This document shows positions 1 through 64,000 of a stretch of 64,000 nucleotides of DNA, in pieces. The notes beneath the pieces were generated by a model. The model was not told the origin of the DNA. It made no database searches and saw only the letters and a program-made list of their open reading frames with translations. The stretch is taken from NCBI GenBank assembly GCA_041658325.1, contig JBBAAI010000001.1, positions 27,427-91,426 of the forward strand, read 5' to 3'. How positions within the stretch are numbered: the first letter of the stretch is position 1; every line of letters begins with the position of its first letter. This DNA is from Minisyncoccota bacterium (GTDB lineage: Bacteria > Patescibacteriota > Minisyncoccia > Phycocordibacterales > UBA9973). Both the position numbers and the translations under genes were made by a program.

Positions 1-266
1 CCCATTTGATCCATTAAACTTTCCAACATAGAATCTGCTTCAATAATCGCAAGTTTCCAATCACTAGAATGTTGAGAAAAAAGATAATTGAGAGTCTTTC
101 CCCAGCGTTCGTTTTTTGAACCACCAACTTCTTCGTGTAGTCTTTTTTCATATTCAACTTTGTTGTGAGCATATTCGGCTATTTCGTGATGTAAATGTTG
201 ATGTTCTTTTTTTCTAATTTCAAACATACGAACGATCGCATAACAAATTATTGTCATGAAAAACAT
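1..266 (-). CDS. partial hypothetical protein (runs off window start); TM helix then HQHLHHEIAEY... soluble part
   Basis: Hand translation of minus strand shows open frame from internal ATG at 266 to window edge; not in ORF track because no stop in window. Confidence 0.3.
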   Translation of the reverse strand, partial: MFFMTIICYAIVRMFEIRKKEHQHLHHEIAEYAHNKVEYEKRLHEEVGGSKNERWGKTLNYLFSQHSSDWKLAIIEADSMLESLMDQM

Positions 267-466
267 TGATAAAAAGAAAAGTGTTGTTTTCCCAAAATTT
301 ATTACTTGGTCACTAGTAATAAATGTAAAAAAATTATGTGCGAACGTAAAACCTTGATTAAATAAGTATTCCGGATTGAAATAATTAGAATCAAGAAATG
401 AACCGTTAAAAAAATTATTTTGGGTTACTGTTTCCATTTGTAAATAAATTATATCATAACTCTTTT

Positions 467-1897
467 TTATTTTACTTTTTCAAATTTTTCACCAATTTCA
501 AAAAGTAAATCTTCTTTCCCATGTGACGTCATAAATTGAATTCCCAACGGCATTTTTTTACCTTCCACCAAAGAGTCACCAGAAGGTATAGAAATAGCTG
601 GAATACCAACGATATTTGCGGTAACTGTGAAGATATCCGCTAAATATACAGAAATCGGATCACTTTTTTCTCCTATTTTCCATGCAACAAATGGCACAGT
701 CGGAGTAGCAATAATATCCACTTCTTGAAATGCTTTTGTAAATTCTTTTCTTAATCCTTCTCGAGCAATCTGCGCCTTGCCATAATAAGCATCATAATAA
801 CCAGCAGAAAGAACATAAGTTCCAAGAAGAATTCTCCTTCTTACTTCTTTTCCGAAACCTTGCCCTTTGGTTAATAAATAATCTTCTAACAAATTTTTGC
901 CATCTTTATGCAGGCCGTATCTAACTCCATCAAAACGAGAAAGATTGGTCGATGCCTCAGCGGGCATAATAATATAATAAATAGCCAAAGCAATATCAAG
1001 ATTTTTTAAAGAAATATCTTTAATTTTAAATCCAAGAATTTTAAATTTTTCAATAGCTTGTTCAAAATTTTCTTTTACTTTTTGATCAACACCATCTCCA
1101 TTGACTAAATCCCAAGGCACACCGATAGTTAAAGTATTTTTATTTTCTGAAGAAACCTCTTTGAATGAATTGAAATCAATCGAAGTGCTATCTAAAACAT
1201 CGTATCCAGAAATCGCATTAAAAATTATCGACGCATCTTCTACATTTTTAGCAATAACTCCAATACAATCAAGTGATGACCCCATGGCAATAAGACCATA
1301 TCTAGACACCCTACCATAAGTGGGCTTCATACCCACTATTCCACAAAAAGATGCTGGTTCTCGCACTGACCCACCTGTGTCAGAACCCAGTGCCCCTAAG
1401 GCAAGATTAGCGGCTACTGCAGCGACCGATCCACCGGAAGACCCCCCTGCTACTCGTGATAAATCATTTGGATTTTTTGTTACCCCAAAAGCTGAATTTT
1501 CTGTGGAACCACCCATAGCAAATTCGTCTGTATTTGTTCTCCCTAAAAATACTGCGCCTTGTTTTTTTAATTTAGCTATCGCCGTCGCGTCATAAGAAGC
1601 TGTATAATTTTCTAAAATTTTTGATGCTACGCCAGCTTTTCTGCCTTCAATCAAAATCACATCTTTGATAGCAAGTGGAATTCCTAATAATGGAAATGTT
1701 TCTCCTTTTGCAATTCTTTCATCCGCCTTTTTTGCTTGCTCTAAAACATCATCGTAAATTTCAAGATAAGCATTTAACTCACTGTTCTTCTTTTCAATTT
1801 CAGCCAAATAAGCCAAGGCTAAATCAACCGCAGAAAATTCTTTCGCATCAAGTTTTTTTCTTGCTTCTGTGATGGTTAGAGTATTTAAATCAATCAT
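467..1897 (-). CDS. gatA: Glu-tRNA(Gln)/Asp-tRNA(Asn) amidotransferase subunit A
   Basis: 476 aa; amidase signature GGSSGGS, full-length similarity pattern to GatA; followed by gatC. Confidence 0.9.
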   Translation of the reverse strand: MIDLNTLTITEARKKLDAKEFSAVDLALAYLAEIEKKNSELNAYLEIYDDVLEQAKKADERIAKGETFPLLGIPLAIKDVILIEGRKAGVASKILENYTASYDATAIAKLKKQGAVFLGRTNTDEFAMGGSTENSAFGVTKNPNDLSRVAGGSSGGSVAAVAANLALGALGSDTGGSVREPASFCGIVGMKPTYGRVSRYGLIAMGSSLDCIGVIAKNVEDASIIFNAISGYDVLDSTSIDFNSFKEVSSENKNTLTIGVPWDLVNGDGVDQKVKENFEQAIEKFKILGFKIKDISLKNLDIALAIYYIIMPAEASTNLSRFDGVRYGLHKDGKNLLEDYLLTKGQGFGKEVRRRILLGTYVLSAGYYDAYYGKAQIAREGLRKEFTKAFQEVDIIATPTVPFVAWKIGEKSDPISVYLADIFTVTANIVGIPAISIPSGDSLVEGKKMPLGIQFMTSHGKEDLLFEIGEKFEKVK

Positions 1898-2166
1898 AAA
1901 ATCTTTTTTACTTTTAGAAAATCATCTTTCGCGTCTGGAAATTGTTTTGTAATTAGTTCTTTTGAAAACTCTCTTGAACCCGTTTCATCTTCTCGCCAAA
2001 CATTATAAAAATCCTGAACTGATTTTGTATCTTCCATTTCTACTTTTTCAATTACATTCACATAAGCTAAAATACCTTTCATATCTGAAAGTATTTCTTT
2101 TTTTTCATTTTCTGAAAGTTCGATCTTTGCAAGCTCTGCTAGATTTTCAACATCTTTTATGTCCAT
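1894..2166 (-). CDS. gatC: Asp/Glu-tRNA amidotransferase subunit C
   Basis: ~90 aa, MDIKDVENLAELAKIELSENEKK... typical GatC; overlaps gatA start by 4 nt (operon). Confidence 0.7.
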   Translation of the reverse strand: MDIKDVENLAELAKIELSENEKKEILSDMKGILAYVNVIEKVEMEDTKSVQDFYNVWREDETGSREFSKELITKQFPDAKDDFLKVKKIL

Positions 2167-2188
2167 ATAATAACAGTATACTCTAACC

Positions 2189-3073
2189 TTATTTCCCAAT
2201 CAAAGCCTTAATTCTCTCTTCTACCGGCGGGTGGGTCACAAAGAAACCACTAATTTTTTTACTTACACTTGTGCCTTTTGGATCAGCGATATATAAATGC
2301 GCAATGGCGCCAGACTGACGAACCATGGGTTGACTATGCTCCGAAATTTTGCGAAGCGCATTGGCAAGTCCATCTGGATAACGAGTGAGCAATGCCCCAG
2401 ATGCATCCGCTAAAAATTCACGTTTTCTAGAAATAGCGAGCTGAATCAAAACAGCAGCGAGAGGCGCCAAGATTGATAGGATAATCCCAACAATCATAAA
2501 AATTCCACCATTATTTTTGCTATCTCTTCCCCCACCGAAAAATAAATTTCTCCTAAAAACATCGGCAACAATAGTAACAAAACCTACTAGCACGACCACA
2601 ACTGTTGAAAGCAACATATCTTTATTACCAATATGCGAAAGTTCGTGCGCTATCACACCCTCTAATTCGTTCTTTTCTAAAATCGCAAGAAGTCCTGTAG
2701 TCGCGCAGACGACAGCATGGTTTTTATCTCTGCCAGTTGCAAAAGCATTCGGCGATAGATCCTGTACTACATACACTTTCGGCATCGGCAATCCAGCGGT
2801 TATAGCCAGATTCTCCACGCTATTATATAGATCAAAATATTCTTCCCTTTTTGCTTCCTTCGCGCCTGCTAAAGTAAGAACAATTTTGTCTGAAAACCAA
2901 TAGGAAAAAAAATTCATCAAAACACTAAAGACCACAAAAAAGTAAAGAATGTTTGGATTGCCGTAATAATAACTAAAAAACCAACCGAAACCGATGACCA
3001 CCACAAAAAACACTGCCATTAATGCCCAGGTTTTCGTAACATTTTTTGATTGCTCGGTATAAAGTGTTGCCAT
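2189..3073 (-). CDS. htpX: HtpX-like M48 zinc metalloprotease
   Basis: HELSH zinc motif, 4 TM segments, adjacent lemA as in common lemA-htpX pair. Confidence 0.85.
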   Translation of the reverse strand: MATLYTEQSKNVTKTWALMAVFFVVVIGFGWFFSYYYGNPNILYFFVVFSVLMNFFSYWFSDKIVLTLAGAKEAKREEYFDLYNSVENLAITAGLPMPKVYVVQDLSPNAFATGRDKNHAVVCATTGLLAILEKNELEGVIAHELSHIGNKDMLLSTVVVVLVGFVTIVADVFRRNLFFGGGRDSKNNGGIFMIVGIILSILAPLAAVLIQLAISRKREFLADASGALLTRYPDGLANALRKISEHSQPMVRQSGAIAHLYIADPKGTSVSKKISGFFVTHPPVEERIKALIGK

Positions 3074-3637
3074 TTAAAACTTTACTTCCACGGGATTCTG
3101 CGCAACGTCATTGTCAGCAAGATCGAAGAACTCCATTTTGGAAAAATTAAACATTTTTGCAATTATGTTACCAGGAAAAATTTCAATTGAAATGTTTAAA
3201 TCACGAACATTTGTATTGTAAAATCTGCGAGCGGCTTGAATTTTATTTTCTGTATCGGAAAGTTCATTTTGCAGTGCTAAGAAATTTTGATTGGCTTTTA
3301 ATTCTGGATAAGCTTCCGCGATAGCGAAAACTGATTTCAAGGCACCGGTCAACATATTTTCTGCTCCGGCCTTGTCTGCTAAATTACCTCCTGCACCCAT
3401 CGCAGCGGAACGAGCTTTGGTAACATTTTCAAAAGCAGAACTTTCGTGAGTAGCATAACCTTTTACTGTGTTTACCAAGTTCGGAATCAGATCGTATCTT
3501 CTTTTTAACTGTACTTCAATATCCGCCCAAGCTTCTTTGGAACGATTTACCAAAGTAACAAATTTATTATAAGCAAAAACAAGCCAAACAATAACGATAA
3601 AACAAATACCTATTAAAATCCAAAAAAAATTATTCAT
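3074..3637 (-). CDS. lemA: LemA family protein
   Basis: N-terminal TM, conserved LemA core (KEAWADIEVQLKRRYDLIPNLV). Confidence 0.85.
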   Translation of the reverse strand: MNNFFWILIGICFIVIVWLVFAYNKFVTLVNRSKEAWADIEVQLKRRYDLIPNLVNTVKGYATHESSAFENVTKARSAAMGAGGNLADKAGAENMLTGALKSVFAIAEAYPELKANQNFLALQNELSDTENKIQAARRFYNTNVRDLNISIEIFPGNIIAKMFNFSKMEFFDLADNDVAQNPVEVKF

Positions 3638-3706
3638 AAAAAGAAATTCAAAAAAATTATACTAATAATAAACACACATTTATTGTATCACACAGGGCAA
3701 AAAGGT

Positions 3707-4609
3707 CTATTTTTTCTTTTGCCATTCTTCTACCAAAACTAACAATGGCGAAGCTAGAAAAATTGAAGAATATGTCCCAAAGAACATTCCAGCAGTAAGC
3801 ATAAGGGCAAAATACTTCGTAGAGACAGGACCAAAGAAGAACAAGGCTAGAAGAACAAGTATAACTGTAAGGGACGTACAAATAGAACGAACAAATGATT
3901 GATCAAGGCTCTTACCCACAGTTTCACTAAAGTTTATTTTATTTACATTAGCTTGATTTCTTAAGTTTTCCCTAATTCTATCAAAAATAACTATTGTGTC
4001 AGAAACAGAAAGACCTAGAATAGTAAGAACTGCTACCACAAAAAGAGTATCTACTTCTGCCCCATAATAATGAGAAAGTAAAACAAATAATCCTACTGGG
4101 ATAATTACATCATGTAAAAGTGAAACGATAGCAATAATTCCATATTTCCAAGAAGAAACTGGTTTAGAAACTTTTCTAAAAGCAAAAGCAATAAAACAAA
4201 TAATCGCCAAAGAAATTAAAATAATCGCCAAAACTGCTTTTCTGGTAAGCTCTCTACCCACCGTCGGTCCGATGGAATTAAAACTCATTTCAGTCAAAGG
4301 ATTTTGGTCTTCTTGGGAAAGTGTTTTCAAAAGCAGCGTATGTTCAGAATCATTTAGATCGCGAGTTTTTACAATATAACCAAGATCCCCTGTCGGCTGG
4401 AGGAGAATAGAACCAAAGCTAAGGGAAGCGAGAGATTTATCTAAAACATCTTGCGCTGGGCGTTCTATTTTATAAACAACCTCAACCAATGCACCCCCTT
4501 TAAAATCAATACCAATATTCAATCCAAATATAAATAATGACAAAATAGAAAGAACAACCAAAACCATTGATATACCGATAAATATTTTTTTGTATTTTAT
4601 TATAAACAT
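3707..4609 (-). CDS. secF: protein translocase subunit SecF
   Basis: 300 aa, 6 TM, follows secD. Confidence 0.85.
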   Translation of the reverse strand: MFIIKYKKIFIGISMVLVVLSILSLFIFGLNIGIDFKGGALVEVVYKIERPAQDVLDKSLASLSFGSILLQPTGDLGYIVKTRDLNDSEHTLLLKTLSQEDQNPLTEMSFNSIGPTVGRELTRKAVLAIILISLAIICFIAFAFRKVSKPVSSWKYGIIAIVSLLHDVIIPVGLFVLLSHYYGAEVDTLFVVAVLTILGLSVSDTIVIFDRIRENLRNQANVNKINFSETVGKSLDQSFVRSICTSLTVILVLLALFFFGPVSTKYFALMLTAGMFFGTYSSIFLASPLLVLVEEWQKKK

Positions 4610-4615
4610 AATTTT

Positions 4616-5998
4616 TTATTCTTTTTGTTTGGCTACACCACTTGAAAGTCCACTCGAAAATAAAAATCTGGCAACTTTTCCTTCCCCCATAAAACTAAGC
4701 ATAGAAAGAAAAATTCTGCTAATTGTAATGGCACTAAACATCGACACCATCACCCCCATACCCAGTGTCAAAGCAAAACCCTTAATCAAAGAAGTACCAA
4801 ACCAAAACAAAATAATTGCTGTGATGAGACTTGAAATATTTGAATCTCGGATAGAAAACCAAGCTCTAGAAAAACCAACTGAAGTTGCATCTGCAATACT
4901 TCTTCCAGAGCGCAATTCTTCCTTAACACGCTCAAAGATAAGCACATTAGCATCCACTGCTATACCAATAGAAATAATAAATCCAGCAATACCAGCAGCA
5001 GTCAAAGTAACAGGCAAAAGTTTAAAAAGAGCTAATATTATTATGATAAAAATGCAAAGAGAAAAAGTGGCGATTAAACCTGGCAAGCGATATAAAAGAA
5101 TTAAAAATAAAGCCACTAATAAAAATCCTACAATAGTAGCTTTAACTCCAGCATTTACTGCACTGTCTCCCAAAATAGCACCGATCGTTTGGGTAGAAAG
5201 AAGAGTGATGGGCACGGGTAGAGCTCCAGAATTAAGTCGGCCGACTAATTGTTTTGCTTCAGTGGGAGAAAAGTTTCCAGAAATTACCGCCTGACCATTG
5301 GGGATTTCCTCTCGAACAACAGGAGTAGAAATAGGAGCACCGTCTAGATAAATTGCTACCATTTTACCAATATTGTCTTTGGTAATTTGAGCAAAAAGTT
5401 TCGTTCCGATATCGTTAAACTGCAAACTTACTTTTGGTTCGCGAGTATTGGTATCAAATTCTAAAGTTGCTTTCTGCAAATATCGTCCAGTAAGTTCTGT
5501 AGAGACAAACTGAGAACTTAAATCTAAATTTACCTTTCCGTCTTTATCTACGGTCGCATTTTGAGGAGTATCCTTGGGAGCTTCAATTTTAAATTCAAGA
5601 AGTGGGGTCTGCCCGATCATTTCTACTGCCTGTTTAACGTCGGTTACTCCTGGAAGATCAACGATTAATTGTTCTTCTCCACCAGAAACAAAACCACCGT
5701 GTTGTACTTGTACTACTGGTTCAGAAACTCCAAAAAGATTTATACGTCGCTCGATCACATCACGAAGAGCGTTCATTGAATCTCCAACCTGATCAGCTGG
5801 AACTACAGAAGTATCAGCTTTATATATCAAATGACTACCTCCAGAAAGATCAAGGCCGAGACGAAAAGGATGATTCTTAAAAAACGAGCTGGCTGTAGCA
5901 AAATTCTTATTTAATCTAGGTTCAGATTTAAAAATAAAAAAGGCTACTCCCCCTCCTAAAATAAGTATTATTATAGTTAAAACAATCTTTTTCCACAT
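4616..5998 (-). CDS. secD: protein translocase subunit SecD
   Basis: 460 aa, GLDLSGGSHLIY motif, large periplasmic loop then 5 C-terminal TM. Confidence 0.85.
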   Translation of the reverse strand: MWKKIVLTIIILILGGGVAFFIFKSEPRLNKNFATASSFFKNHPFRLGLDLSGGSHLIYKADTSVVPADQVGDSMNALRDVIERRINLFGVSEPVVQVQHGGFVSGGEEQLIVDLPGVTDVKQAVEMIGQTPLLEFKIEAPKDTPQNATVDKDGKVNLDLSSQFVSTELTGRYLQKATLEFDTNTREPKVSLQFNDIGTKLFAQITKDNIGKMVAIYLDGAPISTPVVREEIPNGQAVISGNFSPTEAKQLVGRLNSGALPVPITLLSTQTIGAILGDSAVNAGVKATIVGFLLVALFLILLYRLPGLIATFSLCIFIIIILALFKLLPVTLTAAGIAGFIISIGIAVDANVLIFERVKEELRSGRSIADATSVGFSRAWFSIRDSNISSLITAIILFWFGTSLIKGFALTLGMGVMVSMFSAITISRIFLSMLSFMGEGKVARFLFSSGLSSGVAKQKE

Positions 5999-6013
5999 AA
6001 ATATAAAGCTATT

Positions 6014-6550
6014 CTATACACTTTTCACAAAATATGCAACCAAATAAGAAATTGTGCCACCTAGAATAAAACCACCAAGAATATCAATCGGGAAATGTAC
6101 TCCAGCGACAATACGTGCCACCCCAATCAATAAAGCAAAAAATATAAAAACGTAGCCAGCTTTTTTATGCAGAAAAAATATTGAAAAAGCTAAAGCAGAG
6201 AAAAATGCAGCATGCCCAGACGGAAAAGCATAACTGGATTCACTGAAAAGAGCGTTTATGTTTGGAAATGCTAAGAATGGTCGTGTTGTATGAAATAAAA
6301 TTTTTAATATTGAAGCTAAAAAATATGCCAAGAAACTAGAAAAGAATACAACTAGTATTTCCTTCTTTTTTTCCAAAAAAACACGAAACGGATTCTCTGC
6401 TCGCAAAATCTCATGATGAAACAGCAAAAAAAGTCCTGCTAATATAACTGCTACAAAAGGAAAATAAACAGCCAAAAAAATAATTAAGTTATCAAATAAG
6501 TTTGACTGATGCGCTAAATTATAAAAAAAGAAAAAAATTGCGTTGTTCAT
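6014..6550 (-). CDS. PAP2 family phosphatase (undecaprenyl-diphosphatase/PgpB-like)
   Basis: PAP2 motifs KILFHTTRP, PSGH, ARIVAGVHFPIDILGG; polytopic membrane. Confidence 0.7.
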   Translation of the reverse strand: MNNAIFFFFYNLAHQSNLFDNLIIFLAVYFPFVAVILAGLFLLFHHEILRAENPFRVFLEKKKEILVVFFSSFLAYFLASILKILFHTTRPFLAFPNINALFSESSYAFPSGHAAFFSALAFSIFFLHKKAGYVFIFFALLIGVARIVAGVHFPIDILGGFILGGTISYLVAYFVKSV

Positions 6551-6551
6551 A

Positions 6552-7382
6552 TTATTTTAAATTTTTTGCTACGATTAATACATTATTAAGGAGCATTGCG
6601 ACAGTGACGGGACCGACGCCTCCGGGAACAGGAGAAACGTATCCGGCTACGTCTTTAACAGATTCCAAATCAACATCGCCCACGATTCCCCCATTGGATT
6701 CTGAAGTTCCAGCGTCTATTAATACAGTTCCTTCTTTAATCATATCACCCGTAAGATATTTCCCTTTTCCCATCCCCGAAATTATAACCTCGGATTGTTT
6801 GATTATTTCTTCTTTGTTGGGAGTTTCGTTAGTAATTATTTCAGGTGATAAATTTCTCGCGCGAAGGAGTGCAGTAACTGGTTTACCTACCAACATCCCC
6901 TGCCCTAAAACAACTATTTTTTTAGTAGTTAAATCTAAATTCAAAGAATCTAACAGAGCCATGCAAGAAAGTGCCGCTGGAAAACTTATCGTACTTTCTC
7001 CATTATAAAATTTTTCACTAGCAATAGTTCCCAAACAATCAACATCTAGTTTCGGATCAATAGCGTTTAAAATCATCTCTTGATTTAAATGAGAAGGCAA
7101 AGGAAGTTGAATAATAATACCGCACATATTTTTCATATTATTTAAAACATTTATTTCTCTAACCAAATTATCAGTGGTTATAGATTCAGAAAAATTTGCT
7201 TTATAGAAAGAAATGCCGACGGCTTCTGCGGTACGTTCTTTGATTTGTACGTATTGAATCGAGGCTGGATCTTCTCCCACTAAGACATCACAAAAAACTG
7301 GTTTAAAAGGAAGAGCAACTACTTCACTTTTTATTTTAGACAAAATTTCATCTCGTATTTTTCTTCCATCAATAATTTGCAT
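6552..7382 (-). CDS. folD: bifunctional methylenetetrahydrofolate dehydrogenase/cyclohydrolase
   Basis: 276 aa, FolD hallmark pattern (QIIDGRKIRDEILSKIK..., C-terminal PGGVGPVTVAMLL). Confidence 0.9.
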   Translation of the reverse strand: MQIIDGRKIRDEILSKIKSEVVALPFKPVFCDVLVGEDPASIQYVQIKERTAEAVGISFYKANFSESITTDNLVREINVLNNMKNMCGIIIQLPLPSHLNQEMILNAIDPKLDVDCLGTIASEKFYNGESTISFPAALSCMALLDSLNLDLTTKKIVVLGQGMLVGKPVTALLRARNLSPEIITNETPNKEEIIKQSEVIISGMGKGKYLTGDMIKEGTVLIDAGTSESNGGIVGDVDLESVKDVAGYVSPVPGGVGPVTVAMLLNNVLIVAKNLK

Positions 7383-7387
7383 ATTTT

Positions 7388-8518
7388 TTATACTCCCAAA
7401 AATTCATTTTTCATATCATCTTGATGCGCAGACCTGCCATATTTACGCATACTCATTAAAATTCCTAAGCCGACAAATTCAGTCAACAAATGAGAACCTC
7501 CATAACTCATAAAAGGAAGAGGAATACCAGTCACCGGCAAAAGCCCTAGGTTCATTCCAATATTTATGATTATATGTCCCATAAACCAAATAGCAATGCC
7601 CATACCAAAAAGTATTTCAAAATTAGACGCACCCAAAGAAGCAGTGTAAAGAATTCGCCAAATTACAAGACTGTAAAATAATAAAATTAAAGCCGAACCG
7701 ATGAAACCCCATTCTTCCGCATAAGCAGCAAAAATAAAATCAGATTGAGGAACGGGCAAAAATTTCAATCTTGATTGAGTTCCAAAACCCAACCCCTTGC
7801 CCATTATTTGACCAGAGCCTACAGCAATAGTTGATTGAAAAACATTATACCCTGTTTTTTGGACATCAGCTAAAGGATTTATAAAATTATAAATACGAGC
7901 TTTTTGATATGGAGCAAAAACAAAAAACCAAAGTGAAATAAAAATCAACACTCCAGAAGTAATAACTAAAAATAAGTGAACTTTAGAAATTCCAGAAACA
8001 AGTACCATTCCAAACCAAATAGCCAGAATAATCATCGCTGAACCAAAATCTGGTTGAAGTAAAACCAAGACCAAAGGGACAAGTGCGTAAAATCCAGAAA
8101 TAAAAATGTGTTTAATATCTCTGATTTCTACATGTCGACGGGAAAAATATTTAGCCAAAACTAAAACCAAAACTAACTTCATAACATCAACTGGTTGAAA
8201 AGATAAAAAACCAAAATTAAACCAACTTTTAGGCCCATTAGAAACATTTACTAAAACGACAAGTATCAACAATATAAAAGACGTGAATAAAAATAAAAAT
8301 ACGAGTACATTCGTACGTTTTAAAAAACGAAAATCAATAAAAGAGAAGAGAAAAAAGACAGAAAAAGATATCAGAACCCAAATAATTTGTTTACTAAAAA
8401 AATCACTTGGATTTTCCAGTGATGAAAAAGACTTCATAGTAACAAGGCCTCCTGCAATTATCGGAACGATAAAAACAACTAGGAGCCAATCTATTCTTTT
8501 TAGAGCTTTTTCAGCCAT
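7388..8518 (-). CDS. SEDS family peptidoglycan glycosyltransferase (FtsW/RodA)
   Basis: 376 aa, ~10 TM, conserved SEDS C-terminal region (PVTGIPLPFMSYGGS). Confidence 0.8.
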   Translation of the reverse strand: MAEKALKRIDWLLVVFIVPIIAGGLVTMKSFSSLENPSDFFSKQIIWVLISFSVFFLFSFIDFRFLKRTNVLVFLFLFTSFILLILVVLVNVSNGPKSWFNFGFLSFQPVDVMKLVLVLVLAKYFSRRHVEIRDIKHIFISGFYALVPLVLVLLQPDFGSAMIILAIWFGMVLVSGISKVHLFLVITSGVLIFISLWFFVFAPYQKARIYNFINPLADVQKTGYNVFQSTIAVGSGQIMGKGLGFGTQSRLKFLPVPQSDFIFAAYAEEWGFIGSALILLFYSLVIWRILYTASLGASNFEILFGMGIAIWFMGHIIINIGMNLGLLPVTGIPLPFMSYGGSHLLTEFVGLGILMSMRKYGRSAHQDDMKNEFLGV

Positions 8519-8597
8519 CCCAATACTAAAATTTTAAGTTTTTATTAATAGTGGTCATTTGTTGTAATCAAAAATTTAGTACGGGACAAGTAATCCA

Positions 8598-9389
8598 TTA
8601 CTGTAATTTAGCGGTAAAAATGTCGTACATTGGAATTATTTCTTTAGCGACCACGGTACCAGAAAATGGTTCTGGCCAAGTAAAATTGATATCAGCGTTT
8701 TGAAGTGGAGTAAGTTCATTTAAATAAGTGCGACTAGTAGAAATGGCATTACCTAGAGCATCATATAAAACTGCCACCACCCCTACATTAGGAATAGTAA
8801 AAAGTGAATTATTCTTTATAGTGGCGGAAAGTCGTGGAAGAGTTTTATCATCTGAAAGTTGGATATTTGAAATCAAAACTTTTAATTGATCCATCTTTTC
8901 TTGTGGTACTTGTAGCCAAACAGGTGTTTCCGTAAATTCAAAAGTTACATAAACAGGAATAGAATTACCGATGTCTATGCCTGGTTCAAAAACCACGAAA
9001 TTACCTCCTGGGGGAATAAAGGTGCTACCTTCTCGCTTTCCAATATATATATTTCTTGCATCAGCAAAACGAAATCTGTAATTTATTTTTTGAACTGCGG
9101 TGTTTTTATTATGATTTACTAGATAAGCAACAGCATTGTAACGCCCAGGTATCACCCGAAAAGCGCGAGACCAGAGAACAGAAACTTGATCTACTTGAGC
9201 AAAACAAGCTTTAGCACACGACCCACCACAATCTACTCCTGTTTCATTTCCATTTTGTTTCCCATCAATACAAGTCGGTGCTTTATTGAGGCGAGGATAA
9301 ATTATTAAAAATCCAAATATTGAAAAAAATAAAACAAGAATAGTTATATAAAAAATTTGTCGTTTTAATGCCCAAGTCATTATCACCAT
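8598..9389 (-). CDS. hypothetical membrane-anchored extracytoplasmic protein, Cys-rich N-terminal region
   Basis: 263 aa ORF, N-terminal TM, CIDGKQNGNETGVDCGGSCAKAC cluster; no family recognised. Confidence 0.45.
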   Translation of the reverse strand: MVIMTWALKRQIFYITILVLFFSIFGFLIIYPRLNKAPTCIDGKQNGNETGVDCGGSCAKACFAQVDQVSVLWSRAFRVIPGRYNAVAYLVNHNKNTAVQKINYRFRFADARNIYIGKREGSTFIPPGGNFVVFEPGIDIGNSIPVYVTFEFTETPVWLQVPQEKMDQLKVLISNIQLSDDKTLPRLSATIKNNSLFTIPNVGVVAVLYDALGNAISTSRTYLNELTPLQNADINFTWPEPFSGTVVAKEIIPMYDIFTAKLQ

Positions 9390-9456
9390 AAAGATATAAT
9401 AACACTAAAAAAATCCCTCGGCCATAGCCTACGGACGAGGCAAAAATAAACGCCTA

Positions 9457-9497
9457 AAAATGGTAAAAGCTCGGCGCGTCATAGACGGCCGAGCTCG
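9457..9497 (-). terminator. rho-independent terminator (gagctcggcc...ggccgagc + U-run) closing the GC-rich two-ORF module
   Basis: 7-bp GC stem gctcggc/gccgagc followed by TTTTACCATTTTT on minus strand. Confidence 0.5.
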
Positions 9498-9499
9498 AT

Positions 9500-9700
9500 T
9501 TATTCTTTCCTTTCTTTTTTCCACCACTCAGGGTACAGTCTGTCCATGATACGGGCACCCTTCTCCTTCAAAAGATAATGAACAAAAAAAGTTGGGAGCG
9601 GGAGTTTTAGAATCTTCTCGGAAGGCAGTGCTATCAAGCACTCCATCCCAACAAGAAGCAACCCCGCTGCTGCGAACAAGAGACACAAAGGTAAATTCAT
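9500..9700 (-). CDS. small hydrophobic protein (66 aa) with AAGGAGG Shine-Dalgarno
   Basis: ORF preceded 8 nt upstream by gaaaaggaggagggg; sits in ~55% GC island in 33% GC genome. Confidence 0.3.
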   Translation of the reverse strand: MNLPLCLLFAAAGLLLVGMECLIALPSEKILKLPLPTFFVHYLLKEKGARIMDRLYPEWWKKERKE

Positions 9701-9735
9701 TTCCCCTCCTCCTTTTCAGCCGGGAAAGCTGAGAG

Positions 9736-9888
9736 CTAAAAAGTGAATCTCCTCCCCGTTCCGATGACGCCCATCTCCTGCCCGCGACGATGGCGAAGGC
9801 GACGAAACTCGCGACGAGTTTTCCACCCTAGCCACACAATACGAAACTCCTTCCGGAGCCTGATCAGCGTCACCTTGATAGCCGTCAT
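9736..9888 (-). CDS. small Arg-rich basic protein (~50 aa) with GGAGGTGA Shine-Dalgarno
   Basis: ATG (MTAIKVTLIRLRKEFR...) 5 nt after perfect SD GGAGGTGA; GC-rich island. Confidence 0.3.
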   Translation of the reverse strand: MTAIKVTLIRLRKEFRIVWLGWKTRREFRRLRHRRGQEMGVIGTGRRFTF

Positions 9889-9969
9889 GGTCACCTCCCT
9901 ATCCTTACATATTGTATCACACACAATATCAAAAAGTCAAGCTATATTTAAGCTTATTAAATATAGCTA

Positions 9970-10632
9970 TTATTGATATTTTACCCGATAAGCCTTATTT
10001 GAACCAGCCGGAACATCTTTTATTTCTTCAAATTGAATATCCACTTCTCCCACCTTATTTCTAAAATCTTCGGTAAGCAATATCTCTCCTTTCTTAGAAA
10101 TATCTTCCCCAAGCTTCGAGGCAGCATTTACTTCCTCTCCGAAAACATCCTGATCCCCAATACGAAGCATATGTCCGTACCCTAGACCAACACATAACAA
10201 AACTTTTTCTTCTTCTGGCTTATCGACATTATATCCCGCAACTGTCTTTTGCATGGCGATAGCAGCTTCAAGCGCTCTTTTTGCATTTCTAAAAATTACC
10301 AAAAAACTATCACCTTCCGTCTTGAGTAGAATTCCTTCATGGTCTTCTAATACTGGTATCAAAATTCTTTGAGATTCAGAAATAGTTTGGAGAAAATGAA
10401 TAATACCGAACTTCGCTACGTGTCTTGAAAATCCAGAAAGATCTGTGAACATTACCACCCAATCCTCTCCGAAAAGATCCCAAATTCTCTGATCAATTTT
10501 TTCTTTGTTGGCTCCAGGAGCAAGACGTTCTAAAATAAGACCCTCTAAACGATCTTCGGACGCACTTACAATAATTTGTTTTTTATATGACATAAAGTTT
10601 ATTTTACTCCCTATAATTAGGGCACGCAACAA
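9970..10632 (-). CDS. class III adenylate/guanylate cyclase catalytic domain protein
   Basis: 220 aa; FTDLSGFS metal-binding start and EGDSFLVIF motif typical of CHD cyclases. Confidence 0.6.
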   Translation of the reverse strand: MLRALIIGSKINFMSYKKQIIVSASEDRLEGLILERLAPGANKEKIDQRIWDLFGEDWVVMFTDLSGFSRHVAKFGIIHFLQTISESQRILIPVLEDHEGILLKTEGDSFLVIFRNAKRALEAAIAMQKTVAGYNVDKPEEEKVLLCVGLGYGHMLRIGDQDVFGEEVNAASKLGEDISKKGEILLTEDFRNKVGEVDIQFEEIKDVPAGSNKAYRVKYQ

Positions 10633-10671
10633 AACCCGATCTTTCTAATCAGGCATTTTAGAATCAAGTGC

Positions 10672-10780
<109 letters not shown>

Positions 10781-10869
10781 ACACTGAAAACTCGATTTTC
10801 AATGTTTGTTTTTTAATTTACCCCGTAGTGAGCTTTGCTCTACTACTGGGGTTGTGATTTACAAATTTC

Positions 10870-14150
<3,281 letters not shown>

Positions 14151-14328
14151 AATCACAAATCCAAACTTTACGTTTGGAACAAACAAAGCCAGAATTAAAT
14201 TTTTTTCACGACCGCTCGCTACTAAAATATTTCTCTTGGCTTTTTCCTGTTTCCAATAAAAAAGACCCTTCTAACATTAGAACAGGAATTTAGTTTTCAA
14301 TATTCAAGCCTTGCTGTCAAACAAAAAA

Positions 14329-14343
14329 CCGCCTTTTGGGCGG
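14329..14343 (-). terminator. short GC hairpin + U-run upstream of rRNA unit
   Basis: ccgcc/ggcgg stem, followed on minus strand by TTTTTTGTTTG. Confidence 0.35.
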
Positions 14344-14445
14344 CCTGCACAGACAAAAGAAAAGTCTGTTATGGCCTGCCTTTTAAACTGTTTGTTGTGA
14401 TTATCATACTGATTAGAAGAGTATATTCTAAAACAAAAAAGATGT

Positions 14446-14472
14446 CAAGGAATGACATCTTTTTTGTAAAAA
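14446..14472 (-). terminator. rho-independent terminator after membrane protein gene
   Basis: gatgtca-aggaa-tgacatc hairpin flanked by A-run/T-run (bidirectional shape). Confidence 0.5.
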
Positions 14473-14497
14473 AACTTATTGTTTTTAGATTCAGTTT

Positions 14498-15184
14498 TTA
14501 ACCGTGAGTCTCTTCGCTGATCTTAGAAATGAATCTAGAAGCGTGATCTTTTGCACCCAAGCCAAAAGCCAGAGCTCCAGCCAATGCGAGCATAGCAACA
14601 ATGCCGGTAAAAAGAATACTCATGTAATCTCCTAGACCAAGCTTGCCGAGAGCAATGATGATAGCAAAAATCCAAACAGCGTATTTAGCAACAGCGCCGA
14701 GCATGTGGGCTGCTTTTAAATTCATAGCTTTTGCAGTAGCTAAAACCATCTTGGAAAGACCTTCAGAAACAACCGCAGCAATAATCAAAACAAAAGCAGC
14801 TATTACCACCTGAGGCAAGAAGGCAAGAACGCTTTCACTTAAGAAAGCAGAAACTTCATTTAATCCGACTAGATTAAGAGAAGGGAGAAGGAAGACGATT
14901 ATTATAAACCATCTTACTACTTGTCCAACAAAATATCCGGAATTAAGATTCATTCCAGCTTTTTTAAAGAAACCTTCTACTCCGATAGAGGCAAAAAGAC
15001 TATCTATCTTTAAGCTTCCAAATACTTGCTCAATAGCCTTTGCAATCAAAGAACCCAAAAACCAACCGATTACGAAGAAAACAACTGCTACGATAAGTAA
15101 CGGAGCAAACTGAACCAACCCAAACCACATATTTTGAAGTGATGCATTAAAAACATCTCCCCATGAAAGCCAAATGTTTGTCAT
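14498..15184 (-). CDS. polytopic membrane protein, conserved-TM-helix repeat type (possibly mechanosensitive-channel related)
   Basis: 228 aa, ~6 TM, internally repeated hydrophobic segments; no catalytic motif. Confidence 0.5.
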   Translation of the reverse strand: MTNIWLSWGDVFNASLQNMWFGLVQFAPLLIVAVVFFVIGWFLGSLIAKAIEQVFGSLKIDSLFASIGVEGFFKKAGMNLNSGYFVGQVVRWFIIIVFLLPSLNLVGLNEVSAFLSESVLAFLPQVVIAAFVLIIAAVVSEGLSKMVLATAKAMNLKAAHMLGAVAKYAVWIFAIIIALGKLGLGDYMSILFTGIVAMLALAGALAFGLGAKDHASRFISKISEETHG

Positions 15185-15261
15185 AATTAATTATTAACTA
15201 ATAAAAATACTTTTTTAAGTTTCGACCTTATTAAAGTTCTATCGCTATATTATATCAGTTT

Positions 15262-15843
15262 TTAAACTTTTTTTAAGACTTGTGTGGATAACTCTTTTGT
15301 CTGTAAAACAGTCTCGTGAGGGTAGTCTAATATGTCTCGAACCAATTTATCATACATATTTAAACGATAAATAAACTCTTTTGTGTCAAAAACAGCATAA
15401 GATAATTCCGTTCCAAGTTCAGCTTCAATTTTGCGAATTCCCTCTTCTATCTTATTTTTTTTCATTTTGTCTCCGACGATCAACAAATCTACCCGACTAT
15501 CATGTTTCTTTATAAAAATACCAGAAATTATAATGAGTTTAACTCGTCCAACTTTTTTGAAATTATCCAAAATGGCTTCTTTGCTTAAGGTATCTGAACC
15601 AAGTAACAAACCTTCAAATTCTTCTCCATATTTAAACAAGGAATTGAAAGACCAGTCTGTAGTGCGTTTTTTAATAAAATTAACAGCAGAAAGAAGTTTG
15701 AGTTCTCGACGAACAACATCGAGGCTTACTCGACTTCTTTTTACGATATCTTTGCTGGTAAAACCTTTACCCCTATTAAGCAAAAAAAGACGCATAATCT
15801 TCACTCGCGCCGAACTACCTAAAATTTTACCCAAAACTTCCAT
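15262..15843 (-). CDS. hypothetical protein with N-terminal winged-helix-like region
   Basis: ORF 15262..15921 trimmed to MEVLGKIL start because upstream part overlaps a perfect 34-nt terminator hairpin; SARVKIMRLFLLNRGKGFTSKDIV resembles wHTH. Confidence 0.45.
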   Translation of the reverse strand: MEVLGKILGSSARVKIMRLFLLNRGKGFTSKDIVKRSRVSLDVVRRELKLLSAVNFIKKRTTDWSFNSLFKYGEEFEGLLLGSDTLSKEAILDNFKKVGRVKLIIISGIFIKKHDSRVDLLIVGDKMKKNKIEEGIRKIEAELGTELSYAVFDTKEFIYRLNMYDKLVRDILDYPHETVLQTKELSTQVLKKV

Positions 15844-15877
15844 CGTTTTATTGTAAAGCTTTTTTGATAAAAAACAA

Positions 15878-15911
15878 GCAAGCCCCGTCGCTCGCGAGCG
15901 ACGGGGCTTGC
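15878..15911 (-). terminator. rho-independent terminator (perfect 34-nt palindrome) after secreted protein gene
   Basis: gcaagccccgtcgctcgcgagcgacggggcttgc followed on minus strand by TTGTTTTTTATC. Confidence 0.7.
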
Positions 15912-15937
15912 TAACACACATTCAGAATGTTTAATCG

Positions 15938-17002
15938 CTAGTTTACTGTGAAATTCATAACATTACTTGTACCATTTGCATTTATCACTGAAACTGGATA
16001 AACACCAGGTTGAATCATTCTAGTAGCAATCATACAAGCAGGAGTTGAGTGCAAACAAGCTACATAATAACTAGAAGGGACGGTAAATGTAATACTCTTG
16101 TTGTAGGGACATGGGTATTTAAAACAAACAATACTATTTGCGTTGAGATTGTAAGCTGGATCATTTTCAGTATTAGTATCCCCAAATTTAATTTTATTAC
16201 CCGTTGCCGTAAAATTATCACCGAAGATTGTAACTTGGCTACCGGTAACACCAGAAACTGCAGACAAAGAAGACAATACAGGAGCTGCAGTGATCACTTC
16301 TCCTACTTTCACACTCAAACTAGTACTTGCACTGCTATTGGGACACGGATATGCAACACATACGATATTATTCGTAACCGTAAATTTAGGTGTATATTTC
16401 CCTGCTACTTTATAAGTGTGAGTAAAGGTAGCAGTCTGCCCAAGTTCTGGATATTTGAATAAACCAGCTGAAGATGATGTTGCAGAAGCTTCATCTCCCC
16501 ATACGACAGAGTATGAAAGCGTTCCTCCATTTTTATCATAAGCTGTTACTGTCCAGGTCCCTTCTTGGTTTACATTTAATGTTTGTGGTCCACTTACTCC
16601 GCTAATAATCACAGAAGATTGGACACTGGGTATCGCATAACATTTCAAACCCGTAGTTCTACTATATCCAGAAGCTGACTCACAACCTTCTGGGAAATTT
16701 CCTGAGTTTCCACCACGAGCAACCCAATTAGCGCGTGACTTAGCGCCAAACATACCATCAGCCATTAATCCCCATTTTAATTGCCAAGCCTTAACAGCAT
16801 TTTTGGTTTTCGGACCAAATTTACCATCGGCGAAAAGTCCTAAACTTTTCTGCAAACAAGTAACTTCACTTCCTGTTGAACCCACACGAAGAGTACGGAA
16901 AATAGAACAATCAGGAACAGAAACTTCTGTTGCGCTAGACACCCTACCAAAGAACGTAAAAACAAAAACCAACACAGCTAAAAACAATATATATTTTTTC
17001 AT
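15938..17002 (-). CDS. secreted protein: signal peptide, peptidoglycan-binding-like domain, Ig/PKD-like beta domains
   Basis: 354 aa; N-terminal hydrophobic signal; LRVGSTGSEVTCLQKSLG...DGKFGPKTKNAVKAWQ matches PG_binding_1-type pattern and is paralogous to N-terminus of the 1120-aa protein. Confidence 0.6.
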   Translation of the reverse strand: MKKYILFLAVLVFVFTFFGRVSSATEVSVPDCSIFRTLRVGSTGSEVTCLQKSLGLFADGKFGPKTKNAVKAWQLKWGLMADGMFGAKSRANWVARGGNSGNFPEGCESASGYSRTTGLKCYAIPSVQSSVIISGVSGPQTLNVNQEGTWTVTAYDKNGGTLSYSVVWGDEASATSSSAGLFKYPELGQTATFTHTYKVAGKYTPKFTVTNNIVCVAYPCPNSSASTSLSVKVGEVITAAPVLSSLSAVSGVTGSQVTIFGDNFTATGNKIKFGDTNTENDPAYNLNANSIVCFKYPCPYNKSITFTVPSSYYVACLHSTPACMIATRMIQPGVYPVSVINANGTSNVMNFTVN

Positions 17003-17112
17003 AATTTTTATTCACCCCGCGAAAACGGGGCAAGTTAATTAATAATTATAATGAACTAATACCACATTATACTACTATATAAGACGTTATAATAAGTACT
17101 TTATTACAAATT

Positions 17113-17146
17113 AAAATACCCAAGTTTTAGCTTGGGTATTTTACCA
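17113..17146 (-). terminator. terminator downstream of rplL
   Basis: aaaatacccaag-ctaaaa-cttgggtatttt hairpin immediately 3-prime of rplL. Confidence 0.5.
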
Positions 17147-17163
17147 ATAAACTTTTTGGTTTA

Positions 17164-17535
17164 TTATTTAAGTTCAACTTTGCCCCCTGCTTCTTCCACT
17201 TTTTTCTTTAAGTCCTCTGCTTCCGCTTTCTTCATCCCATCTTTCAAGGTAGAAGGCGCAGCATCTACTAAATCTTTAGCATCTTTCAAGCCAAGACCGA
17301 GAGCTTCTTTAACAACTTTCATCACCGCGATTTTCTGTTCACCGGCAGAAGTAAGGACAACAGTAAATGCGTCTTTTTCTTCTACGGCTTCTGCTCCAGC
17401 AGCTGCACCCGCTCCTGCCACTGCTACTGCAGCAGCAGATACTCCGAACTTTTCCTCAATAGCCTTCACCAAGTCATTGAGTTCCAAGACTGATGCGCTC
17501 TCGAGATCTTTCATAAATGAATCAAATTTTGACAT
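17164..17535 (-). CDS. rplL: 50S ribosomal protein L7/L12
   Basis: 123 aa, Ala-rich hinge ([17 protein letters not shown]), C-terminal [16 protein letters not shown]...EAGGKVELK. Confidence 0.9.
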
Positions 17536-17666
17536 AATAATTTTTTGTTTAATTGTTAATGAGGATTATATTGTTTTTGAGACTTGCGCAGGCTGACTGA
17601 GCCGAGCATAGAAAATTTTTAACAAAAAATTATTCGTGTCTTAAAAATAATAAATCCGAATGACTA

Positions 17667-18146
17667 TTATTTTTTCTTCGCTACTTCGTTCACTGCTAAG
17701 GCCAATCGCTGCATTGGAGACTTAAGCAAGAATGCAATCTTAGAAAGTAAGACTTCCCTGCTTGGTATCGTTGCAAGCTCCATCATATAAGAACCATCAA
17801 CAAATTTCCCATCAAAAATTCCACCAAGAATATTCAACATACCTTTGTGGGTTTTTTGGAAATTATATACTTCGCGTGGTGAAGAAATGGCATCTTTAGA
17901 ATATGCAATTGCCACCTCGCCAGAAAGTTCAGGGATTTCCCCCGTAGCTTTACCCAAAAGAGCACGCTTGAGAAGTGTTTTCCTTGAGACTTTATAATTT
18001 ACCCCCTCTGCTCGAAGACTACTCCTTAGCTTCGTTTCATCGCTCACTTTTAAACCATGGAAATTAACAAAAACTAAAGATTCAGAGCTTTTTATTGCCC
18101 CCTCTAGGTCTTTGACCATTTCCTCTTTTTTTGATTTTTGCAACAT
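17667..18146 (-). CDS. rplJ: 50S ribosomal protein L10
   Basis: 159 aa, upstream of rplL in canonical order, L10 N-terminal pattern. Confidence 0.85.
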   Translation of the reverse strand: MLQKSKKEEMVKDLEGAIKSSESLVFVNFHGLKVSDETKLRSSLRAEGVNYKVSRKTLLKRALLGKATGEIPELSGEVAIAYSKDAISSPREVYNFQKTHKGMLNILGGIFDGKFVDGSYMMELATIPSREVLLSKIAFLLKSPMQRLALAVNEVAKKK

Positions 18147-18405
18147 AATGTTTTTTAAATTAAAAAAACGGCTCTAGCCGTCAGAATATCGACCCACTAA
18201 ACAGGACTTATTGTTTGCCTATTTTCTCTGCGGTAAATATAATATAGCACAATTCTGCTATTCTGCAACCTCTGTATTATCGTTTGCGTCTATCGTAATA
18301 GTTTCACCTTTGTCAAAATAATTTACAACAAAAACACCAACTAACCCTAGAATTATCATAAAAGCAAAAAGGGTTAGGGTCTTAAAAAAATGTTTAGTCA
18401 TTAAA

Positions 18406-18597
18406 CTAATTATACCCGTACTGAAACAAAATTACAAGAATAAGAAGAAGGACTAATATACCCAATAGGGTATATGTCCAATCAAGCAAAAAACCATGTT
18501 TCTCTAAAAAATTTTTAAACATCTTATATCCCTCTGTTATTATTAAAAACGGGAAAATAATAACAAAATAAAAGATTTTAAAAAATACTTGAAACAT
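18406..18597 (-). CDS. small membrane protein (63 aa)
   Basis: two hydrophobic helices; ORF only. Confidence 0.3.
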   Translation of the reverse strand: MFQVFFKIFYFVIIFPFLIITEGYKMFKNFLEKHGFLLDWTYTLLGILVLLLILVILFQYGYN

Positions 18598-18600
18598 TTT

Positions 18601-19068
18601 TTATTTCTGAATCAAAATCGTAGCGACATTTTGAGATTTACCACAATCCACATACCACGTAGCTGGCAAAGTAGCACTTGAAAGTTTTATAATTTTAAAA
18701 CCATAAGCCCCGACACTATACACCGAACCTATTTTGATAGAACGACTAACTGAAGCACGATTGTCGATCATCATATAAGAATTATTTTTGAATGTCATTT
18801 TGTCTGGGCTTGCCTGACATGCATTATCAAATTGAAGACGAGCATCTTTATATTTTACTAATGCATTTGTATAACTAATCGAGACTGCGGGAGAATTTGT
18901 GTTGGTATCACCAGAAGGAGTATCTGTTTTCGTCGTACTATCCTCGTCAATGGTAGCTGGAGCAGAAGCTGGTGTTGATTTCAACATAGACCAAAGTATC
19001 AAGCCAACGACAATTACTAAAATTACCGCTAAACTAATCCATAAATTTTTATTTTTTTTATCATCCAT
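18601..19068 (-). CDS. hypothetical membrane-anchored secreted protein
   Basis: 155 aa, N-terminal TM, Thr/Ser-rich linker. Confidence 0.45.
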   Translation of the reverse strand: MDDKKNKNLWISLAVILVIVVGLILWSMLKSTPASAPATIDEDSTTKTDTPSGDTNTNSPAVSISYTNALVKYKDARLQFDNACQASPDKMTFKNNSYMMIDNRASVSRSIKIGSVYSVGAYGFKIIKLSSATLPATWYVDCGKSQNVATILIQK

Positions 19069-19154
19069 AAAATTTTTTAATAACCAACTATAATCTCGAC
19101 CAAAAGACTATGACCCTTATTATATCATTTTATTAGGAGTAAAGATGCATCTGA

Positions 19155-20234
19155 CTAATTTTTGGTTCTAAAAGAGACAATGTCGCCCGCGACTGTGCCG
19201 TATTGATTTCTCCCCATTAGACGATAATAGTATCTCGTTCCCCTATTTAAACCAGTTATATTTGTTGATACACTCATATTACTATTCCCACCCGCAAGAA
19301 GCTGAGAGGAACTACTTCCTATCAATGAGCTAAGGGAAGAATTTTCACTATACTCAAACCAATACGTAGTTTCTGCATTATTTGGATTGATACTACCATT
19401 GAAAGTCACACTGGTAGTGGTAACACTTGAAGCTGAATTAGTATTTACGGAAGGAGCAGAAGGCACTACAGGACCAGCGGTGGTAAAGTTCAAAATTGTT
19501 CCATTCACTGTGCCATATTGATTTTGGGCATTCAAACGAAAATAGTATTTTGTAGATGGACTTAATCCAGAAATAGACGAGGATACAGAAACGGTTGTAT
19601 TTCCGCCTGCCAGTCTTTGCAAAACAGTAGATCGGCCGAAGTTGATATCTTTTCCATACTCAAACCAGTAATTTGTTTCTGCTTGATTTGGATTTATTTG
19701 ACCTCTTAGATTAGCGCTAGTGTTAAATATATCTGTAGCAGAAAGAGTATGAGATGTTGGCATCGAACCAGACGGAACGGGAGTATAGTTGGTAGTTAGA
19801 GTATAGGTAGCGCCATTTACAGTAGCAAAACGATTTTTTGCACTTAATCTAAAATAATAAGTAGTATTGGCTTTCAACCCCATGATATATGCTGGAGTAG
19901 AAACCAAAGAAAATCCAGAACCAATGTCTTGTAAAATTGTTTTATTTCCTAAAGATGCCGTCTCTCCATACTCAAACCAGTACGTAGTAGCTGCCCCATT
20001 GGGTCTCACTTTTCCATTTACCATTGCGGTAGAAATAGAAGCAGAATAATCTACACTTGTCTTTACAGTAGGAGCTTGTGGAGTAGTTCCCACCAGAGGA
20101 TCTGTCGTCGAAGAATCATCTGCCGGCAAAGCATTGTCTCCTTGGTCTTTTATGTTACCACCAAATATAAAAAACAAAACACCTAAGATAACGATTATTC
20201 CACCCAACAAACCAATAATTATGTTTTTATTCAT
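19155..20234 (-). CDS. surface protein with three tandem ~70-aa Fn3-like repeats (T[TN]YWFEYG...YYFRL)
   Basis: 359 aa, N-terminal TM; repeats ATTYWFEYGETASLGNKT..., AETNYWFEYGKDINFGRST..., AETTYWFEYSENSSLSS... each ending YY[FY]RL. Confidence 0.6.
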   Translation of the reverse strand: MNKNIIIGLLGGIIVILGVLFFIFGGNIKDQGDNALPADDSSTTDPLVGTTPQAPTVKTSVDYSASISTAMVNGKVRPNGAATTYWFEYGETASLGNKTILQDIGSGFSLVSTPAYIMGLKANTTYYFRLSAKNRFATVNGATYTLTTNYTPVPSGSMPTSHTLSATDIFNTSANLRGQINPNQAETNYWFEYGKDINFGRSTVLQRLAGGNTTVSVSSSISGLSPSTKYYFRLNAQNQYGTVNGTILNFTTAGPVVPSAPSVNTNSASSVTTTSVTFNGSINPNNAETTYWFEYSENSSLSSLIGSSSSQLLAGGNSNMSVSTNITGLNRGTRYYYRLMGRNQYGTVAGDIVSFRTKN

Positions 20235-20358
20235 AAAATGTTCCTAGTTAGCACCCTTTTATAGGGTTTTTAATAATAAGACACAAAAAACAAAAACCAC
20301 CTTTACCTTATGGAGACGAGTGGCTCTTGTTTATATTACATAAATTTAATATTTCTTC

Positions 20359-20715
20359 TTATTTATTTTGGGCGGCTAAAGTTTCAGCAATTTTACTGCT
20401 TGCTAAAAGTGGACCATAAAAGACAACGTTGTCTCTCTCTAAACGTAAACTTTCTGGCGCCCATAGCGCTTCACTTATCGGTTGAAGTTGGAAATTGTTT
20501 TTAGTCGGGTCAGTCGCATCTTTAGTAACTTGTAGAATATAACTATCTTTCAATTGAAAAATAGGAAAGGTAGTTAATTTACCGACATACACTTCACCAG
20601 TTGTTAAATAAACTACAGAATAAAAATCTGCGCGTTTTGCTTTAAATTGTAAAACACCTAAAATTACAATTATCAAAACTAGAACACCCACTATCACAAT
20701 ATTTTTTTTAGACAT
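20359..20715 (-). CDS. hypothetical N-terminally anchored protein
   Basis: 118 aa, single N-terminal TM. Confidence 0.4.
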   Translation of the reverse strand: MSKKNIVIVGVLVLIIVILGVLQFKAKRADFYSVVYLTTGEVYVGKLTTFPIFQLKDSYILQVTKDATDPTKNNFQLQPISEALWAPESLRLERDNVVFYGPLLASSKIAETLAAQNK

Positions 20716-20806
20716 CTTTTTTTCAGCCCAAGGCTAATCCGACTAAAGCGGAAACTATGTTTATAATAATACTATTATATACTATTCATTTATAAATACA
20801 AAAAAC

Positions 20807-20822
20807 TACTCCTTGGAGTAGT
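20807..20822 (-). terminator. rho-independent terminator after PG-binding surface protein gene
   Basis: ctactcc-tt-ggagtag hairpin flanked by A6 and T6. Confidence 0.5.
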
Positions 20823-20854
20823 TTTTTGCTAGTTTAAACTTTAAAGTTTAAATA

Positions 20855-21970
20855 TTATTGCACCGAAGCATTCATTTTTGCTTTGGTAGCAGGACCTACT
20901 AGACCATCTACTACTAGACCATGGTTCTTCTGCCATACTTTTATAACAGCAATAGTTTTGGAACCCAAAATACCATCTACTACTAGACCGAGATGAAGGG
21001 TATCATTCAAGAATCTTTGTAATTCTTTGACTGCTTCACCCCTACTCCCGTATTTTAAAGTAGTAGAACCAAAATTGTAAATTCTAGCTGTCGTACTAAC
21101 AGCATTTCCTACGCAAGATTGACCAGTCGTAGTACTGTAACCTGAAGTTCGAGTACCGCAACCTGCAATAACAGAAGATGTTGTTGTCGTGCTGACACAC
21201 AATGCTCCCGTGGTAGTGCTATACATGTTGCCGGCAGAACAACCTTCCACAGAGGTAGTACTCGTGGTTTGAGTCGTTCCTGTTCCAGAAACAGTAATAG
21301 TATCTGAAATAGCAGCAGATATGTTACCAGCAGCATCTTTGAATTTAGCATAGACTGTCTTTACTCCGTCTCCAGAGGTAAGTGTCCAAGCTCTACTTGT
21401 CGCATATGTTTCCCAAGATGCTCCAGCAAATCCTGCATCATTTGAGATGATCATGTTAGTAGCACCTGTGGCTCCGAGAGTTAGGGCAACGGCTAGTGTA
21501 GCTGTGGAAGTTGCTCCTGCGCTGATAGAGATAGAAGTATCTGTGGGAGGAGTGGTGTCTCCAGAGGATCCGCCACCGCCGCTACCTGCACTATACGCAC
21601 AAGCAGTAGCTGAAGGAGTAATGGTATAAGCCTGACTTCCAGTAGCAGTGATAACAACCCTAGAAGTAGTGTTACTGTTACATGTGATAATCACTCCAGT
21701 AGTAGGAGAAACTGCGAAATCACCGACAGCTACAGTAGAAAGAGTAAAGACGTCTCCTGAAGCAAGAGTCGGAACGATTGTTCCCGCATTTATTACTATA
21801 CTTGAAGCTGTTGAGCCAGAAGCGATAGTAACATTTATATCAGGAGAAGATAAATCAATAGTTTGATCCACACTCCATGTCAAATCTCCGGCTGCGGCAA
21901 AAGCAGATCCTGCTACAACAGCGAGAGACAATACAGCGATAAGTAAACCAATTTTTAATTTTTTAATCAT
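20855..21970 (-). CDS. secreted Thr/Ser-rich protein with C-terminal peptidoglycan-binding-like domain
   Basis: 371 aa, signal peptide, C-terminal YGSRGEAVKELQRFLN...DGILGSKTIAVIKVWQKNHGLVVDGLVGPATKAKM. Confidence 0.6.
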   Translation of the reverse strand: MIKKLKIGLLIAVLSLAVVAGSAFAAAGDLTWSVDQTIDLSSPDINVTIASGSTASSIVINAGTIVPTLASGDVFTLSTVAVGDFAVSPTTGVIITCNSNTTSRVVITATGSQAYTITPSATACAYSAGSGGGGSSGDTTPPTDTSISISAGATSTATLAVALTLGATGATNMIISNDAGFAGASWETYATSRAWTLTSGDGVKTVYAKFKDAAGNISAAISDTITVSGTGTTQTTSTTSVEGCSAGNMYSTTTGALCVSTTTTSSVIAGCGTRTSGYSTTTGQSCVGNAVSTTARIYNFGSTTLKYGSRGEAVKELQRFLNDTLHLGLVVDGILGSKTIAVIKVWQKNHGLVVDGLVGPATKAKMNASVQ

Positions 21971-22062
21971 TTTGTTTTTAATTTGTTAATACAGAATTCG
22001 ACCTAAAAGAAATCAGTCCAAAAATTCTGCATATTTTGATAATAGATTAATAAACAAAATAA

Positions 22063-23040
22063 TTATTCACCACCTACGCAAATATAATTCCAAGCAGCGG
22101 CAGTTGTGTCTGAAGCGTGTGTGATGGTCAATGCTGTTGTTGAGGTTGTACCCCAAACTCCACCAGCAGATCCTACCAATGCAGCAGCGGCTGAGTTATC
22201 AGCAGAAAATGTACAATAAGGAGCATTTGCATAAGCTTGTGCAAATGTTACGACAACTGTTGTGTGAGCAGTAGTATCACTTATAACATATCCAGCATGA
22301 TCAGTAGCATAAGCTGAAGCTGTTGGAGTACCTGCACTTTGTGTAAATGTTGGTTGAGCACCCAAGGTAACTACATGGCCAGTAAGATCAATACCACCAG
22401 TTCCAGAAGTTATAGCAACTGTGGTTGCACCAGTAGCATTACCAACGGTAATAGTCTTTGCGGCTGCGTCTGCACCGATGTTGATAGCACCAGTTCCTGT
22501 GATCAAACCAAGAGTTCCGTTAGTTGTAGTGATAGCTGATCCTCCAGTTCCTGTATTTATATTTACAGCAGTTGCGCCAGTAACGTTACCAACGGTAATA
22601 GTTCTTGCGGCTGCACCAGTACCAACATTGATATTTTGAGCAACAGCATCATTACCAATTCCGATAACTCCTGCTGAAGAATTCAATTCAAGAACTCCAG
22701 CTGCATCTACTAAAACAGTATCGGCAGAAGCAACAACGAAATCACCAGCGCCTGTTGTTGTAACAGTGCTTCCTCCAGTTCCTGTATTTATATTTACAGC
22801 AGTTGCGCCAGTGATATTACCAACGGTAATAGTTTTTGCGGCTGCGTCTGCACCCAAGTTGATAGCGTTTGCTCCTGAAACAAAACCCATAGCACCAGCA
22901 GAAGTAACAGTAAGGGCACCGTCACTTGTCACTGCCAAGGCAGCCATAGTAAGAGCTGCGTTCGCACTACCTGCTCCTACTCCTACGACGAGAAGAAGAG
23001 CCATCAAAACTAAACCTAAACCTTTAAATATATTTTTCAT
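22063..23040 (-). CDS. secreted Gly/Thr/Ala-rich repeat protein (3 copies of AAKTITVGN[IVA]TGAT[AT]V[NA]I[NT][TS]GTGG)
   Basis: 325 aa, signal peptide, DNA-level tandem repeats 22420-22900. Confidence 0.55.
   Translation of the reverse strand: MKNIFKGLGLVLMALLLVVGVGAGSANAALTMAALAVTSDGALTVTSAGAMGFVSGANAINLGADAAAKTITVGNITGATAVNINTGTGGSTVTTTGAGDFVVASADTVLVDAAGVLELNSSAGVIGIGNDAVAQNINVGTGAAARTITVGNVTGATAVNINTGTGGSAITTTNGTLGLITGTGAINIGADAAAKTITVGNATGATTVAITSGTGGIDLTGHVVTLGAQPTFTQSAGTPTASAYATDHAGYVISDTTAHTTVVVTFAQAYANAPYCTFSADNSAAAALVGSAGGVWGTTSTTALTITHASDTTAAAWNYICVGGE
22420..22900. repeat. intragenic imperfect tandem repeats (~140-230 bp units) inside Gly/Thr-rich protein gene
   Basis: near-identical blocks e.g. 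cggctgcgtctgcaccgatgttgatagc (22458) / cggctgcgtctgcacccaagttgatagc (22836); antisense ORFs translate same PPVPVFIFTAVAPV peptide twice. Confidence 0.6.
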
Positions 23041-23289
23041 ATTTTTTTCTAATAATTTTATCCACCTTATATGGCAGAAAAGTTAATAATAATAATAATT
23101 AATAAACATTGATAATATTTTTTTAATTACCCAATAATGCATTTAAGGATAATCAAAAACATTCAAAAGCGCATTCGACTCGCTAATGTATTTGTAATTA
23201 TACAACATAAAAAAAATATTAAAGCACAACGAGCATGTGGATAACTAAAAAACGAAGATTATATCTTCGTTTTTTGTAATTTTATTAAT

Positions 23290-23970
23290 TTATTTGTTTA
23301 ATCTATCAATCTCAGCTTGGTAAATAGAACTATTTTGTGGATAAAGCTGTTTTGCATATTCCCATAAAGCGATAGCTTCAGCTTTTTGCCAGTTTCTTTC
23401 AGCTATCCCTGCAAAATGAGTTACTAAGTTTATTTTTGTCTGTGGATCTACCTTTGGAAGCCCTTCTTCGTAGATTCTCTTTAAATCAATAAAAGAAACA
23501 CTGGTTTTTTCATCTAGAAAAATCAACTTAGAATTCCAATACTCTGCGACAAAAGGGTTGAGTTTTATGGCGTTATCAATAGCAATTCTAGCCTTATCTA
23601 TGTTGTTTTGAGCACTATAGACAACAAAAAGCCCAGAATAAACTGTGTCTGTCTTATAATAAGACAAGGCTTCGTTGTAATATCCTATTGATTTATCATA
23701 TTCCCCCTTACCGAAAGCAGTGCGAGCATTCGTCATCGCCGTATTCCATTTAGCCTTTTTTATAGCTTCTTGGGCTTTAAATTCTTCAGAATTTGCCAAA
23801 TCTGCTTTATTTTGAGCATTTTCCTCGGCCGGAAGCAGAGAAGTATCTGTTTCCTCGGGAATTATATCTTCTGGCACTTCAGCCTTGTTTTTGTAATAGA
23901 AAATCCCTAAAATAATTAATAATAATCCAACAGTCACCATAATAATGCTAGTTTTTTGTTGTTTTTTCAT
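23290..23970 (-). CDS. membrane-anchored tetratricopeptide-repeat protein
   Basis: TPR-like helices (AIKLNPFVAEYWNSKL..., YYNEALSYYKTD...); start moved to MKKQQKT because upstream part overlaps terminator hairpin. Confidence 0.55.
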   Translation of the reverse strand: MKKQQKTSIIMVTVGLLLIILGIFYYKNKAEVPEDIIPEETDTSLLPAEENAQNKADLANSEEFKAQEAIKKAKWNTAMTNARTAFGKGEYDKSIGYYNEALSYYKTDTVYSGLFVVYSAQNNIDKARIAIDNAIKLNPFVAEYWNSKLIFLDEKTSVSFIDLKRIYEEGLPKVDPQTKINLVTHFAGIAERNWQKAEAIALWEYAKQLYPQNSSIYQAEIDRLNK

Positions 23971-24005
23971 ATTATTTCTATTATACAAAAAACTAAAACA
24001 AAAAA

Positions 24006-24021
24006 CCACCCCGAAGGGTGG
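24006..24021 (-). terminator. rho-independent terminator after 1120-aa surface protein gene
   Basis: aaaaaccacccc-gaa-gggtggttttttg. Confidence 0.65.
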
Positions 24022-24077
24022 TTTTTTGTTTGTGGAAAGATATTCGACCATCTATACCACAGTTTAGTTAATTAATA

Positions 24078-27000
24078 TTAACTAGGGAAGTTCAAGCTAC
24101 CTGAGATTGGAAGATTTCGAACACCGAAATCTGTTGTCCAGTCAACAGTATCCACTGTGTGACTAGCCGCAGACATATCTGACCAAACGATAGGAGCATC
24201 AGTATCGCCAGAAGCAATAATAGTAGTTGCGTCATCAAGAGCAACAACTGCTGAAGTATTGTCATTAGCAAGAGTTACTGTTACGTAATCACCAGCTGCG
24301 TTAGCAGCAGTAATTGTACCACGCAACTCATATGTCTTTGAACCTGAAATAACTTGTTCGGCGGTAGGAACAAACTTAATTGAACCTGTTGTAGCCACAT
24401 CTCCAGTTACTATACCAGTGTTGGTGAAAGTACCTGCAACAGGAACTCCTGTTGATGTATCCACTAGACTAATACCTGTTGTGGCATTAGTACCAGCAGC
24501 GGTGGTTCCATCGGCAGCTGTATCAAAGTACAACATAGCCCATGCTAGATCCCCACCAGTAGCTGTCATTGTGAATTTCAATAGAGTTTTTGAACCATTG
24601 ACAAGCACTGTATCAGTAAGAGGAACATTAGTAATTACTGGAATAGCAGCAAATGCGCTAGTTACAGCAGAAGTTGGATCGTTTTCTTGTGATTGACCAG
24701 CATCGTTAGCAGAAGCATCTGATACTCCACCAGTTACAGAAGTAAATACAGTTAACGCTGTAGCAAGGCTAGCTTCAGAAGTACCCGCAGCTACTCCGAT
24801 TGATCCAAGCTGTAGTTTTACAGTAAGAACCTTATAAGTATTAGCTGGTACTGGGAAGTTAAGACCAGAGAACGTTACTGAAGTAGTTCCGCCTGGAGCT
24901 GTGGCCAATAATGTTGCACCATCGTAAAGCATTACATTCTGAGCCACTGTTGCGCCTGAAGCAGTAAGAGTCAAAGTAACATCAGTGACAGTAAAGGCAC
25001 TGGTTACTGAAGAGAACTTGAATGCGCCAGAAGTTACAGTTTGGTTATCATAAGTAATACCTTTAGCTGGAGAAGAAGCATCTACTGTAGCAGTCAATGT
25101 AGCTGCAGCGTATGCAATATTTTGACCAGCTGTATCAGCACTGGTTGCGGTAATAGCTGTTCCGCTTGCAGAAGTACCGGTTACAGTAAGATCTGTAACG
25201 AATGCATCTGTTGCATCAATAGCATCTGTACCACCAGAAACACCAGCAACTTTATCAAGAGTGTCGTCTGCAAGATCTGCAAACAATTCAATTGTCAAAT
25301 TAGCATTCTTAAGAATGGTGTAATTGATTGAATAGTTAAGATCTGCTCCCGTACCACCAGTTGAAATAGGTGTAGGTTGAGCTACGACAGCACCAGAAGC
25401 ATCTTTCACAACTACGTAGATATTTGTCATATCACCTTCGTCAAATTCTGTTCCTACTGCCTCATCCACATCAAAGGAAAGAGTAGACAATAGAACATCT
25501 TCTACTGAAGAACCAGCAAGATTGTAAGAACCAATCTTGAAGTTATTTATTGGAAGGGTTGTAGTTTGATTAGTATATGTTCCGTTTTTTGTCAAAACTA
25601 CAGCTGTTGAAGCGATAGTCAACGTGTTTGAACCGACAGCAGAAGCTGGAGCACTAAATGAACCTAGAGAATCAACTCTTTGTGCATTTGAAGAACCAGG
25701 AGCTATCGTAGCATTGATCGTATCTGTGCCTGCTGAAATGCTATCTGTGCCATCATTATCAACGATGTCAGCACGCAATTCAAGCAAGATTGGAGTTCCA
25801 GGAACAACAGTATAATTCAAGGTGTATGAAGTATACGCTAGTGTTCCATGACTGTCTTCGTTCAAAGTAGCTGTTGAACCATATTGAGAACCATTAATTA
25901 AGATTCTTCCGTTTCTTAATTGAGTGATGTTAGCATCACTTGCAGTAAAGGTAGCTCTGATGGTTTCTAATTTAATAGATTCACCATAAGCTGTTACTTT
26001 GAATACTCCGATAACAGCATCGTTAGCAGCGTTTACAAGATTTGTTGAAGGTGATGAAACATCCTTAGCAATAGTCAAAGTACCACCCGCGGTTCCGCTG
26101 ATTGTGTTGGCGGTTACTGCTGTCCAAGGCAAAGCATTGCCTGTAAGAGCAGGGGTAATATTTACGCCAAAGCTTGAGTCAACAAAGTCAACATCAGCTG
26201 CGTTTCGAAGAGAGAATTGTATTGTACGTGATGCACCTGATACAACATCAGCATCCATGCGAAGCACGCGTGAGCCTGCTGCAAGTAATACTGGAGATGC
26301 GTTAAGGTCAAATGTTACATAACCGTTTGCGTCAACTCCGATAGCTGTACCAACTTGTACTCCATTTACATAAAGTTTGAAGTTTGCAAATGAAGCAGCT
26401 GGAGCAGAACCTACATTACGCAATGAAAGTCTTTTCATCCAAACATCTCTGTTTGAGATAGTAAGAGTTGATTGCCATAGTGTAATGTTTGCAGCAGGAT
26501 CGATTGTTGCTGCAGTAGGGGTAACTGTACCACCGGTAACTGTTGCAAGTGTTGCAGAAGCGACAGTGTGAATGTTTCCTGAAATATTTGCATTCGCAAC
26601 TGTACCACCTGTTACTGTAAACGTAGCGAGCATAAATCCTACAGTTTGACCTGAGGTAGAAGCCGCAATATCAGACTTTACAGCAATGGTCCTTGAACCA
26701 GCAACTGTAAATAATCCTGAAGCGTTGTTGAAAGTAACAGTACCGTTGCTTGCTACTGAAGCCGCATCTGTCAAACGAGTAGCCCCATCAAAGAGGTAAA
26801 CATTTGAAGGTGTTGTGTCAGCAGAAACACCGATTCTTTTTAGAGTTACGTTTGTGACTGTTCCAGTTCCAGTGAAAGCAAAGTGTGCGAGATCAGCGGT
26901 AGCTTGACCAGCAACCAATGTGCTAGAAGCAGGATTGTTTGCAGCAAGCGCTACTGATACAGGGCCACTGGATGTTACGGTTCCAGAACATGGTAAGCCA

Positions 27001-27440
27001 GTCGTAGCACTATATCCTACGGTTGATGTACAACCTGCAGGAAGTGTATTACTTACAGCATAACATGCTCCACCAGTTACAGGACTGTAGCCGGTAGCTG
27101 AAGTACAACCTTCAGGAGCAAAGCTTCCTGAAACAGTACCACTAGCTAACCAAACAGCTCGTGACTTGGGACCGAATATTCCATCGGCAACTAAGCCCTT
27201 AGCAGCTTGCCAAGATTTAACAGCAGCTTGGGTCTTTGGACCAAATTTGCCATCTGCGACAAGACCACCAAGTGATGTCTGAAGACATGAAACTTGAGTG
27301 CCTACTGAACCTACTCTTAATGTAACTGTGATTGAACAAGTTTCTGCTGCAGCTGGGGTTGCTTTAATAGCAACAACTCCAACGAACATAACTGCGACAA
27401 TCATAATTCCAAGAAGAAATTTTGATTTAAATTTACTCAT
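24078..27440 (-). CDS. giant (1120 aa) secreted/cell-surface protein: signal peptide, N-terminal PG-binding-like domain, long Thr/Ala/Val/Gly-rich beta-rich region
   Basis: N-terminus paralogous to 15938..17002 product (LRVGSVGTQVSCLQTSLGGLVADGKFGPKTQAAVKSWQ); low-complexity Ig-like composition. Confidence 0.65.
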   Translation of the reverse strand: MSKFKSKFLLGIMIVAVMFVGVVAIKATPAAAETCSITVTLRVGSVGTQVSCLQTSLGGLVADGKFGPKTQAAVKSWQAAKGLVADGIFGPKSRAVWLASGTVSGSFAPEGCTSATGYSPVTGGACYAVSNTLPAGCTSTVGYSATTGLPCSGTVTSSGPVSVALAANNPASSTLVAGQATADLAHFAFTGTGTVTNVTLKRIGVSADTTPSNVYLFDGATRLTDAASVASNGTVTFNNASGLFTVAGSRTIAVKSDIAASTSGQTVGFMLATFTVTGGTVANANISGNIHTVASATLATVTGGTVTPTAATIDPAANITLWQSTLTISNRDVWMKRLSLRNVGSAPAASFANFKLYVNGVQVGTAIGVDANGYVTFDLNASPVLLAAGSRVLRMDADVVSGASRTIQFSLRNAADVDFVDSSFGVNITPALTGNALPWTAVTANTISGTAGGTLTIAKDVSSPSTNLVNAANDAVIGVFKVTAYGESIKLETIRATFTASDANITQLRNGRILINGSQYGSTATLNEDSHGTLAYTSYTLNYTVVPGTPILLELRADIVDNDGTDSISAGTDTINATIAPGSSNAQRVDSLGSFSAPASAVGSNTLTIASTAVVLTKNGTYTNQTTTLPINNFKIGSYNLAGSSVEDVLLSTLSFDVDEAVGTEFDEGDMTNIYVVVKDASGAVVAQPTPISTGGTGADLNYSINYTILKNANLTIELFADLADDTLDKVAGVSGGTDAIDATDAFVTDLTVTGTSASGTAITATSADTAGQNIAYAAATLTATVDASSPAKGITYDNQTVTSGAFKFSSVTSAFTVTDVTLTLTASGATVAQNVMLYDGATLLATAPGGTTSVTFSGLNFPVPANTYKVLTVKLQLGSIGVAAGTSEASLATALTVFTSVTGGVSDASANDAGQSQENDPTSAVTSAFAAIPVITNVPLTDTVLVNGSKTLLKFTMTATGGDLAWAMLYFDTAADGTTAAGTNATTGISLVDTSTGVPVAGTFTNTGIVTGDVATTGSIKFVPTAEQVISGSKTYELRGTITAANAAGDYVTVTLANDNTSAVVALDDATTIIASGDTDAPIVWSDMSAASHTVDTVDWTTDFGVRNLPISGSLNFPS

Positions 27441-27977
27441 AATTTTTTTCTAATTTCTACGCCATTAATTAGTTTCGACAAAACTAAAAGCGTATTTTTT
27501 CTTATCATTATTTCCATCCACCAATAACTAATAAAATATAATAATGGAGCGGATAAAAAATAATGAACAGAGATAAACTAACATTGAAAATAAAACAACT
27601 TATTTAATTTTCAATGGGCATTTATTTCCACCCGGGTCTTCCTTGAAATTTTTTCGACGAAATCGCAAGCAAGAATCGAAGTGAAAACAAATATAATTTG
27701 CGAATATAGAATACACAGACGTGTACTCTGTAAACACAATAACATTATAATATAGTCGTATAGACTACGACAATACATTATGTGGATAACTCTGATATTT
27801 GCTGAGCAAAATCAGAGTCCGAACTTGTGTCGTACCACCTAATTATTAAGACGTAAGAATGCCTCAAAAATTTCATGCTACGCACGAAGAACGAGATAAA
27901 CTCCACATACCCATATTCTCACACTTTTTATCAAAATGCAACCCACGCAAATACAACATTTTAGATGAATAGATAAT

Positions 27978-28883
27978 TTATTTGATGAAATATCTGCTCC
28001 AACGTTTCTCCCCCGTTTTATTAAGGACACCGTCTTTTACCATAGAAACCAATTCTCTTTGAAGAGTCTTTTCCCCACAAGAAGACAATGACCCATATGC
28101 CCCATTTTTTATGTCCGTTATGGTAGCGTTCCCTCCATTCTTTTGTATAAGATTGGTTATTTCATTTCGTCTTTGTTTCTTTAATATATCAAAACTCTCC
28201 GTAGCAATATGTTTTATTTTTCTATCGTACCCGTCTATCGGACGTGAAGACACCTTGATTCCACTTAGCGCTTTCATGAGAGTATTCCCCTTTTGGACAC
28301 CAATGCTAGTAGACTGATGATGTCCGATAGAATTAAATTTTTTATCAGACTTATTAAAAGAAACATCATTCGTTAATGGTAATTCTTCTCTTAAAAAATC
28401 CACTAGGTTTATTTGTCTATTTATCCCCTTAACTCTGCCCGTAGATTCTTCGATTGATCGATTTAATTCTAAAAACTCTTTTCTAAGAATATTACAGTTC
28501 ATCTCAGAAATAACATAAACAGCAGAAGCAATATCTAAAAAGGACATTATCTCTGCTATTCTCCTACAAGCATCAGATGGAGAAAAATTCATGTCCGAGA
28601 TAATTTCCGTCCCTAGTGTCCTTAATTTATTTCTGAGCGGTTCATCTTTGTCTATTATGTCCGTAACCATATAAAGAGCCGTAATGAGTTTATTTGTTTT
28701 TGTATAAGAAATAGAAATAGGGGTGTCCTTTATGGTTATGTCCGAGTTGGATGATAGGTCCTTGAGGTTTTTTTCTTCCCTAAACATCTGTCCATTATAT
28801 ATAGGACAGGGAAAAAAGCAACTACTTTTATTAAGAACGAAAACAAAGTTTTTAAGGGGTTTTGAGCGCGACGGCCCGAGCAT
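27978..28883 (-). CDS. hypothetical protein with C-terminal winged-helix-like DNA-binding region (true start probably MFREEK... near 28787)
   Basis: 301 aa ORF; C-terminal KTLQRELVSMVKDGVLNKTGEKRWSRYF resembles wHTH tails of Fic-type or AAA-regulator proteins; N-terminal part unrecognised. Confidence 0.4.
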   Translation of the reverse strand: MLGPSRSKPLKNFVFVLNKSSCFFPCPIYNGQMFREEKNLKDLSSNSDITIKDTPISISYTKTNKLITALYMVTDIIDKDEPLRNKLRTLGTEIISDMNFSPSDACRRIAEIMSFLDIASAVYVISEMNCNILRKEFLELNRSIEESTGRVKGINRQINLVDFLREELPLTNDVSFNKSDKKFNSIGHHQSTSIGVQKGNTLMKALSGIKVSSRPIDGYDRKIKHIATESFDILKKQRRNEITNLIQKNGGNATITDIKNGAYGSLSSCGEKTLQRELVSMVKDGVLNKTGEKRWSRYFIK

Positions 28884-28975
28884 AGCAAATTTCCAACAGG
28901 AAATTATGTGCGCATTTTAAAAATTCATTCTTAATTTTCGGCAGGTTAAATAAAATTATGTTAAAATAACTTTAT

Positions 28976-31168
28976 ATGGCAAAAAATGAAGGTAGTAAAA
29001 AAAATAATATAAATTATAAGAGAGTTCCTTCAGGATTAAAAACCGAAACTAAACATGGAATCATCGCAGTAGCATTTTTTGTTTTTGCAATATTTTTCCT
29101 AATGTCTTATTTTGATTTAGCGGGAAAAGCAGGAACGTTCGTTTATGAAAAACTTTATCTTCTGCTCGGTATCGGGTATGGCCTCCTTCCAGCTCTTTTT
29201 ATTTTACTGGGGACCTCTTTTATAAAATCAGAAGTGCCAGACATCGGCTGGACACGCACCGTAAGTGGAATAATGTTTCTACTATCAGGATTGGGAATCA
29301 TAGATATCGCTTCAGGCACTCATGCTGGTGGATTTTTTGGAGAAATTTTATCAATACCATTTGTCTCTCTCTTTGATGTATATGTGAGTCTTGTCTTTCT
29401 AGGCGCAATTTTAATAATTTCGATATTGATAATGTTTGATGCAAAATTAAACCTCGCCCCATTTTTTCTAAAAATTTGGTCATTTTTAAAGAAAAAAGAA
29501 AAACCTACTTCTTTAAACGAAGCTGAAATAACTGAAGTAGAAAAATCAATACCAGAAGAAGAGGAAGAAACTACTGGAGAGAAAATCAAAAATGCTTTAG
29601 GCGTCGGAAAAAAGAAAAAAGTGGAAGAGGAGGAAGAGGAAGAAATGCCAATCAAAAAGAGAAAGGGTGGTCTAGTTTCTACTTATGTCCCTCCCCCGCT
29701 ATCATTACTAGAAGAAGATAAAGGTAAACCAAATACTGGCGACATCAAGGCCAATGCAAATATTATCAAACGCACTCTCGCAAACTTTGGCATCGAAGTG
29801 GAGATGGATGAAATAACTATCGGTCCGACTGTTACTCGTTATGCCCTAAAACCAGCCGAGGGAGTGAAACTTTCTCGCATCGTAGGTCTCCAAAACGACT
29901 TGGCTCTTTCTCTAGCCGCGCACCCTATCCGCATAGAAGCACCGATTCCGGGCAAATCTTTGGTAGGTATTGAAATTCCAAATAAATCCAAATCTATCGT
30001 CGGCCTCGCTACTCTTCTTTCAGATGAAAAATTTACAAATTCTCCAAAACCGCTAACGACAGCCCTCGGTCGTTCTATTTCTGGCAAAGCCGTGTTCGGC
30101 AATTTAGCCAAGATGCCTCATATGCTCGTCGCTGGAACAACTGGCTCCGGAAAATCAGTAACGATACACTCTATGATTACTTCCCTCTTATATAGAAATG
30201 GACCAGATGATTTGAAATTTATATTGATAGATCCAAAACGAGTAGAACTTACTCTTTACAATAACATCCCGCACTTGCTTACTCCTGTGATAACAGAAGC
30301 GAAAAAGACAATCCTAGCCTTAAAATGGGCCGCTAAAGAAATGGACCGTCGTTATGATATTTTAGAAGCAGAATCTGTACGAGACATAGAGTCTTATCAC
30401 AACAACGTCTTTAATAAAAACCCAAAGAAAATGAAGACAAATAGCGACGGAGTTGAAGAAGAAATAAATGCTGATCGCCTACCTTATATCATCATTATCA
30501 TAGATGAATTAGCAGATATCATGAGCACTTACCCAAGAGAGCTAGAGTCTGCCATCGTGCGTCTAGCCCAAATGTCTAGAGCAGTGGGTATTCATTTAAT
30601 ACTTTCTACTCAACGACCAGAAGTAAATGTCATTACTGGATTAATCAAAGCTAACATCCCCGCTCGAGTAGCCCTAAAAGTATCTTCGCAAGTAGATTCA
30701 CGCACAATATTGGATGCGGGTGGAGCAGAAAAGCTTTTAGGTGCTGGTGATATGCTTTACTCTTCGGGCGAAGCTCAACCAGAACGTCTTCAAAGCGCAT
30801 TTATTTCAGAGGGAGAAGTAAAAAAAGTTGTAAAATATCTTGCCGATACTTATAGAGATGAAGTATCTGAAGAGATAACCTTAACCTCGGGTTCTATCGG
30901 AGCAGATAAAAGTATTTTTGAAAGTACTTTAGACGATGAAGAGGAAGATGATGACGAAATGTATGAGGAAGCTCGAATTTGTGTGACAGAGGCTGGTAAA
31001 GCATCAACTTCTTATCTTCAAAGAAAATTAAAACTTGGTTATGCAAGGGCAGCCCGACTAATGGATAAATTAGAAGAACGTGGAGTAATCGGCCCGGGAG
31101 ATGGCGCCAAACCTAGAGAAGTACTAGAGAAGATAGAACGTACAGAGACTGGAGAAAATATAATATAA
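28976..31168 (+). CDS. ftsK: DNA translocase FtsK/SpoIIIE
   Basis: 730 aa, N-terminal TM domain, acidic linker, Walker A GTTGSGKSV, gamma domain at C-terminus. Confidence 0.9.
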   Translation: MAKNEGSKKNNINYKRVPSGLKTETKHGIIAVAFFVFAIFFLMSYFDLAGKAGTFVYEKLYLLLGIGYGLLPALFILLGTSFIKSEVPDIGWTRTVSGIMFLLSGLGIIDIASGTHAGGFFGEILSIPFVSLFDVYVSLVFLGAILIISILIMFDAKLNLAPFFLKIWSFLKKKEKPTSLNEAEITEVEKSIPEEEEETTGEKIKNALGVGKKKKVEEEEEEEMPIKKRKGGLVSTYVPPPLSLLEEDKGKPNTGDIKANANIIKRTLANFGIEVEMDEITIGPTVTRYALKPAEGVKLSRIVGLQNDLALSLAAHPIRIEAPIPGKSLVGIEIPNKSKSIVGLATLLSDEKFTNSPKPLTTALGRSISGKAVFGNLAKMPHMLVAGTTGSGKSVTIHSMITSLLYRNGPDDLKFILIDPKRVELTLYNNIPHLLTPVITEAKKTILALKWAAKEMDRRYDILEAESVRDIESYHNNVFNKNPKKMKTNSDGVEEEINADRLPYIIIIIDELADIMSTYPRELESAIVRLAQMSRAVGIHLILSTQRPEVNVITGLIKANIPARVALKVSSQVDSRTILDAGGAEKLLGAGDMLYSSGEAQPERLQSAFISEGEVKKVVKYLADTYRDEVSEEITLTSGSIGADKSIFESTLDDEEEDDDEMYEEARICVTEAGKASTSYLQRKLKLGYARAARLMDKLEERGVIGPGDGAKPREVLEKIERTETGENII

Positions 31169-31172
31169 CGGG

Positions 31173-31526
31173 ATGAACAACAACGCAAAAAAGATAGTAA
31201 AGATAACTGGACTTTCTCTTTTTTTTATTTTAATTATTATTTATGCTTTTTTTGTTTCTAAAGATTTAATCTTTGGAGTAAAAATTAAAAATGTAAATCT
31301 TATAGATGGTTCTACGGTTACAGAAAATGTAGTAAAAATAACTGGAAATGCGAAAAATGCGATTAATTTAACCCTAAATGGACGAGAGATTTCTGTAGAT
31401 CAACAAGGCAATTTTAATGAAACAATTGCGCTTCTTTTGGGATATAATATAATCAACATCAAAGCCAAAGATGAATTTGGATATGTGGATGAAAAAAATT
31501 ATAAATTAATGTACAAAGAGCAATAA
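31173..31526 (+). CDS. small membrane-anchored hypothetical protein
   Basis: 117 aa, one TM then beta-rich domain. Confidence 0.4.
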   Translation: MNNNAKKIVKITGLSLFFILIIIYAFFVSKDLIFGVKIKNVNLIDGSTVTENVVKITGNAKNAINLTLNGREISVDQQGNFNETIALLLGYNIINIKAKDEFGYVDEKNYKLMYKEQ

Positions 31527-31536
31527 TTACTTTTAT

Positions 31537-31581
31537 TCAGGTCCTCGGTTCTCTGGGTCCCCTACCCCAGCCAGACCATTC
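31537..31581. repeat. GC-rich 45-nt dispersed repeat copy (recA upstream region)
   Basis: tcaggtcctcggttctctgggtcccctaccccagccagaccattc = reverse complement of 47174..47218 with one mismatch. Confidence 0.8.
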
Positions 31582-31612
31582 ATAAAAGCAATTATTCCTC
31601 TTTTAAAAAACA

Positions 31613-32671
31613 ATGCAAAAAAAGAAAGAAAAAAAAGAAGACAAAGCAGTAGGCGGAGCAGTATTGAATGACACACTAAAAGCTATTCAGACAAAATTCG
31701 GAGAAGGTTCAATAATGAAATTTGGAGATTCACCAAAAGTAAACATAAGTGTCATCCCGACTGGCTCCATCGGGCTTGATATGGCGCTCGGTATCGGCGG
31801 AATTCCTCGAGGCAGAATTATTGAAATATTTGGGCCAGAATCTTCTGGTAAAACAACTCTCTCCCTACACATCGTAGCTGAAGCACAAAAACTCGGCGGA
31901 GTTTGTGCATACATAGATGCCGAACACGCGATGGATCCTGATTATACGAAGAAACTCGGAGTAAATATAAACGACTTACTCATTTCTCAACCAGACAACG
32001 GAGAACAAGCTTTAGAAATAGTAGAATCTTTGGTGCGAACTGGAAAAATTGATGTTATTGTGGTGGATTCTGTGGCCGCCCTTACTCCGAAAGATGAAAT
32101 CGAGGGTGATATGGGAGCCTACCATGTCGGAAAACAGGCGCGTCTGATGTCCCAAGCGCTCCGCAAGCTCACGGCCATCGTAGCTCGATCTAAAACTGTT
32201 GTTATTTTTATAAATCAAATCCGTATGCAAATCGGAGTAATGTTCGGCAATCCAGAAACTACTCCGGGAGGAAAGGCTTTAAAATTTTATACTTCCGTAC
32301 GACTTGATATACGTAAAATCGCCCAAATCAAAAAGGGAGAAGAAATCGTTGGTAGTCGTACTCGCGTGAAAGTAGTAAAAAATAAAGTGGCCGCTCCATT
32401 TAAACAAACAGAATTTGACATTATTTACAATGAAGGTATTTCCAAAGAGGGAGAGATCATGGCCTTGGGTGAGAAGTTTAAGATTATTGAAAAAACTGGA
32501 AATTCATATTTCTACCTGCCTGCGCAGACAGGTACACCAGGCGGAGAAGCAAAGGAAAAAATAAAATTGGGAGTAGGTTATGATTCTACTCGAACCTTCT
32601 TAAAAGAAAATGAAAAAATTTCTAAGGAAATTCTAAAAGAAATTCGTAAAAAATTCGCCGAAGAAGCGTAA
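31613..32671 (+). CDS. recA: recombinase RecA
   Basis: 352 aa, Walker [11 protein letters not shown], full RecA pattern. Confidence 0.95.
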
Positions 32672-32673
32672 AA

Positions 32674-33216
32674 ATGAAAACTGAGGAAAAAATTACAACT
32701 GATCATATTATCGATACACCATATATTGGTTATAGTAGTGTTTCTGGTTTGGATTATTTTAAAACAGCTACTTCTTGCGGAATTTGCGCAGTCGGAATGA
32801 TTTTGTCTTTACAAAAAATTCCAGTGAATATAAATAGTTTAATTGAAAATGGACATAATAATGGTGGGTTCACGCCCCTTGGCTGGCTACACAGTTATTT
32901 AGTTGGATTGTTGCAAGAAAATGGCTTGAATTATGCAAGATTAGAGAATTGTCCGATAGAACAGTCTCTTCAGCAAATCAAGGAAGGCATTTTGGATGGA
33001 GGTCCTGTTATCGTTTCGGTAAACAAACTATGCCTTGAGCAAATTAGTTTTCATATTGTGCTTATCGTTGGAATCAAAATTAATCCCGATAAGTCCATCG
33101 CGGGATTTTTCTATCATGACCCGGCAGCTTCAACTAAAGAAAACGGATCATTACACTTCGTCTCAGTTGAAAACTTTATTAAATTCTGGAGAAAAATGAT
33201 GATCACAAAAATATAA
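32674..33216 (+). CDS. C39-like (papain-fold) cysteine peptidase domain protein, paralog 1
   Basis: Cys in SCGICAVGMIL, His in FHIVLIVG, YHDPA: arrangement of Peptidase_C39_2-like domains. Confidence 0.45.
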   Translation: MKTEEKITTDHIIDTPYIGYSSVSGLDYFKTATSCGICAVGMILSLQKIPVNINSLIENGHNNGGFTPLGWLHSYLVGLLQENGLNYARLENCPIEQSLQQIKEGILDGGPVIVSVNKLCLEQISFHIVLIVGIKINPDKSIAGFFYHDPAASTKENGSLHFVSVENFIKFWRKMMITKI

Positions 33217-33220
33217 ACTT

Positions 33221-33790
33221 ATGCAAGAAAATATTGGAGTACGTAGAGATAAAAAAGAAGTGGGTCCCTATTACACAAACGTAGAATATCAGTCGCAATA
33301 TTTAGATATTGGAGACAAGATGGATGCCCTAACGGCTTGTGGCATTACTTGCCTTTATATAACAATAAAAACATTCAAAACAGATACTGAAATACCTGGG
33401 CTAGAAGAAATAGTCACAAAAGGAAAAGAAGATCCGAAGGGATACATTCCCAAAATAGGCTGGGTTCATCAATATTTCGTCGATACAGCAAAAAAATACG
33501 GTCTCGATGCTTACAGAAAATCCCCTTTTAGTGTAGAGGAAATTAAAAATGAATTAGACAATGGAAAATTGATTATTTCTTCTTGCGATAGAAAATTTCT
33601 TGGCAGAACAGTATCTACTCACATGATTGTCGTTACCGGATATAGTCCTGCTGGATTTTATTATGTAGATCCAGCTTCTATTACCAAAGAACAACAAAAA
33701 GACCACTATCTCGCCACCTACGAGGATTTTGAAAAAGACTACAATAACCGCTCCATAATAATCGGCCTACCAAAAGATAATATTAAATAA
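33221..33790 (+). CDS. C39-like cysteine peptidase domain protein, paralog 2
   Basis: ACGITCLYI, THMIVVTGYS, YYVDPAS; tandem paralog of preceding gene. Confidence 0.45.
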   Translation: MQENIGVRRDKKEVGPYYTNVEYQSQYLDIGDKMDALTACGITCLYITIKTFKTDTEIPGLEEIVTKGKEDPKGYIPKIGWVHQYFVDTAKKYGLDAYRKSPFSVEEIKNELDNGKLIISSCDRKFLGRTVSTHMIVVTGYSPAGFYYVDPASITKEQQKDHYLATYEDFEKDYNNRSIIIGLPKDNIK

Positions 33791-33802
33791 TACTAGTTTA
33801 TT

Positions 33803-34381
33803 TTATGCCCTCTCAACATATTCTCCCGTTTCAGTATTTACTCGAATAGTATCCCCTTCGCTTATAAACATCGGAGCGTTTAAGGTTGCGCCATTTTCAA
33901 GAGTAATGATTTTATTGCCCCCTTTTGAAGTATCTCCCCTCACCGCTGGTGGAGCTTCTTTTACTTTAAATTCCATTTTAATCGGCAAAGATAATTTAAT
34001 AGTTACTTCTTCTCCATCATTGTCCCAAACCAAAGCAGTAACATTCCCGTTTTGTTTTAAAAATTTTCCTGCATTTCCAATAAGTGCTTCATTCAATTTG
34101 AATCTGTTACTTTTATCTTCTGGATCACAGAACCAATATTCTCCCTTGTTTTCATATAAAAAAGTAATATCACGCTTTATGATATCTGCCTCATCTGCGG
34201 AATCAGAAACATGAAAAGTAGCGGGGAAAACTTTCCCTGATATCAAACTTCGTAATTTAACCTGATTCTGTGGTTTTCGTTGTTGGGTGCGAGCAACATG
34301 TGACTCTACCACTTCACATGGTTCATCATTATGAATTATTATTTTCTTTTCGCGAATTTCGTTGTATTGAAGTTGTGACAT
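33803..34381 (-). CDS. efp: elongation factor P
   Basis: 192 aa, three OB/KOW domain pattern; EF-P-like but none of the quoted segments cleanly fits the conserved KPGKG loop. Confidence 0.8.
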   Translation of the reverse strand: MSQLQYNEIREKKIIIHNDEPCEVVESHVARTQQRKPQNQVKLRSLISGKVFPATFHVSDSADEADIIKRDITFLYENKGEYWFCDPEDKSNRFKLNEALIGNAGKFLKQNGNVTALVWDNDGEEVTIKLSLPIKMEFKVKEAPPAVRGDTSKGGNKIITLENGATLNAPMFISEGDTIRVNTETGEYVERA

Positions 34382-34494
34382 AATTTTATAAAAAAGAATA
34401 TTATTTTTAGGGGGTTTCGAGGCTGTCGAGCCGAGAACTTCAGGATTTTTTAAGCTTAAAAAATCCGTACCCTAGAAACAATATTCTTTGTAAG

Positions 34495-34695
34495 TTATTT
34501 AACTACAAATGGAAGTAAACCCAAAAATCGCGCATGCTTGATGGCTGAAGCTAAAACGCGTTGATTCTTAGAAGTCACTCCTGTGCGCTTGTGACTCACG
34601 ATCTTACCGTTCGGATTCAAAAATTTCTTTAGAATTTCAATATCCTTATAGTCTATATACTTTATATTGTTGGCTGAAAAATAATCTTGTTTCAT
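34495..34695 (-). CDS. rpsR: 30S ribosomal protein S18
   Basis: 66 aa, NQRVLASAIKHARFLGLLPF; rpsF-ssb-rpsR order. Confidence 0.85.
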   Translation of the reverse strand: MKQDYFSANNIKYIDYKDIEILKKFLNPNGKIVSHKRTGVTSKNQRVLASAIKHARFLGLLPFVVK

Positions 34696-34722
34696 GATTT
34701 TGTAATTAATAATTTCTAATTT

Positions 34723-35175
34723 TTAGAAAGGTATGTCTTCGGGATTAATGTCTTCTTCTGGATATTCTATCGCATCAACTTCTTGGCTTTCTGCTGCTGG
34801 AGCTTTTGAACCTGCATTCGTCGTTCCTCCTCCAGTTCCCGCTCCACCCTTCGGTCCAAATTGAGTGCGATCAGCTACTATTTCTGTACGATATTTCTTT
34901 TCTCCACTAGTCTTGTCATCCCAACTTCTTGTCTGCATTCTTCCTTCCACTAAAATAGAACTTCCTTTTTTCATATATTGCGCAACGGTTTCTGCTTGGC
35001 GTCCGAAAACTACAACATTATGATAATCAGTTGATTCCTGTCGTGCGCCGTTCTTGTCTTTCCAAACACGATTAGTAGCAAGAGAAAATGTACAAACTTT
35101 TATACCAGAAGGAAGCGAGCGAAGTTCTGGGTCGCGAGTAAGGTTTCCTATTACGATTGCTTTATTTAAATACAT
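34723..35175 (-). CDS. ssb: single-stranded DNA-binding protein
   Basis: 150 aa, OB fold N-terminus, Gly-rich tail ending acidic DIPF. Confidence 0.85.
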   Translation of the reverse strand: MYLNKAIVIGNLTRDPELRSLPSGIKVCTFSLATNRVWKDKNGARQESTDYHNVVVFGRQAETVAQYMKKGSSILVEGRMQTRSWDDKTSGEKKYRTEIVADRTQFGPKGGAGTGGGTTNAGSKAPAAESQEVDAIEYPEEDINPEDIPF

Positions 35176-35190
35176 GATTATTTTTTAAAT

Positions 35191-35703
35191 TTAGGCTTCA
35201 ACTAATGCATCTATTTCTTTATCAATCTCTTCTTTGTTTATCGGAGTAGCTGTTTCATTGCTTTCATTTTTCTTTACCATCGGTCTTCGACGTGTTTCTC
35301 TGCTTACAAATCTTTTTGTCGCAATTGTATTTTCTTTAACTGTTTTTAATATCAAAAATCGAATAAAATCCGGATCAAGATCAAGCTTCTTTTTCAATTC
35401 TAAAACCTTATCGCTATCCATTGTGAATTTAACCCAACCAAAATAGGCTGTGTTAAATTTATTGCGTACGTTTGATACAACTTTCGTCATTGAGTAAGCA
35501 AGATTTATCATCTTAGGCATTTCGTCTGAAATAGCGACACCTCCGAAAGAGGATATTAAATCCTTTAAATTGCCATAAACAATCGGCAAATTTTCCTCTA
35601 TTATAGTAGGCGCTAAAAGATATCCAACTTCGTAAACTCTCGAATTTGTATCTTCTCCTATTTCATTTTCACTTTTATTTTCCACTTCCGACATGTGTTT
35701 CAT
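35191..35703 (-). CDS. rpsF: 30S ribosomal protein S6 (with N- and C-terminal extensions)
   Basis: position before ssb-rpsR, YEVGYLLAP core resembles S6 N-terminal strand. Confidence 0.65.
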   Translation of the reverse strand: MKHMSEVENKSENEIGEDTNSRVYEVGYLLAPTIIEENLPIVYGNLKDLISSFGGVAISDEMPKMINLAYSMTKVVSNVRNKFNTAYFGWVKFTMDSDKVLELKKKLDLDPDFIRFLILKTVKENTIATKRFVSRETRRRPMVKKNESNETATPINKEEIDKEIDALVEA

Positions 35704-35730
35704 AGTAGCAAAAAGCCCTTAAAAAGTAAA

Positions 35731-35774
35731 CCCCCACACTTATTTTGTATTACCTTTTAAAATAAGTGTGGGGG
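35731..35774 (-). terminator. strong rho-independent terminator after metG-tatD
   Basis: perfect 16-bp stem cccccacacttatttt / aaaataagtgtggggg, 12-nt loop, followed on minus strand by T-rich tract. Confidence 0.7.
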
Positions 35775-35784
35775 TAAAGCCCTT

Positions 35785-36576
35785 CTAAATTCCAAAAACT
35801 CGTTTGGCATTTAGAACAATAGCTTGTGCGACCTCTTCTTCTGGTAGATTTTTAATCTCAGCAATTTTTTTGATAATTTCTATAACCATGAATGGTTCAC
35901 AAGTTCCGCCACGATACGGAACAGGGGCTGCAAAGGGAGCATCGGTTTCTGCCATGATTAATTCTAGGGGTAAAAATTTAATAACTTCATCATAATCTCT
36001 GGCGAAGGTTATCGGACCATCGAAAGACATCGTAAAACCCAAGCTTAGTGCTTTTTTGGCTATGGACAAATCACCGGCAAAAAAATGAAAATTACCTTCC
36101 AGTTTTTCTCCTACTTTATTTTTATATTCCTCCAAAATAGAAAGCGCATCTTGATAAGCATCCATGCTCCCCTTCGTGGGGCGCACGTGCATCATAAGTG
36201 GCTTGTTTGAAACAACAGCAATTTCAATATGTTTTTTAAAAATTTCTTTTTGCTTGTTTTTTTTCTCTTCGTCCTCCTCTCGAAAATAATCTAAGCCACA
36301 TTCACCAATACAAACTACTTTTGAGTTTTTTGCCAATTCTAAATATTTATCAAAATCAAAAACTTCGTTAACGTTGTCCGCCGGGTGTAACCCAACCCCA
36401 GCCCAAATGAAATCATATTTTCCTGCCATCGCAATTGCTTCCTTGGAAGTCTCATAATCCACGCCAATAGTGATGGCGCCAATCTCTTTTTCAACCATTC
36501 TATCAATAACTTCTTTCAAGTTTTCCTTAAAAAATCTAGAATCTAAATGCGCATGTATGTCTATGTATTTAGGCAT
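35785..36576 (-). CDS. tatD: TatD family deoxyribonuclease/hydrolase
   Basis: 263 aa, DIHAHLD metal-binding start, follows metG as usual. Confidence 0.85.
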   Translation of the reverse strand: MPKYIDIHAHLDSRFFKENLKEVIDRMVEKEIGAITIGVDYETSKEAIAMAGKYDFIWAGVGLHPADNVNEVFDFDKYLELAKNSKVVCIGECGLDYFREEDEEKKNKQKEIFKKHIEIAVVSNKPLMMHVRPTKGSMDAYQDALSILEEYKNKVGEKLEGNFHFFAGDLSIAKKALSLGFTMSFDGPITFARDYDEVIKFLPLELIMAETDAPFAAPVPYRGGTCEPFMVIEIIKKIAEIKNLPEEEVAQAIVLNAKRVFGI

Positions 36577-36577
36577 T

Positions 36578-38038
36578 TTATTCTTTCCTCAAAAATAGTG
36601 GTTTTTCTGGTTTTTTGTTCTCTTTGATTAAATGTCTAATTTTTTCAGAAGTCTCTGGTAAAAATGGTTCTAGCGAAACTGCTATGGTAAATAATTGTTG
36701 TACGTTGTTTTTAATAAGAACTTTCCCTTTCTCTAAATCAGTTTTAATTACTTTAAACGGTTCTGTGTCTTGAATGTGTTTATCGAGATCATTTACTAAA
36801 TCAAAAACACTTTTTATCGCAAACTGCACATCATATATATTCAAAAAATTGCCCACTTGCGGGACGGGAGCAGGAATTCCATCGGCAGGACTATCTAAAT
36901 ATTTTTCTGAAAGGGTCATTACTCGACTTACCAAATTCCCTAATCCATTTGCCAGCCCTGAATTATAAGCCTCTTTAAATCGCTCCATGGTAAATGGACT
37001 ATCTTCAAAAGAAGAAATCTCGCGCAAAAGGAAATAACGAAGAGCATCGGTCCCATATTCGGCGACTATTTCTTTCGGATCAGCTACGTTACCTAGAGTC
37101 TTAGACATTTTTAAGCCATGTTCAGCCGTAATAAAACCGTTTATAATAATTTGGTGTGAACAATGTTTATCGTCGCCAAAAGCGGCCATTAACATTGCTT
37201 GCCACATCGCCGATTGAAATCTTAAATTATCTTTACCACAATATTGTGTAGGGTTGCCGTTCATCCAAAATTTTTCAAAATTTTCTTTGTCTTCCGGCCA
37301 GCCGAGAGTGGAAATATAATTTACCAATGCATCAAACCACACGTACATCACATGCTCATCATCCCCCGGCACAGGTATTCCCCACGACATTTTAGATTTC
37401 AAGCGTGAAATAGAAAAATCTTGCAGACCTCTTTCTACAAAAGCTTTTATTTCATTGAAACGAAAATCCGGTATAACAAAATTTGGATTTTCTTCATAAA
37501 ATTTCAGCAATTTTTCTCCGAAGGCGCTGTATCTGAAAAAATAATTTTCTTCTTGAATTATTTCTAGCGGACGTCCAGGATGAATCGGACATTCATCGTT
37601 TACAAGCTCTGAATCACTTTTTGTTTCCTCACAACCGACGCAGTATTTCGCTTCGTAATTTTTTTTATAAATATACCCATTATCACTTACCCGTTTCCAA
37701 AATTCTTGCGCTGTTTTTGTGTGGTGTTCATCCGTAGTACGCACAAAATGTAAATTCTCTTCATCCATCCCAAAAATCTTTACCGACTCTTTAAACTTCA
37801 AAAAACTTTCATCTACAAACTCTTTAGGATTTTTTCCTAGAGATAACGCTTTCTCATATATTTTCATTCCGTGCTCGTCTGTACCGGTATTAAAAAACAC
37901 ATCAAAACCTTGAAGTTTTTTATAGCGCGCGATGACATCTGCCCGCACAAATTCAAGAGCATGCCCTAGATGAAGATCTGCATTTACATATGGAAGTGTC
38001 GTCGTAATGTAGAAACTATTTTTTTTCATTACTTGCAT
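36578..38038 (-). CDS. metG: methionyl-tRNA synthetase
   Basis: 486 aa, HIGH-type motif DLHLGHALEF, KMSKT, Cys knuckle CVGCEE...CPIH. Confidence 0.9.
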   Translation of the reverse strand: MQVMKKNSFYITTTLPYVNADLHLGHALEFVRADVIARYKKLQGFDVFFNTGTDEHGMKIYEKALSLGKNPKEFVDESFLKFKESVKIFGMDEENLHFVRTTDEHHTKTAQEFWKRVSDNGYIYKKNYEAKYCVGCEETKSDSELVNDECPIHPGRPLEIIQEENYFFRYSAFGEKLLKFYEENPNFVIPDFRFNEIKAFVERGLQDFSISRLKSKMSWGIPVPGDDEHVMYVWFDALVNYISTLGWPEDKENFEKFWMNGNPTQYCGKDNLRFQSAMWQAMLMAAFGDDKHCSHQIIINGFITAEHGLKMSKTLGNVADPKEIVAEYGTDALRYFLLREISSFEDSPFTMERFKEAYNSGLANGLGNLVSRVMTLSEKYLDSPADGIPAPVPQVGNFLNIYDVQFAIKSVFDLVNDLDKHIQDTEPFKVIKTDLEKGKVLIKNNVQQLFTIAVSLEPFLPETSEKIRHLIKENKKPEKPLFLRKE

Positions 38039-39113
38039 GAGCTAAAATTTTATCTTTTTCCATGTCATTCAAAAATTCCATCACAATAACAGCTAATGGA
38101 ATAGCCAATATTGCTCCCCAAAATCCGCTTAATTCAAAGCCGATAACTACTGAAAGAATGATAACAATCGGGGAAAGGCCAACAATTTTTTTTATTATCA
38201 GAGGAGCAAAAAGAAAAACTTCAAATTGATGAACTATGAGATACGCTCCTGTGACCATAAGAGCGCTCGAGACTCCACTGGAAAGATAAGAAAAAGCAAA
38301 AGCTGGAACTAGAGCAACCCAAATACCATAAGGAACCATTTCCATTATTCCTGCAATAATAGCTAAAAGAAATGCATACTCTACACCAAGAAGAGCAAGT
38401 ATTAGATAAATTAAAATACCAACGACAAGACCAATAAGTAATTGCCCCCTCACCCAAAGACCTATTTTATGACTCGAACGTGTCCACAAATCTGCCACAT
38501 AATCATCGTACTCCACAGGAACGATAATCTTGAGAAAATTTTCTATTCCTTTTTCTTGGATCGAAAGATAAAAAGCAACTATGACAATAAGTACAAAATT
38601 GAAAATACCTCCGAAAGCTACAGAAAGAACTTGGAAAAATCCGCCGGAAAGATTTAAGACAAAAGCTTTGGATACAGACAAAAGGCTAGCAAGTGAAAAA
38701 TGCCCTGAAAGAGAACCTACTATTCCTTTAGCCCCTGAGAAGGCTTCATTTTTGAAAAAATTAATTAAAGAAATATCTGGAAAATAAGAAGAAAGAAATG
38801 AAGAAAAATTATAAATTTCAGTTATCAATAATGGAGCGAAAAGATAAAACAATGCAAACATGGAAAAGAGTGACACGGCATAGATGATAACAATCCCCAA
38901 AATTCTATTAATTCCATATTTTTGCAAATGAGGAACGGAAGAATCGATAAAAGAAGCAATAACAATAGCTGTCAAAATTACTAAAATCAAATCTCGCAAA
39001 ACCCACGCCAAAAATATACAAATGACGACTAAGGTAGCACGAATCATCGTACCAGTAGATATGGAAATATGAGTAACGCTACTTTTTTCAAGCATAAAAA
39101 TATAATACCACAA
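38016..39113 (-). CDS. AI-2E family transporter (UPF0118/PerM-like)
   Basis: 365 aa, ~8 TM, typical AI-2E topology. Confidence 0.7.
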   Translation of the reverse strand: MWYYIFMLEKSSVTHISISTGTMIRATLVVICIFLAWVLRDLILVILTAIVIASFIDSSVPHLQKYGINRILGIVIIYAVSLFSMFALFYLFAPLLITEIYNFSSFLSSYFPDISLINFFKNEAFSGAKGIVGSLSGHFSLASLLSVSKAFVLNLSGGFFQVLSVAFGGIFNFVLIVIVAFYLSIQEKGIENFLKIIVPVEYDDYVADLWTRSSHKIGLWVRGQLLIGLVVGILIYLILALLGVEYAFLLAIIAGIMEMVPYGIWVALVPAFAFSYLSSGVSSALMVTGAYLIVHQFEVFLFAPLIIKKIVGLSPIVIILSVVIGFELSGFWGAILAIPLAVIVMEFLNDMEKDKILAHASNEKK

Positions 39114-39119
39114 AAAAGA

Positions 39120-40388
39120 CTAAAATCTTAATATTTTTAGGAATTTAGTTTTTTCTTTAAAGGGTCCAATAAGTGCTAAATTTAGTTTATTGTTTTTAAA
39201 AATATCTTTGGCTAGATTTTGCACTTCTCCTACAGTCACCTTGCGTATCTCTGTCGCCTTTTCTTGTGCACTCTTTGTTTCACGTTTCAAAAGTTCTTGC
39301 CCTCCATAAAAATTCGCAATGTCATCACTTGATTCTAGCGAAAGCTTCATGTTCCCTATTAAATATTCTTTTACTTTATTTAATTCTTCTTCACTCGCTT
39401 TTTCGTTTTTTAATTTGTTGCATTCTAAAATAACGGCTTTAATCACTTCTTCGATTCTTTTATTGTCCACCCCAGCTGAAATTTGAAAAAAACCATGATC
39501 TGTATAGGCGTCATTGTATGCGCGAACATAATATCCAACACCCATTTCCTCGCGAAGTTTCTGGAAAAGTCTTGAACTCATTCCTCCCCCGAGTACTCCA
39601 CCCAAAACGGAAAGCACAGCATTTTTTTTATTAGATAAACCGTAAGTACGCACGCCCAAAACAAAATGGGTTTGGTCTGTTTTTTTGAAATTTATAAGTA
39701 CTTCTGGCTTCTTTTGAATTTCTTTTACTTTTCTTTTATTTACTTTTTTACCTCGTGCAACTTTACCAAAAACCTTATTCACTTCGTCCATTACTTCTTT
39801 TTCTGTTACCGCTCCAGCCACTATAAGTACGGTGGCTTCTGGTAGATAATGTTGTTTTTTGTATTTTACAAAATCATCTCGTTTCATTTTTAAAATATTT
39901 TTCTTTTCTCCTGCGATGTTCCAACCCGCTGGTTGATCTCCGTAAAGGAGTTTCATTATGAGATCTTGTACATGTCTCTGGGGCATATCTTCATACATAT
40001 TTATCTCTTCAATAATCACACCTTTTTCTTTTTGCATTTCTGTGTCTGGAAAAGTGGAATTTAAATAAATATCCGAAACAATATCAAAAATTTTATGAAA
40101 GTGTCGTGCATCAGACTTCGCATAATATCCTGTATATTCTTGGGCGGTGAAAGCGTTGTATTGACTCCCAAGAGTATCTAATTCTTTTGAAATATCAATA
40201 GCCTTAGGTCTTTTCGCCGTCCCCTTGAAACACATATGTTCTAAAAAGTGTGAAATACCATTCACTTTTTTTTCTTCGTATTTAGATCCAGCCTCCACGA
40301 GCACCAAAACAGTAGCTGTGGGGTTATCCTTCATCGGCACGGTTATCACTCGCAGGCCATTGTGTAAAACTTTTTTTGAAAAATTCAT
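39120..40388 (-). CDS. M16 family zinc peptidase
   Basis: 422 aa, inverted zinc motif HFLEHMCFKGT. Confidence 0.8.
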   Translation of the reverse strand: MNFSKKVLHNGLRVITVPMKDNPTATVLVLVEAGSKYEEKKVNGISHFLEHMCFKGTAKRPKAIDISKELDTLGSQYNAFTAQEYTGYYAKSDARHFHKIFDIVSDIYLNSTFPDTEMQKEKGVIIEEINMYEDMPQRHVQDLIMKLLYGDQPAGWNIAGEKKNILKMKRDDFVKYKKQHYLPEATVLIVAGAVTEKEVMDEVNKVFGKVARGKKVNKRKVKEIQKKPEVLINFKKTDQTHFVLGVRTYGLSNKKNAVLSVLGGVLGGGMSSRLFQKLREEMGVGYYVRAYNDAYTDHGFFQISAGVDNKRIEEVIKAVILECNKLKNEKASEEELNKVKEYLIGNMKLSLESSDDIANFYGGQELLKRETKSAQEKATEIRKVTVGEVQNLAKDIFKNNKLNLALIGPFKEKTKFLKILRF

Positions 40389-40396
40389 TCTTTTGT

Positions 40397-41728
40397 TTAA
40401 TTTGTTTTTTCTTTTATGTAATTTTTTAAATCAGCAACTTTTATTCTTTCTTGTTCTCCTGTATCTCTATCGCGGACCGTCACAGTATCATCCGAAAGCG
40501 TATCAAAATCAACTACAATACAAAATGGCGTCCCGATTTCATCCTGACGACGATAACGCTTGCCGATGTTACCATTGTCATCCCATACCACCCAGCCAAA
40601 TTCATTTTTTAATTCTTTAAATACATTTTTTGCATAAGAAACAAGTTCCGATTTATTTTTCAACAACGGAGAAACACAGGCTTTATACGGAGCAATAAAG
40701 GGAGGCAGTTTTAGATAAACTCTCACGTCATCTCCAGCTCCATCTTCCCTATAGGCAGAACAAAGAAGCGCCAAGATAGCTCTATCTATACTGATAGTCG
40801 GCTCTATAACATGTGGAATAAATCTCTCTCCTGTTGTTTCGTCCAATACTTCCATTTTTTCACCGGAAAATTCTTGATGTCTTTTTAAGTCAAAATCTCC
40901 CCTGTGTGATAAACCAGTCAATTCTTTGGTTCCAAACGGGTACTCAAACTCTAAATCTATTGTTTTTATACTATAGTGGGCCCGTCCCTCCTTTGGGTGC
41001 TCAAAAGCATGAAGTTTTTTTACGTCAACACCAATTCTGGAAAGCCACTCTTTTTGTTCCAACAGAAAATTATCAAAATAAGACTCCCATGGTGCACTAG
41101 GGTGAATAAAATATTCAAACTCCATTATCTCAAACTCGCGTAGCCTGTAAGTAAAATCTCGAGGAGTTATCTCGTTTCTGAACGCTTTTCCGATTTGCGC
41201 TATGCCAAAAGGTATTTTAGGAGATAATGATTGTAAAACATTTTTAAAATTAACAAACATGCTTTGAGCTTCTTCCGGCCTTAGGTAAGTTTTGATTGCC
41301 GTTTCTTCTGATGCTCCCATTTTGGTTTCAAGCATTAAATTAAAATTATTCGGTACACTTAATTTTCCGCCGCAATTTGAACAAATTTCTTTATTTTCTA
41401 TCTGGTCAGTGCGAAAACTGTGCCCGCAAGACTTGCATTTTGAAACAGGATCTGCAAAATTCTCAACGTGTCCTGAAGCTTCCCACACTCTCGGGTGCAT
41501 CAAGATGGGGGTGTCTATCAAATAAATATTTTCCCTGCTACGCACAAAATAATTTACCCAAGAATCCTCTATATTCTTTTTCAACAGAGAACCAAGCGGA
41601 CCATAATCATAAGTCCCTGCTAGACCACCATATATTTCCGAACCTGGAAAAATAAATCCCCGTCTTTTACAAAGCGAAACTATCTTTTCCATTAAATCAT
41701 TATTTTCTTTTTTGTTTTTATCTTGCAT
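40397..41728 (-). CDS. glyQS: glycyl-tRNA synthetase (class II, dimeric type)
   Basis: 443 aa, motif 2/3 of alpha2 GlyRS, C-terminal anticodon-binding domain. Confidence 0.85.
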   Translation of the reverse strand: MQDKNKKENNDLMEKIVSLCKRRGFIFPGSEIYGGLAGTYDYGPLGSLLKKNIEDSWVNYFVRSRENIYLIDTPILMHPRVWEASGHVENFADPVSKCKSCGHSFRTDQIENKEICSNCGGKLSVPNNFNLMLETKMGASEETAIKTYLRPEEAQSMFVNFKNVLQSLSPKIPFGIAQIGKAFRNEITPRDFTYRLREFEIMEFEYFIHPSAPWESYFDNFLLEQKEWLSRIGVDVKKLHAFEHPKEGRAHYSIKTIDLEFEYPFGTKELTGLSHRGDFDLKRHQEFSGEKMEVLDETTGERFIPHVIEPTISIDRAILALLCSAYREDGAGDDVRVYLKLPPFIAPYKACVSPLLKNKSELVSYAKNVFKELKNEFGWVVWDDNGNIGKRYRRQDEIGTPFCIVVDFDTLSDDTVTVRDRDTGEQERIKVADLKNYIKEKTN

Positions 41729-41732
41729 TTTT

Positions 41733-43664
41733 TTAATTTACCACAACACCTCCATTGCCAGGGAAAGCCGCATCACTATCAAGTCTTGTGTTTAAGCCTA
41801 TTTTATTTACTTTCACATCTACATTAGCAAAATCATCATGCCCAGTCAAAATTGCATCATTTATAATAGTTGGAATTGTGCCTACTTGAGAAAGCGACGG
41901 AGTGAAAGATACTTGAAAAGAAACGGTTCGCGAAGGCCCTGTGATTCCTGCCCCCTTCGGAATTCTATCAACATTCCAAACAACTCCTTTTGTAGAAGAG
42001 TTGTAAGTTAAATTTTCACTAGCAGGTAAAAATGGTCCTACGAAAGTTACCCAAGGAGGAAGAGTGGAGTTGACTTGTACTCCCGAAATACTATTTGCAG
42101 TATTTGAAAGAGTCCAAACAATAGTGTAGGTCGTAGCTTTTTCAGCCTTAGGAGGGATCAGCCCAGTATTAGTAAAAGACCCAGAATAATAAAGCGCTTT
42201 TGCAGAAAATCCAACATCAGAAATAATTCTTATGGTTGCAGAGGAAGAATTATTCAACTCATTAACTGCAAAACCTTCGGTCGCTTGTTTGCCAGAAATA
42301 TTTACTTCTATATTTATAGTAGGATTGGAAAGAATTCCTCCCGAGGCAGAGAAAAGCGAGAGTGGAGAAACGGAAAAAGTAACAGATCCAGAATCACCCG
42401 GATTTACTTCTTTAAGTTGATTTTTAGAATTTTGATTCCAAGTTACTACATCACTAGATGAATCATAAAATCCTTGCGTCGCTCTTATCGTCTGACGATT
42501 GGCGGCATTCCCAGAAATCTTTGCTTGTATTTGTAAATCATCTACCTTGGTATCTAAATTATTAGCATAACGTATTTCAACATTAACTGGTGTCTTCCAA
42601 TCTGTGGCGTATTCTCTTTTGGATATACCATTTACAAAAATATTTGCTTCAACAAAAGGTTTTTTTATTGTAATAATGTTTTTTACTGAATTGAAAACAA
42701 TACCAATTACAGATTTGTCCGTACTGGATTGTAAACCACTCAAGGTATTAAAGGTTTTTTCTTCTCCATCAAAAACATCAATCATTTTACCAGTGATAGA
42801 AATACTGTGTTCCACTCCTGGAGCAAGGTCTCCTAAATTCCAAACATTATTACCAAAAGAAGGTGCTGGTACAGATTTTATAAAAGCAAATCCTACAGGA
42901 TAATCAAGCTTCACAAGTATTTTTTGAGATGGTTCAGTAGAGTTTAATGTTGCTTTCACATTCAAAGTAATTTCTTGATTAGGACTTATAGAAAGCGGAG
43001 CATCTACTGTTAAGTTTATTGGCGTGGAATTAATATTTACTTCGTAAAGTTTTTCTTTTACAAAAATAGCATTAGACCCCGCTACTCGATACTCAATAGA
43101 AATTTTTATAGGACGAGTACTTCCCTGTTCTCCAAAGAGTACTACTTTCAAATTTTCATTATGAACAGCCCCCCCTGAAATCGTGCCAAGTGATAGACGA
43201 AAACGTTCAGTGTCAGAAGACAAATCAGACGAAGAACCCTTTGGGTATTCCACGATAAGATCTACTAGATCTAATGAAGAGCTGTTTTTGTTTGTAATCC
43301 CCACGATTAATGAAAGTTCTTCCCCTCCAGCTGTAAAATTATTACCAAGAATGGAAATATCGATATTATCATTGGAAACAGTATTTCCTCCAGCAAAAAA
43401 AACATAAGCGGCATATCCTAAAGCCAAAACAAAAAAAATCAATGAAAAAACAAAAAAATTCTTAAATTTGGAAGTTTTCATAAAAAAATTTTCAACACTT
43501 TTGGAATCAATTTTTTCTTCAGTTCCCCAAGAATCCGACACATCCTCCCTGCGAGGGTGAGAAAAGATATCTCGATGTTCTATCTTAGTTTGATAATTTT
43601 TACTGAAGAGTTTGCTTTTTAAATCTTCAAGTTTGTTAAGTTTATTTTCGTCTCCTAGCGACAT
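41733..43664 (-). CDS. large hypothetical membrane-anchored extracytoplasmic protein
   Basis: 643 aa, N-terminal TM (FFVFSLIFFVLALGYAAYVFF), beta-rich ectodomain. Confidence 0.45.
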   Translation of the reverse strand: MSLGDENKLNKLEDLKSKLFSKNYQTKIEHRDIFSHPRREDVSDSWGTEEKIDSKSVENFFMKTSKFKNFFVFSLIFFVLALGYAAYVFFAGGNTVSNDNIDISILGNNFTAGGEELSLIVGITNKNSSSLDLVDLIVEYPKGSSSDLSSDTERFRLSLGTISGGAVHNENLKVVLFGEQGSTRPIKISIEYRVAGSNAIFVKEKLYEVNINSTPINLTVDAPLSISPNQEITLNVKATLNSTEPSQKILVKLDYPVGFAFIKSVPAPSFGNNVWNLGDLAPGVEHSISITGKMIDVFDGEEKTFNTLSGLQSSTDKSVIGIVFNSVKNIITIKKPFVEANIFVNGISKREYATDWKTPVNVEIRYANNLDTKVDDLQIQAKISGNAANRQTIRATQGFYDSSSDVVTWNQNSKNQLKEVNPGDSGSVTFSVSPLSLFSASGGILSNPTINIEVNISGKQATEGFAVNELNNSSSATIRIISDVGFSAKALYYSGSFTNTGLIPPKAEKATTYTIVWTLSNTANSISGVQVNSTLPPWVTFVGPFLPASENLTYNSSTKGVVWNVDRIPKGAGITGPSRTVSFQVSFTPSLSQVGTIPTIINDAILTGHDDFANVDVKVNKIGLNTRLDSDAAFPGNGGVVVN

Positions 43665-43721
43665 ACGTATAATTGTAGCATCCCGAACGAAATTTAGAAA
43701 ATTTCTTACGGGACAGATATT

Positions 43722-44303
43722 TTACAAATGCGTCTCCTTGAGAGCCTTGTTTATCTGATGTAACACCTGAGATCTTGATTTAGAAATTTCAAATATCAAA
43801 CTCTCTTCAAATGGAGATTTAACAAGGTTTTGTAGCATTTCATTTCCTCCTATATATCCTAAATTGTTTAGAATGCGTAAAACAATAATAGCTTCGATAT
43901 TCTGCAAATCAGCTTTTCCCTCTATTTTTTCTAAAATAGATAAACCATTTATCAAATCATTAAACAGAGCCTCGTTTTTTTCAACGCCAGCAAGTAATCT
44001 TTTTAGTAACCTAGCGATGTTAGAAACAACTTCAAAAGTCTCGGTTTTTTTTAAGAGCTGTTCTAGAGCATTAGTTTTTGAGGCGCTAGTTACTCGCCAA
44101 AAATTTTTACCTTGCACAAGATCAACTTTGATATAAGCAAAATCCTGTAAAACAAAACGTAATTTGGAAGACATTTTGCGCACACCCTGTGCCGAAGCAT
44201 AAATCATTCCTAGGTCGCGAGTAAAAATAGAATAATATTTTCCTGTTTCACCAAAATTTTTACTTCCTAATATTATTCCCTCTGTGTGATAAATGTGATG
44301 CAT
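43722..44303 (-). CDS. recO: DNA repair protein RecO (short form)
   Basis: 193 aa, N-terminal OB-fold start HTEGIILGSKNFGETGKYYSIFTRDLGMIYASAQGVRK typical of RecO. Confidence 0.6.
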   Translation of the reverse strand: MHHIYHTEGIILGSKNFGETGKYYSIFTRDLGMIYASAQGVRKMSSKLRFVLQDFAYIKVDLVQGKNFWRVTSASKTNALEQLLKKTETFEVVSNIARLLKRLLAGVEKNEALFNDLINGLSILEKIEGKADLQNIEAIIVLRILNNLGYIGGNEMLQNLVKSPFEESLIFEISKSRSQVLHQINKALKETHL

Positions 44304-44306
44304 ATT

Positions 44307-47300
44307 TTATTTTTCAATTTTTACTTTAAAAATTAAATCACCTATCTTCACCTCTTTCCCCTCGTTTCCTTTATATTCAATTTTAGACACGAGTACAACT
44401 TTTTTGATTTCCACTTCAAACTTTTCTATCAATTTTTTACCCATATCATTGGTTTCGACAACAAGGGTAACAACATCACTCGGAGTAAGCCCTATCTTCT
44501 TTCTTATCTCTTGTAGGGCTCGCGCCAATTCTCGATAATCTCCTTCTTGTTTTAATTCTCCGGTAATTTCTGTGTCTAGCAATACTTCTGTTTCTATATT
44601 TTTATTTTCTTTGATTTCTTTTATGTTTATTTCATCTTTTATGAGCTCCATATACTCTTCTTCTAGGTTGAAATTCTTTATTTGTAGTTTAGCAAGTGGT
44701 TGACGAACTTTTATCCCAGCTTTTTGTCTTGCCTCGAGGCCAAGAGTCACAATATTTCTAACTGCCTCCATTTTTTCTATAATTTTTGGTTCGCCAAATC
44801 CAAAAATACCAAAGACGGTCTTTAACACAGTCGGCCTGCCTGCGCAGGCAGGCCATTCTGCTAAATGCACACTTTCTTCATCTTTTTCATTTTTTAATTT
44901 TGACCAAATATCCTCTGCCGAAAATGGTGCGAATGGGGCAATCAATTTTGCCAGAGTTTTTAATATAAAATAGAGAGTTTGTTTTGCTTCGTTATCTCCT
45001 TCTTTTATTCTTTCACGCGAACGACGCAAATACCAAGTAGAGAGATCACCAACAAAATCTCGAAATGCCCTCGTTGGCTCAAGTAATTTGTAATTATCAA
45101 GATTCTTTGTTGTAAGTTCTATTAATTCATCCAGTCTCGTCAAAGTCCAAATGTCTAAAATATTTTTTGATTTAGGTTTGTTATTTTTTTCTAAATTTTT
45201 ATCTCTGTAAAGTTCATAAAACGCAAGCACGTTATAAAGCAACCCAAAAACTTGTTGATGCAACAAGGCCACAGTTTTTTCATCAAAATTCTTTGACTCA
45301 CCTGGCTGATTAACTGAATACATCCAGAGACGAAGTGTATCAACACCATATTTATCCATCGCTTCCCATGGATCAACAATATTACCGAGAGATTTAGACA
45401 TTTTTTTACCCTTAGCATCAAGTAAATGTCCTAAACAGATAACGTTTTTAAAAGCCTTCCCTCGCCCCACAAGCATTCCCACGGCGTGCAGAGTGTAAAA
45501 CCATCCGCGTGTTTGATCTATCGCCTCTGAAATGAAGTCAGCAGGATAACCTGGACCATCTACCCAATTTTTATTTTCAAATGGGTAGTGATCTTGCGCG
45601 AAAGGCATCGCACCGGAATCAAACCAAACATCCATCACTTCTTTTGTTCTTACCAAATTACCACTACAACTACAAACAAGCGGCACTTTGTCTATGTACG
45701 GTTTGTGCAAATCTAATTCATAATTTTCATTATGTGGGAGAATTGAAAAATCTATTTCTTTAATTTCGGCATTCTTTATATTATCCTTTTCGCCCCGAAA
45801 TTCTATAGTGTTTTTTTTATCAAGACCCAAAGCCACAGATATAAGCAAAAAGGCAGTCACTTCGTGTGTTACTAATAAAATATTTTTATTAGTATATTTA
45901 GACTCAAGCTCATAAATTAATTTTCCAACTCTGTTTTTAACATCGGTATAGGATTCTCCACCTTCTGGTCTTTTTTCAAAACGTATCAAAGTATGAGGAA
46001 ACTCTTTTAGTAAGTCATCAATTTTTTTACCATTATATTTGCCGACGTTCCACTCTAGCAAAGAATCCTCTTCGATTGTCTGCTCCTTCTTTATTCCGAG
46101 AGACGAAATAATAATTTCTGCAGTTTCTTTCGTTCTCGTTAAGGGAGAATATATGACTAGATCAATTTTTGCATTTTTCAATTCTTGCGCACTTTTTCTT
46201 ACTTGTTCTTTCCCCTTTTCAGTAAGGTGGTAGTTGTCGTTTAGAGAATTAGATAAAATATTTTGAACATTGTTTTCTGATTCTCCATGTCGCATCACAA
46301 AATATTTATTCCCAGATTTTTTTGTCTTTTCTTTTATTTCTTCCAAACTCCCCAGAACATCAATTTTTTTACATTTTTCACATTGCCAAACCGGAAGCGG
46401 GGTTCCCCAATATCGCTCGCGAGAAACTGCCCAGTCTTTTATCTCCCTTAGCCACTCACCGAAACGTCCATCACGAATATGTGCTGGTTCCCAATTTATT
46501 TCTTTGTTTTCCGCAATCATCTTTTCTTTGATTTTTGGATCAGTTACTCTGATATACCAAGAATCCCGCGCATAATAAATGAGCGCAGTATGACAACGCC
46601 AACAATGCGGATATGAGTGTTCATATTTTTCTTTTTTCAATAACAATCCGCGGTGCGCCAAATCCTTAATAACATCAACTGCCACTTCTTCGTCTCTTAC
46701 AAATCTGCCTTCAAAAATATCTGTGCCAGGCAAGAATTTACCATCTAGGCCCACGAGATGCTGTTTCGGTAAACTAATTTGCGTTCCGAGAGCAAAGTCA
46801 TCTTGCCCATACATCACCGCCGTGTGCACAACACCAGTTCCATCTTCAGTCGTCACGAAATCTGCCCCGTAAACTTTGTATGCTTTTTCTAATTTCGGTT
46901 TTTCGCTTTCAGAAATAATATTGGCAAGATACGGATAAAGTGGTTCGTATTCTAAGCCGATTAAATCTTTGCCTTTCATTTCTTCTGTAATTTCATATTC
47001 ACCATCAATTATGGAAAGTCGGGCCTTAGCTAAGATAAAAATCTCGTTGCCAAATTTAATTTTCACATAATCAATATCTTTACCAACTGCCAAAGCAACG
47101 TTCCCCGGCAATGTCCAAGGAGTCGTCGTCCAAGCTAGAATATATGTATTAGCCGAAGCCGTATGCTTGTGCGAATGGTCTGGCTGGGGTTGGGGACCCA
47201 GAGAACCGAGGACCTGAGCAGAAGCATCGGCGAAGGCCTTTATTTTAAATTTCACATAAACAGACAAATCTTTTACATCTTCATACCCTTGGGCTAGTTC

Positions 47301-47888
47301 GTGCGAAGAAAGAGCTGTGCCACAACGCGGACACCAAGGTACGACTTTATAATCTTTATAAAGTAAATTCTGTTCGTTTATTTTTTTTACGATATTCCAA
47401 ACAGATTCAATAAATTTATTGTGATAAGTAACATATGGATTTTCTTGATCCACCCAATATCCGATACGCTTGGTAAATTTATTCCAAATTTCCAAATATT
47501 CCCAAACGCTTTCTTTACATTCCTGATTAAATTTCGCAATTCCATATTCTTCAATCGCCTTTTTGGAATTAAGTCCCAATTTTTTTTCTACTTGTAATTC
47601 CACAGGAAGACCATGCGTATCCCATCCGCCTTTTCGGCGCACGTGATATCCCTGCATCGTTTTATATCTCGGGATTACGTCCTTGAACGCTCGCGCCTCC
47701 AAATGGTGAATCCCCGGCTTGCCGTTTGCCGTCGGTGGACCTTCGTAAAAAATAAATTCCTTCTTCCCTTCAGTTTGTTCTAGAGATTTCTCAAAAATTT
47801 TCTTTTCTTTCCAAAATTCTAAAATTCTTTCCTCGCGCAACGCCGTTTCACTTTTTTTGTTTGTCTTGTTTGTTTCTTCTTCTTTCAT
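44307..47888 (-). CDS. ileS: isoleucyl-tRNA synthetase with in-frame inserted histidine-phosphatase (PGAM-like) domain
   Basis: 1193 aa single ORF; IleRS motifs (PPTANGKPGIHH, WTTTPWTLP, CP1 editing region, KMSKS, DVWFDSG); residues ~527-690 contain RHGE, SPLTRTKETA, EGGES, LVTHE = histidine phosphatase signature. Confidence 0.9.
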   Translation of the reverse strand: MKEEETNKTNKKSETALREERILEFWKEKKIFEKSLEQTEGKKEFIFYEGPPTANGKPGIHHLEARAFKDVIPRYKTMQGYHVRRKGGWDTHGLPVELQVEKKLGLNSKKAIEEYGIAKFNQECKESVWEYLEIWNKFTKRIGYWVDQENPYVTYHNKFIESVWNIVKKINEQNLLYKDYKVVPWCPRCGTALSSHELAQGYEDVKDLSVYVKFKIKAFADASAQVLGSLGPQPQPDHSHKHTASANTYILAWTTTPWTLPGNVALAVGKDIDYVKIKFGNEIFILAKARLSIIDGEYEITEEMKGKDLIGLEYEPLYPYLANIISESEKPKLEKAYKVYGADFVTTEDGTGVVHTAVMYGQDDFALGTQISLPKQHLVGLDGKFLPGTDIFEGRFVRDEEVAVDVIKDLAHRGLLLKKEKYEHSYPHCWRCHTALIYYARDSWYIRVTDPKIKEKMIAENKEINWEPAHIRDGRFGEWLREIKDWAVSRERYWGTPLPVWQCEKCKKIDVLGSLEEIKEKTKKSGNKYFVMRHGESENNVQNILSNSLNDNYHLTEKGKEQVRKSAQELKNAKIDLVIYSPLTRTKETAEIIISSLGIKKEQTIEEDSLLEWNVGKYNGKKIDDLLKEFPHTLIRFEKRPEGGESYTDVKNRVGKLIYELESKYTNKNILLVTHEVTAFLLISVALGLDKKNTIEFRGEKDNIKNAEIKEIDFSILPHNENYELDLHKPYIDKVPLVCSCSGNLVRTKEVMDVWFDSGAMPFAQDHYPFENKNWVDGPGYPADFISEAIDQTRGWFYTLHAVGMLVGRGKAFKNVICLGHLLDAKGKKMSKSLGNIVDPWEAMDKYGVDTLRLWMYSVNQPGESKNFDEKTVALLHQQVFGLLYNVLAFYELYRDKNLEKNNKPKSKNILDIWTLTRLDELIELTTKNLDNYKLLEPTRAFRDFVGDLSTWYLRRSRERIKEGDNEAKQTLYFILKTLAKLIAPFAPFSAEDIWSKLKNEKDEESVHLAEWPACAGRPTVLKTVFGIFGFGEPKIIEKMEAVRNIVTLGLEARQKAGIKVRQPLAKLQIKNFNLEEEYMELIKDEINIKEIKENKNIETEVLLDTEITGELKQEGDYRELARALQEIRKKIGLTPSDVVTLVVETNDMGKKLIEKFEVEIKKVVLVSKIEYKGNEGKEVKIGDLIFKVKIEK
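44833..44854. repeat. perfect 22-nt GC palindrome ggcctgcctgcgcaggcaggcc inside ileS (codes PACAGRP)
   Basis: 18-nt core cctgcctgcgcaggcagg also present at 56167..56184 inside comEC. Confidence 0.8.
47174..47218. repeat. GC-rich 45-nt dispersed repeat copy inside ileS (codes ASAQVLGSLGPQPQPD, an insertion before WTTTPWTLP)
   Basis: reverse complement of 31537..31581, 44/45 identical. Confidence 0.8.
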
Positions 47889-47924
47889 AATTTATATCCC
47901 TACAAACTCCAGTTTGTTGGTATG

Positions 47925-48180
47925 TTATATTTTGATAAATAAAAAACTCGTCCACGTACAACAATAAAAATTGTTATACAAGGACGAGTTTCTCGTGGTA
48001 CCACCTTGTTTACTTCTCATTTAATGGGTTCTACTCCCCTCGCGGGTTTCTTCCCAAAGCTCTAGGGTGATTTCCCCTTCAACGCTTGTAAAGAAATAAT
48101 AACATAAATATCAAAACAGCTCAATTCGGCTAGAGCACAGAGCTTGTACCTATAAAATCGATACTTGAAACCCGATAGAA
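47925..48180 (-). promoter_or_regulatory. putative T-box riboswitch leader of ileS (T-box sequence + intrinsic terminator)
   Basis: minus strand carries AAGGUGGUACCACGAG (T-box consensus AGGGUGGUACCGCG) partly overlapping terminator stem AAACUCGUCC...GGACGAGUUU + U-run; 310-nt leader upstream of an aaRS gene. Confidence 0.45.
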
Positions 48181-48197
48181 CAGACAATTTTAAAAAA

Positions 48198-48491
48198 TTA
48201 TCTACATCCAAAGTTATCACAAATATTTTCACACACAGGAGAGTTACTTAAGTCATCTTTACTGCCAACAAAACTACATTTGTACCCACAATCAAACCTT
48301 TTATATTGAGTTGTTCCATCTCCGTAATAAGCGTTACCGGCTGATAAGCAAGTTTCTTTTGATTTATAATCTATCCGCATAAGAGTTACACCTTCTCCGT
48401 AAAGATTTAATTGCCAGGGCTTACTAAAATAAGTATAAGCTCCATACATTAACACAACCAATATTAAAACAACTATTATTTTATTTTTCAT
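48198..48491 (-). CDS. small secreted Cys-rich protein
   Basis: 97 aa, N-terminal signal/TM, 8 Cys. Confidence 0.4.
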   Translation of the reverse strand: MKNKIIVVLILVVLMYGAYTYFSKPWQLNLYGEGVTLMRIDYKSKETCLSAGNAYYGDGTTQYKRFDCGYKCSFVGSKDDLSNSPVCENICDNFGCR

Positions 48492-48503
48492 AATACATTT
48501 TTT

Positions 48504-48698
48504 CTAATTCTGCGACTTGCATATATCTACATTTGTTTTAAATGACTCCAAGTTTAAAAGATTCTCTTGTGGAACAACATCCAGGCATTTTTTGAAAACA
48601 ATATTTTTACGATTCAAATAATACATAAGGAAGGAATTGATCACTATTAAAATAAACACAAACAACACAACACGAATTAAAATATTTTTATGCTCCAT
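48504..48698 (-). CDS. small membrane protein
   Basis: 64 aa, one TM; ORF only. Confidence 0.25.
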   Translation of the reverse strand: MEHKNILIRVVLFVFILIVINSFLMYYLNRKNIVFKKCLDVVPQENLLNLESFKTNVDICKSQN

Positions 48699-48755
48699 TT
48701 AATTTAAAGTTAGTATTAATACTTAAATAATACAACTAATACCACAAAAAACAAT

Positions 48756-50420
48756 CTACATCTTCCTCGGTGCTTCGATACCGAGCAAGTGCAGTCCAGT
48801 TTTCGTTACAAATGAAAATGCGTAGGTTAGGGCTATTTTGTATGAAGAATATTGATCATCTTTGCTAACAATAACAGTATTTCCATAAAAACTATTAAAT
48901 GAGCGGGCGATTTCTATCAAATAATTCGCAATGTGGTGTGGCTCATATAATGAAGCGGAACGAGAGACGATTTCTGGAAATTTATATAACAATTTTTCCA
49001 ATTCAAAAATTTCTTCCGGCACCTTTTCAAAATCCGGCAAAATATTTTCTTTTTGCGCTTTTTCTAATACGGAATTCGCGCGAGTATAAGAATATTGCAA
49101 ATATGGTCCGGAATCCCCTTCAAAAGAAATAGACTTTTCAAAATCGTAGATAATATCTCCGCCGATGGATTGTTTCAGAATGGAATATTTTATCGCCGCC
49201 ACTCCGACTTCGTTAGCAATTTTTTCTTGTTCTTCAGGCGAAAAATTTCGATCGGTCATTTTTTCTAAAACCATATCGTGAACATCGCCCATAAGTGACT
49301 CACCAGTAATCACATTCCCTTTTCTAGAACTCATTTTCCCACCCACAAAGCGCATCATGCCGTGGGTAATGTGTTTCATTCTATTTTCAAAATCTGGATG
49401 AATTATTGAAAGAGCTTTTGCCACGACCCGCATATAATCCATTTGTTCATTCGCAGTGATGGTTATGGATAAATCCATATTGGGTTCTGTTTTAAATTTT
49501 TCCTTAGTTAAACCCAGCTCTTTCGTCTCGTAAGTCGGCAAACCTTGAGAAGTGATGAAAACTCTTGTATGTAATTTTGGGTCAAATTTTTCTGCTTTAA
49601 AGATCACAGCTCCGTCTGATTTTTCAAAAATTTTACCGATATTTGCTTGAACAATTTCTTTCCCTATATCTGTCATTGCACTTTCCAAAAAGTAAAAATC
49701 AAATTTCGTGCCGAGAATTTTATACAAATCCTCAAAAGCTTCCATCGTCACATCAAAACCCCATTTGTATATTTCGTTTATTTTCTCGTCGCTCTTGTCA
49801 TAAAGTTTTTTATTTATTTCATCTATTTCTTTTTTCGCTTTTTCGTCTGTTTCATAAAGCTCCGCGCCTCGAGAATATGCATGTCCGATATTTCCAGCCT
49901 GGAGAGCGATAGAACCAGCCTTGTTTTGGAGTTTCTCATTATCCAATAGTCCATAAATAGCTTTCGCTACATGCAAACCCACGTCACCTTGATAATTCGC
50001 CCTAGCGACCAGTGCGCCAGAGTGTTCTAAAATTCTCGCGATGGATTCACCGATGGCATTCGTCATTAGGTGCCCGATGTGAAAAGGCTTGAAAGGATTA
50101 GGATCGGTATATTCCACCATTATTTTTTTGCCCGAGAGCAATTCATTTTTTCCATAGCCGTTTCCTTCGTTTAAAATTTCCTCAATGCTTTGACTAAAAA
50201 ACTCTCGGGATAAAAAAAAATTAATAAACTTGCCGGCTATCTCTATTTTTTCTATTTCTGCTAATTTATTTTTTTCTAATTTCTCCAAGGCTTCTTTCTC
50301 ATTTTCTAAAGACGAAAAAAAAGCATAGTCACCATTTTTAATATCCTTGGGATGCGCTAATACAAAATCTCCCTCAATCTTTAAAATTTCTTTTATCCAA
50401 TTTTTTATTTTTTGTTCCAT
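48756..50420 (-). CDS. argS: arginyl-tRNA synthetase
   Basis: HIGH motif PFHIGHLMTN, class I ArgRS architecture; start trimmed to MEQKIK to avoid 58-nt overlap with dut. Confidence 0.9.
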   Translation of the reverse strand: MEQKIKNWIKEILKIEGDFVLAHPKDIKNGDYAFFSSLENEKEALEKLEKNKLAEIEKIEIAGKFINFFLSREFFSQSIEEILNEGNGYGKNELLSGKKIMVEYTDPNPFKPFHIGHLMTNAIGESIARILEHSGALVARANYQGDVGLHVAKAIYGLLDNEKLQNKAGSIALQAGNIGHAYSRGAELYETDEKAKKEIDEINKKLYDKSDEKINEIYKWGFDVTMEAFEDLYKILGTKFDFYFLESAMTDIGKEIVQANIGKIFEKSDGAVIFKAEKFDPKLHTRVFITSQGLPTYETKELGLTKEKFKTEPNMDLSITITANEQMDYMRVVAKALSIIHPDFENRMKHITHGMMRFVGGKMSSRKGNVITGESLMGDVHDMVLEKMTDRNFSPEEQEKIANEVGVAAIKYSILKQSIGGDIIYDFEKSISFEGDSGPYLQYSYTRANSVLEKAQKENILPDFEKVPEEIFELEKLLYKFPEIVSRSASLYEPHHIANYLIEIARSFNSFYGNTVIVSKDDQYSSYKIALTYAFSFVTKTGLHLLGIEAPRKM

Positions 50421-50427
50421 ATTTATA

Positions 50428-50853
50428 TTATTTATGCCCCGTACTACCAAATTTACCATCACCCCGAACTGTTCCCGAAACTTCATCCACTTCTAGTATC
50501 TCACAATCTTCAAATTTTTGGATAACCATTTGGGCTATTTTATGTCCCTTCTCTATTATAACTTCTTTGTCCGAAACATTTAATAGATTCATAATGATTT
50601 CTCCTCGATAACCAGCGTCAATAACCCCGCCCATCACCTTAAGTCCAAGATTAAAAGAAATCCTAGATTTATCCCAAATAAGCCCCACACATCCGTCTGG
50701 TATTTCAATCGCTACACCCGTGGGAACATGCATTTGTTTGCCTGGCGGAAAAACGACATCTTCAATCGTGTAAAAATCTATCCCTGCATCACCCGGATGC
50801 CCATGTGTGGGCAACTTCGCATCTTTATGTAATTTTTTAACTTTTATTTTCAT
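50428..50853 (-). CDS. dut: dUTP diphosphatase
   Basis: 141 aa, dUTPase motifs (GDAGIDF, GLIWDKSR, RGDGKFGSTG). Confidence 0.85.
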   Translation of the reverse strand: MKIKVKKLHKDAKLPTHGHPGDAGIDFYTIEDVVFPPGKQMHVPTGVAIEIPDGCVGLIWDKSRISFNLGLKVMGGVIDAGYRGEIIMNLLNVSDKEVIIEKGHKIAQMVIQKFEDCEILEVDEVSGTVRGDGKFGSTGHK

Positions 50854-51542
50854 TTCAAAACTTTTTTAATTTTTTTATAAACTTCTTCGTGAATATCCTC
50901 GCGAGTTCTCATTTGTCCTTTTTCTTCACAATTTATTCGAAGCCATCCTTTTTGTGTCCCTGCGAGCCAAAGTGCGCTCTTGATAGAATTCTTCATAAAC
51001 TTTCTATCTTTCTCATGAGCATCTTTCTTTCCTTTCAAATACGCTCTGCTCTTTTTTTTATTTCTCTCTTTTATCAATTTCAAAACCATTTCAATCGGCA
51101 AAGATAAATATATAGTGAGATCCGGCACAGGAATTTTGAAAACTTTATATTCCATTTCGGCGAGCCACTCCATAAAGGCTTCGCGTTTTTTCACATTCGC
51201 GATTTTTCCGCCCTGATGTATTTGGTTGGAAGAAATGTATCTGTCTAAAATCACGAGATAGCCTTCGCGGAGCCATTTCTCAATTTGCTCTTTGGATTCC
51301 CATCGATCTGCTGCGTAAACTATTGAGGCGATTTTCGGATGAATGTGTGTCCAATTATAATATTGCTCGGAAAGACAGTGCCCAATAAATTTACCAAAAA
51401 AATTATCCTGATAGCGCGGGAAATCCATAATTTTAACCTTTTTTCCATCTCGACGAAGATGCTTGATAAGCAAATCTGCTTGCGTATTTTTCCCGCTTCC
51501 ATCCACTCCGTCTATTACGATAAGTTTTCCGTGTTTCGCCAT
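50850..51542 (-). CDS. tmk: thymidylate kinase
   Basis: 230 aa, P-loop IVIDGVDGSGKNTQ. Confidence 0.9.
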   Translation of the reverse strand: MAKHGKLIVIDGVDGSGKNTQADLLIKHLRRDGKKVKIMDFPRYQDNFFGKFIGHCLSEQYYNWTHIHPKIASIVYAADRWESKEQIEKWLREGYLVILDRYISSNQIHQGGKIANVKKREAFMEWLAEMEYKVFKIPVPDLTIYLSLPIEMVLKLIKERNKKKSRAYLKGKKDAHEKDRKFMKNSIKSALWLAGTQKGWLRINCEEKGQMRTREDIHEEVYKKIKKVLK

Positions 51543-51543
51543 A

Positions 51544-52218
51544 TTATTTTTTTATTATTATTTCTTCTTCTGGTTTTTCGAGTTTCAAATTATCAATTAT
51601 TTTTTCAGCCACAAAATTAGGATCCATAAATTCATCGTAGTTTTGGGGTTTGTTTTCGTCAAATAAATTTGTTTGCATAGCTCCCGGATAAACTCCAAAA
51701 ACTTTAATTTTCTCGCCGTCCACTTCTTTCATGAGAGACTTAGTAAATCCAGACGCGGCGAATTTGCTTGCACAATAGGCTGTCTCGTTTACTTTTCCGT
51801 CTAAACCACTGGTAGAAATAATATTTACAATAGAACCAAAACCCTGCTTGCGCATATGCGCCAAAGAAATTTTGGAACCATAAACTGTGCCAAATAAATT
51901 AACCTCCATTAAATCGTGGGCTCTTTTCCAATCCGTTTCTTCGATCGGTTTATGTGGCAACCAGATGCCCGCATTATTTACCCAGATATCAATTCTACCA
52001 AAATCACTAACGACTTTTTCGGCTAATGCTTGAATTTCATTTTCCTTCGTAACGTCTACTTTGACGCCCACAATTTCGCTTTCCAAATTTTTCAACTCCT
52101 CTTCATTTCTAGAACAAACTACAACCCTAGAACCATCTTTCAAAAAACAAAGAGCTAGGGCTTTGCCTAAACCCTTACTTCCTCCCGTTATAACTATAAC
52201 TTTATCTTTTAAATCCAT
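51544..52218 (-). CDS. SDR family oxidoreductase
   Basis: 224 aa, TGGSKGLGKALA Rossmann motif, YxxxK (YCASK). Confidence 0.8.
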   Translation of the reverse strand: MDLKDKVIVITGGSKGLGKALALCFLKDGSRVVVCSRNEEELKNLESEIVGVKVDVTKENEIQALAEKVVSDFGRIDIWVNNAGIWLPHKPIEETDWKRAHDLMEVNLFGTVYGSKISLAHMRKQGFGSIVNIISTSGLDGKVNETAYCASKFAASGFTKSLMKEVDGEKIKVFGVYPGAMQTNLFDENKPQNYDEFMDPNFVAEKIIDNLKLEKPEEEIIIKK

Positions 52219-52224
52219 AAATTT

Positions 52225-53469
52225 TTATACAAACTTTTTAGGTATTGGAAACTTTTTGGCTAATTTTTTAATTTCTTTATGCACAGATTCTTTTATTTTT
52301 TTATCATCTTTGTTTTTTAGGACTTCAATCATTAATTCCGCGATTTTTTTGCACTCTTTTTCTTTAAACCCACGCGTAGTGATGGCTGGAGTACCAAATC
52401 TTATGCCTGACGGATCAAGAGGTTTTCTCGTATCTCCTGCGATAGCATTCATATTGAGGGTAATCCCTACTTCATCTAAGACTGTCTGCGCTTCTTTGCC
52501 AGTCACTCCAAGAGAACCGAAAACATCAGCTAAAATAAGATGATTGTCTGTGCCTCCGCCGATCATCCTAATTTTATTTTTATGAAAAACTTCTTCCATC
52601 GCTTTTGCGTTTTTCAAAATTTGTTTGGCATATTTTTTAAAAGCCGGTTTCATTGCTTCTCCGAAAGCCACGGCTTTCGCGGCAACAGTATGCATATGTG
52701 GACCACCTTGAATTCCAGGAAAAATAGATTTATCAATTTTTTTGGCAATTTCTTCATTCTCCCGAGTGAGAATTATCCCTCCGCGTGGACCGCGAAGTGT
52801 TTTATGCGTAGTGGAAGTAATAATATCAAAACCATCATCAAATGGATTACGTAAAACTCCCGCAGCAATGAGCCCGGCGATATGCGCCATGTCTGCCATG
52901 GTGACAGCGCCGACTTCGCGCGCAATTTCTACAAATTTTTTATAATCTAGCGTGCGTGAGTACGCAGAAAATCCAGCTAGAATTATTTTAGGCTTTTTTT
53001 CTAGGGCAACTTTGCGTAAATCTTCGTAATCAATCTCTCCTGTTTCCGGATCTTTCATTTTATAGGTAACAAAATTATAAATTTTTGCCGGTAAGGTCAT
53101 CGGATGCCCGTGAGTCAAATGTCCTCCGTGTGATAAATCCATACCAAGCACAGTGTCTCTAGGATTTAATAATGCTGCATATACAGCCAAGTTCGCCGGA
53201 GCGCCAGAGTGTGGTTGCACATTGGCAAACTTGCATTTAAATAATTTACAAACACGTTCAATCGCCAAACGCTCCACAGCATCAGTAAAATCCTGTCCGC
53301 CATAATACCGTCTGCCTGGATATCCTTCAGAATATTTGTTGGTAAAAACTGAGCCGTTGGCCTTTAGCACATCTTCCGAAACATAGTTCTCGGAGGGTAT
53401 CAATTCCAGCCCTTCTTTTTGTCTTTTCTCTTCGCCTTTTATCAGTTTTTCAACTAGTTTATCTCGCAT
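52225..53469 (-). CDS. glyA: serine hydroxymethyltransferase
   Basis: 414 aa, SHGGHLTHG and PLP-Lys region TTHKTLRGPRGG. Confidence 0.9.
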   Translation of the reverse strand: MRDKLVEKLIKGEEKRQKEGLELIPSENYVSEDVLKANGSVFTNKYSEGYPGRRYYGGQDFTDAVERLAIERVCKLFKCKFANVQPHSGAPANLAVYAALLNPRDTVLGMDLSHGGHLTHGHPMTLPAKIYNFVTYKMKDPETGEIDYEDLRKVALEKKPKIILAGFSAYSRTLDYKKFVEIAREVGAVTMADMAHIAGLIAAGVLRNPFDDGFDIITSTTHKTLRGPRGGIILTRENEEIAKKIDKSIFPGIQGGPHMHTVAAKAVAFGEAMKPAFKKYAKQILKNAKAMEEVFHKNKIRMIGGGTDNHLILADVFGSLGVTGKEAQTVLDEVGITLNMNAIAGDTRKPLDPSGIRFGTPAITTRGFKEKECKKIAELMIEVLKNKDDKKIKESVHKEIKKLAKKFPIPKKFV

Positions 53470-54329
53470 ACGCCCATTCTAGCACATTTTATAATTATTG
53501 TGCCGAGTAAATCGGTGCGGAAAATTTGGACGCCAAATTTATTTAGTGTATTTAAAGTTTCCTGATGTGGATGACCATATTTATTATTTTTGCCATCTGA
53601 AATAAGCGCGTAGGTAGGTAAAATAGTTTCTACAAACTGGGTAGAGGTAGAAGTGCGCGAACCATGATGCCCGACTTTTAAAATAGTGCTCGCTAATTGC
53701 GTTTTTGAATTTTCTGCCAGAATAATTTTTTCTGTTTTACTCGGCGCATCCCCCATCAACATTATGGATTCCTCGCCATAAGTTAAACGCGCCACTACGG
53801 AACCATCATTCGTCGCCCAAGCAGAAACATCACGGTTCGGAAATAAAATATCAATAAATACTCCACCGCCCAAATCCAACCTCATTCCCCTTTTAGCTAA
53901 AATGTCTGGAATATTTTTCTTTTTTATTTCTTCTTTCAAATTTTGATAAGTTTTAGAGTCAGTTAAAGTTCCTGGCTCAAGAACAACTCCAACTTTATAA
54001 TTTTTTAAAATATCCAAAAACCCACCGATATGATCCGCGTCTGGATTGGTTATGACAATAGCATCAATGCTTTTATCAAAAGGCGACATAATTTTTTGTA
54101 GTGGTCCCAAAACTTTCCGCGCCGGCCCTGTATCAAACATAATTTGCGTACCTGTCGGTGATTCTATAAAAAGTGCGTCACCCTGACCGACGTCCAGCAT
54201 GGCAAAAGTAAATTGCCGGTGCGAATTTTGCCAATCCAAATAAACCAGAAAAACAACGATAAATAAAAGAAAAAATACGAATATTGATAACCAATATTTT
54301 TTAACAGAAAATTCGTTTTTTCCTTCCAT
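53454..54329 (-). CDS. membrane-anchored MBL-fold metallo-hydrolase (ComEC C-terminal beta-lactamase-like domain as separate protein)
   Basis: 291 aa, MLDVGQGDALFI and HxHxDH-like ADHIGG motifs. Confidence 0.7.
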   Translation of the reverse strand: MEGKNEFSVKKYWLSIFVFFLLFIVVFLVYLDWQNSHRQFTFAMLDVGQGDALFIESPTGTQIMFDTGPARKVLGPLQKIMSPFDKSIDAIVITNPDADHIGGFLDILKNYKVGVVLEPGTLTDSKTYQNLKEEIKKKNIPDILAKRGMRLDLGGGVFIDILFPNRDVSAWATNDGSVVARLTYGEESIMLMGDAPSKTEKIILAENSKTQLASTILKVGHHGSRTSTSTQFVETILPTYALISDGKNNKYGHPHQETLNTLNKFGVQIFRTDLLGTIIIKCARMGVCEIN

Positions 54330-54373
54330 GCTATAATGTTAGCATATTAGTAATTAACTAATTAATAAAAATT

Positions 54374-54964
54374 ATGCAAAAATTTGAAGAAATAAAATTT
54401 AATATTCTGGAACTAAAAGGCATCTCCAAGAAAAATATTGAGGAACATTTGAAACTCTATGCTGGATATGTAAAATCCACTAATTTGATTTGGGAGAAAA
54501 TCGGCGAACTCATGGCGGACTCCGAAAAAAATGTTTACGTCATCGGAGAAATGCAAAGAAGATTGGGTTTTGAATTTAATGGTATGCGAAATCATGAATA
54601 TTTTTTCAAATCATTGGAAGGTGGAGTGAAATCGCTTCCAGAAAATTCTGAATTTAAAAAAGAAATAGAAAAAGATCTACCATTTGAAAAATGGCTAGCT
54701 AATTTCAAAATGCTTGCGATGACACGTGGTCCCGGCTGGGCAGTACTTTATTGGGATAAACAGACAAAACAATTCGTGGCTACGTGGGTAGACGAGCATC
54801 ATATGGGTCAACTAAATAGCCTTTCCTGGATTCTCGGCATTGATATGTGGGAACATGCTTTCGTTTATGATTACCCAACGTCGGAAAAGAAAAAATACAT
54901 AGAAGCATTTTTCGAAAATCTAAACTGGGAAGTAATTGAAGAAAATTTCAAAAACGCTCAGTAA
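54374..54964 (+). CDS. Fe/Mn superoxide dismutase family protein
   Basis: 196 aa; NHEYFF (cf. NHSLFW), D-x-WEHAF-x-YDY (cf. DVWEHAYY) metal-ligand positions conserved. Confidence 0.55.
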   Translation: MQKFEEIKFNILELKGISKKNIEEHLKLYAGYVKSTNLIWEKIGELMADSEKNVYVIGEMQRRLGFEFNGMRNHEYFFKSLEGGVKSLPENSEFKKEIEKDLPFEKWLANFKMLAMTRGPGWAVLYWDKQTKQFVATWVDEHHMGQLNSLSWILGIDMWEHAFVYDYPTSEKKKYIEAFFENLNWEVIEENFKNAQ

Positions 54965-56441
54965 AAAATTCTTTTATATTCTTCCCAAAAAGTCTATAAA
55001 TAAAATAGATGTAAATTATCAGTGTAAGCCAAAGCGGAAAATTCGGGAAGGAAAATGAAGCAAAGGGTAAATTAGAGAAAAAACTGATAACACCAAGTTC
55101 ATAATGCAAGAATAAATACGAGATAAAACCAAATGGCACAGCCAGAACATACCAAATTAAACCAACAAAACCTGTGATAAAGCCGAGCAACATCGTAAAC
55201 GGAATAAACGGCAAAATTAAAATATTCGCCGGCAAGGCAACGAGTGAAAAGTTCCCCATTTTATAAAGAATAAAAGGAAAGACAAAAATATACGCAGCAC
55301 AGGTGACAGAAACAATATCCCGCAAACCGAAACTTTTCGTAACCCAGGTAAAATATTTTTCAATTCTAGGCGCCAGAAATATTACGGCAACGGTGGCGAT
55401 AAAAGAAAGTTGAAAAGAAACATCAAAAGCAAGAAGAAAGGGATTTAAAATTATCATAAATACTCCTGCGAGAATTAATGCTCTCGCTACATCATAATTT
55501 CTCCCCGTAGCCCGCGCAATGAGCGCCAAGGTCGCCATTATCCCCGCGCGGATAGCCGTCGAGCTCGCGCCTGTCATTAAAACAAATAACATAATCGCCA
55601 AAATTCCAGTCCAAATAGCAAAATTTATCGGCAAGAAAGCAAATAATTTCATAATCCACTCTGCGACGATGGTCACATTATAACCAGAGAGCGCAACGAT
55701 GTGTATCGTGCCAGTATTCACAAAACTTTGTCGCATAGGTTCATCAAAAGCAGATTTTTCCCCTAAAATAAGCCCGCCCATTAATAAATTCTCCGGAGTA
55801 TTTATGGCAAAGTTCATTTTTTCTAAAAACTTTTCTTTCACAAAGAAAAGTGCACTCTGTATAAAATTGCCATTACCACGTGAGATGATTTCAATTTTTG
55901 GATAACCCATTACATATAAAATTCCATCTTTGCGAAGATAATTTACATAATCAAATTCTTTGCCCGTGTCGGTAATAAAGTCCTCTGGCTTTTCCAGTTT
56001 TCCGGAAAAGTTTATTTCATCTCCATATTTGTATTCAGTATCTAAACCAGTAGTTATTAAAATTTCAGTTTCAACATTCCCTTCCTCTGTTTCCACTGTT
56101 AGTTGCTGACTGTTTTCTTTAATATTCGGCTCGTCCACAAGTTCTCCGAAAAAAGAAACTTTCTGCCCTGCCTGCGCAGGCAGGCTCACCTGCGACTCAA
56201 ATACGGGTGGATTAGGTACATCAACCATCTGAAACCTAAAAATTCCAAAAGAGAAAGCTAAAATAAAAATTGAAACTAAAATTCCCCACTTGTTCTTGCT
56301 AATTAAACTAAAAAATAAACATAAAGCTACGGCAATAACTGAACACAAAATAGCAAAATATAAATTTACAAAAACAACGGAACGCAAAAGGACTCCGAAC
56401 AAAAATCCGAAGCATGTTATGTAAAAAATTTTATCCCGCAT
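54948..56441 (-). CDS. comEC: ComEC/Rec2 competence channel protein (DUF4131 OB + competence domain, no MBL domain)
   Basis: 497 aa, polytopic membrane with ComEC competence-domain pattern; carries in-frame GC palindrome. Confidence 0.7.
   Translation of the reverse strand: MRDKIFYITCFGFLFGVLLRSVVFVNLYFAILCSVIAVALCLFFSLISKNKWGILVSIFILAFSFGIFRFQMVDVPNPPVFESQVSLPAQAGQKVSFFGELVDEPNIKENSQQLTVETEEGNVETEILITTGLDTEYKYGDEINFSGKLEKPEDFITDTGKEFDYVNYLRKDGILYVMGYPKIEIISRGNGNFIQSALFFVKEKFLEKMNFAINTPENLLMGGLILGEKSAFDEPMRQSFVNTGTIHIVALSGYNVTIVAEWIMKLFAFLPINFAIWTGILAIMLFVLMTGASSTAIRAGIMATLALIARATGRNYDVARALILAGVFMIILNPFLLAFDVSFQLSFIATVAVIFLAPRIEKYFTWVTKSFGLRDIVSVTCAAYIFVFPFILYKMGNFSLVALPANILILPFIPFTMLLGFITGFVGLIWYVLAVPFGFISYLFLHYELGVISFFSNLPFASFSFPNFPLWLTLIIYIYFIYRLFGKNIKEFFTERF
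56167..56184. repeat. GC palindrome cctgcctgcgcaggcagg inside comEC (codes LPAQAG)
   Basis: identical 18-mer to ileS 44835..44852. Confidence 0.8.
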
Positions 56442-56446
56442 ATTTT

Positions 56447-56911
56447 TTATTTTTTAAGTTTTACGGGTGCGTCATCGGCGAAACTGGTAGCAATCTCATC
56501 TACTCTGTCATTATGTTTGTGTCCACTGTGACCTTCTACATAAGTCCATTTTGGTTTTAATTCTTCGGTAAGTTTATATAACTCTTCCCAGAGTTCTCGA
56601 TTTAGGACTGGTTTTTTCGCGGCGTTCCGCCAGTTATTTTTCTGCCAATTATAAATCCATTCAGTAATTCCTAAAATTACATATTTTGAATCAGAGAAAA
56701 TTTCTATTGCACCACTTATTTTGTGTTTTTTCGCATACTTAAGCGCTTCTGTCGGAGCGGTTAATTCCATTTGATTGTTCGTCGCGTGATCTTTCCTGCC
56801 ACCAAGCTCAATAGTCTTACCATCAAAAAACAAGATGACCCCCCACCCCGCGGGCCCCGGATTCCCCCTCGCTGCTCCATCAGTATAAATAATTATTTTA
56901 TCTTTTATCAT
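56447..56911 (-). CDS. rnhA: ribonuclease HI
   Basis: 154 aa, DGAARGNPGPAGWG start, DEDD-type RNase H residues. Confidence 0.85.
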   Translation of the reverse strand: MIKDKIIIYTDGAARGNPGPAGWGVILFFDGKTIELGGRKDHATNNQMELTAPTEALKYAKKHKISGAIEIFSDSKYVILGITEWIYNWQKNNWRNAAKKPVLNRELWEELYKLTEELKPKWTYVEGHSGHKHNDRVDEIATSFADDAPVKLKK

Positions 56912-56915
56912 AAAT

Positions 56916-58565
56916 TTATATTATATCAACAATTCTTAATCTTAACTCCTCTCTGCCCCTAAACCTAGATAAATCAAAAGTCGCAAGTAGATTTACATTA
57001 ATGCTTTCAGCCAGAGTTTTTTCAAAGGAATCATGATTAGAAAAAAAAGAAATACCTTTAACTTTATTAGATGAATCAGAGAAGACAATTTCTAAATGCT
57101 CCCCGGATCCATTTTTGCCAAATTTTTTTATTTTTTCTATTTTTACATTTTCAAAAAGAAAAACTAGCTTTGGATTTCCAAATCCAAAAGGTGACATTTT
57201 TTCTATCTCCTTCCAATTTTTCATATTTACTATGCTCAAATCAGATTTGATATCATAATTTACTACTTCTTCTTTCTTGCCTCGTTTTACTTTATGAAAT
57301 GAAAGAGAAAGTGCTTCTTCTAAAAAATGAATTTTCTCATTATGCACCGTAAAACCTCCTGCGAGTTCGTGCCCACCGAAATCAATAAATGATTCACTGG
57401 TTTCTGTCATAAGTTCCACAATGGACACTGAGCCGTCGCTCCGACAAGAGCCTTTAATACAATCATTCTCATCTTTACCCCAAACAAAAACAGGTTTCTT
57501 GTATTCATCTGATATTTTCCCCGCCACCAATCCCAACACACCCACTTTCCATTTCGGATTACCTATCACCATTACTTCTTTATGCTCATAATCTTCTAAC
57601 TTCTTGTGCACCTCACGCATAATAGAGGTCACAGTAGTTTTTCTGTCATCGTTTATCTTGGATAAGTGGTTTGCAAGAGTGCCTGCTTCAGCTTCATCGT
57701 CGGTAGCCAGAAGTTCGTAAGCGCGCATCGGGTCATCCATGCGCGAGGCAGCGTTGAGTCGTGGAGTTACCATAAAACCAATGTCGTCCTCGGATAAATA
57801 TCTCTGGTCAATGTTCATTTTCGCTAGAAGTTTTTGCAAACCCGGACGCGGAGATTTTTTCAGGACCTTCATCCCAAAATATGAGATAACTCTATTTTCA
57901 TCCACAAGCGGAACCATGTCGGAAAGCGTCGCGAGCCCCGCCATATCCAGCATCCATTTTTCTTTTCCTTCTTTGATATTAAAATACTCGCCATATTTTT
58001 TTATAAATCCTTGCGCCAGTTTAAAAACCACACCCGCCCCACATAACATTTTCTCTGGATAGGCATCTACTTTTGGATTCAAAATTGCATACGCTCGAGG
58101 TAAATTTTCTTGTGATAAATGATGGTCCGTAATTATCACATTAATACCATCCACTTCCGCCTGTGCTACTTCTGCTACAGCCGTAATGCCAAGGTCAACA
58201 GTAATTAAAAGTTTCACTTCAGATTTCGCAAATTGTTTTATCGCTTCTAGATTAAGCCCGTACCCTTCAGAGTTTCTTTGTGGTATATAAACTTCATAAT
58301 TTTTATACCCGACTAATTTAAATAAATCATTCAAAATCACCGCACCTGGGATACCGTCACAATCATAATCTGCATAAACTACTATTTTTTCTTTCGCCTC
58401 TATTGCTTCAAATATCCGCACACAAGCCCTCTCCATATCTTTCATCAAAAAAGGGTCGTGAAAATCACGTTCATAATCAGGGTTCAAAAAAATCTCGGCC
58501 TGTGCTTGATTGTTTATTCCTCTCTTCTGTAAGAGCTCTCTCAGTAATTCGCCATATTTTTGCAT
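56916..58565 (-). CDS. recJ: single-stranded-DNA-specific exonuclease RecJ
   Basis: 549 aa, DHH motifs (VYADYDCDG, ITDHH), DHHA1 domain. Confidence 0.85.
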   Translation of the reverse strand: MQKYGELLRELLQKRGINNQAQAEIFLNPDYERDFHDPFLMKDMERACVRIFEAIEAKEKIVVYADYDCDGIPGAVILNDLFKLVGYKNYEVYIPQRNSEGYGLNLEAIKQFAKSEVKLLITVDLGITAVAEVAQAEVDGINVIITDHHLSQENLPRAYAILNPKVDAYPEKMLCGAGVVFKLAQGFIKKYGEYFNIKEGKEKWMLDMAGLATLSDMVPLVDENRVISYFGMKVLKKSPRPGLQKLLAKMNIDQRYLSEDDIGFMVTPRLNAASRMDDPMRAYELLATDDEAEAGTLANHLSKINDDRKTTVTSIMREVHKKLEDYEHKEVMVIGNPKWKVGVLGLVAGKISDEYKKPVFVWGKDENDCIKGSCRSDGSVSIVELMTETSESFIDFGGHELAGGFTVHNEKIHFLEEALSLSFHKVKRGKKEEVVNYDIKSDLSIVNMKNWKEIEKMSPFGFGNPKLVFLFENVKIEKIKKFGKNGSGEHLEIVFSDSSNKVKGISFFSNHDSFEKTLAESINVNLLATFDLSRFRGREELRLRIVDII

Positions 58566-58601
58566 AGGTGAAATTCTAACATAATTTGATATAATAATCT
58601 T

Positions 58602-59006
58602 ATGGAAAAAAATGATTGTATTTTTTGTAAAATTGCCAAAGAGGAAATCCCTAGCGAAAAAGTCTATGAGGACGAAGATTTTTTTGCTTTTATGGACAAT
58701 AAACCATTAAATCCAGGACATGTACTTTTAATTCCTAAAAAACACGTTAAATGGGTAAATGATTACGAGCCGTTTGCTAAATATTGGGAAACTGCAAGAA
58801 AATTATCCCGAACAATACAAAAAGCCCTTAACCCGATTATTGTCTCCTATATTGTTTATGGATTAGGCGTGTCTCATGCGCACATACATTTAATTCCTAA
58901 ATTTGATGGTGATCAACAAATTCACGGTCCAGACCCAGAAAAAATAATAGAATATAAAGAAGGCGAGATGCACGAGGTTGCTCAAAAAATTATCCGAGCG
59001 CTTTGA
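58602..59006 (+). CDS. HIT family hydrolase
   Basis: 134 aa, histidine triad HAHIHLIP. Confidence 0.85.
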   Translation: MEKNDCIFCKIAKEEIPSEKVYEDEDFFAFMDNKPLNPGHVLLIPKKHVKWVNDYEPFAKYWETARKLSRTIQKALNPIIVSYIVYGLGVSHAHIHLIPKFDGDQQIHGPDPEKIIEYKEGEMHEVAQKIIRAL

Positions 59007-60054
59007 TGCCTGGCAGAGTTCCATTCGCAAGAAAATCCAACGTGGCTCCACCACCAGTAGAAACAAAAGAAAATTTCTTTTCCATTTTCATTTTGGAAAT
59101 TATAGTAACTGTATCACCCCCACCAATGATACTTTCCGCTTTCGATGTAGCAACTAATTTTAATATTTTTTTAGTAGATCCCGCTCCCCCATCTTCATAC
59201 TTGCCAAGTGGTCCATTCCAAAGAATAAGTTTTGATTCTTTAATTAGAGAGGTCAGTTTTTTTACCGACTCTTTTCCAATATCTAAAATAATTTCATCTC
59301 TCCCAATTTGATTTATTTTTTTAGTAATTAATTTATCCCCCGATTTTACAATCACATCACTCGGCAAAGTTAGTTTTTTATTCTTAATAATTTTTTTAAT
59401 ATCATAATCTGCACCGTCAACGAGAGACTTTCCGATTTCATATCCTTTTACCTTTAGAAAATCATCTGCGAGCGCTCCACCCACAAAAACATAATCTGCT
59501 AACTTTAAATATTTTTTAATTAACGGCATTTTAGTAGAAAATTTAGCTCCTCCTAAAATAAACAAAAACGGATGCTTAATTTTATTAAAAGCATGAGATA
59601 AATTTTCCACTTCTTCTTCAAGCTGAAAACCAGCAAAACTTGGAAGATATTTCGGCAGTGAAATTATCGAGGCATGCTCTCTGTGAGAAACTGAGAAGGC
59701 ATCATTCACATAGATGTCTCCCACGGCTGCCAGCTCTTTAACAAAAATCTGATCGTTTTTCTTTTCACCAGGAAATTTTCTGATATTATCTAAAAATGTA
59801 ACTTTGTTTTTAGCTATTTTGGAAACTGCAAAAAATTTTCTTATTACTGGAGCAAGACTAGCGGTGCCATCTTCCCCAAGATGAGTAATTAGAATCACTT
59901 TTGCGCCTCCTTTAAGCAAAAAATTAATAGAAGGTAAAGAAGCTCGAATACGAAAATCATCTTCTACTTTGCCATTTCTGATGGGCACATTAAAATCCAC
60001 TCGCAAAAGCACAGTTTTTCCTTTTAGGTTTTTTATTTGTTTAAGGTTTCGCAT
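58990..60054 (-). CDS. pgk: phosphoglycerate kinase (short form)
   Basis: 354 aa, LLRVDFNVP N-domain motif, C-terminal GGGDT.. nucleotide motif; overlaps tpiA by 22 nt. Confidence 0.85.
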   Translation of the reverse strand: MRNLKQIKNLKGKTVLLRVDFNVPIRNGKVEDDFRIRASLPSINFLLKGGAKVILITHLGEDGTASLAPVIRKFFAVSKIAKNKVTFLDNIRKFPGEKKNDQIFVKELAAVGDIYVNDAFSVSHREHASIISLPKYLPSFAGFQLEEEVENLSHAFNKIKHPFLFILGGAKFSTKMPLIKKYLKLADYVFVGGALADDFLKVKGYEIGKSLVDGADYDIKKIIKNKKLTLPSDVIVKSGDKLITKKINQIGRDEIILDIGKESVKKLTSLIKESKLILWNGPLGKYEDGGAGSTKKILKLVATSKAESIIGGGDTVTIISKMKMEKKFSFVSTGGGATLDFLANGTLPGIKALG

Positions 60055-60797
60055 GTTTTAATTATTTCTACAAACTTTTTTACATCTAAAGAAGCACGGC
60101 CGGAAAGTAACCCATCTACTCCGCCGTTTTGCAAAAAGTCTCCCGCGTCCTTTTCGTTAACGGAACCTCCATAAAGAATTCTAGTACGAGATGCGTCCTT
60201 GCCGAATTTGTCAGAAAGAACTTTACGAATAAAAATGCTCATCTCTCTTGAATCATCTGCGGTAGCATCTTTGCGGTTTGGGGTGCTAGAAATCGCCCAA
60301 ATCGGTTCATAAGCAATTATTATTTTAGAAATTGAACTCTTTTGGACCCCAGCTAAACATTCTTCCAACTCTATCTTAACTAAATTAAAATAGCCATGGT
60401 TTTCATCTCTTACTTTTTCTCCTACACACAATATCGGCCGTAGTCCGGCCACAAGTGATGCTTTTATTTTTTTATTTATATCATTGTTGTTTTCTCCCAT
60501 TGCTCGTCTTTCTGAATGACCCAAAATTACATATCTAACCCCAATTTCATAAAGCATTTCAGGGGATATTTCGCCAGTAAAAGCACCGGTATCTCCTAAA
60601 AAGGTATTTTGAGCACCTAAAATTATCTTCCGAGAAAGTTTTTTTAATTTTTCTACATATAAAAAAGGCGGACAAATTATAATTTCTGTTTTTTTAATGT
60701 TAGAAATTTCTTTGGCCACACCAGAAAACAATTTTTCCGCTTCTTTTAAAGAAAGAGGGTTCATTTTCCAGTTTCCTGTAATAATTTTTTTAGACAT
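60033..60797 (-). CDS. tpiA: triosephosphate isomerase
   Basis: 254 aa, GNWKMN, GHSERR, AYEPIWAI. Confidence 0.9.
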   Translation of the reverse strand: MSKKIITGNWKMNPLSLKEAEKLFSGVAKEISNIKKTEIIICPPFLYVEKLKKLSRKIILGAQNTFLGDTGAFTGEISPEMLYEIGVRYVILGHSERRAMGENNNDINKKIKASLVAGLRPILCVGEKVRDENHGYFNLVKIELEECLAGVQKSSISKIIIAYEPIWAISSTPNRKDATADDSREMSIFIRKVLSDKFGKDASRTRILYGGSVNEKDAGDFLQNGGVDGLLSGRASLDVKKFVEIIKTCETLNK

Positions 60798-60830
60798 GAG
60801 AGAATTGTATCATATTTTAAAAAATATATT

Positions 60831-62099
60831 TTATTGGCTTTCCATCCAACTATCCACCACCCATGAACCAGAAGGACCACTTGTAAAAATAGGGCCAATC
60901 AAACCACTACCATAGTCAAAATGAGTATTATTACTTAGCTCTATTTTTTTGCCTACTGCTTCTTTAACCGAAGCATTATTTTTAAAATAAACTGTACCCT
61001 TTTGGGCGTTTACGATAGCTATGCTCGAGTTGTTCATAACTTCTATGGCACTATGCCCATTGCAGGGATCTTCTAAAGAACTGGCATCGCACGTGCTATC
61101 TGATAAAAGCAAAATATAACTACCAACAGTACCAGAATCTTCAAAAATTACATTATTATTAATAATGATGTAGCCATCAGACATGATAATCCCTGATGTC
61201 TCTCCAAAAGAAGAATCCAATTTAAGCGTACTATTAATAATGACATCCCCTGTTACATATATAGTATTTGCGATAGTAAGTGTACTGTTAATAAACAAAT
61301 CGCCAATTATTTTTCTTGGACCAAGGATCGTCGGAGAGGAAATTGTTACATTGCCGTTTGTTATTCCACCATTTTCTGCATCAATTTTCCACTCAGCTAT
61401 TTGCTCATCAGACAAAGGAAGATCTTGAACGACAGGATCTATTTGCGATGTATCACAAGCTTTATTGTTGCCAAAACCTATCTGACAATAAAGAGCACCA
61501 GTAACAGTAGAGTTCATAACGCTATGAGCGTGTGCCTCACCAATATTATCATAACCAATACGCATATTTGTAATTGATCCAGTTGCGCCAGCAACATAAG
61601 CATCGCCAGTAACATATGCACCATTTGAGCCAACAATATTTCCGTTAGAATATAAACTACCATTTATATATGAATTGTTTTGAAAAACAAAACCACCTTC
61701 CCCGGCCTGTGTGCCATATTTAAAAACAACTCCCTCTCCTGTTTTGAGTATTATGTTAGTTTTTCTTTCTAACCCCATCACGTCGCCAGTCGAAATAATT
61801 TCTTTGGTATTACCTAAAAGAGTAATTATGGTCGTATTCACTGAGTTAGAATCAAGTGTGATTGTTTCACTTTCTCCGATCGTCATGTTCTTCATAATGC
61901 GATATGTTGCATCCTCACATCCAGACTCTGCTAAAAAATACGATTTTTTTGAATTTAAGTTCACGTTGGCATTTCTAAATTCTCGAATTGTAGGAGAAAC
62001 AAGTCCAGAAATTATTGCTAAGGAGATAAAAAGAAAGAAAATCACAGATATAAGCATGGCTGCACCCGACTGATTGTTTATTTTTCTTGAATTTTTCAT
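60831..62099 (-). CDS. large pilus-associated hypothetical protein (possible PilX-like minor pilin)
   Basis: 422 aa, N-terminal hydrophobic segment after short basic leader, beta-rich body; sits in pilin cluster. Confidence 0.4.
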   Translation of the reverse strand: MKNSRKINNQSGAAMLISVIFFLFISLAIISGLVSPTIREFRNANVNLNSKKSYFLAESGCEDATYRIMKNMTIGESETITLDSNSVNTTIITLLGNTKEIISTGDVMGLERKTNIILKTGEGVVFKYGTQAGEGGFVFQNNSYINGSLYSNGNIVGSNGAYVTGDAYVAGATGSITNMRIGYDNIGEAHAHSVMNSTVTGALYCQIGFGNNKACDTSQIDPVVQDLPLSDEQIAEWKIDAENGGITNGNVTISSPTILGPRKIIGDLFINSTLTIANTIYVTGDVIINSTLKLDSSFGETSGIIMSDGYIIINNNVIFEDSGTVGSYILLLSDSTCDASSLEDPCNGHSAIEVMNNSSIAIVNAQKGTVYFKNNASVKEAVGKKIELSNNTHFDYGSGLIGPIFTSGPSGSWVVDSWMESQ

Positions 62100-62140
62100 T
62101 TTTTCTTTATAACTTTCTACTTTATAAACTTTTTAACTAA

Positions 62141-62650
62141 TCAATAACTACCTCTTAAAACAACTGTGTCATAAAAATCTTGCGTGCGACTCAATATATC
62201 ATTGGCAGACTTAATTGTTAAAAATACCCTTATCGCTTTTCCTTTAGCTGTGGTTATTTGAGTAAAAGTCAGAGCTGAGACAATTATATTCGGTGTGTTC
62301 AAATTTCCAATATTAATTCCAGCATCCCAAAGCTGGATATCTGAACCAACTAATTTAAATTCTATTATTTTTTCTACCCCATCATCATCTTTGGTGTTGA
62401 GTTTTAAATCAGCCTCTGTGCTTGTCACATCTATATCATAAGATGTCCTTATTTCTCGCGACATTCTTTCCATCATAGTTCCGCTTTGTACAAACTCTGC
62501 TTGGATAGAAGTTTCTCTAAAAGATCTAGCCATCGTAATCATGGCATCGATAACTACCAAAGAAAGAACGACAAAAAGAGAAATATAGAAAATAAGTTCT
62601 AAAACAGCATAACCATTCCCCTTTTTTTGTTTTTCAAAAATTTTAATCAT
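62141..62650 (-). CDS. prepilin-type (pseudopilin-like) protein
   Basis: KGNG|YAVLELIFYISL N-terminus resembles class III signal (G then E at +5); start trimmed to MIKIFEK. Confidence 0.5.
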   Translation of the reverse strand: MIKIFEKQKKGNGYAVLELIFYISLFVVLSLVVIDAMITMARSFRETSIQAEFVQSGTMMERMSREIRTSYDIDVTSTEADLKLNTKDDDGVEKIIEFKLVGSDIQLWDAGINIGNLNTPNIIVSALTFTQITTAKGKAIRVFLTIKSANDILSRTQDFYDTVVLRGSY

Positions 62651-63069
62651 GAAAAAATATTCATTATATAAAATTGCAAGGTCTTTGTTATCGTGACTCC
62701 TCCTTCTGGCCAAGATACAGTAACGACAATTAATTTTGTTCCAGGATCATCTGTTCCTATAACAGAAATATCTTTAGTGGTATTGTCACGATTTACACTC
62801 GAAGCAACAATTGCCCTAGTGAAAATACCTATTTGCTCTGAAGAATTCAGCGTAGCCGCATTATTCCAAGCATTATCTCGCGCAATTCGCGCATTCTCTG
62901 CCCCTTCTTCAAGCAAAAATGCCGCCTGAGTTGCATGAAACGCCTGGCGAGAAACATAAACAGATTTTTGGGCGACCGCCATCGCAACTAAAATAGAAAC
63001 GGTCATAATCGAAACAGCCATCAACACTTCGACTATCATGAATCCGTTATTTTTAATTATTTTTTTCAT
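62647..63069 (-). CDS. type IV pilin/pseudopilin
   Basis: MKKIIKNNG|FMIVEVLMAVSIM prepilin cleavage/methylation N-terminus. Confidence 0.65.
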   Translation of the reverse strand: MKKIIKNNGFMIVEVLMAVSIMTVSILVAMAVAQKSVYVSRQAFHATQAAFLLEEGAENARIARDNAWNNAATLNSSEQIGIFTRAIVASSVNRDNTTKDISVIGTDDPGTKLIVVTVSWPEGGVTITKTLQFYIMNIFS

Positions 63070-63096
63070 TTTATTTAATTCAAATTTTTCTAAACA

Positions 63097-63567
63097 TTAA
63101 TTTTCACTGACAGCTCCCGTAGTAAAAATTGTAATAATTTTAGAAAAAGAAGAAGTGGAAATAGTAACAGTGCCAGTTTGATTTGATGACCCAGAAAGAC
63201 GATTGAAATATACATCTCCAGAATTTCCACTTATTCCAGATAAAGTAACATTTGAAATAGTGGCAGGAGCTATGATGTTTATCGTTTCATTGTTCAAATC
63301 ATCAACAGAAAAAACTATACCTTTAAAAATTATAACTTTATCAGACTGAAAATGCACACCATAAGAAGAAGAATCCATAGATGCCAGTGTTTGCACTCGT
63401 GCTTTATTCAAACTCGACAAAACATCATTTGTTGCACTTTTAAGTACCTGATTTTCTCTTATCTTAGAAAATTGTGGAATTACAATTGCAAAGATAATAC
63501 CCAAAACGGCGAGTACAACCAATAATTCTAAAGCTGTTATTCCCCTCTTGAAATGATTTATTATCAT
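63097..63567 (-). CDS. type IV pilin/pseudopilin
   Basis: MIINHFKRG|ITALELLVVLAVLGII prepilin N-terminus. Confidence 0.7.
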   Translation of the reverse strand: MIINHFKRGITALELLVVLAVLGIIFAIVIPQFSKIRENQVLKSATNDVLSSLNKARVQTLASMDSSSYGVHFQSDKVIIFKGIVFSVDDLNNETINIIAPATISNVTLSGISGNSGDVYFNRLSGSSNQTGTVTISTSSFSKIITIFTTGAVSEN

Positions 63568-63571
63568 ACTA

Positions 63572-64000
63572 TTAATTTATACTACCTAAAATTGAATATA
63601 ATGGTGAAATCATGGAAATAGCAAAGAATCCTACTCCTGCTCCGATAACAATCATTAATAGTGGTTCAATAATTGTGGAAAGATTTTTCGTTTTATTTTC
63701 TACTTCCTCTTCGTAAAACAAAGCAATCTGGAGCAACATATCTGATAATTTCCCAGTTTCCTCTCCGACTTGTATCATTTCTGACATCATTATTGGGTAA
63801 AGTTTTGTGTTTGCTTCAAAGGCCTGAGAGAATGGAGCTCCTTTTTCTATCGCTACCTTGGCATCGTTTAAAACTTTTTTATAATAAATATTCTGTACCA
63901 CATCTTCGGTTATTTCTAATGATCGTGTCAAAGAAACCCCGGAAAGTAAAAGTGAAGAGATAGTACGCGCAGTGCGAGCAGTATTCAACTCTTTTGCTAA
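63572..64000 (-). CDS. type II secretion/type IV pilus platform protein (GspF/PilC family), C-terminal part; gene continues beyond window
   Basis: GspF-type repeat end ...[11 protein letters not shown]...[25 protein letters not shown]; open to window edge. Confidence 0.65.

Follow-up and report, generated by a model that had tools for sequence, protein, structure and literature searches.

How does the same GC-rich perfect palindrome come to lie, without breaking the reading frame, in unrelated protein-coding genes? The question is raised by a 64-kb stretch of Patescibacteria DNA (hereafter the window), in which the earlier note had pointed out a 22-nt palindrome in ileS whose 18-nt core recurs in comEC. 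Our answer, which we place just on the probable side of even, is that three sites in the window represent a dispersed palindromic insertion element of very small size. The spread of very short palindromic repeats, among them REPs without RAYTs, SDRs, RPEs and mitochondrial GC clusters, is a decades-old question, and the present case is an unusually clean one: the whole unit measures 18 bp, its boundaries are exact to the base, many orthologous sites are available both empty and filled, and the sequence is identical over a huge radiation, being present also in the cultivable isolates Litoribacter ruber and Rosettibacter primus.

Copies of the palindrome in ileS, comEC and recA

The element is CCTGCCTGCGCAGGCAGG, a GC-rich perfect palindrome with the structure (CCTG)2-CG-(CAGG)2. 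A search of the window at up to three mismatches returned three matches, exact in ileS and comEC and with a single mismatch in recA (Table 1), against 0.00 expected by chance from 100 dinucleotide-preserving shuffles. The recurrence beyond chance asserted in the earlier note is thus borne out, as is its observation that the ileS and comEC copies are read in different frames (translations in Table 1). The 22-nt perfect palindrome ggcctgcctgcgcaggcaggcc is present at 44833-44854 as described, because the target's own GG and CC lengthen the 18-bp copy at the ileS insertion point, TGG^CCG. A weaker copy had also been suggested at 17588, in the rplJ-rplL spacer. This is a chance match with seven mismatches to the 18-mer, consisting of just TGCGCAGGC within gagaCTTGCGCAGGCTGA and absent from the matches at up to three mismatches; it is not a copy, since about 0.5 near-matches as good to the 12-mer core are expected by chance. 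The genes on either side of this spacer, at 17.5-17.7 kb, encode L10 and L7/L12. Across the window, the sole Rfam matches were to 23S and 5S rRNA.

Table 1. Positions of the 18-bp palindrome and of its host genes in the window.
Feature	Coordinates	Strand	Reading
Exact 18-bp copy	44835..44852		Read on minus strand as PACAGR, IleRS residues 1013-1018
Exact 18-bp copy	56167..56184		Read on minus strand as (S)LPAQAG, ComEC residues 86-92
One-mismatch copy, CCTGCCTGCGCAGACAGG	32515..32532		Read on plus strand as LPAQTG, RecA residues 302-307
ileS, host gene	44307..47888	-	1193-aa ORF; translation includes HLAEWPACAGRPTVLK
comEC, host gene	54948..56441	-	ORF translation includes ESQVSLPAQAGQKVSF
recA, host gene	31613..32671	+	ORF containing LPAQTG

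The gene assignments made previously are supported for ileS by the Pfam domains tRNA-synt_1 and Anticodon_1 together with matches to IleRS structures in the PDB, and for comEC by the Pfam DUF4131 and Competence domains and by a 100%-identical protein (P0121) named 'ComEC/Rec2'. In both families the insert is present in few orthologs and most sites are empty. The six extra residues of the window's IleRS are missing from about 118 of 120 orthologs, one other protein (P0017) having the identical insert, and at the DNA level TGG[18]CCG in the window faces an empty TGG CCA ATA in L122. The comEC copy lies inside the Gly codon of a conserved ...FESQV-G-QK... motif, which reads VGQK, with no insert at the window's site, in about 118 of 120 orthologs. 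Here locus L149 is filled, L150 and L151 are empty (GTG GGG CAA and GTT GGG CAA, respectively), and alignment of L149 with L150 gives a clean gap of exactly 18 nt. The recA copy, which the earlier note had overlooked, falls inside a Tyr codon (TA^T) in a loop of the C-terminal domain; once its 18 nt are removed the peptide is colinear with orthologs (e.g. FYTPSGEKAEK), and the loop exceeds its counterpart in E. coli RecA by 13 residues.

These alignments show the three window copies to be clean six-codon insertions into variable loops of essential genes. The element contains no stop codon in any frame of either strand and is six codons long, so that a host gene is never truncated by its insertion. 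With orthologs that do not have these codons and DNA-level empty sites that differ by exactly 18 bp, the earlier interpretation of a palindromic insertion that keeps the frame open stands, and of its copies only the third, at 17588, falls. A sequence confined to the window and encoding conserved residues would have spoken for coincidence or coding constraint; this is not what was found, because the 18-mer recurs far beyond the window.

Distribution, insertion mode and apparent maintenance of copies

At least 120 loci in GTDB genomes contain the exact 18-mer. Among the matches listed, 71 carry a Patescibacteria label, spanning many classes, and some other phyla are represented too; the element is also found in the genomes of the two isolates named above. 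Copies occur within contigs of up to 840 kb, from many unrelated projects, and in intergenic as well as coding DNA, with 49 of the 87 low-GC copies among the matches listed lying in ORFs that run for at least 150 aa without a stop. A phage origin was considered and set aside, the 25 matches in viral contigs lying mostly in DNA of 58-67% GC and being uninformative.

Several sites are occupied in more than one lineage. The ileS site TGG^CC is filled both in the window and in L121, a locus whose IleRS shares only 64% identity; orthologs that are closer have the site empty. Site 1 of comEC is filled in the window and in L149, a CLRRQ insert is found at ComEC residue 54 in three proteins (P0137, P0142 and P0179), and in total the element is found in 13 of 120 ComEC orthologs, distributed over four sites. 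These comparisons show that, in lineages that are not sisters, the element has landed repeatedly at identical positions of orthologous genes. Homologous recombination was rejected as the vehicle of insertion alleles, since the flanks of the shared ileS and comEC insertions are as diverged as the remaining gene. One metagenome scan, made for the ileS site, detected neither an empty nor a filled allele flanked as in the window, and exact-protein look-ups of the genes adjoining ileS and comEC yielded no strain-level empty allele.

The extra DNA at filled relative to empty sites is exactly 18 bases, with no target-site duplication. The same absence follows from five tRNA-Gln loci, in which the 18-mer interrupts a relic 5' tRNA copy precisely at the junction of ...TCG and TCTAATGG, the adjoining intact tRNA displaying the empty site. 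Among the matches listed, a purine precedes the element in 79% of copies and a pyrimidine follows it in 77%, a preference that also holds in the 29 intergenic copies; the choices at -1 and +1 are mutually uncorrelated, and apart from these two bases the flanks of different copies are unrelated. Selection for a longer stem was rejected as the cause, flank complementarity being no greater than the purine and pyrimidine preferences predict. Insertion between a purine and a pyrimidine is preferred, weakly, with R^Y as its sole target feature. Given so weak a preference, the reuse of identical sites would have to come from there being few sites at which the insert is tolerated.

The copies look maintained, not decaying. 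Among the matches listed, 127 are exact, six have one mismatch and none has two or three; slippage variants in which the CCTG or CAGG unit is present three times were also seen, as was one 1.5-copy form. At a second comEC site, the codons CCT GCG CAG GCA of an orthologous copy are identical in six lineages whose nucleotide identity is 70-80%. Four of seven element codons are conserved there, compared with 14% of comparable codons in the rest of the gene (P ~0.01, from this single site), and the conserved codons are GC-rich within an AT-rich gene. One orthologous copy shows lineage-specific synonymous changes. With copies near-perfect even at synonymous sites, simple decay of junk DNA is no explanation.

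Within genes, the element is not distributed evenly over its reading frames. Across all loci among the matches listed, the frames LPAQAG, PACAGR and CLRRQ stand at 57:15:8, and in low-GC hosts the observed 36:10:3 compares with an expectation of 16.1:14.7:18.3 calculated on the target profile of intergenic copies. We rejected the possibility that this bias is a side effect of target preference, as the intergenic profile predicts approximately equal frames. A bias towards LPAQAG as strong as this within genes indicates that the copies are translated and filtered by selection, which retains mainly LPAQAG copies, fewer PACAGR and almost no CLRRQ. The retained gene copies sit in length-variable loops.

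Candidate explanations for the element

Among known mobile DNA elements the 18-mer looks to be one of the smallest, and its probable mover is a putative hairpin- or palindrome-specific activity acting in trans. Such an activity would recognise the palindrome itself, as duplex or as a single-stranded-DNA hairpin of 7-9 bp, and would insert it at a flush break or at a nick without target-site duplication, in a reaction that may be akin to those of hairpin-dependent HUH enzymes (IS200/IS605, RAYT-type) or serine recombinases (IS607-type). The element could be precisely removed again after insertion, and either ongoing turnover or selection on the DNA itself would keep the copies near-perfect. A bolder version of this model, which we regard as possible and rather doubtful, holds that the 18-mer is the smallest autonomous-looking mobile unit, consisting solely of a recognition palindrome; that a putative integrase-like activity, shared horizontally among Patescibacteria, inserts and precisely removes it; that turnover keeps it perfect; and that it is one of several families that reshape loops on the surface of essential proteins in these reduced genomes.

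The surroundings of the copies were searched for such an activity and for other contexts. No transposase, HUH or recombinase family was common to the 72 ORFs adjoining intergenic copies, no RAYT (Y1 HUH) gene was present among them, and the idea of a recurrent neighbouring gene family was likewise rejected on this set. No nuclease, methyltransferase or recombinase linked to copies was found in the neighbourhoods of the loci listed, and linkage to GIY-YIG/HNH homing endonucleases proved to be confined to the tRNA-Gln loci (6 of the 120 loci listed). The second suggestion of the earlier note, that the palindrome may serve as a recognition site in restriction, nicking or recombination, gained no support from these neighbourhoods and is no more than possible. 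A CRISPR repeat was discounted, as the copies are isolated, form no arrays and among the matches listed are never closer than 656 nt, and so was an intrinsic terminator, the window copies and the flank profile having no T-run and the window copies lying within ORFs.

The lack of a linked transposase in those 72 ORFs is one of the points that favour a different reading, to which we give a low but appreciable probability: the 18-mer would be a functional DNA motif under selection, with insertion merely the way in which its sites arise. It might be a putative site for a chromosomal protein (parS/NBS-like), or a self-recognition or DNA-uptake signal in bacteria that bear ComEC and pili. There is a precedent in the perfect 16-18 bp palindromes of parS, conserved across phyla, and the mismatch spectrum of the matches listed, which stops beyond one mismatch, is consistent with such a role. 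Furthermore, the synonymous positions kept in six diverged comEC lineages, in GC-rich codons of an AT-rich gene, would fit a functional DNA motif at least as well as a mobile element. The exact identity of the sequence in different phyla counts against the element reading, as it sits badly with spread from one copy to the next where copies are few. New copies, however, are clean 18-bp insertions in essential genes and not point mutations, and orthologous sites are mostly empty, so no particular site is needed. The density of about three per 64 kb also compares poorly with the roughly one per kb of known uptake sequences, and the fully diverged flanks of shared insertions show that homologous uptake and recombination was not the route by which the alleles spread. 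In a Sphingobacteriales MAG, moreover, the 18-mer lies within other repeats, a location that does not favour a selected motif.

It is also conceivable, and in our judgement very unlikely, that the palindrome is a repair scar, either the head-to-head footprint of the 9-bp TIRs (CCTGCCTGC / GCAGGCAGG) of an excised transposon or filler DNA at a double-strand break. The unit is indeed exactly two inverted 9-mers, eukaryotic cut-and-paste elements are known to leave palindromic footprints of this kind, and the slippage variants and the 1.5-copy form could be seen in the same light. Against this, carrier genomes read as 8-20-kb pieces, comprising approximately 1 Mb of carrier DNA, contained no element bounded by half-sites; isolated half-sites were at chance level and never paired, and a larger transposon with CCTGCCTGC ends was rejected accordingly. 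The footprint has no target-site duplication around it, and many phyla would have to share it while its parent element is never seen. A perfect palindrome drawn mostly from metagenome-assembled genomes might instead point to an artefact of sequencing or assembly, for instance an adapter or a chimeric junction. This we consider highly improbable, given the many unrelated projects, the two isolates and the long contigs in which copies are found, together with the lineage-specific synonymous changes of an orthologous copy; an artefact would produce neither the strong frame bias nor the purine and pyrimidine flanks. Coincidence, or ordinary coding constraint on similar peptides, has nothing in its favour beyond the small copy number in the window. 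Its probability is negligible, the shuffles, the many copies outside the window, the different frames of the exact copies and the absence of the residues from orthologs having already refuted it.

If the sites are copies of a small insertion element, as we favour, the implications reach beyond the window. With so clean and base-exact a system, the responsible activity can feasibly be sought, whether by phylogenetic profiling or by 18-mer pull-down. The essential proteins IleRS, RecA and ComEC of Patescibacteria are being altered by six-residue insertions from a small set of DNA elements, which matters for the alignment, phylogeny and annotation of these genomes, and such elements may explain part of the many lineage-specific protein insertions of the group.

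Comparison with known small repeats

No description of the 18-bp element was found in the literature searched. Among known repeats, the small dispersed repeats SDR1-8 of Nostocaceae, reportedly described by Elhai et al. in Genome Res in 2008 (a paper cited in PMC5861425 and PMC3116915), resemble it in being very small, dispersed and hairpin-forming, with seamless insertion and no transposase alongside. SDRs are 21-27 nt long, hairpin-forming, seamlessly inserted without an associated transposase, often located in tandem heptamer repeats or nested in one another, and restricted to Nostocaceae. Filled and empty orthologous sites, which demonstrate the mobility of SDRs, are found here also, and at 18 nt the element is just under the published range; both may lie within other repeats, occasionally within tandem short ones. 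The 18-bp element differs in being shorter and perfectly palindromic, in occurring in many Patescibacteria classes and other phyla instead of one cyanobacterial family, and in lying often in frame inside essential protein genes. Periodic, tandem-heptamer flanks surround only 3-4 of the 87 copies listed, against 0.4-0.8% of control positions, and no self-nesting was seen among the matches listed, which include one 1.5-copy form.

Rickettsia palindromic elements (RPEs) are 100-150 bp long, restricted to Rickettsia and divergent between copies. They share with the present element a palindromic structure and in-frame location in protein genes, essential ones included, where they are translated as extra surface peptides, whereas the 18-bp element is far shorter and identical across phyla. 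DNA uptake sequences (Neisseria DUS, Pasteurellaceae USS) and parS or NBS sites are likewise short conserved motifs that lie in genes, have preferred frames and are kept by drive or selection. Those motifs arise by point mutation, however, and the 18-mer by insertion of the whole unit. DUS and USS, at about one copy per kb genome-wide, are also roughly 20 times denser than the three copies per 64 kb seen here. The parS palindrome, of 16 bp, is conserved from phylum to phylum. MITEs, which are non-autonomous DDE transposons, combine terminal inverted repeats with a target-site duplication and share their ends with a parent IS. At DNA-level pairs of empty and filled sites the 18-bp element shows no such duplication, and approximately 1 Mb of carrier DNA contained no larger element bounded by its half-sites.

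REPs and REPINs are mobilised by RAYT transposases, which are IS200/IS605-like Y1 HUH enzymes; REPs are imperfect palindromes of 20-40 bp, extragenic and species-specific, have an unpaired GTAG or CGTC head, often form inverted doublets (REPINs/BIMEs) and flank the RAYT gene (PMC3116915, PMC3733652). The likeness lies in a short GC-rich palindrome with single-stranded hairpin potential, present in many dispersed copies without target-site duplication. In contrast to REPs, the 18-bp element is perfect, its adjoining bases are R and Y alone with no GTAG/CGTC tag, over half of its copies lie inside ORFs (49 of the 87 low-GC copies listed), its copies are singletons (nearest pair 656 nt apart among the matches listed), and the 72 ORFs near intergenic copies included no Y1 transposase. 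GC-rich palindromic inserts are known also as the mobile GC clusters of yeast mtDNA and the coding palindromes of Nematomorpha mitochondria (PMC6649704). They too enter AT-rich genomes and sometimes coding sequence, and they differ in being organellar, longer and heterogeneous families, some GC clusters having short target duplications. Taken together, these comparisons suggest that the 18-bp element is best read as closest in kind to the cyanobacterial SDRs, REPs and Rickettsia RPEs.

Insertion of the 18-mer into host genes

At up to three mismatches, the 18-mer matches the 64-kb window exactly three times, twice perfectly and once with one mismatch, in the genes for IleRS, ComEC and RecA (see table). 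The expectation from 100 dinucleotide-preserving shuffles was 0.00 matches, at a window G+C of 34-46%. The earlier note, made from the sequence alone, had described a 22-nt palindrome in ileS with its 18-nt core in comEC in a different frame, and had judged chance recurrence very unlikely; all of this holds. Its weaker copy at 17588 in the rplJ-rplL spacer does not: this sequence, TGCGCAGGC, lies seven mismatches from the 18-mer, is absent from the window matches at three mismatches or fewer, and is rejected as a copy, since ~0.5 equally good matches to the 12-mer core are expected by chance. Single-stranded DNA hairpins are modest (-12 kcal/mol in the 22-mer context, -7 for the comEC copy). 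The ComEC ortholog P0121 is named 'ComEC/Rec2 family competence protein, Candidatus Paceibacterota' at source and lies on a 356,709-bp contig.

Coordinates of genes, 18-mer copies and other features (window positions unless a locus, L, or ortholog, P, is named)
Feature	Location	Strand or reading	Detail
IleRS	44307-47888	minus	Pfam tRNA-synt_1, Anticodon_1, DUF5915; PDB IleRS matches
ComEC	54948-56441	minus	100% identity to P0121
RecA	31613-32671	plus	PDB RecA matches, E down to 0
22-nt palindrome in ileS	44833-44854		ggcctgcctgcgcaggcaggcc
18-mer in ileS	44835-44852	minus, PACAGR	exact
18-mer in comEC	56167-56184	minus, LPAQAG	exact, CCTGCCTGCGCAGGCAGG
18-mer in recA	32515-32532	plus, LPAQTG	one mismatch, CCTGCCTGCGCAGACAGG
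ComEC site 1			filled in window and P0164
ComEC site 2		NFG-LPAQAG-IGMG	filled in seven orthologs
ComEC third site	residue 54	CLRRQ	filled in P0137, P0142, P0179
ComEC fourth site	residue 23		filled in P0238
Relic and intact tRNA-Gln	L027 1690-2110; L037 3490-4030; L038 6640-7190; L110 389-730		adjoining
Histidine-phosphatase insert	45750-46301		IleRS residues 530-713
Second GC-rich repeat	31530-31590		intergenic, upstream of recA
Second GC-rich repeat	47164-47224		inverted, in-frame in ileS; residues 218-246
Wider ileS insert	~47151-47237		holds second GC-rich repeat
Other loop inserts, IleRS and RecA	P0005, P0052, P0098, P0108, P0243, P0247-P0250, P0252, P0253, P0258, P0268, P0272, P0275, P0311		orthologs
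Other short inserts	L092 7554; L155		further loci
(A)TCCGCCAGCTGGCGGA(T)	L066 2080; L082 1716, 7274; L097 7451; L105 4963; L107 5739; L112 5471		second short perfect palindrome
36-nt palindrome	15877-15912		AGCAAGCCCCGTCGCTCGCGAGCGACGGGGCTTGCT
23S rRNA match	10676-14163		region with the 3271-nt match
33-nt inverted repeat	10847-10879, 14131-14163		flanks 23S rRNA

The earlier note had also suggested that the element was inserted without breaking frames, and had proposed an ortholog comparison, which bears this out. In 118 of 120 IleRS orthologs (at most 76% identical; Minisyncoccia/Paceibacterota) the conserved SVHLxxWP runs directly into a length-variable loop and six residues are missing; WP-ACAGRP is present solely in the window and P0017. 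The window reads TGG, CCTGCCTGCGCAGGCAGG, CCG ACT and the contig of P0017 (L121) TGG, the identical 18 nt, CCT AAG, with the site empty in L122 (70% identical; TGG CCA ATA). The 22-nt ileS palindrome thus consists of the 18-mer extended by a GG and a CC that belong to the target. FESQV-G-QK likewise lacks the insert in 118 of 120 ComEC orthologs (69-100% identical), and site 1 is filled as V-S-LPAQA-G-QK in the window and V-G-LPAQA-G-QK in P0164. The DNA of P0164 (L149) reads GTG GG|18 nt|G CAA, the empty sites GTG GGG CAA (L150) and GTT GGG CAA (L151), and the BLAST alignment of L149 with L150 has one clean 18-nt gap here. Minus its 18 nt, the recA stretch is colinear with orthologs (e.g. FYTPSGEKAEK); the RecA loop that bears the insert is 13 residues longer than that of E. 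coli. The ileS, comEC and recA copies are, on these alignments, insertions.

Five Parcubacteria-type loci (L027, L037, L038, L042, L110) carry the 18-mer in a relic 5' part of tRNA-Gln, exactly between ...GG(G/A)TC(G/A) and TCTAATGGTAGGA, the uninterrupted sequence being visible in an intact tRNA-Gln nearby. From these loci and the ileS and comEC filled/empty pairs, the inserted unit is 18 bp, its placement certain to within 1-2 nt, and none of these sites shows a target-site duplication (TSD). A small GIY-YIG ORF lies between relic and intact gene in L027 and L110, an HNH ORF in L037, and in L038 a GIY-YIG ORF lies on the intact gene's other side, directly upstream of it; these loci look like free-standing homing-endonuclease cassettes targeting the tRNA-Gln gene.

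Element peptides occur in 13 of 120 ComEC orthologs, at four sites, and at two sites in IleRS. At ComEC site 1 and the ileS site the filled lineages are not each other's closest relatives, and numerous synonymous differences separate their flanking codons as far as the edge of the element. Either the insertions arose independently, therefore, or they are old and have been lost precisely many times. The same divergence of flanking codons rejects sharing of these alleles through homologous recombination. Look-ups of ileS/comEC neighbour proteins and a metagenome scan with the window's ileS flanks recovered no within-population empty allele.

Distribution, reading frame and maintenance

A scan of GTDB species-representative genomes, ascertained on exact matches, found the 18-mer in at least 120 stretches, with flanks unrelated from locus to locus. 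Among the matches listed, 71 loci are labelled Patescibacteria by record title (carriers include WWE3, Microgenomates groups, Paceibacterota/Parcubacteria groups, Saccharibacteria, Dojkabacteria and others) and eight are MAGs titled 'bacterium'; the remainder comprise Bacteroidota, with seven loci in a single Sphingobacteriales MAG, further MAGs that carry the label Gammaproteobacteria, and a tail of GC-rich genomes for which a chance origin is plausible. Two isolates are among these listed matches, Litoribacter ruber and Rosettibacter primus. Of 87 copies from loci of at most 46% G+C, 79% have a purine immediately before the element and 77% a pyrimidine immediately after it, and 29 clearly intergenic copies show this bias too; the two positions showed no correlation, and no longer target consensus was found around the copies.

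None of the three frames of the 18-mer contains a stop codon, and the two strands give the same readings. Inside stop-free ORFs of 150 aa or more lie 80 of 127 exact copies, read as LPAQAG (57), PACAGR (15) or CLRRQ (8). In low-GC host ORFs the three frames stand at 36 : 10 : 3, against 16.1 : 14.7 : 18.3 predicted from the target profile of intergenic copies only (chi-square ~39, 2 df, by our own calculation), so the purine/pyrimidine preference does not account for the bias. In-gene copies are translated, with selection acting against the Cys-Leu-Arg-Arg-Gln reading.

The near-perfection of the copies was the least expected result. Approximately 1 Mb of carrier DNA holds 127 exact copies, six that differ at one position, no two- or three-mismatch copies, and 12 four-mismatch matches, near background; one further two-mismatch copy, outside that spectrum, lies in L153. 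Six lineages whose comEC nucleotide identity is only 70-80% have an orthologous copy at comEC site 2, exact in three and with one synonymous change each (element position 1, 2 or 4) in the others. Its codons CCT GCG CAG GCA do not vary among the six lineages, so that 4/7 element codons are fully identical versus 27/187 (14%) of other codons with an invariant amino acid (binomial P ~0.01, our own calculation on a single orthologous site). Copies that simply decayed neutrally once inserted would not give this pattern; maintenance needs DNA- or RNA-level selection, renewed insertion at the favoured sites, or conversion by other copies.

Other inserts and features

In related genomes, further short inserts recur in the IleRS and RecA variable loops where the 18-mer sits: ...RASMDGARHDSAES... 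in both proteins, PLPxLPLTKGEEKGG and PASAKGSGEAK in RecA, and, in L092, a hairpin CTCCCCCTTGCTAAGGGGGAG encoding LPLAKGE. Essential Patescibacteria proteins seem to have taken up several families of short inserts in their loops. A second perfect palindrome occurs seven times in carrier loci, and a hairpin TCATTCCCGCGAAGGCGGGAATC in L037 has a near variant in L076. The window's second GC-rich repeat has a common 47-nt core, TCAGGTCCTCGGTTCTCTGGGTCCCC(W)ACCCCAGCCAGACCATTC; both copies fold as long hairpins with outer stems of different sequence, the ileS copy (AFADASAQVLGSLGPQPQPDHSHKHTASA) replaces three residues of the nearest solved IleRS, and viral contigs gave no match.

A complete histidine-phosphatase domain (His_Phos_1, phosphoglycerate-mutase-like; E = 5.6e-36) lies inside the IleRS catalytic domain; PF00300 is listed for several orthologs too, and the fusion is therefore common to a clade. 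The 36-nt palindrome (-22.7 kcal/mol, z = -8.4), followed by TGTTTTTT on the minus strand directly after ORF 15938-17002, is probably an intrinsic terminator. The 23S rRNA match, against a 2925-nt model, implies ~350 nt of insertions and is followed by 5S; across the 64 kb no tRNA gene turned up. Over 7.3 kb that spans type IV pilus/T2SS genes, TIM and PGK, L149 (1-7288) and L150 (55-7342), from two Paceibacterota genomes, are 99.9% identical; identity in the DNA directly adjoining is only 74-88%. This looks like recent transfer or recombination between diverged lineages.

Nature of the element and its relatives

The reading with the best support makes the 18-mer a dispersed, palindromic insertion element of very small size. 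On this reading it enters flush between purine and pyrimidine, coding DNA tolerates it because it amounts to six stop-free codons, and selection filters copies by encoded peptide and by position in variable loops. The putative mobilising agent most likely acts in trans and recognises the palindrome or the hairpin it forms. Insertion without a TSD is typical of hairpin-dependent HUH transposition and IS607-type serine recombination; neither enzyme, and no Y1 transposase or other recombinase, was found among the 72 ORFs nearest intergenic copies, which share no family except three GIY-YIG genes at tRNA-Gln loci (by tblastn, that protein is present in only six of the carrier loci listed).

The main rival, a selected DNA motif serving as a protein-binding site or an uptake/self signal, is favoured by the maintenance data, but origin by insertion, the fact that most orthologous sites are empty, and a density of only three per 64 kb argue against it. 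The copies are not arrayed as in a CRISPR, are not followed by the T-runs of intrinsic terminators, do not bound a larger element in the ~1 Mb of carrier DNA analysed and are not notably viral. No description of the 18-mer was found in open-access papers or bioRxiv by literal sequence, peptides or general terms.

As an insertion element, the 18-mer comes closest to the small dispersed repeats (SDRs) reportedly described from Nostocaceae by Elhai et al. in 2008, and then to REP/REPIN and Rickettsia palindromic elements. PMC5861425 and PMC3116915 cite the SDR work (Elhai et al. 2008), and REP/REPIN elements are covered in PMC3116915 and PMC3733652. Symmetry, host range, coding location and context set the 18-mer apart from SDRs; unlike REP elements it lacks the defining tag, extragenic location and doublets, and unlike MITEs it has neither a TSD nor a parent IS.

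Follow-up and report, generated by a model that had tools for sequence, protein, structure and literature searches.

Is the ileS gene of this Minisyncoccota genome controlled by a T-box riboswitch? The question is raised by the 64-kb stretch of DNA analysed here, which is called the window in this text. T-boxes are known from Firmicutes, Actinobacteria, Chloroflexi, Deinococcus-Thermus, and a few Proteobacteria, two in earlier surveys (PMC2494555; TBDB). In those earlier surveys, ileS was the typical T-box gene outside Firmicutes. An earlier note on this DNA described a T-box-like sequence and an intrinsic terminator upstream of ileS on the minus strand, and its author was not aware of T-boxes being reported in CPR-like genomes. 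All the elements it described are present. We likewise found no paper linking T-boxes with CPR. The full-text literature was searched for T-box together with CPR, Patescibacteria, Parcubacteria, Saccharibacteria, Nomurabacteria, Microgenomates, TM7, or Minisyncoccota, and no relevant report was returned; the coverage was partial and an earlier mention is possible. The CPR phyla are unmentioned in the TBDB paper and its supplements, and the search with the TBDB class II model was restricted to Actinobacteria.

The downstream gene encodes an IleS protein that carries an inserted histidine-phosphatase domain (His_Phos_1). An identical protein, MFA5777943.1, belongs to a MAG of Candidatus Paceibacterota, which corresponds to the phylum Minisyncoccota, kingdom Bacillati. 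A genome collection was scanned with the IleS N-terminus, which yielded 80 loci from species-level genomes with 72-93% identity to the query. They are labelled Patescibacteria, Paceibacterota, Nomurabacteria, Minisyncoccia, or, by automated pipelines, 'Saccharibacteria'. The IleS identity and the finding that all 80 closest genomic relatives are Patescibacteria confirm that the host is CPR, as had been supposed. No tRNA gene was found by ARAGORN in the window, and across 206 loci, including the 80 genome loci and at least 120 metagenome loci, the program found only unrelated Trp and Lys tRNA genes.

The spacer that separates the stop of a small ORF (48198) from the ATG of ileS (47888) covers 48197..47889 on the minus strand and is 309 nt long. 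The functional element probably extends over approximately 48124..47935 (-), within the interval 47925..48180 of the earlier note. The 14-nt T-box sequence AAGGUGGUACCACG is located at 48007..47994 (-). It is the sole match in the 64-kb window even when two mismatches are allowed (chance expectation, 0.12). RF00230 was absent from the default Rfam scan of the window at the gathering threshold, in which only 23S and 5S rRNA were reported. In E-value mode, with a search space of 401 nt (47850..48250), RF00230 was matched at 47977..48091(-) with 44.5 bits and E = 9.5e-09. A covariance score under the threshold had been named in advance as speaking against a T-box; the match to the family stands at this E-value, and the score does lie below the gathering score of 93.

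The RF00230 alignment shows where the score is lost. The alignment is good over the K-turn, the base of Stem I, Stem II, and the whole antiterminator, and the T-box sequence, the bulge, and helices A1 and A2 are placed with high posterior probability. The same alignment lacks 74 model positions of Stem I and has hardly any nucleotides in the regions of IIA/B and Stem III. The low Rfam score is therefore caused by the missing distal Stem I platform, IIA/B pseudoknot, and Stem III, with the core present. Because their scores fall below the Rfam threshold, such leaders are invisible to standard annotation and to Rfam-derived databases. The whole leader folds with z = -5.4 relative to shuffles. 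A subfamily covariance model (R1), built from six minimal leaders, scored the window leader at 127 bits and gave no second match in the window. The earlier remark that ileS is the only aaRS gene in the window with a leader proved correct, as argS lies in the window without one and the window holds a single T-box core. The positions of the features are given in Table 1.

Table 1. Positions of ileS and of the parts of its leader in the window.
Feature	Position	Strand	Basis
ileS, 1193 aa	44307..47888	-	Pfam tRNA-synt_1, Anticodon_1, His_Phos_1
Promoter-like site: -35 TTGAGC, 17-nt spacer, extended -10 TGnTATTAT	48124..48119 (-35); 48104..48096 (extended -10)	-	Consensus scan; putative function
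Ultrashort Stem I	48087..48057	-	Sequence, Rfam alignment, covariation, RNAalifold
Specifier AUC (Ile codon, reads anticodon GAU) and following purine A	48071..48069; 48068 (A)	-	Invariance in 35 leaders
Stem II	48055..48026	-	Motif identity with N. farcinica ileS; compensatory apex changes
Linker AUUAAAUGAGAAGUAAA, 17 nt, purine-rich	48025..48009	-	Sequence
Antiterminator (discriminator core)	48008..47979	-	Rfam alignment, RNAalifold, covariation, folding energy
Intrinsic terminator and U-tract	47991..47935; hairpin 47991..47944	-	Part of the leader's minimum-free-energy structure

The transcript is predicted to start a few nucleotides 5' of Stem I, and an extended -10 element (TGnTAnnnT) is found 7-9 nt before Stem I in 34 of 34 related leaders. 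The earlier note had proposed that Stem I and a specifier be modelled, and both can be. Stem I consists of a C-stem (AAGC/GCUU), a K-turn formed by the 3-nt bulge GUU and tandem G.A/A.G pairs, a 4-bp helix (GGGG/CCCU), and a 6-nt terminal loop (AAAUCA) that contains the specifier AUC followed by A. The Ile codon agrees with the downstream gene, which is IleS according to Pfam. The distal platform, in which the AG bulge and the distal loop interdigitate as T-loops and stack on the tRNA elbow, is absent, and Stem I ends in the specifier loop. Stem II begins with the helix GGG/CCC at its base, continues with an internal loop of S-turn (loop E) type, AAGAA // AGUAGAA, and ends in an apical CCC/GGG helix closed by a GCGA tetraloop; the S-turn with its 5-purine string is present by both sequence and secondary structure. 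In the 17-nt linker of the window, the IIA/B pseudoknot and the F-box (CCGUUA) are absent. The purine string of the linker reads AGAAG-U-AA (compare 5'-RRRxG-StemIII-AA-3'), with the flanking purines present and a single U in place of the Stem III hairpin. When the minimal leaders were compared by eye, no conserved pairing of a replacement mini-hairpin or pseudoknot was found in the linker. Counted from Stem I through the antiterminator, the window form measures approximately 112 nt. The earlier note was silent on the ultrashort Stem I and on the missing pseudoknot and Stem III.

The antiterminator consists of helix A1 (CAAGG/CCUUG), the 7-nt bulge UGGUACC (48003..47997), and helix A2 (ACGAG/CUCGU) with an AAA loop, and its folding energy is -7.0 kcal/mol. 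The fourth nucleotide of the bulge is a U, which would pair with A73, the usual nucleotide in bacterial tRNA-Ile (UGGU against A73-CCA). The terminator is a hairpin of approximately 23 bp with one internal mismatch and a folding energy of -29.0 kcal/mol. Its outer arms are AAACUCGUCC (47991..47982) and GGACGAGUUU (47953..47944), and UUUUUU AUUUAU follows the hairpin, with further U's to 47941. What had been taken for a nested inverted repeat in the terminator loop is no separate element; it is the upper part of this one continuous hairpin. The 5' arm of the terminator reuses the 3' strands of A2 and A1, and CUCGUCCUUG is common to both folds. The overlap between the T-box sequence and the terminator was thus described accurately, as the antiterminator shares part of its 3' half with the 5' arm of the terminator, and the arrangement is the canonical one claimed, with two mutually exclusive folds approximately 22 kcal/mol apart. 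Because the terminator sits in the minimum-free-energy fold and the antiterminator is so much weaker, the default state would be 'off'.

The same leader was found directly upstream of ileS in 34 of the 80 Patescibacteria genomes by a regular expression and the covariance model. Model R1 was also used to realign the leaders, since MAFFT on all of them misplaced the variable insertions. The R1 scores of the relatives ranged from 29 to 140 bits. One further R1 match (L001, 14.9 bits) was rejected as false; it lies inside the ileS coding sequence. Across the 35 leaders, including that of the window, the specifier AUC is invariant and the next nucleotide is always A or G, and the bulge UGGUACC is invariant as well. 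An equivalent of the terminator, with 20-25 bp and a T-run, is present in 34 of 34 relatives, and its arms co-vary with the antiterminator, for example in L006, L080, and L066.

Covariation was evaluated in an alignment of 32 leaders (A4), from which L051, L070, and L075 were omitted as poorly placed by the model. In these 32 leaders, 97.5% of the cells are paired, compared with 90.1% in column shuffles and 34-54% when the partners are slid; A4 was fitted to the proposed structure, and this comparison favours that structure. Double-sided changes occur in ten pairs: all four pairs of the upper helix of Stem I, all three pairs of the Stem II apex, one pair of the K-turn C-stem, and two pairs of A2. 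Helix A1 is invariant among the leaders, and the basal pair of A2 is A-U, not the usual G.U wobble, in 31 of 32. RNAalifold was also run on a plain MAFFT alignment of six minimal leaders. It returned the same helices, the 7-nt bulge, and 7 compensatory pairs. Even inside the minimal subset, Stem I and the Stem II apex keep their pairing through compensatory changes.

The data indicate that the leader, judged from its sequence and that of its relatives, is a genuine member of the T-box mechanism class that has been drastically shortened. We consider it highly probable that it works as a T-box riboswitch that responds to tRNA-Ile and regulates ileS through transcription attenuation.

The relatives also show how the short form is related to fuller ones. 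A Stem IIA hairpin with the F-box CCGUUA (ACGGGUAAGCCCGUUAUAGC) is present in 12 of the 34 relatives, where it aligns to the Rfam model, and a Stem III hairpin flanked by GAGAAG and AA(A)C is likewise present in 12 of 34. L006 and L022 are examples of leaders that have both the pseudoknot and Stem III. Neither of the two is found in 18 of the 35 leaders, including the window, and 9 leaders, which span 112-131 nt from Stem I through the antiterminator, are free of insertions altogether. In L017 and L066, a small helix above the specifier makes Stem I 'short' instead of ultrashort, and several leaders carry an extra hairpin after Stem I or within the A2 loop. The Rfam scores of the relatives are 36-75 bits, with 65-75 bits for those that have both the pseudoknot and Stem III. 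The higher scores of the latter place the window form at one end of a homologous series; 93 bits is never reached, because Stem I is always truncated. The minimal form is itself maintained, since it occurs in 18 of 35 leaders and compensatory changes are seen within that subset.

The remaining 46 of the 80 relatives, including the nearest IleS neighbours of the window, have no leader, and the element is therefore dispensable in evolution. At these 46 loci, ileS mostly adjoins the upstream gene, which is often argS. No diverged or relic T-box was found at the four T-box-less loci that have long upstream gaps. In a rough neighbour-joining tree of IleS (no support values), loci with and without each module and leaderless loci are interleaved. 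Since leader-bearing, module-poor, and leaderless loci interleave in this way, the tree suggests that the leader and its modules were lost repeatedly.

This loss raises the possibility that the window copy is a decaying relic, that is, a T-box descendant that no longer senses tRNA and that acts as a constitutive or otherwise modulated attenuator made of a promoter and a leaky terminator. The repeated loss of the whole leader among the relatives fits this explanation, and so do the missing modules, which are reported to be essential for tRNA binding in the T-boxes that have been studied. Deletion of the pseudoknot from an actinobacterial ileS T-box lowered tRNA binding approximately 1,200-fold, Stem III with its flanking 5'-RRRxG...AA-3' purines was described as indispensable for the discriminator, and transcriptional T-boxes generally need a long Stem I (PMC7583486). 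However, at IleS N-terminal identities of only 72-93%, all 35 leaders keep AUC with its purine, the S-turn motifs, UGGUACC, and the purine string unchanged. A terminator alone would put no such constraint on the specifier, S-turn, purine string, and bulge. The compensatory changes that preserve Stem I and the Stem II apex, even in the minimal subset, also argue against decay. Furthermore, the Nocardia farcinica construct T77, which lacks the pseudoknot, still docks tRNA, at approximately four-fold higher Mg2+ (PMC10651847), and a decoder without a pseudoknot is therefore not implausible. Taken together, we regard a relic as unlikely. Because specific sequence features are conserved and still covary, the module-poor window form is likely to sense tRNA.

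A second explanation keeps tRNA sensing and changes the output. The leader could be a translational T-box of the actinobacterial ileS class, in which the 3' hairpin is a sequestrator of the ribosome-binding site and not a terminator. Stem I and Stem II are indeed of the actinobacterial type, and the ultrashort Stem I has been described mostly for translational T-boxes (PMC7583486). The 3' hairpin itself does not fit this function. It ends 52 nt upstream of the ATG, the Shine-Dalgarno candidates GGAG and GGGA lie outside it, and six U's follow it directly. The hairpin and a T-run of at least 4 are kept in 34 of 34 relatives, and the distance to the start codon varies. A translational switch is thus very improbable here. 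[quoted passage not shown]

We therefore return to the tRNA-responsive transcriptional T-box and to how it may work. We infer that the window leader binds tRNA, senses its charging, and terminates transcription in vivo. Transcription would start at the extended -10 promoter, and the nascent RNA would fold into the K-turn/specifier hairpin and Stem II. The purines of the Stem II S-turn would then dock on the duplex between AUC and the anticodon of tRNA-Ile(GAU), as in actinobacterial ileS T-boxes. With uncharged tRNA, the 3' ACCA end would pair with UGGU of the bulge, which would stabilise the weak antiterminator and allow read-through into ileS. With charged tRNA, or without tRNA, the 3' strands of A1 and A2 would nucleate the 23-bp terminator, and transcription would stop at the U-tract.

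Short leaders of this kind are not confined to ileS. A metagenome pattern scan with AAGGTGGTACCACG..CGTCCTT gave at least 120 matches. The pattern was rejected as subfamily-specific, as most of the matches listed were canonical long-Stem-I T-boxes of other taxa; since it is unspecific, the number of matches says nothing about abundance. Among the matches listed, L114 lies upstream of a ProRS gene (protein MFA6519133.1) in a Candidatus Shapirobacteria MAG. Its leader has a K-turn-like hairpin with the loop UUUCCCG (the Pro codon CCC followed by G) and AAGGUGGUACCACG, and it scores 36.6 bits with the Rfam T-box model. A homologous leader was found at one of six further ProRS loci from Shapirobacteria, Woesebacteria, and Microgenomates (L202, GCA_016188545.1); it has the loop UAUCCCG, AGGGUGGUACCACG, and an 8-bp terminator with a U-tract, and its Rfam score is 40.4 bits. 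A T-box-like leader of proS is thus present in two Shapirobacteria genomes. Together with the ileS leaders, this extends T-box-like leaders to at least two CPR classes and two amino acids, again with a patchy distribution. The matches listed also include an ultrashort Stem I with UAC before tyrS of Parvimonas micra, a Firmicute, and a truncated Stem I is therefore not exclusive to CPR or Actinobacteria.

Gene regulation in the ultrasmall, host-dependent CPR bacteria is little known. T-boxes in these organisms would be a native RNA regulator that senses amino-acid supply, and their presence agrees with the placement of CPR inside Bacillati/Terrabacteria. The family forms a natural deletion series, in which some species have the full modules and others have progressively lost the pseudoknot and/or Stem III. 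Throughout the family, an ultrashort Stem I is combined with a transcription terminator, a combination that the field regards as unfavourable. A minimal T-box of approximately 112 nt is testable, and it would be useful for mechanistic work and for engineering tRNA-responsive switches.

Tentatively, we go one step further. There may be a large unannotated population of miniature T-boxes in CPR, upstream of ileS in Paceibacterota/Nomurabacteria and of proS in Shapirobacteria, and the ~112-nt form without platform, pseudoknot, and Stem III may be a working co-transcriptional tRNA sensor. If this is true, it would contradict the current rules, by which a long Stem I is required in transcriptional T-boxes and neither the pseudoknot nor Stem III can be dispensed with. 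Either a compensating feature would have to exist, such as new contacts with the tRNA, a protein cofactor, or an RNA polymerase that is slow or pauses, or the minimal functional T-box would be much smaller than these rules allow. T-boxes would then also have been present in the common ancestor of CPR and the other Terrabacteria (Bacillati).

Among known systems, the ileS T-boxes of Actinobacteria (N. farcinica and Mycobacterium tuberculosis; class II, translational) are the closest to the leader described here. Binding of tRNA-Ile and structures have been reported for them (6UFM and 6UFG, cited in PMC7583486 and PMC10651847). They share with the window leader the regulated gene, the specifier AUC followed by A, and the ultrashort Stem I, in which a K-turn and a 4-bp helix carry the codon in the terminal loop without an elbow-binding platform. 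The N. farcinica ileS aptamer, construct T99 (Supplementary Table 2 of PMC10651847), is colinear with the window and its relatives over the K-turn, the 4-bp helix, the NNAUCA loop, GGAAGAA, and AGUAGAACC, and over IIA/B in the relatives that have it. GGAAGAA and AGUAGAACC are the S-turn sequences of Stem II, identical in both, and the IIA/B element of 12 relatives is the same as that of N. farcinica (ACGGGUAAGCCCGUUAUAGC against ACGGGUGAGCCCCGUCACAGC). From this colinearity, the decoding half is a homologue of that of the actinobacterial ileS class. What differs is the output and the set of modules retained. An intrinsic terminator with a U-tract stands here in the place of the Shine-Dalgarno sequestrator, the window copy and half its family are without the IIA/B pseudoknot and the Stem III hairpin, and the host belongs to Minisyncoccota/Patescibacteria instead of Actinomycetota.

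Compared with the transcriptional T-boxes of Firmicutes (RF00230, for example B. subtilis tyrS), the window leader has the same basal K-turn, specifier and purine, and Stem II S-turn. Its 14-nt T-box sequence is identical to AGGGUGGNACCGCG at 12 of 14 positions, and the bulge UGGNACC, A1, A2, the competing terminator, and the U-tract are also the same. Unlike these T-boxes, it is missing approximately 74 nt of Stem I, which in those T-boxes hold the S-turn of that stem, the C-loop, the AG bulge, and the distal loop platform. It is also without the pseudoknot/F-box and Stem III, and the base of A2 is A-U, not G.U. The glyQS-type T-boxes offer a second example of natural streamlining, in which some decoding modules were dropped and the terminator/antiterminator switch was kept (PMC11297988). 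However, glyQS retains a long Stem I with the elbow platform and Stem III and lacks Stem II and IIA/B, whereas in the element described here the pattern is reversed: Stem II is kept, and the platform, the pseudoknot, and Stem III are gone.

T-box-like leaders with a very short 5' hairpin were found upstream of aminoacyl-tRNA synthetase genes other than ileS. The tyrS leader of Parvimonas micra, a member of the Firmicutes, has a Stem I that consists of a K-turn followed by UGUG-CUUACAA-CACA, in which the Tyr codon UAC is followed by A. This ultrashort Stem I design is common to the P. micra leader and the ileS leader of the window. Together with the low Rfam score of the tyrS leader, it shows that T-boxes with a truncated Stem I, which escape annotation, exist beyond the Candidate Phyla Radiation (CPR) and Actinobacteria too. 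Coordinates are listed in the table.

Leaders, domains and genes located in the window and at other loci
Locus	Feature	Position	Strand	Detail
L188 (P. micra)	tyrS leader	4147-4253	(-)	Rfam T-box only 31.9 bits
L114	T-box-like leader upstream of proS	1795-1915	(-)	Rfam T-box 36.6 bits
L202	T-box-like leader upstream of proS	~770-975	(+)	Rfam T-box 40.4 bits
L110	Short T-box-like leader upstream of ArgRS gene	~8200-8340	(-)	AAGGUGGUACCACG; terminator with U5; extended -10
L138	T-box-like leader, ORF, tRNA-Trp(CCA) gene, in that order	906-1181, 1239-1511, 1764-1834	(+)	Leader 30 bits
Window	His_Phos_1 insert in IleS (44307..47888)	45735..46311 (aa ~526-718)	(-)	Pfam, E = 5.6e-36
Window	23S rRNA	10676..14139	(-)	3271 nt vs 2925-nt model
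Window	Two small ORFs between argS and T-box promoter	48198..48698	(-)	97 aa and 64 aa

The proS leaders belong to two genomes of Candidatus Shapirobacteria (Microgenomates). Both leaders contain the T-box sequence and an ultrashort hairpin with the loop U(U/A)UCCCG, that is, the Pro codon CCC and then G. A terminator with a U-tract is present in L202, no obvious terminator was seen in L114, and the leader was absent from 5 other related proS loci. The ArgRS encoded at L110, on a contig with a GC content of 0.37, is a 779-aa protein with a B3_4 domain fused at its N-terminus; the sole 5' hairpin of the leader is GUGA-AGUCGCGA-UCAC, and the Arg codon CGC lies within its loop. The arrangement on the groundwater metagenome contig L138 is unusual, with a 91-aa ORF that gave no Pfam match standing between the leader and tRNA-Trp(CCA).

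In the window IleS, the class I catalytic domain is split, and a histidine-phosphatase domain lies between its two halves. The RHG motif (VMRHGESE) and the second His (LVTHEV) are both intact. The insert was found in 78 of the 80 related Patescibacteria IleS genes, with 35-48% identity, and also in the more distant IleS of L149. Related IleS genes with and without the T-box leader carry it alike.

The length of the window 23S rRNA relative to the model implies insertions within it. A 5S rRNA follows the 23S rRNA. Neither 16S rRNA nor tRNA genes were found across the 64-kb window, and the rRNA operon is therefore unlinked. The two small ORFs had no Pfam match; the longer has a hydrophobic N-terminus and several Cys. 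In many relatives, argS lies immediately before the leader or before ileS itself.

Extra hairpins were observed at two positions in the related ileS leaders. In several relatives (L016, L038, L051, L054, L070, L077 and others), the loop of antiterminator helix A2 carries a 20-50 nt insertion with an extra hairpin, for example GGUUCGACAAGCUCACCGCAAGCG..GGCUUAAGAC. L013, L043, L076, L077, L009, L051, L070 and L075 have an extra hairpin that separates Stem I from Stem II. Such insertions are reminiscent of 'stem Sa', a lineage-specific element in the glyS T-boxes of staphylococci.
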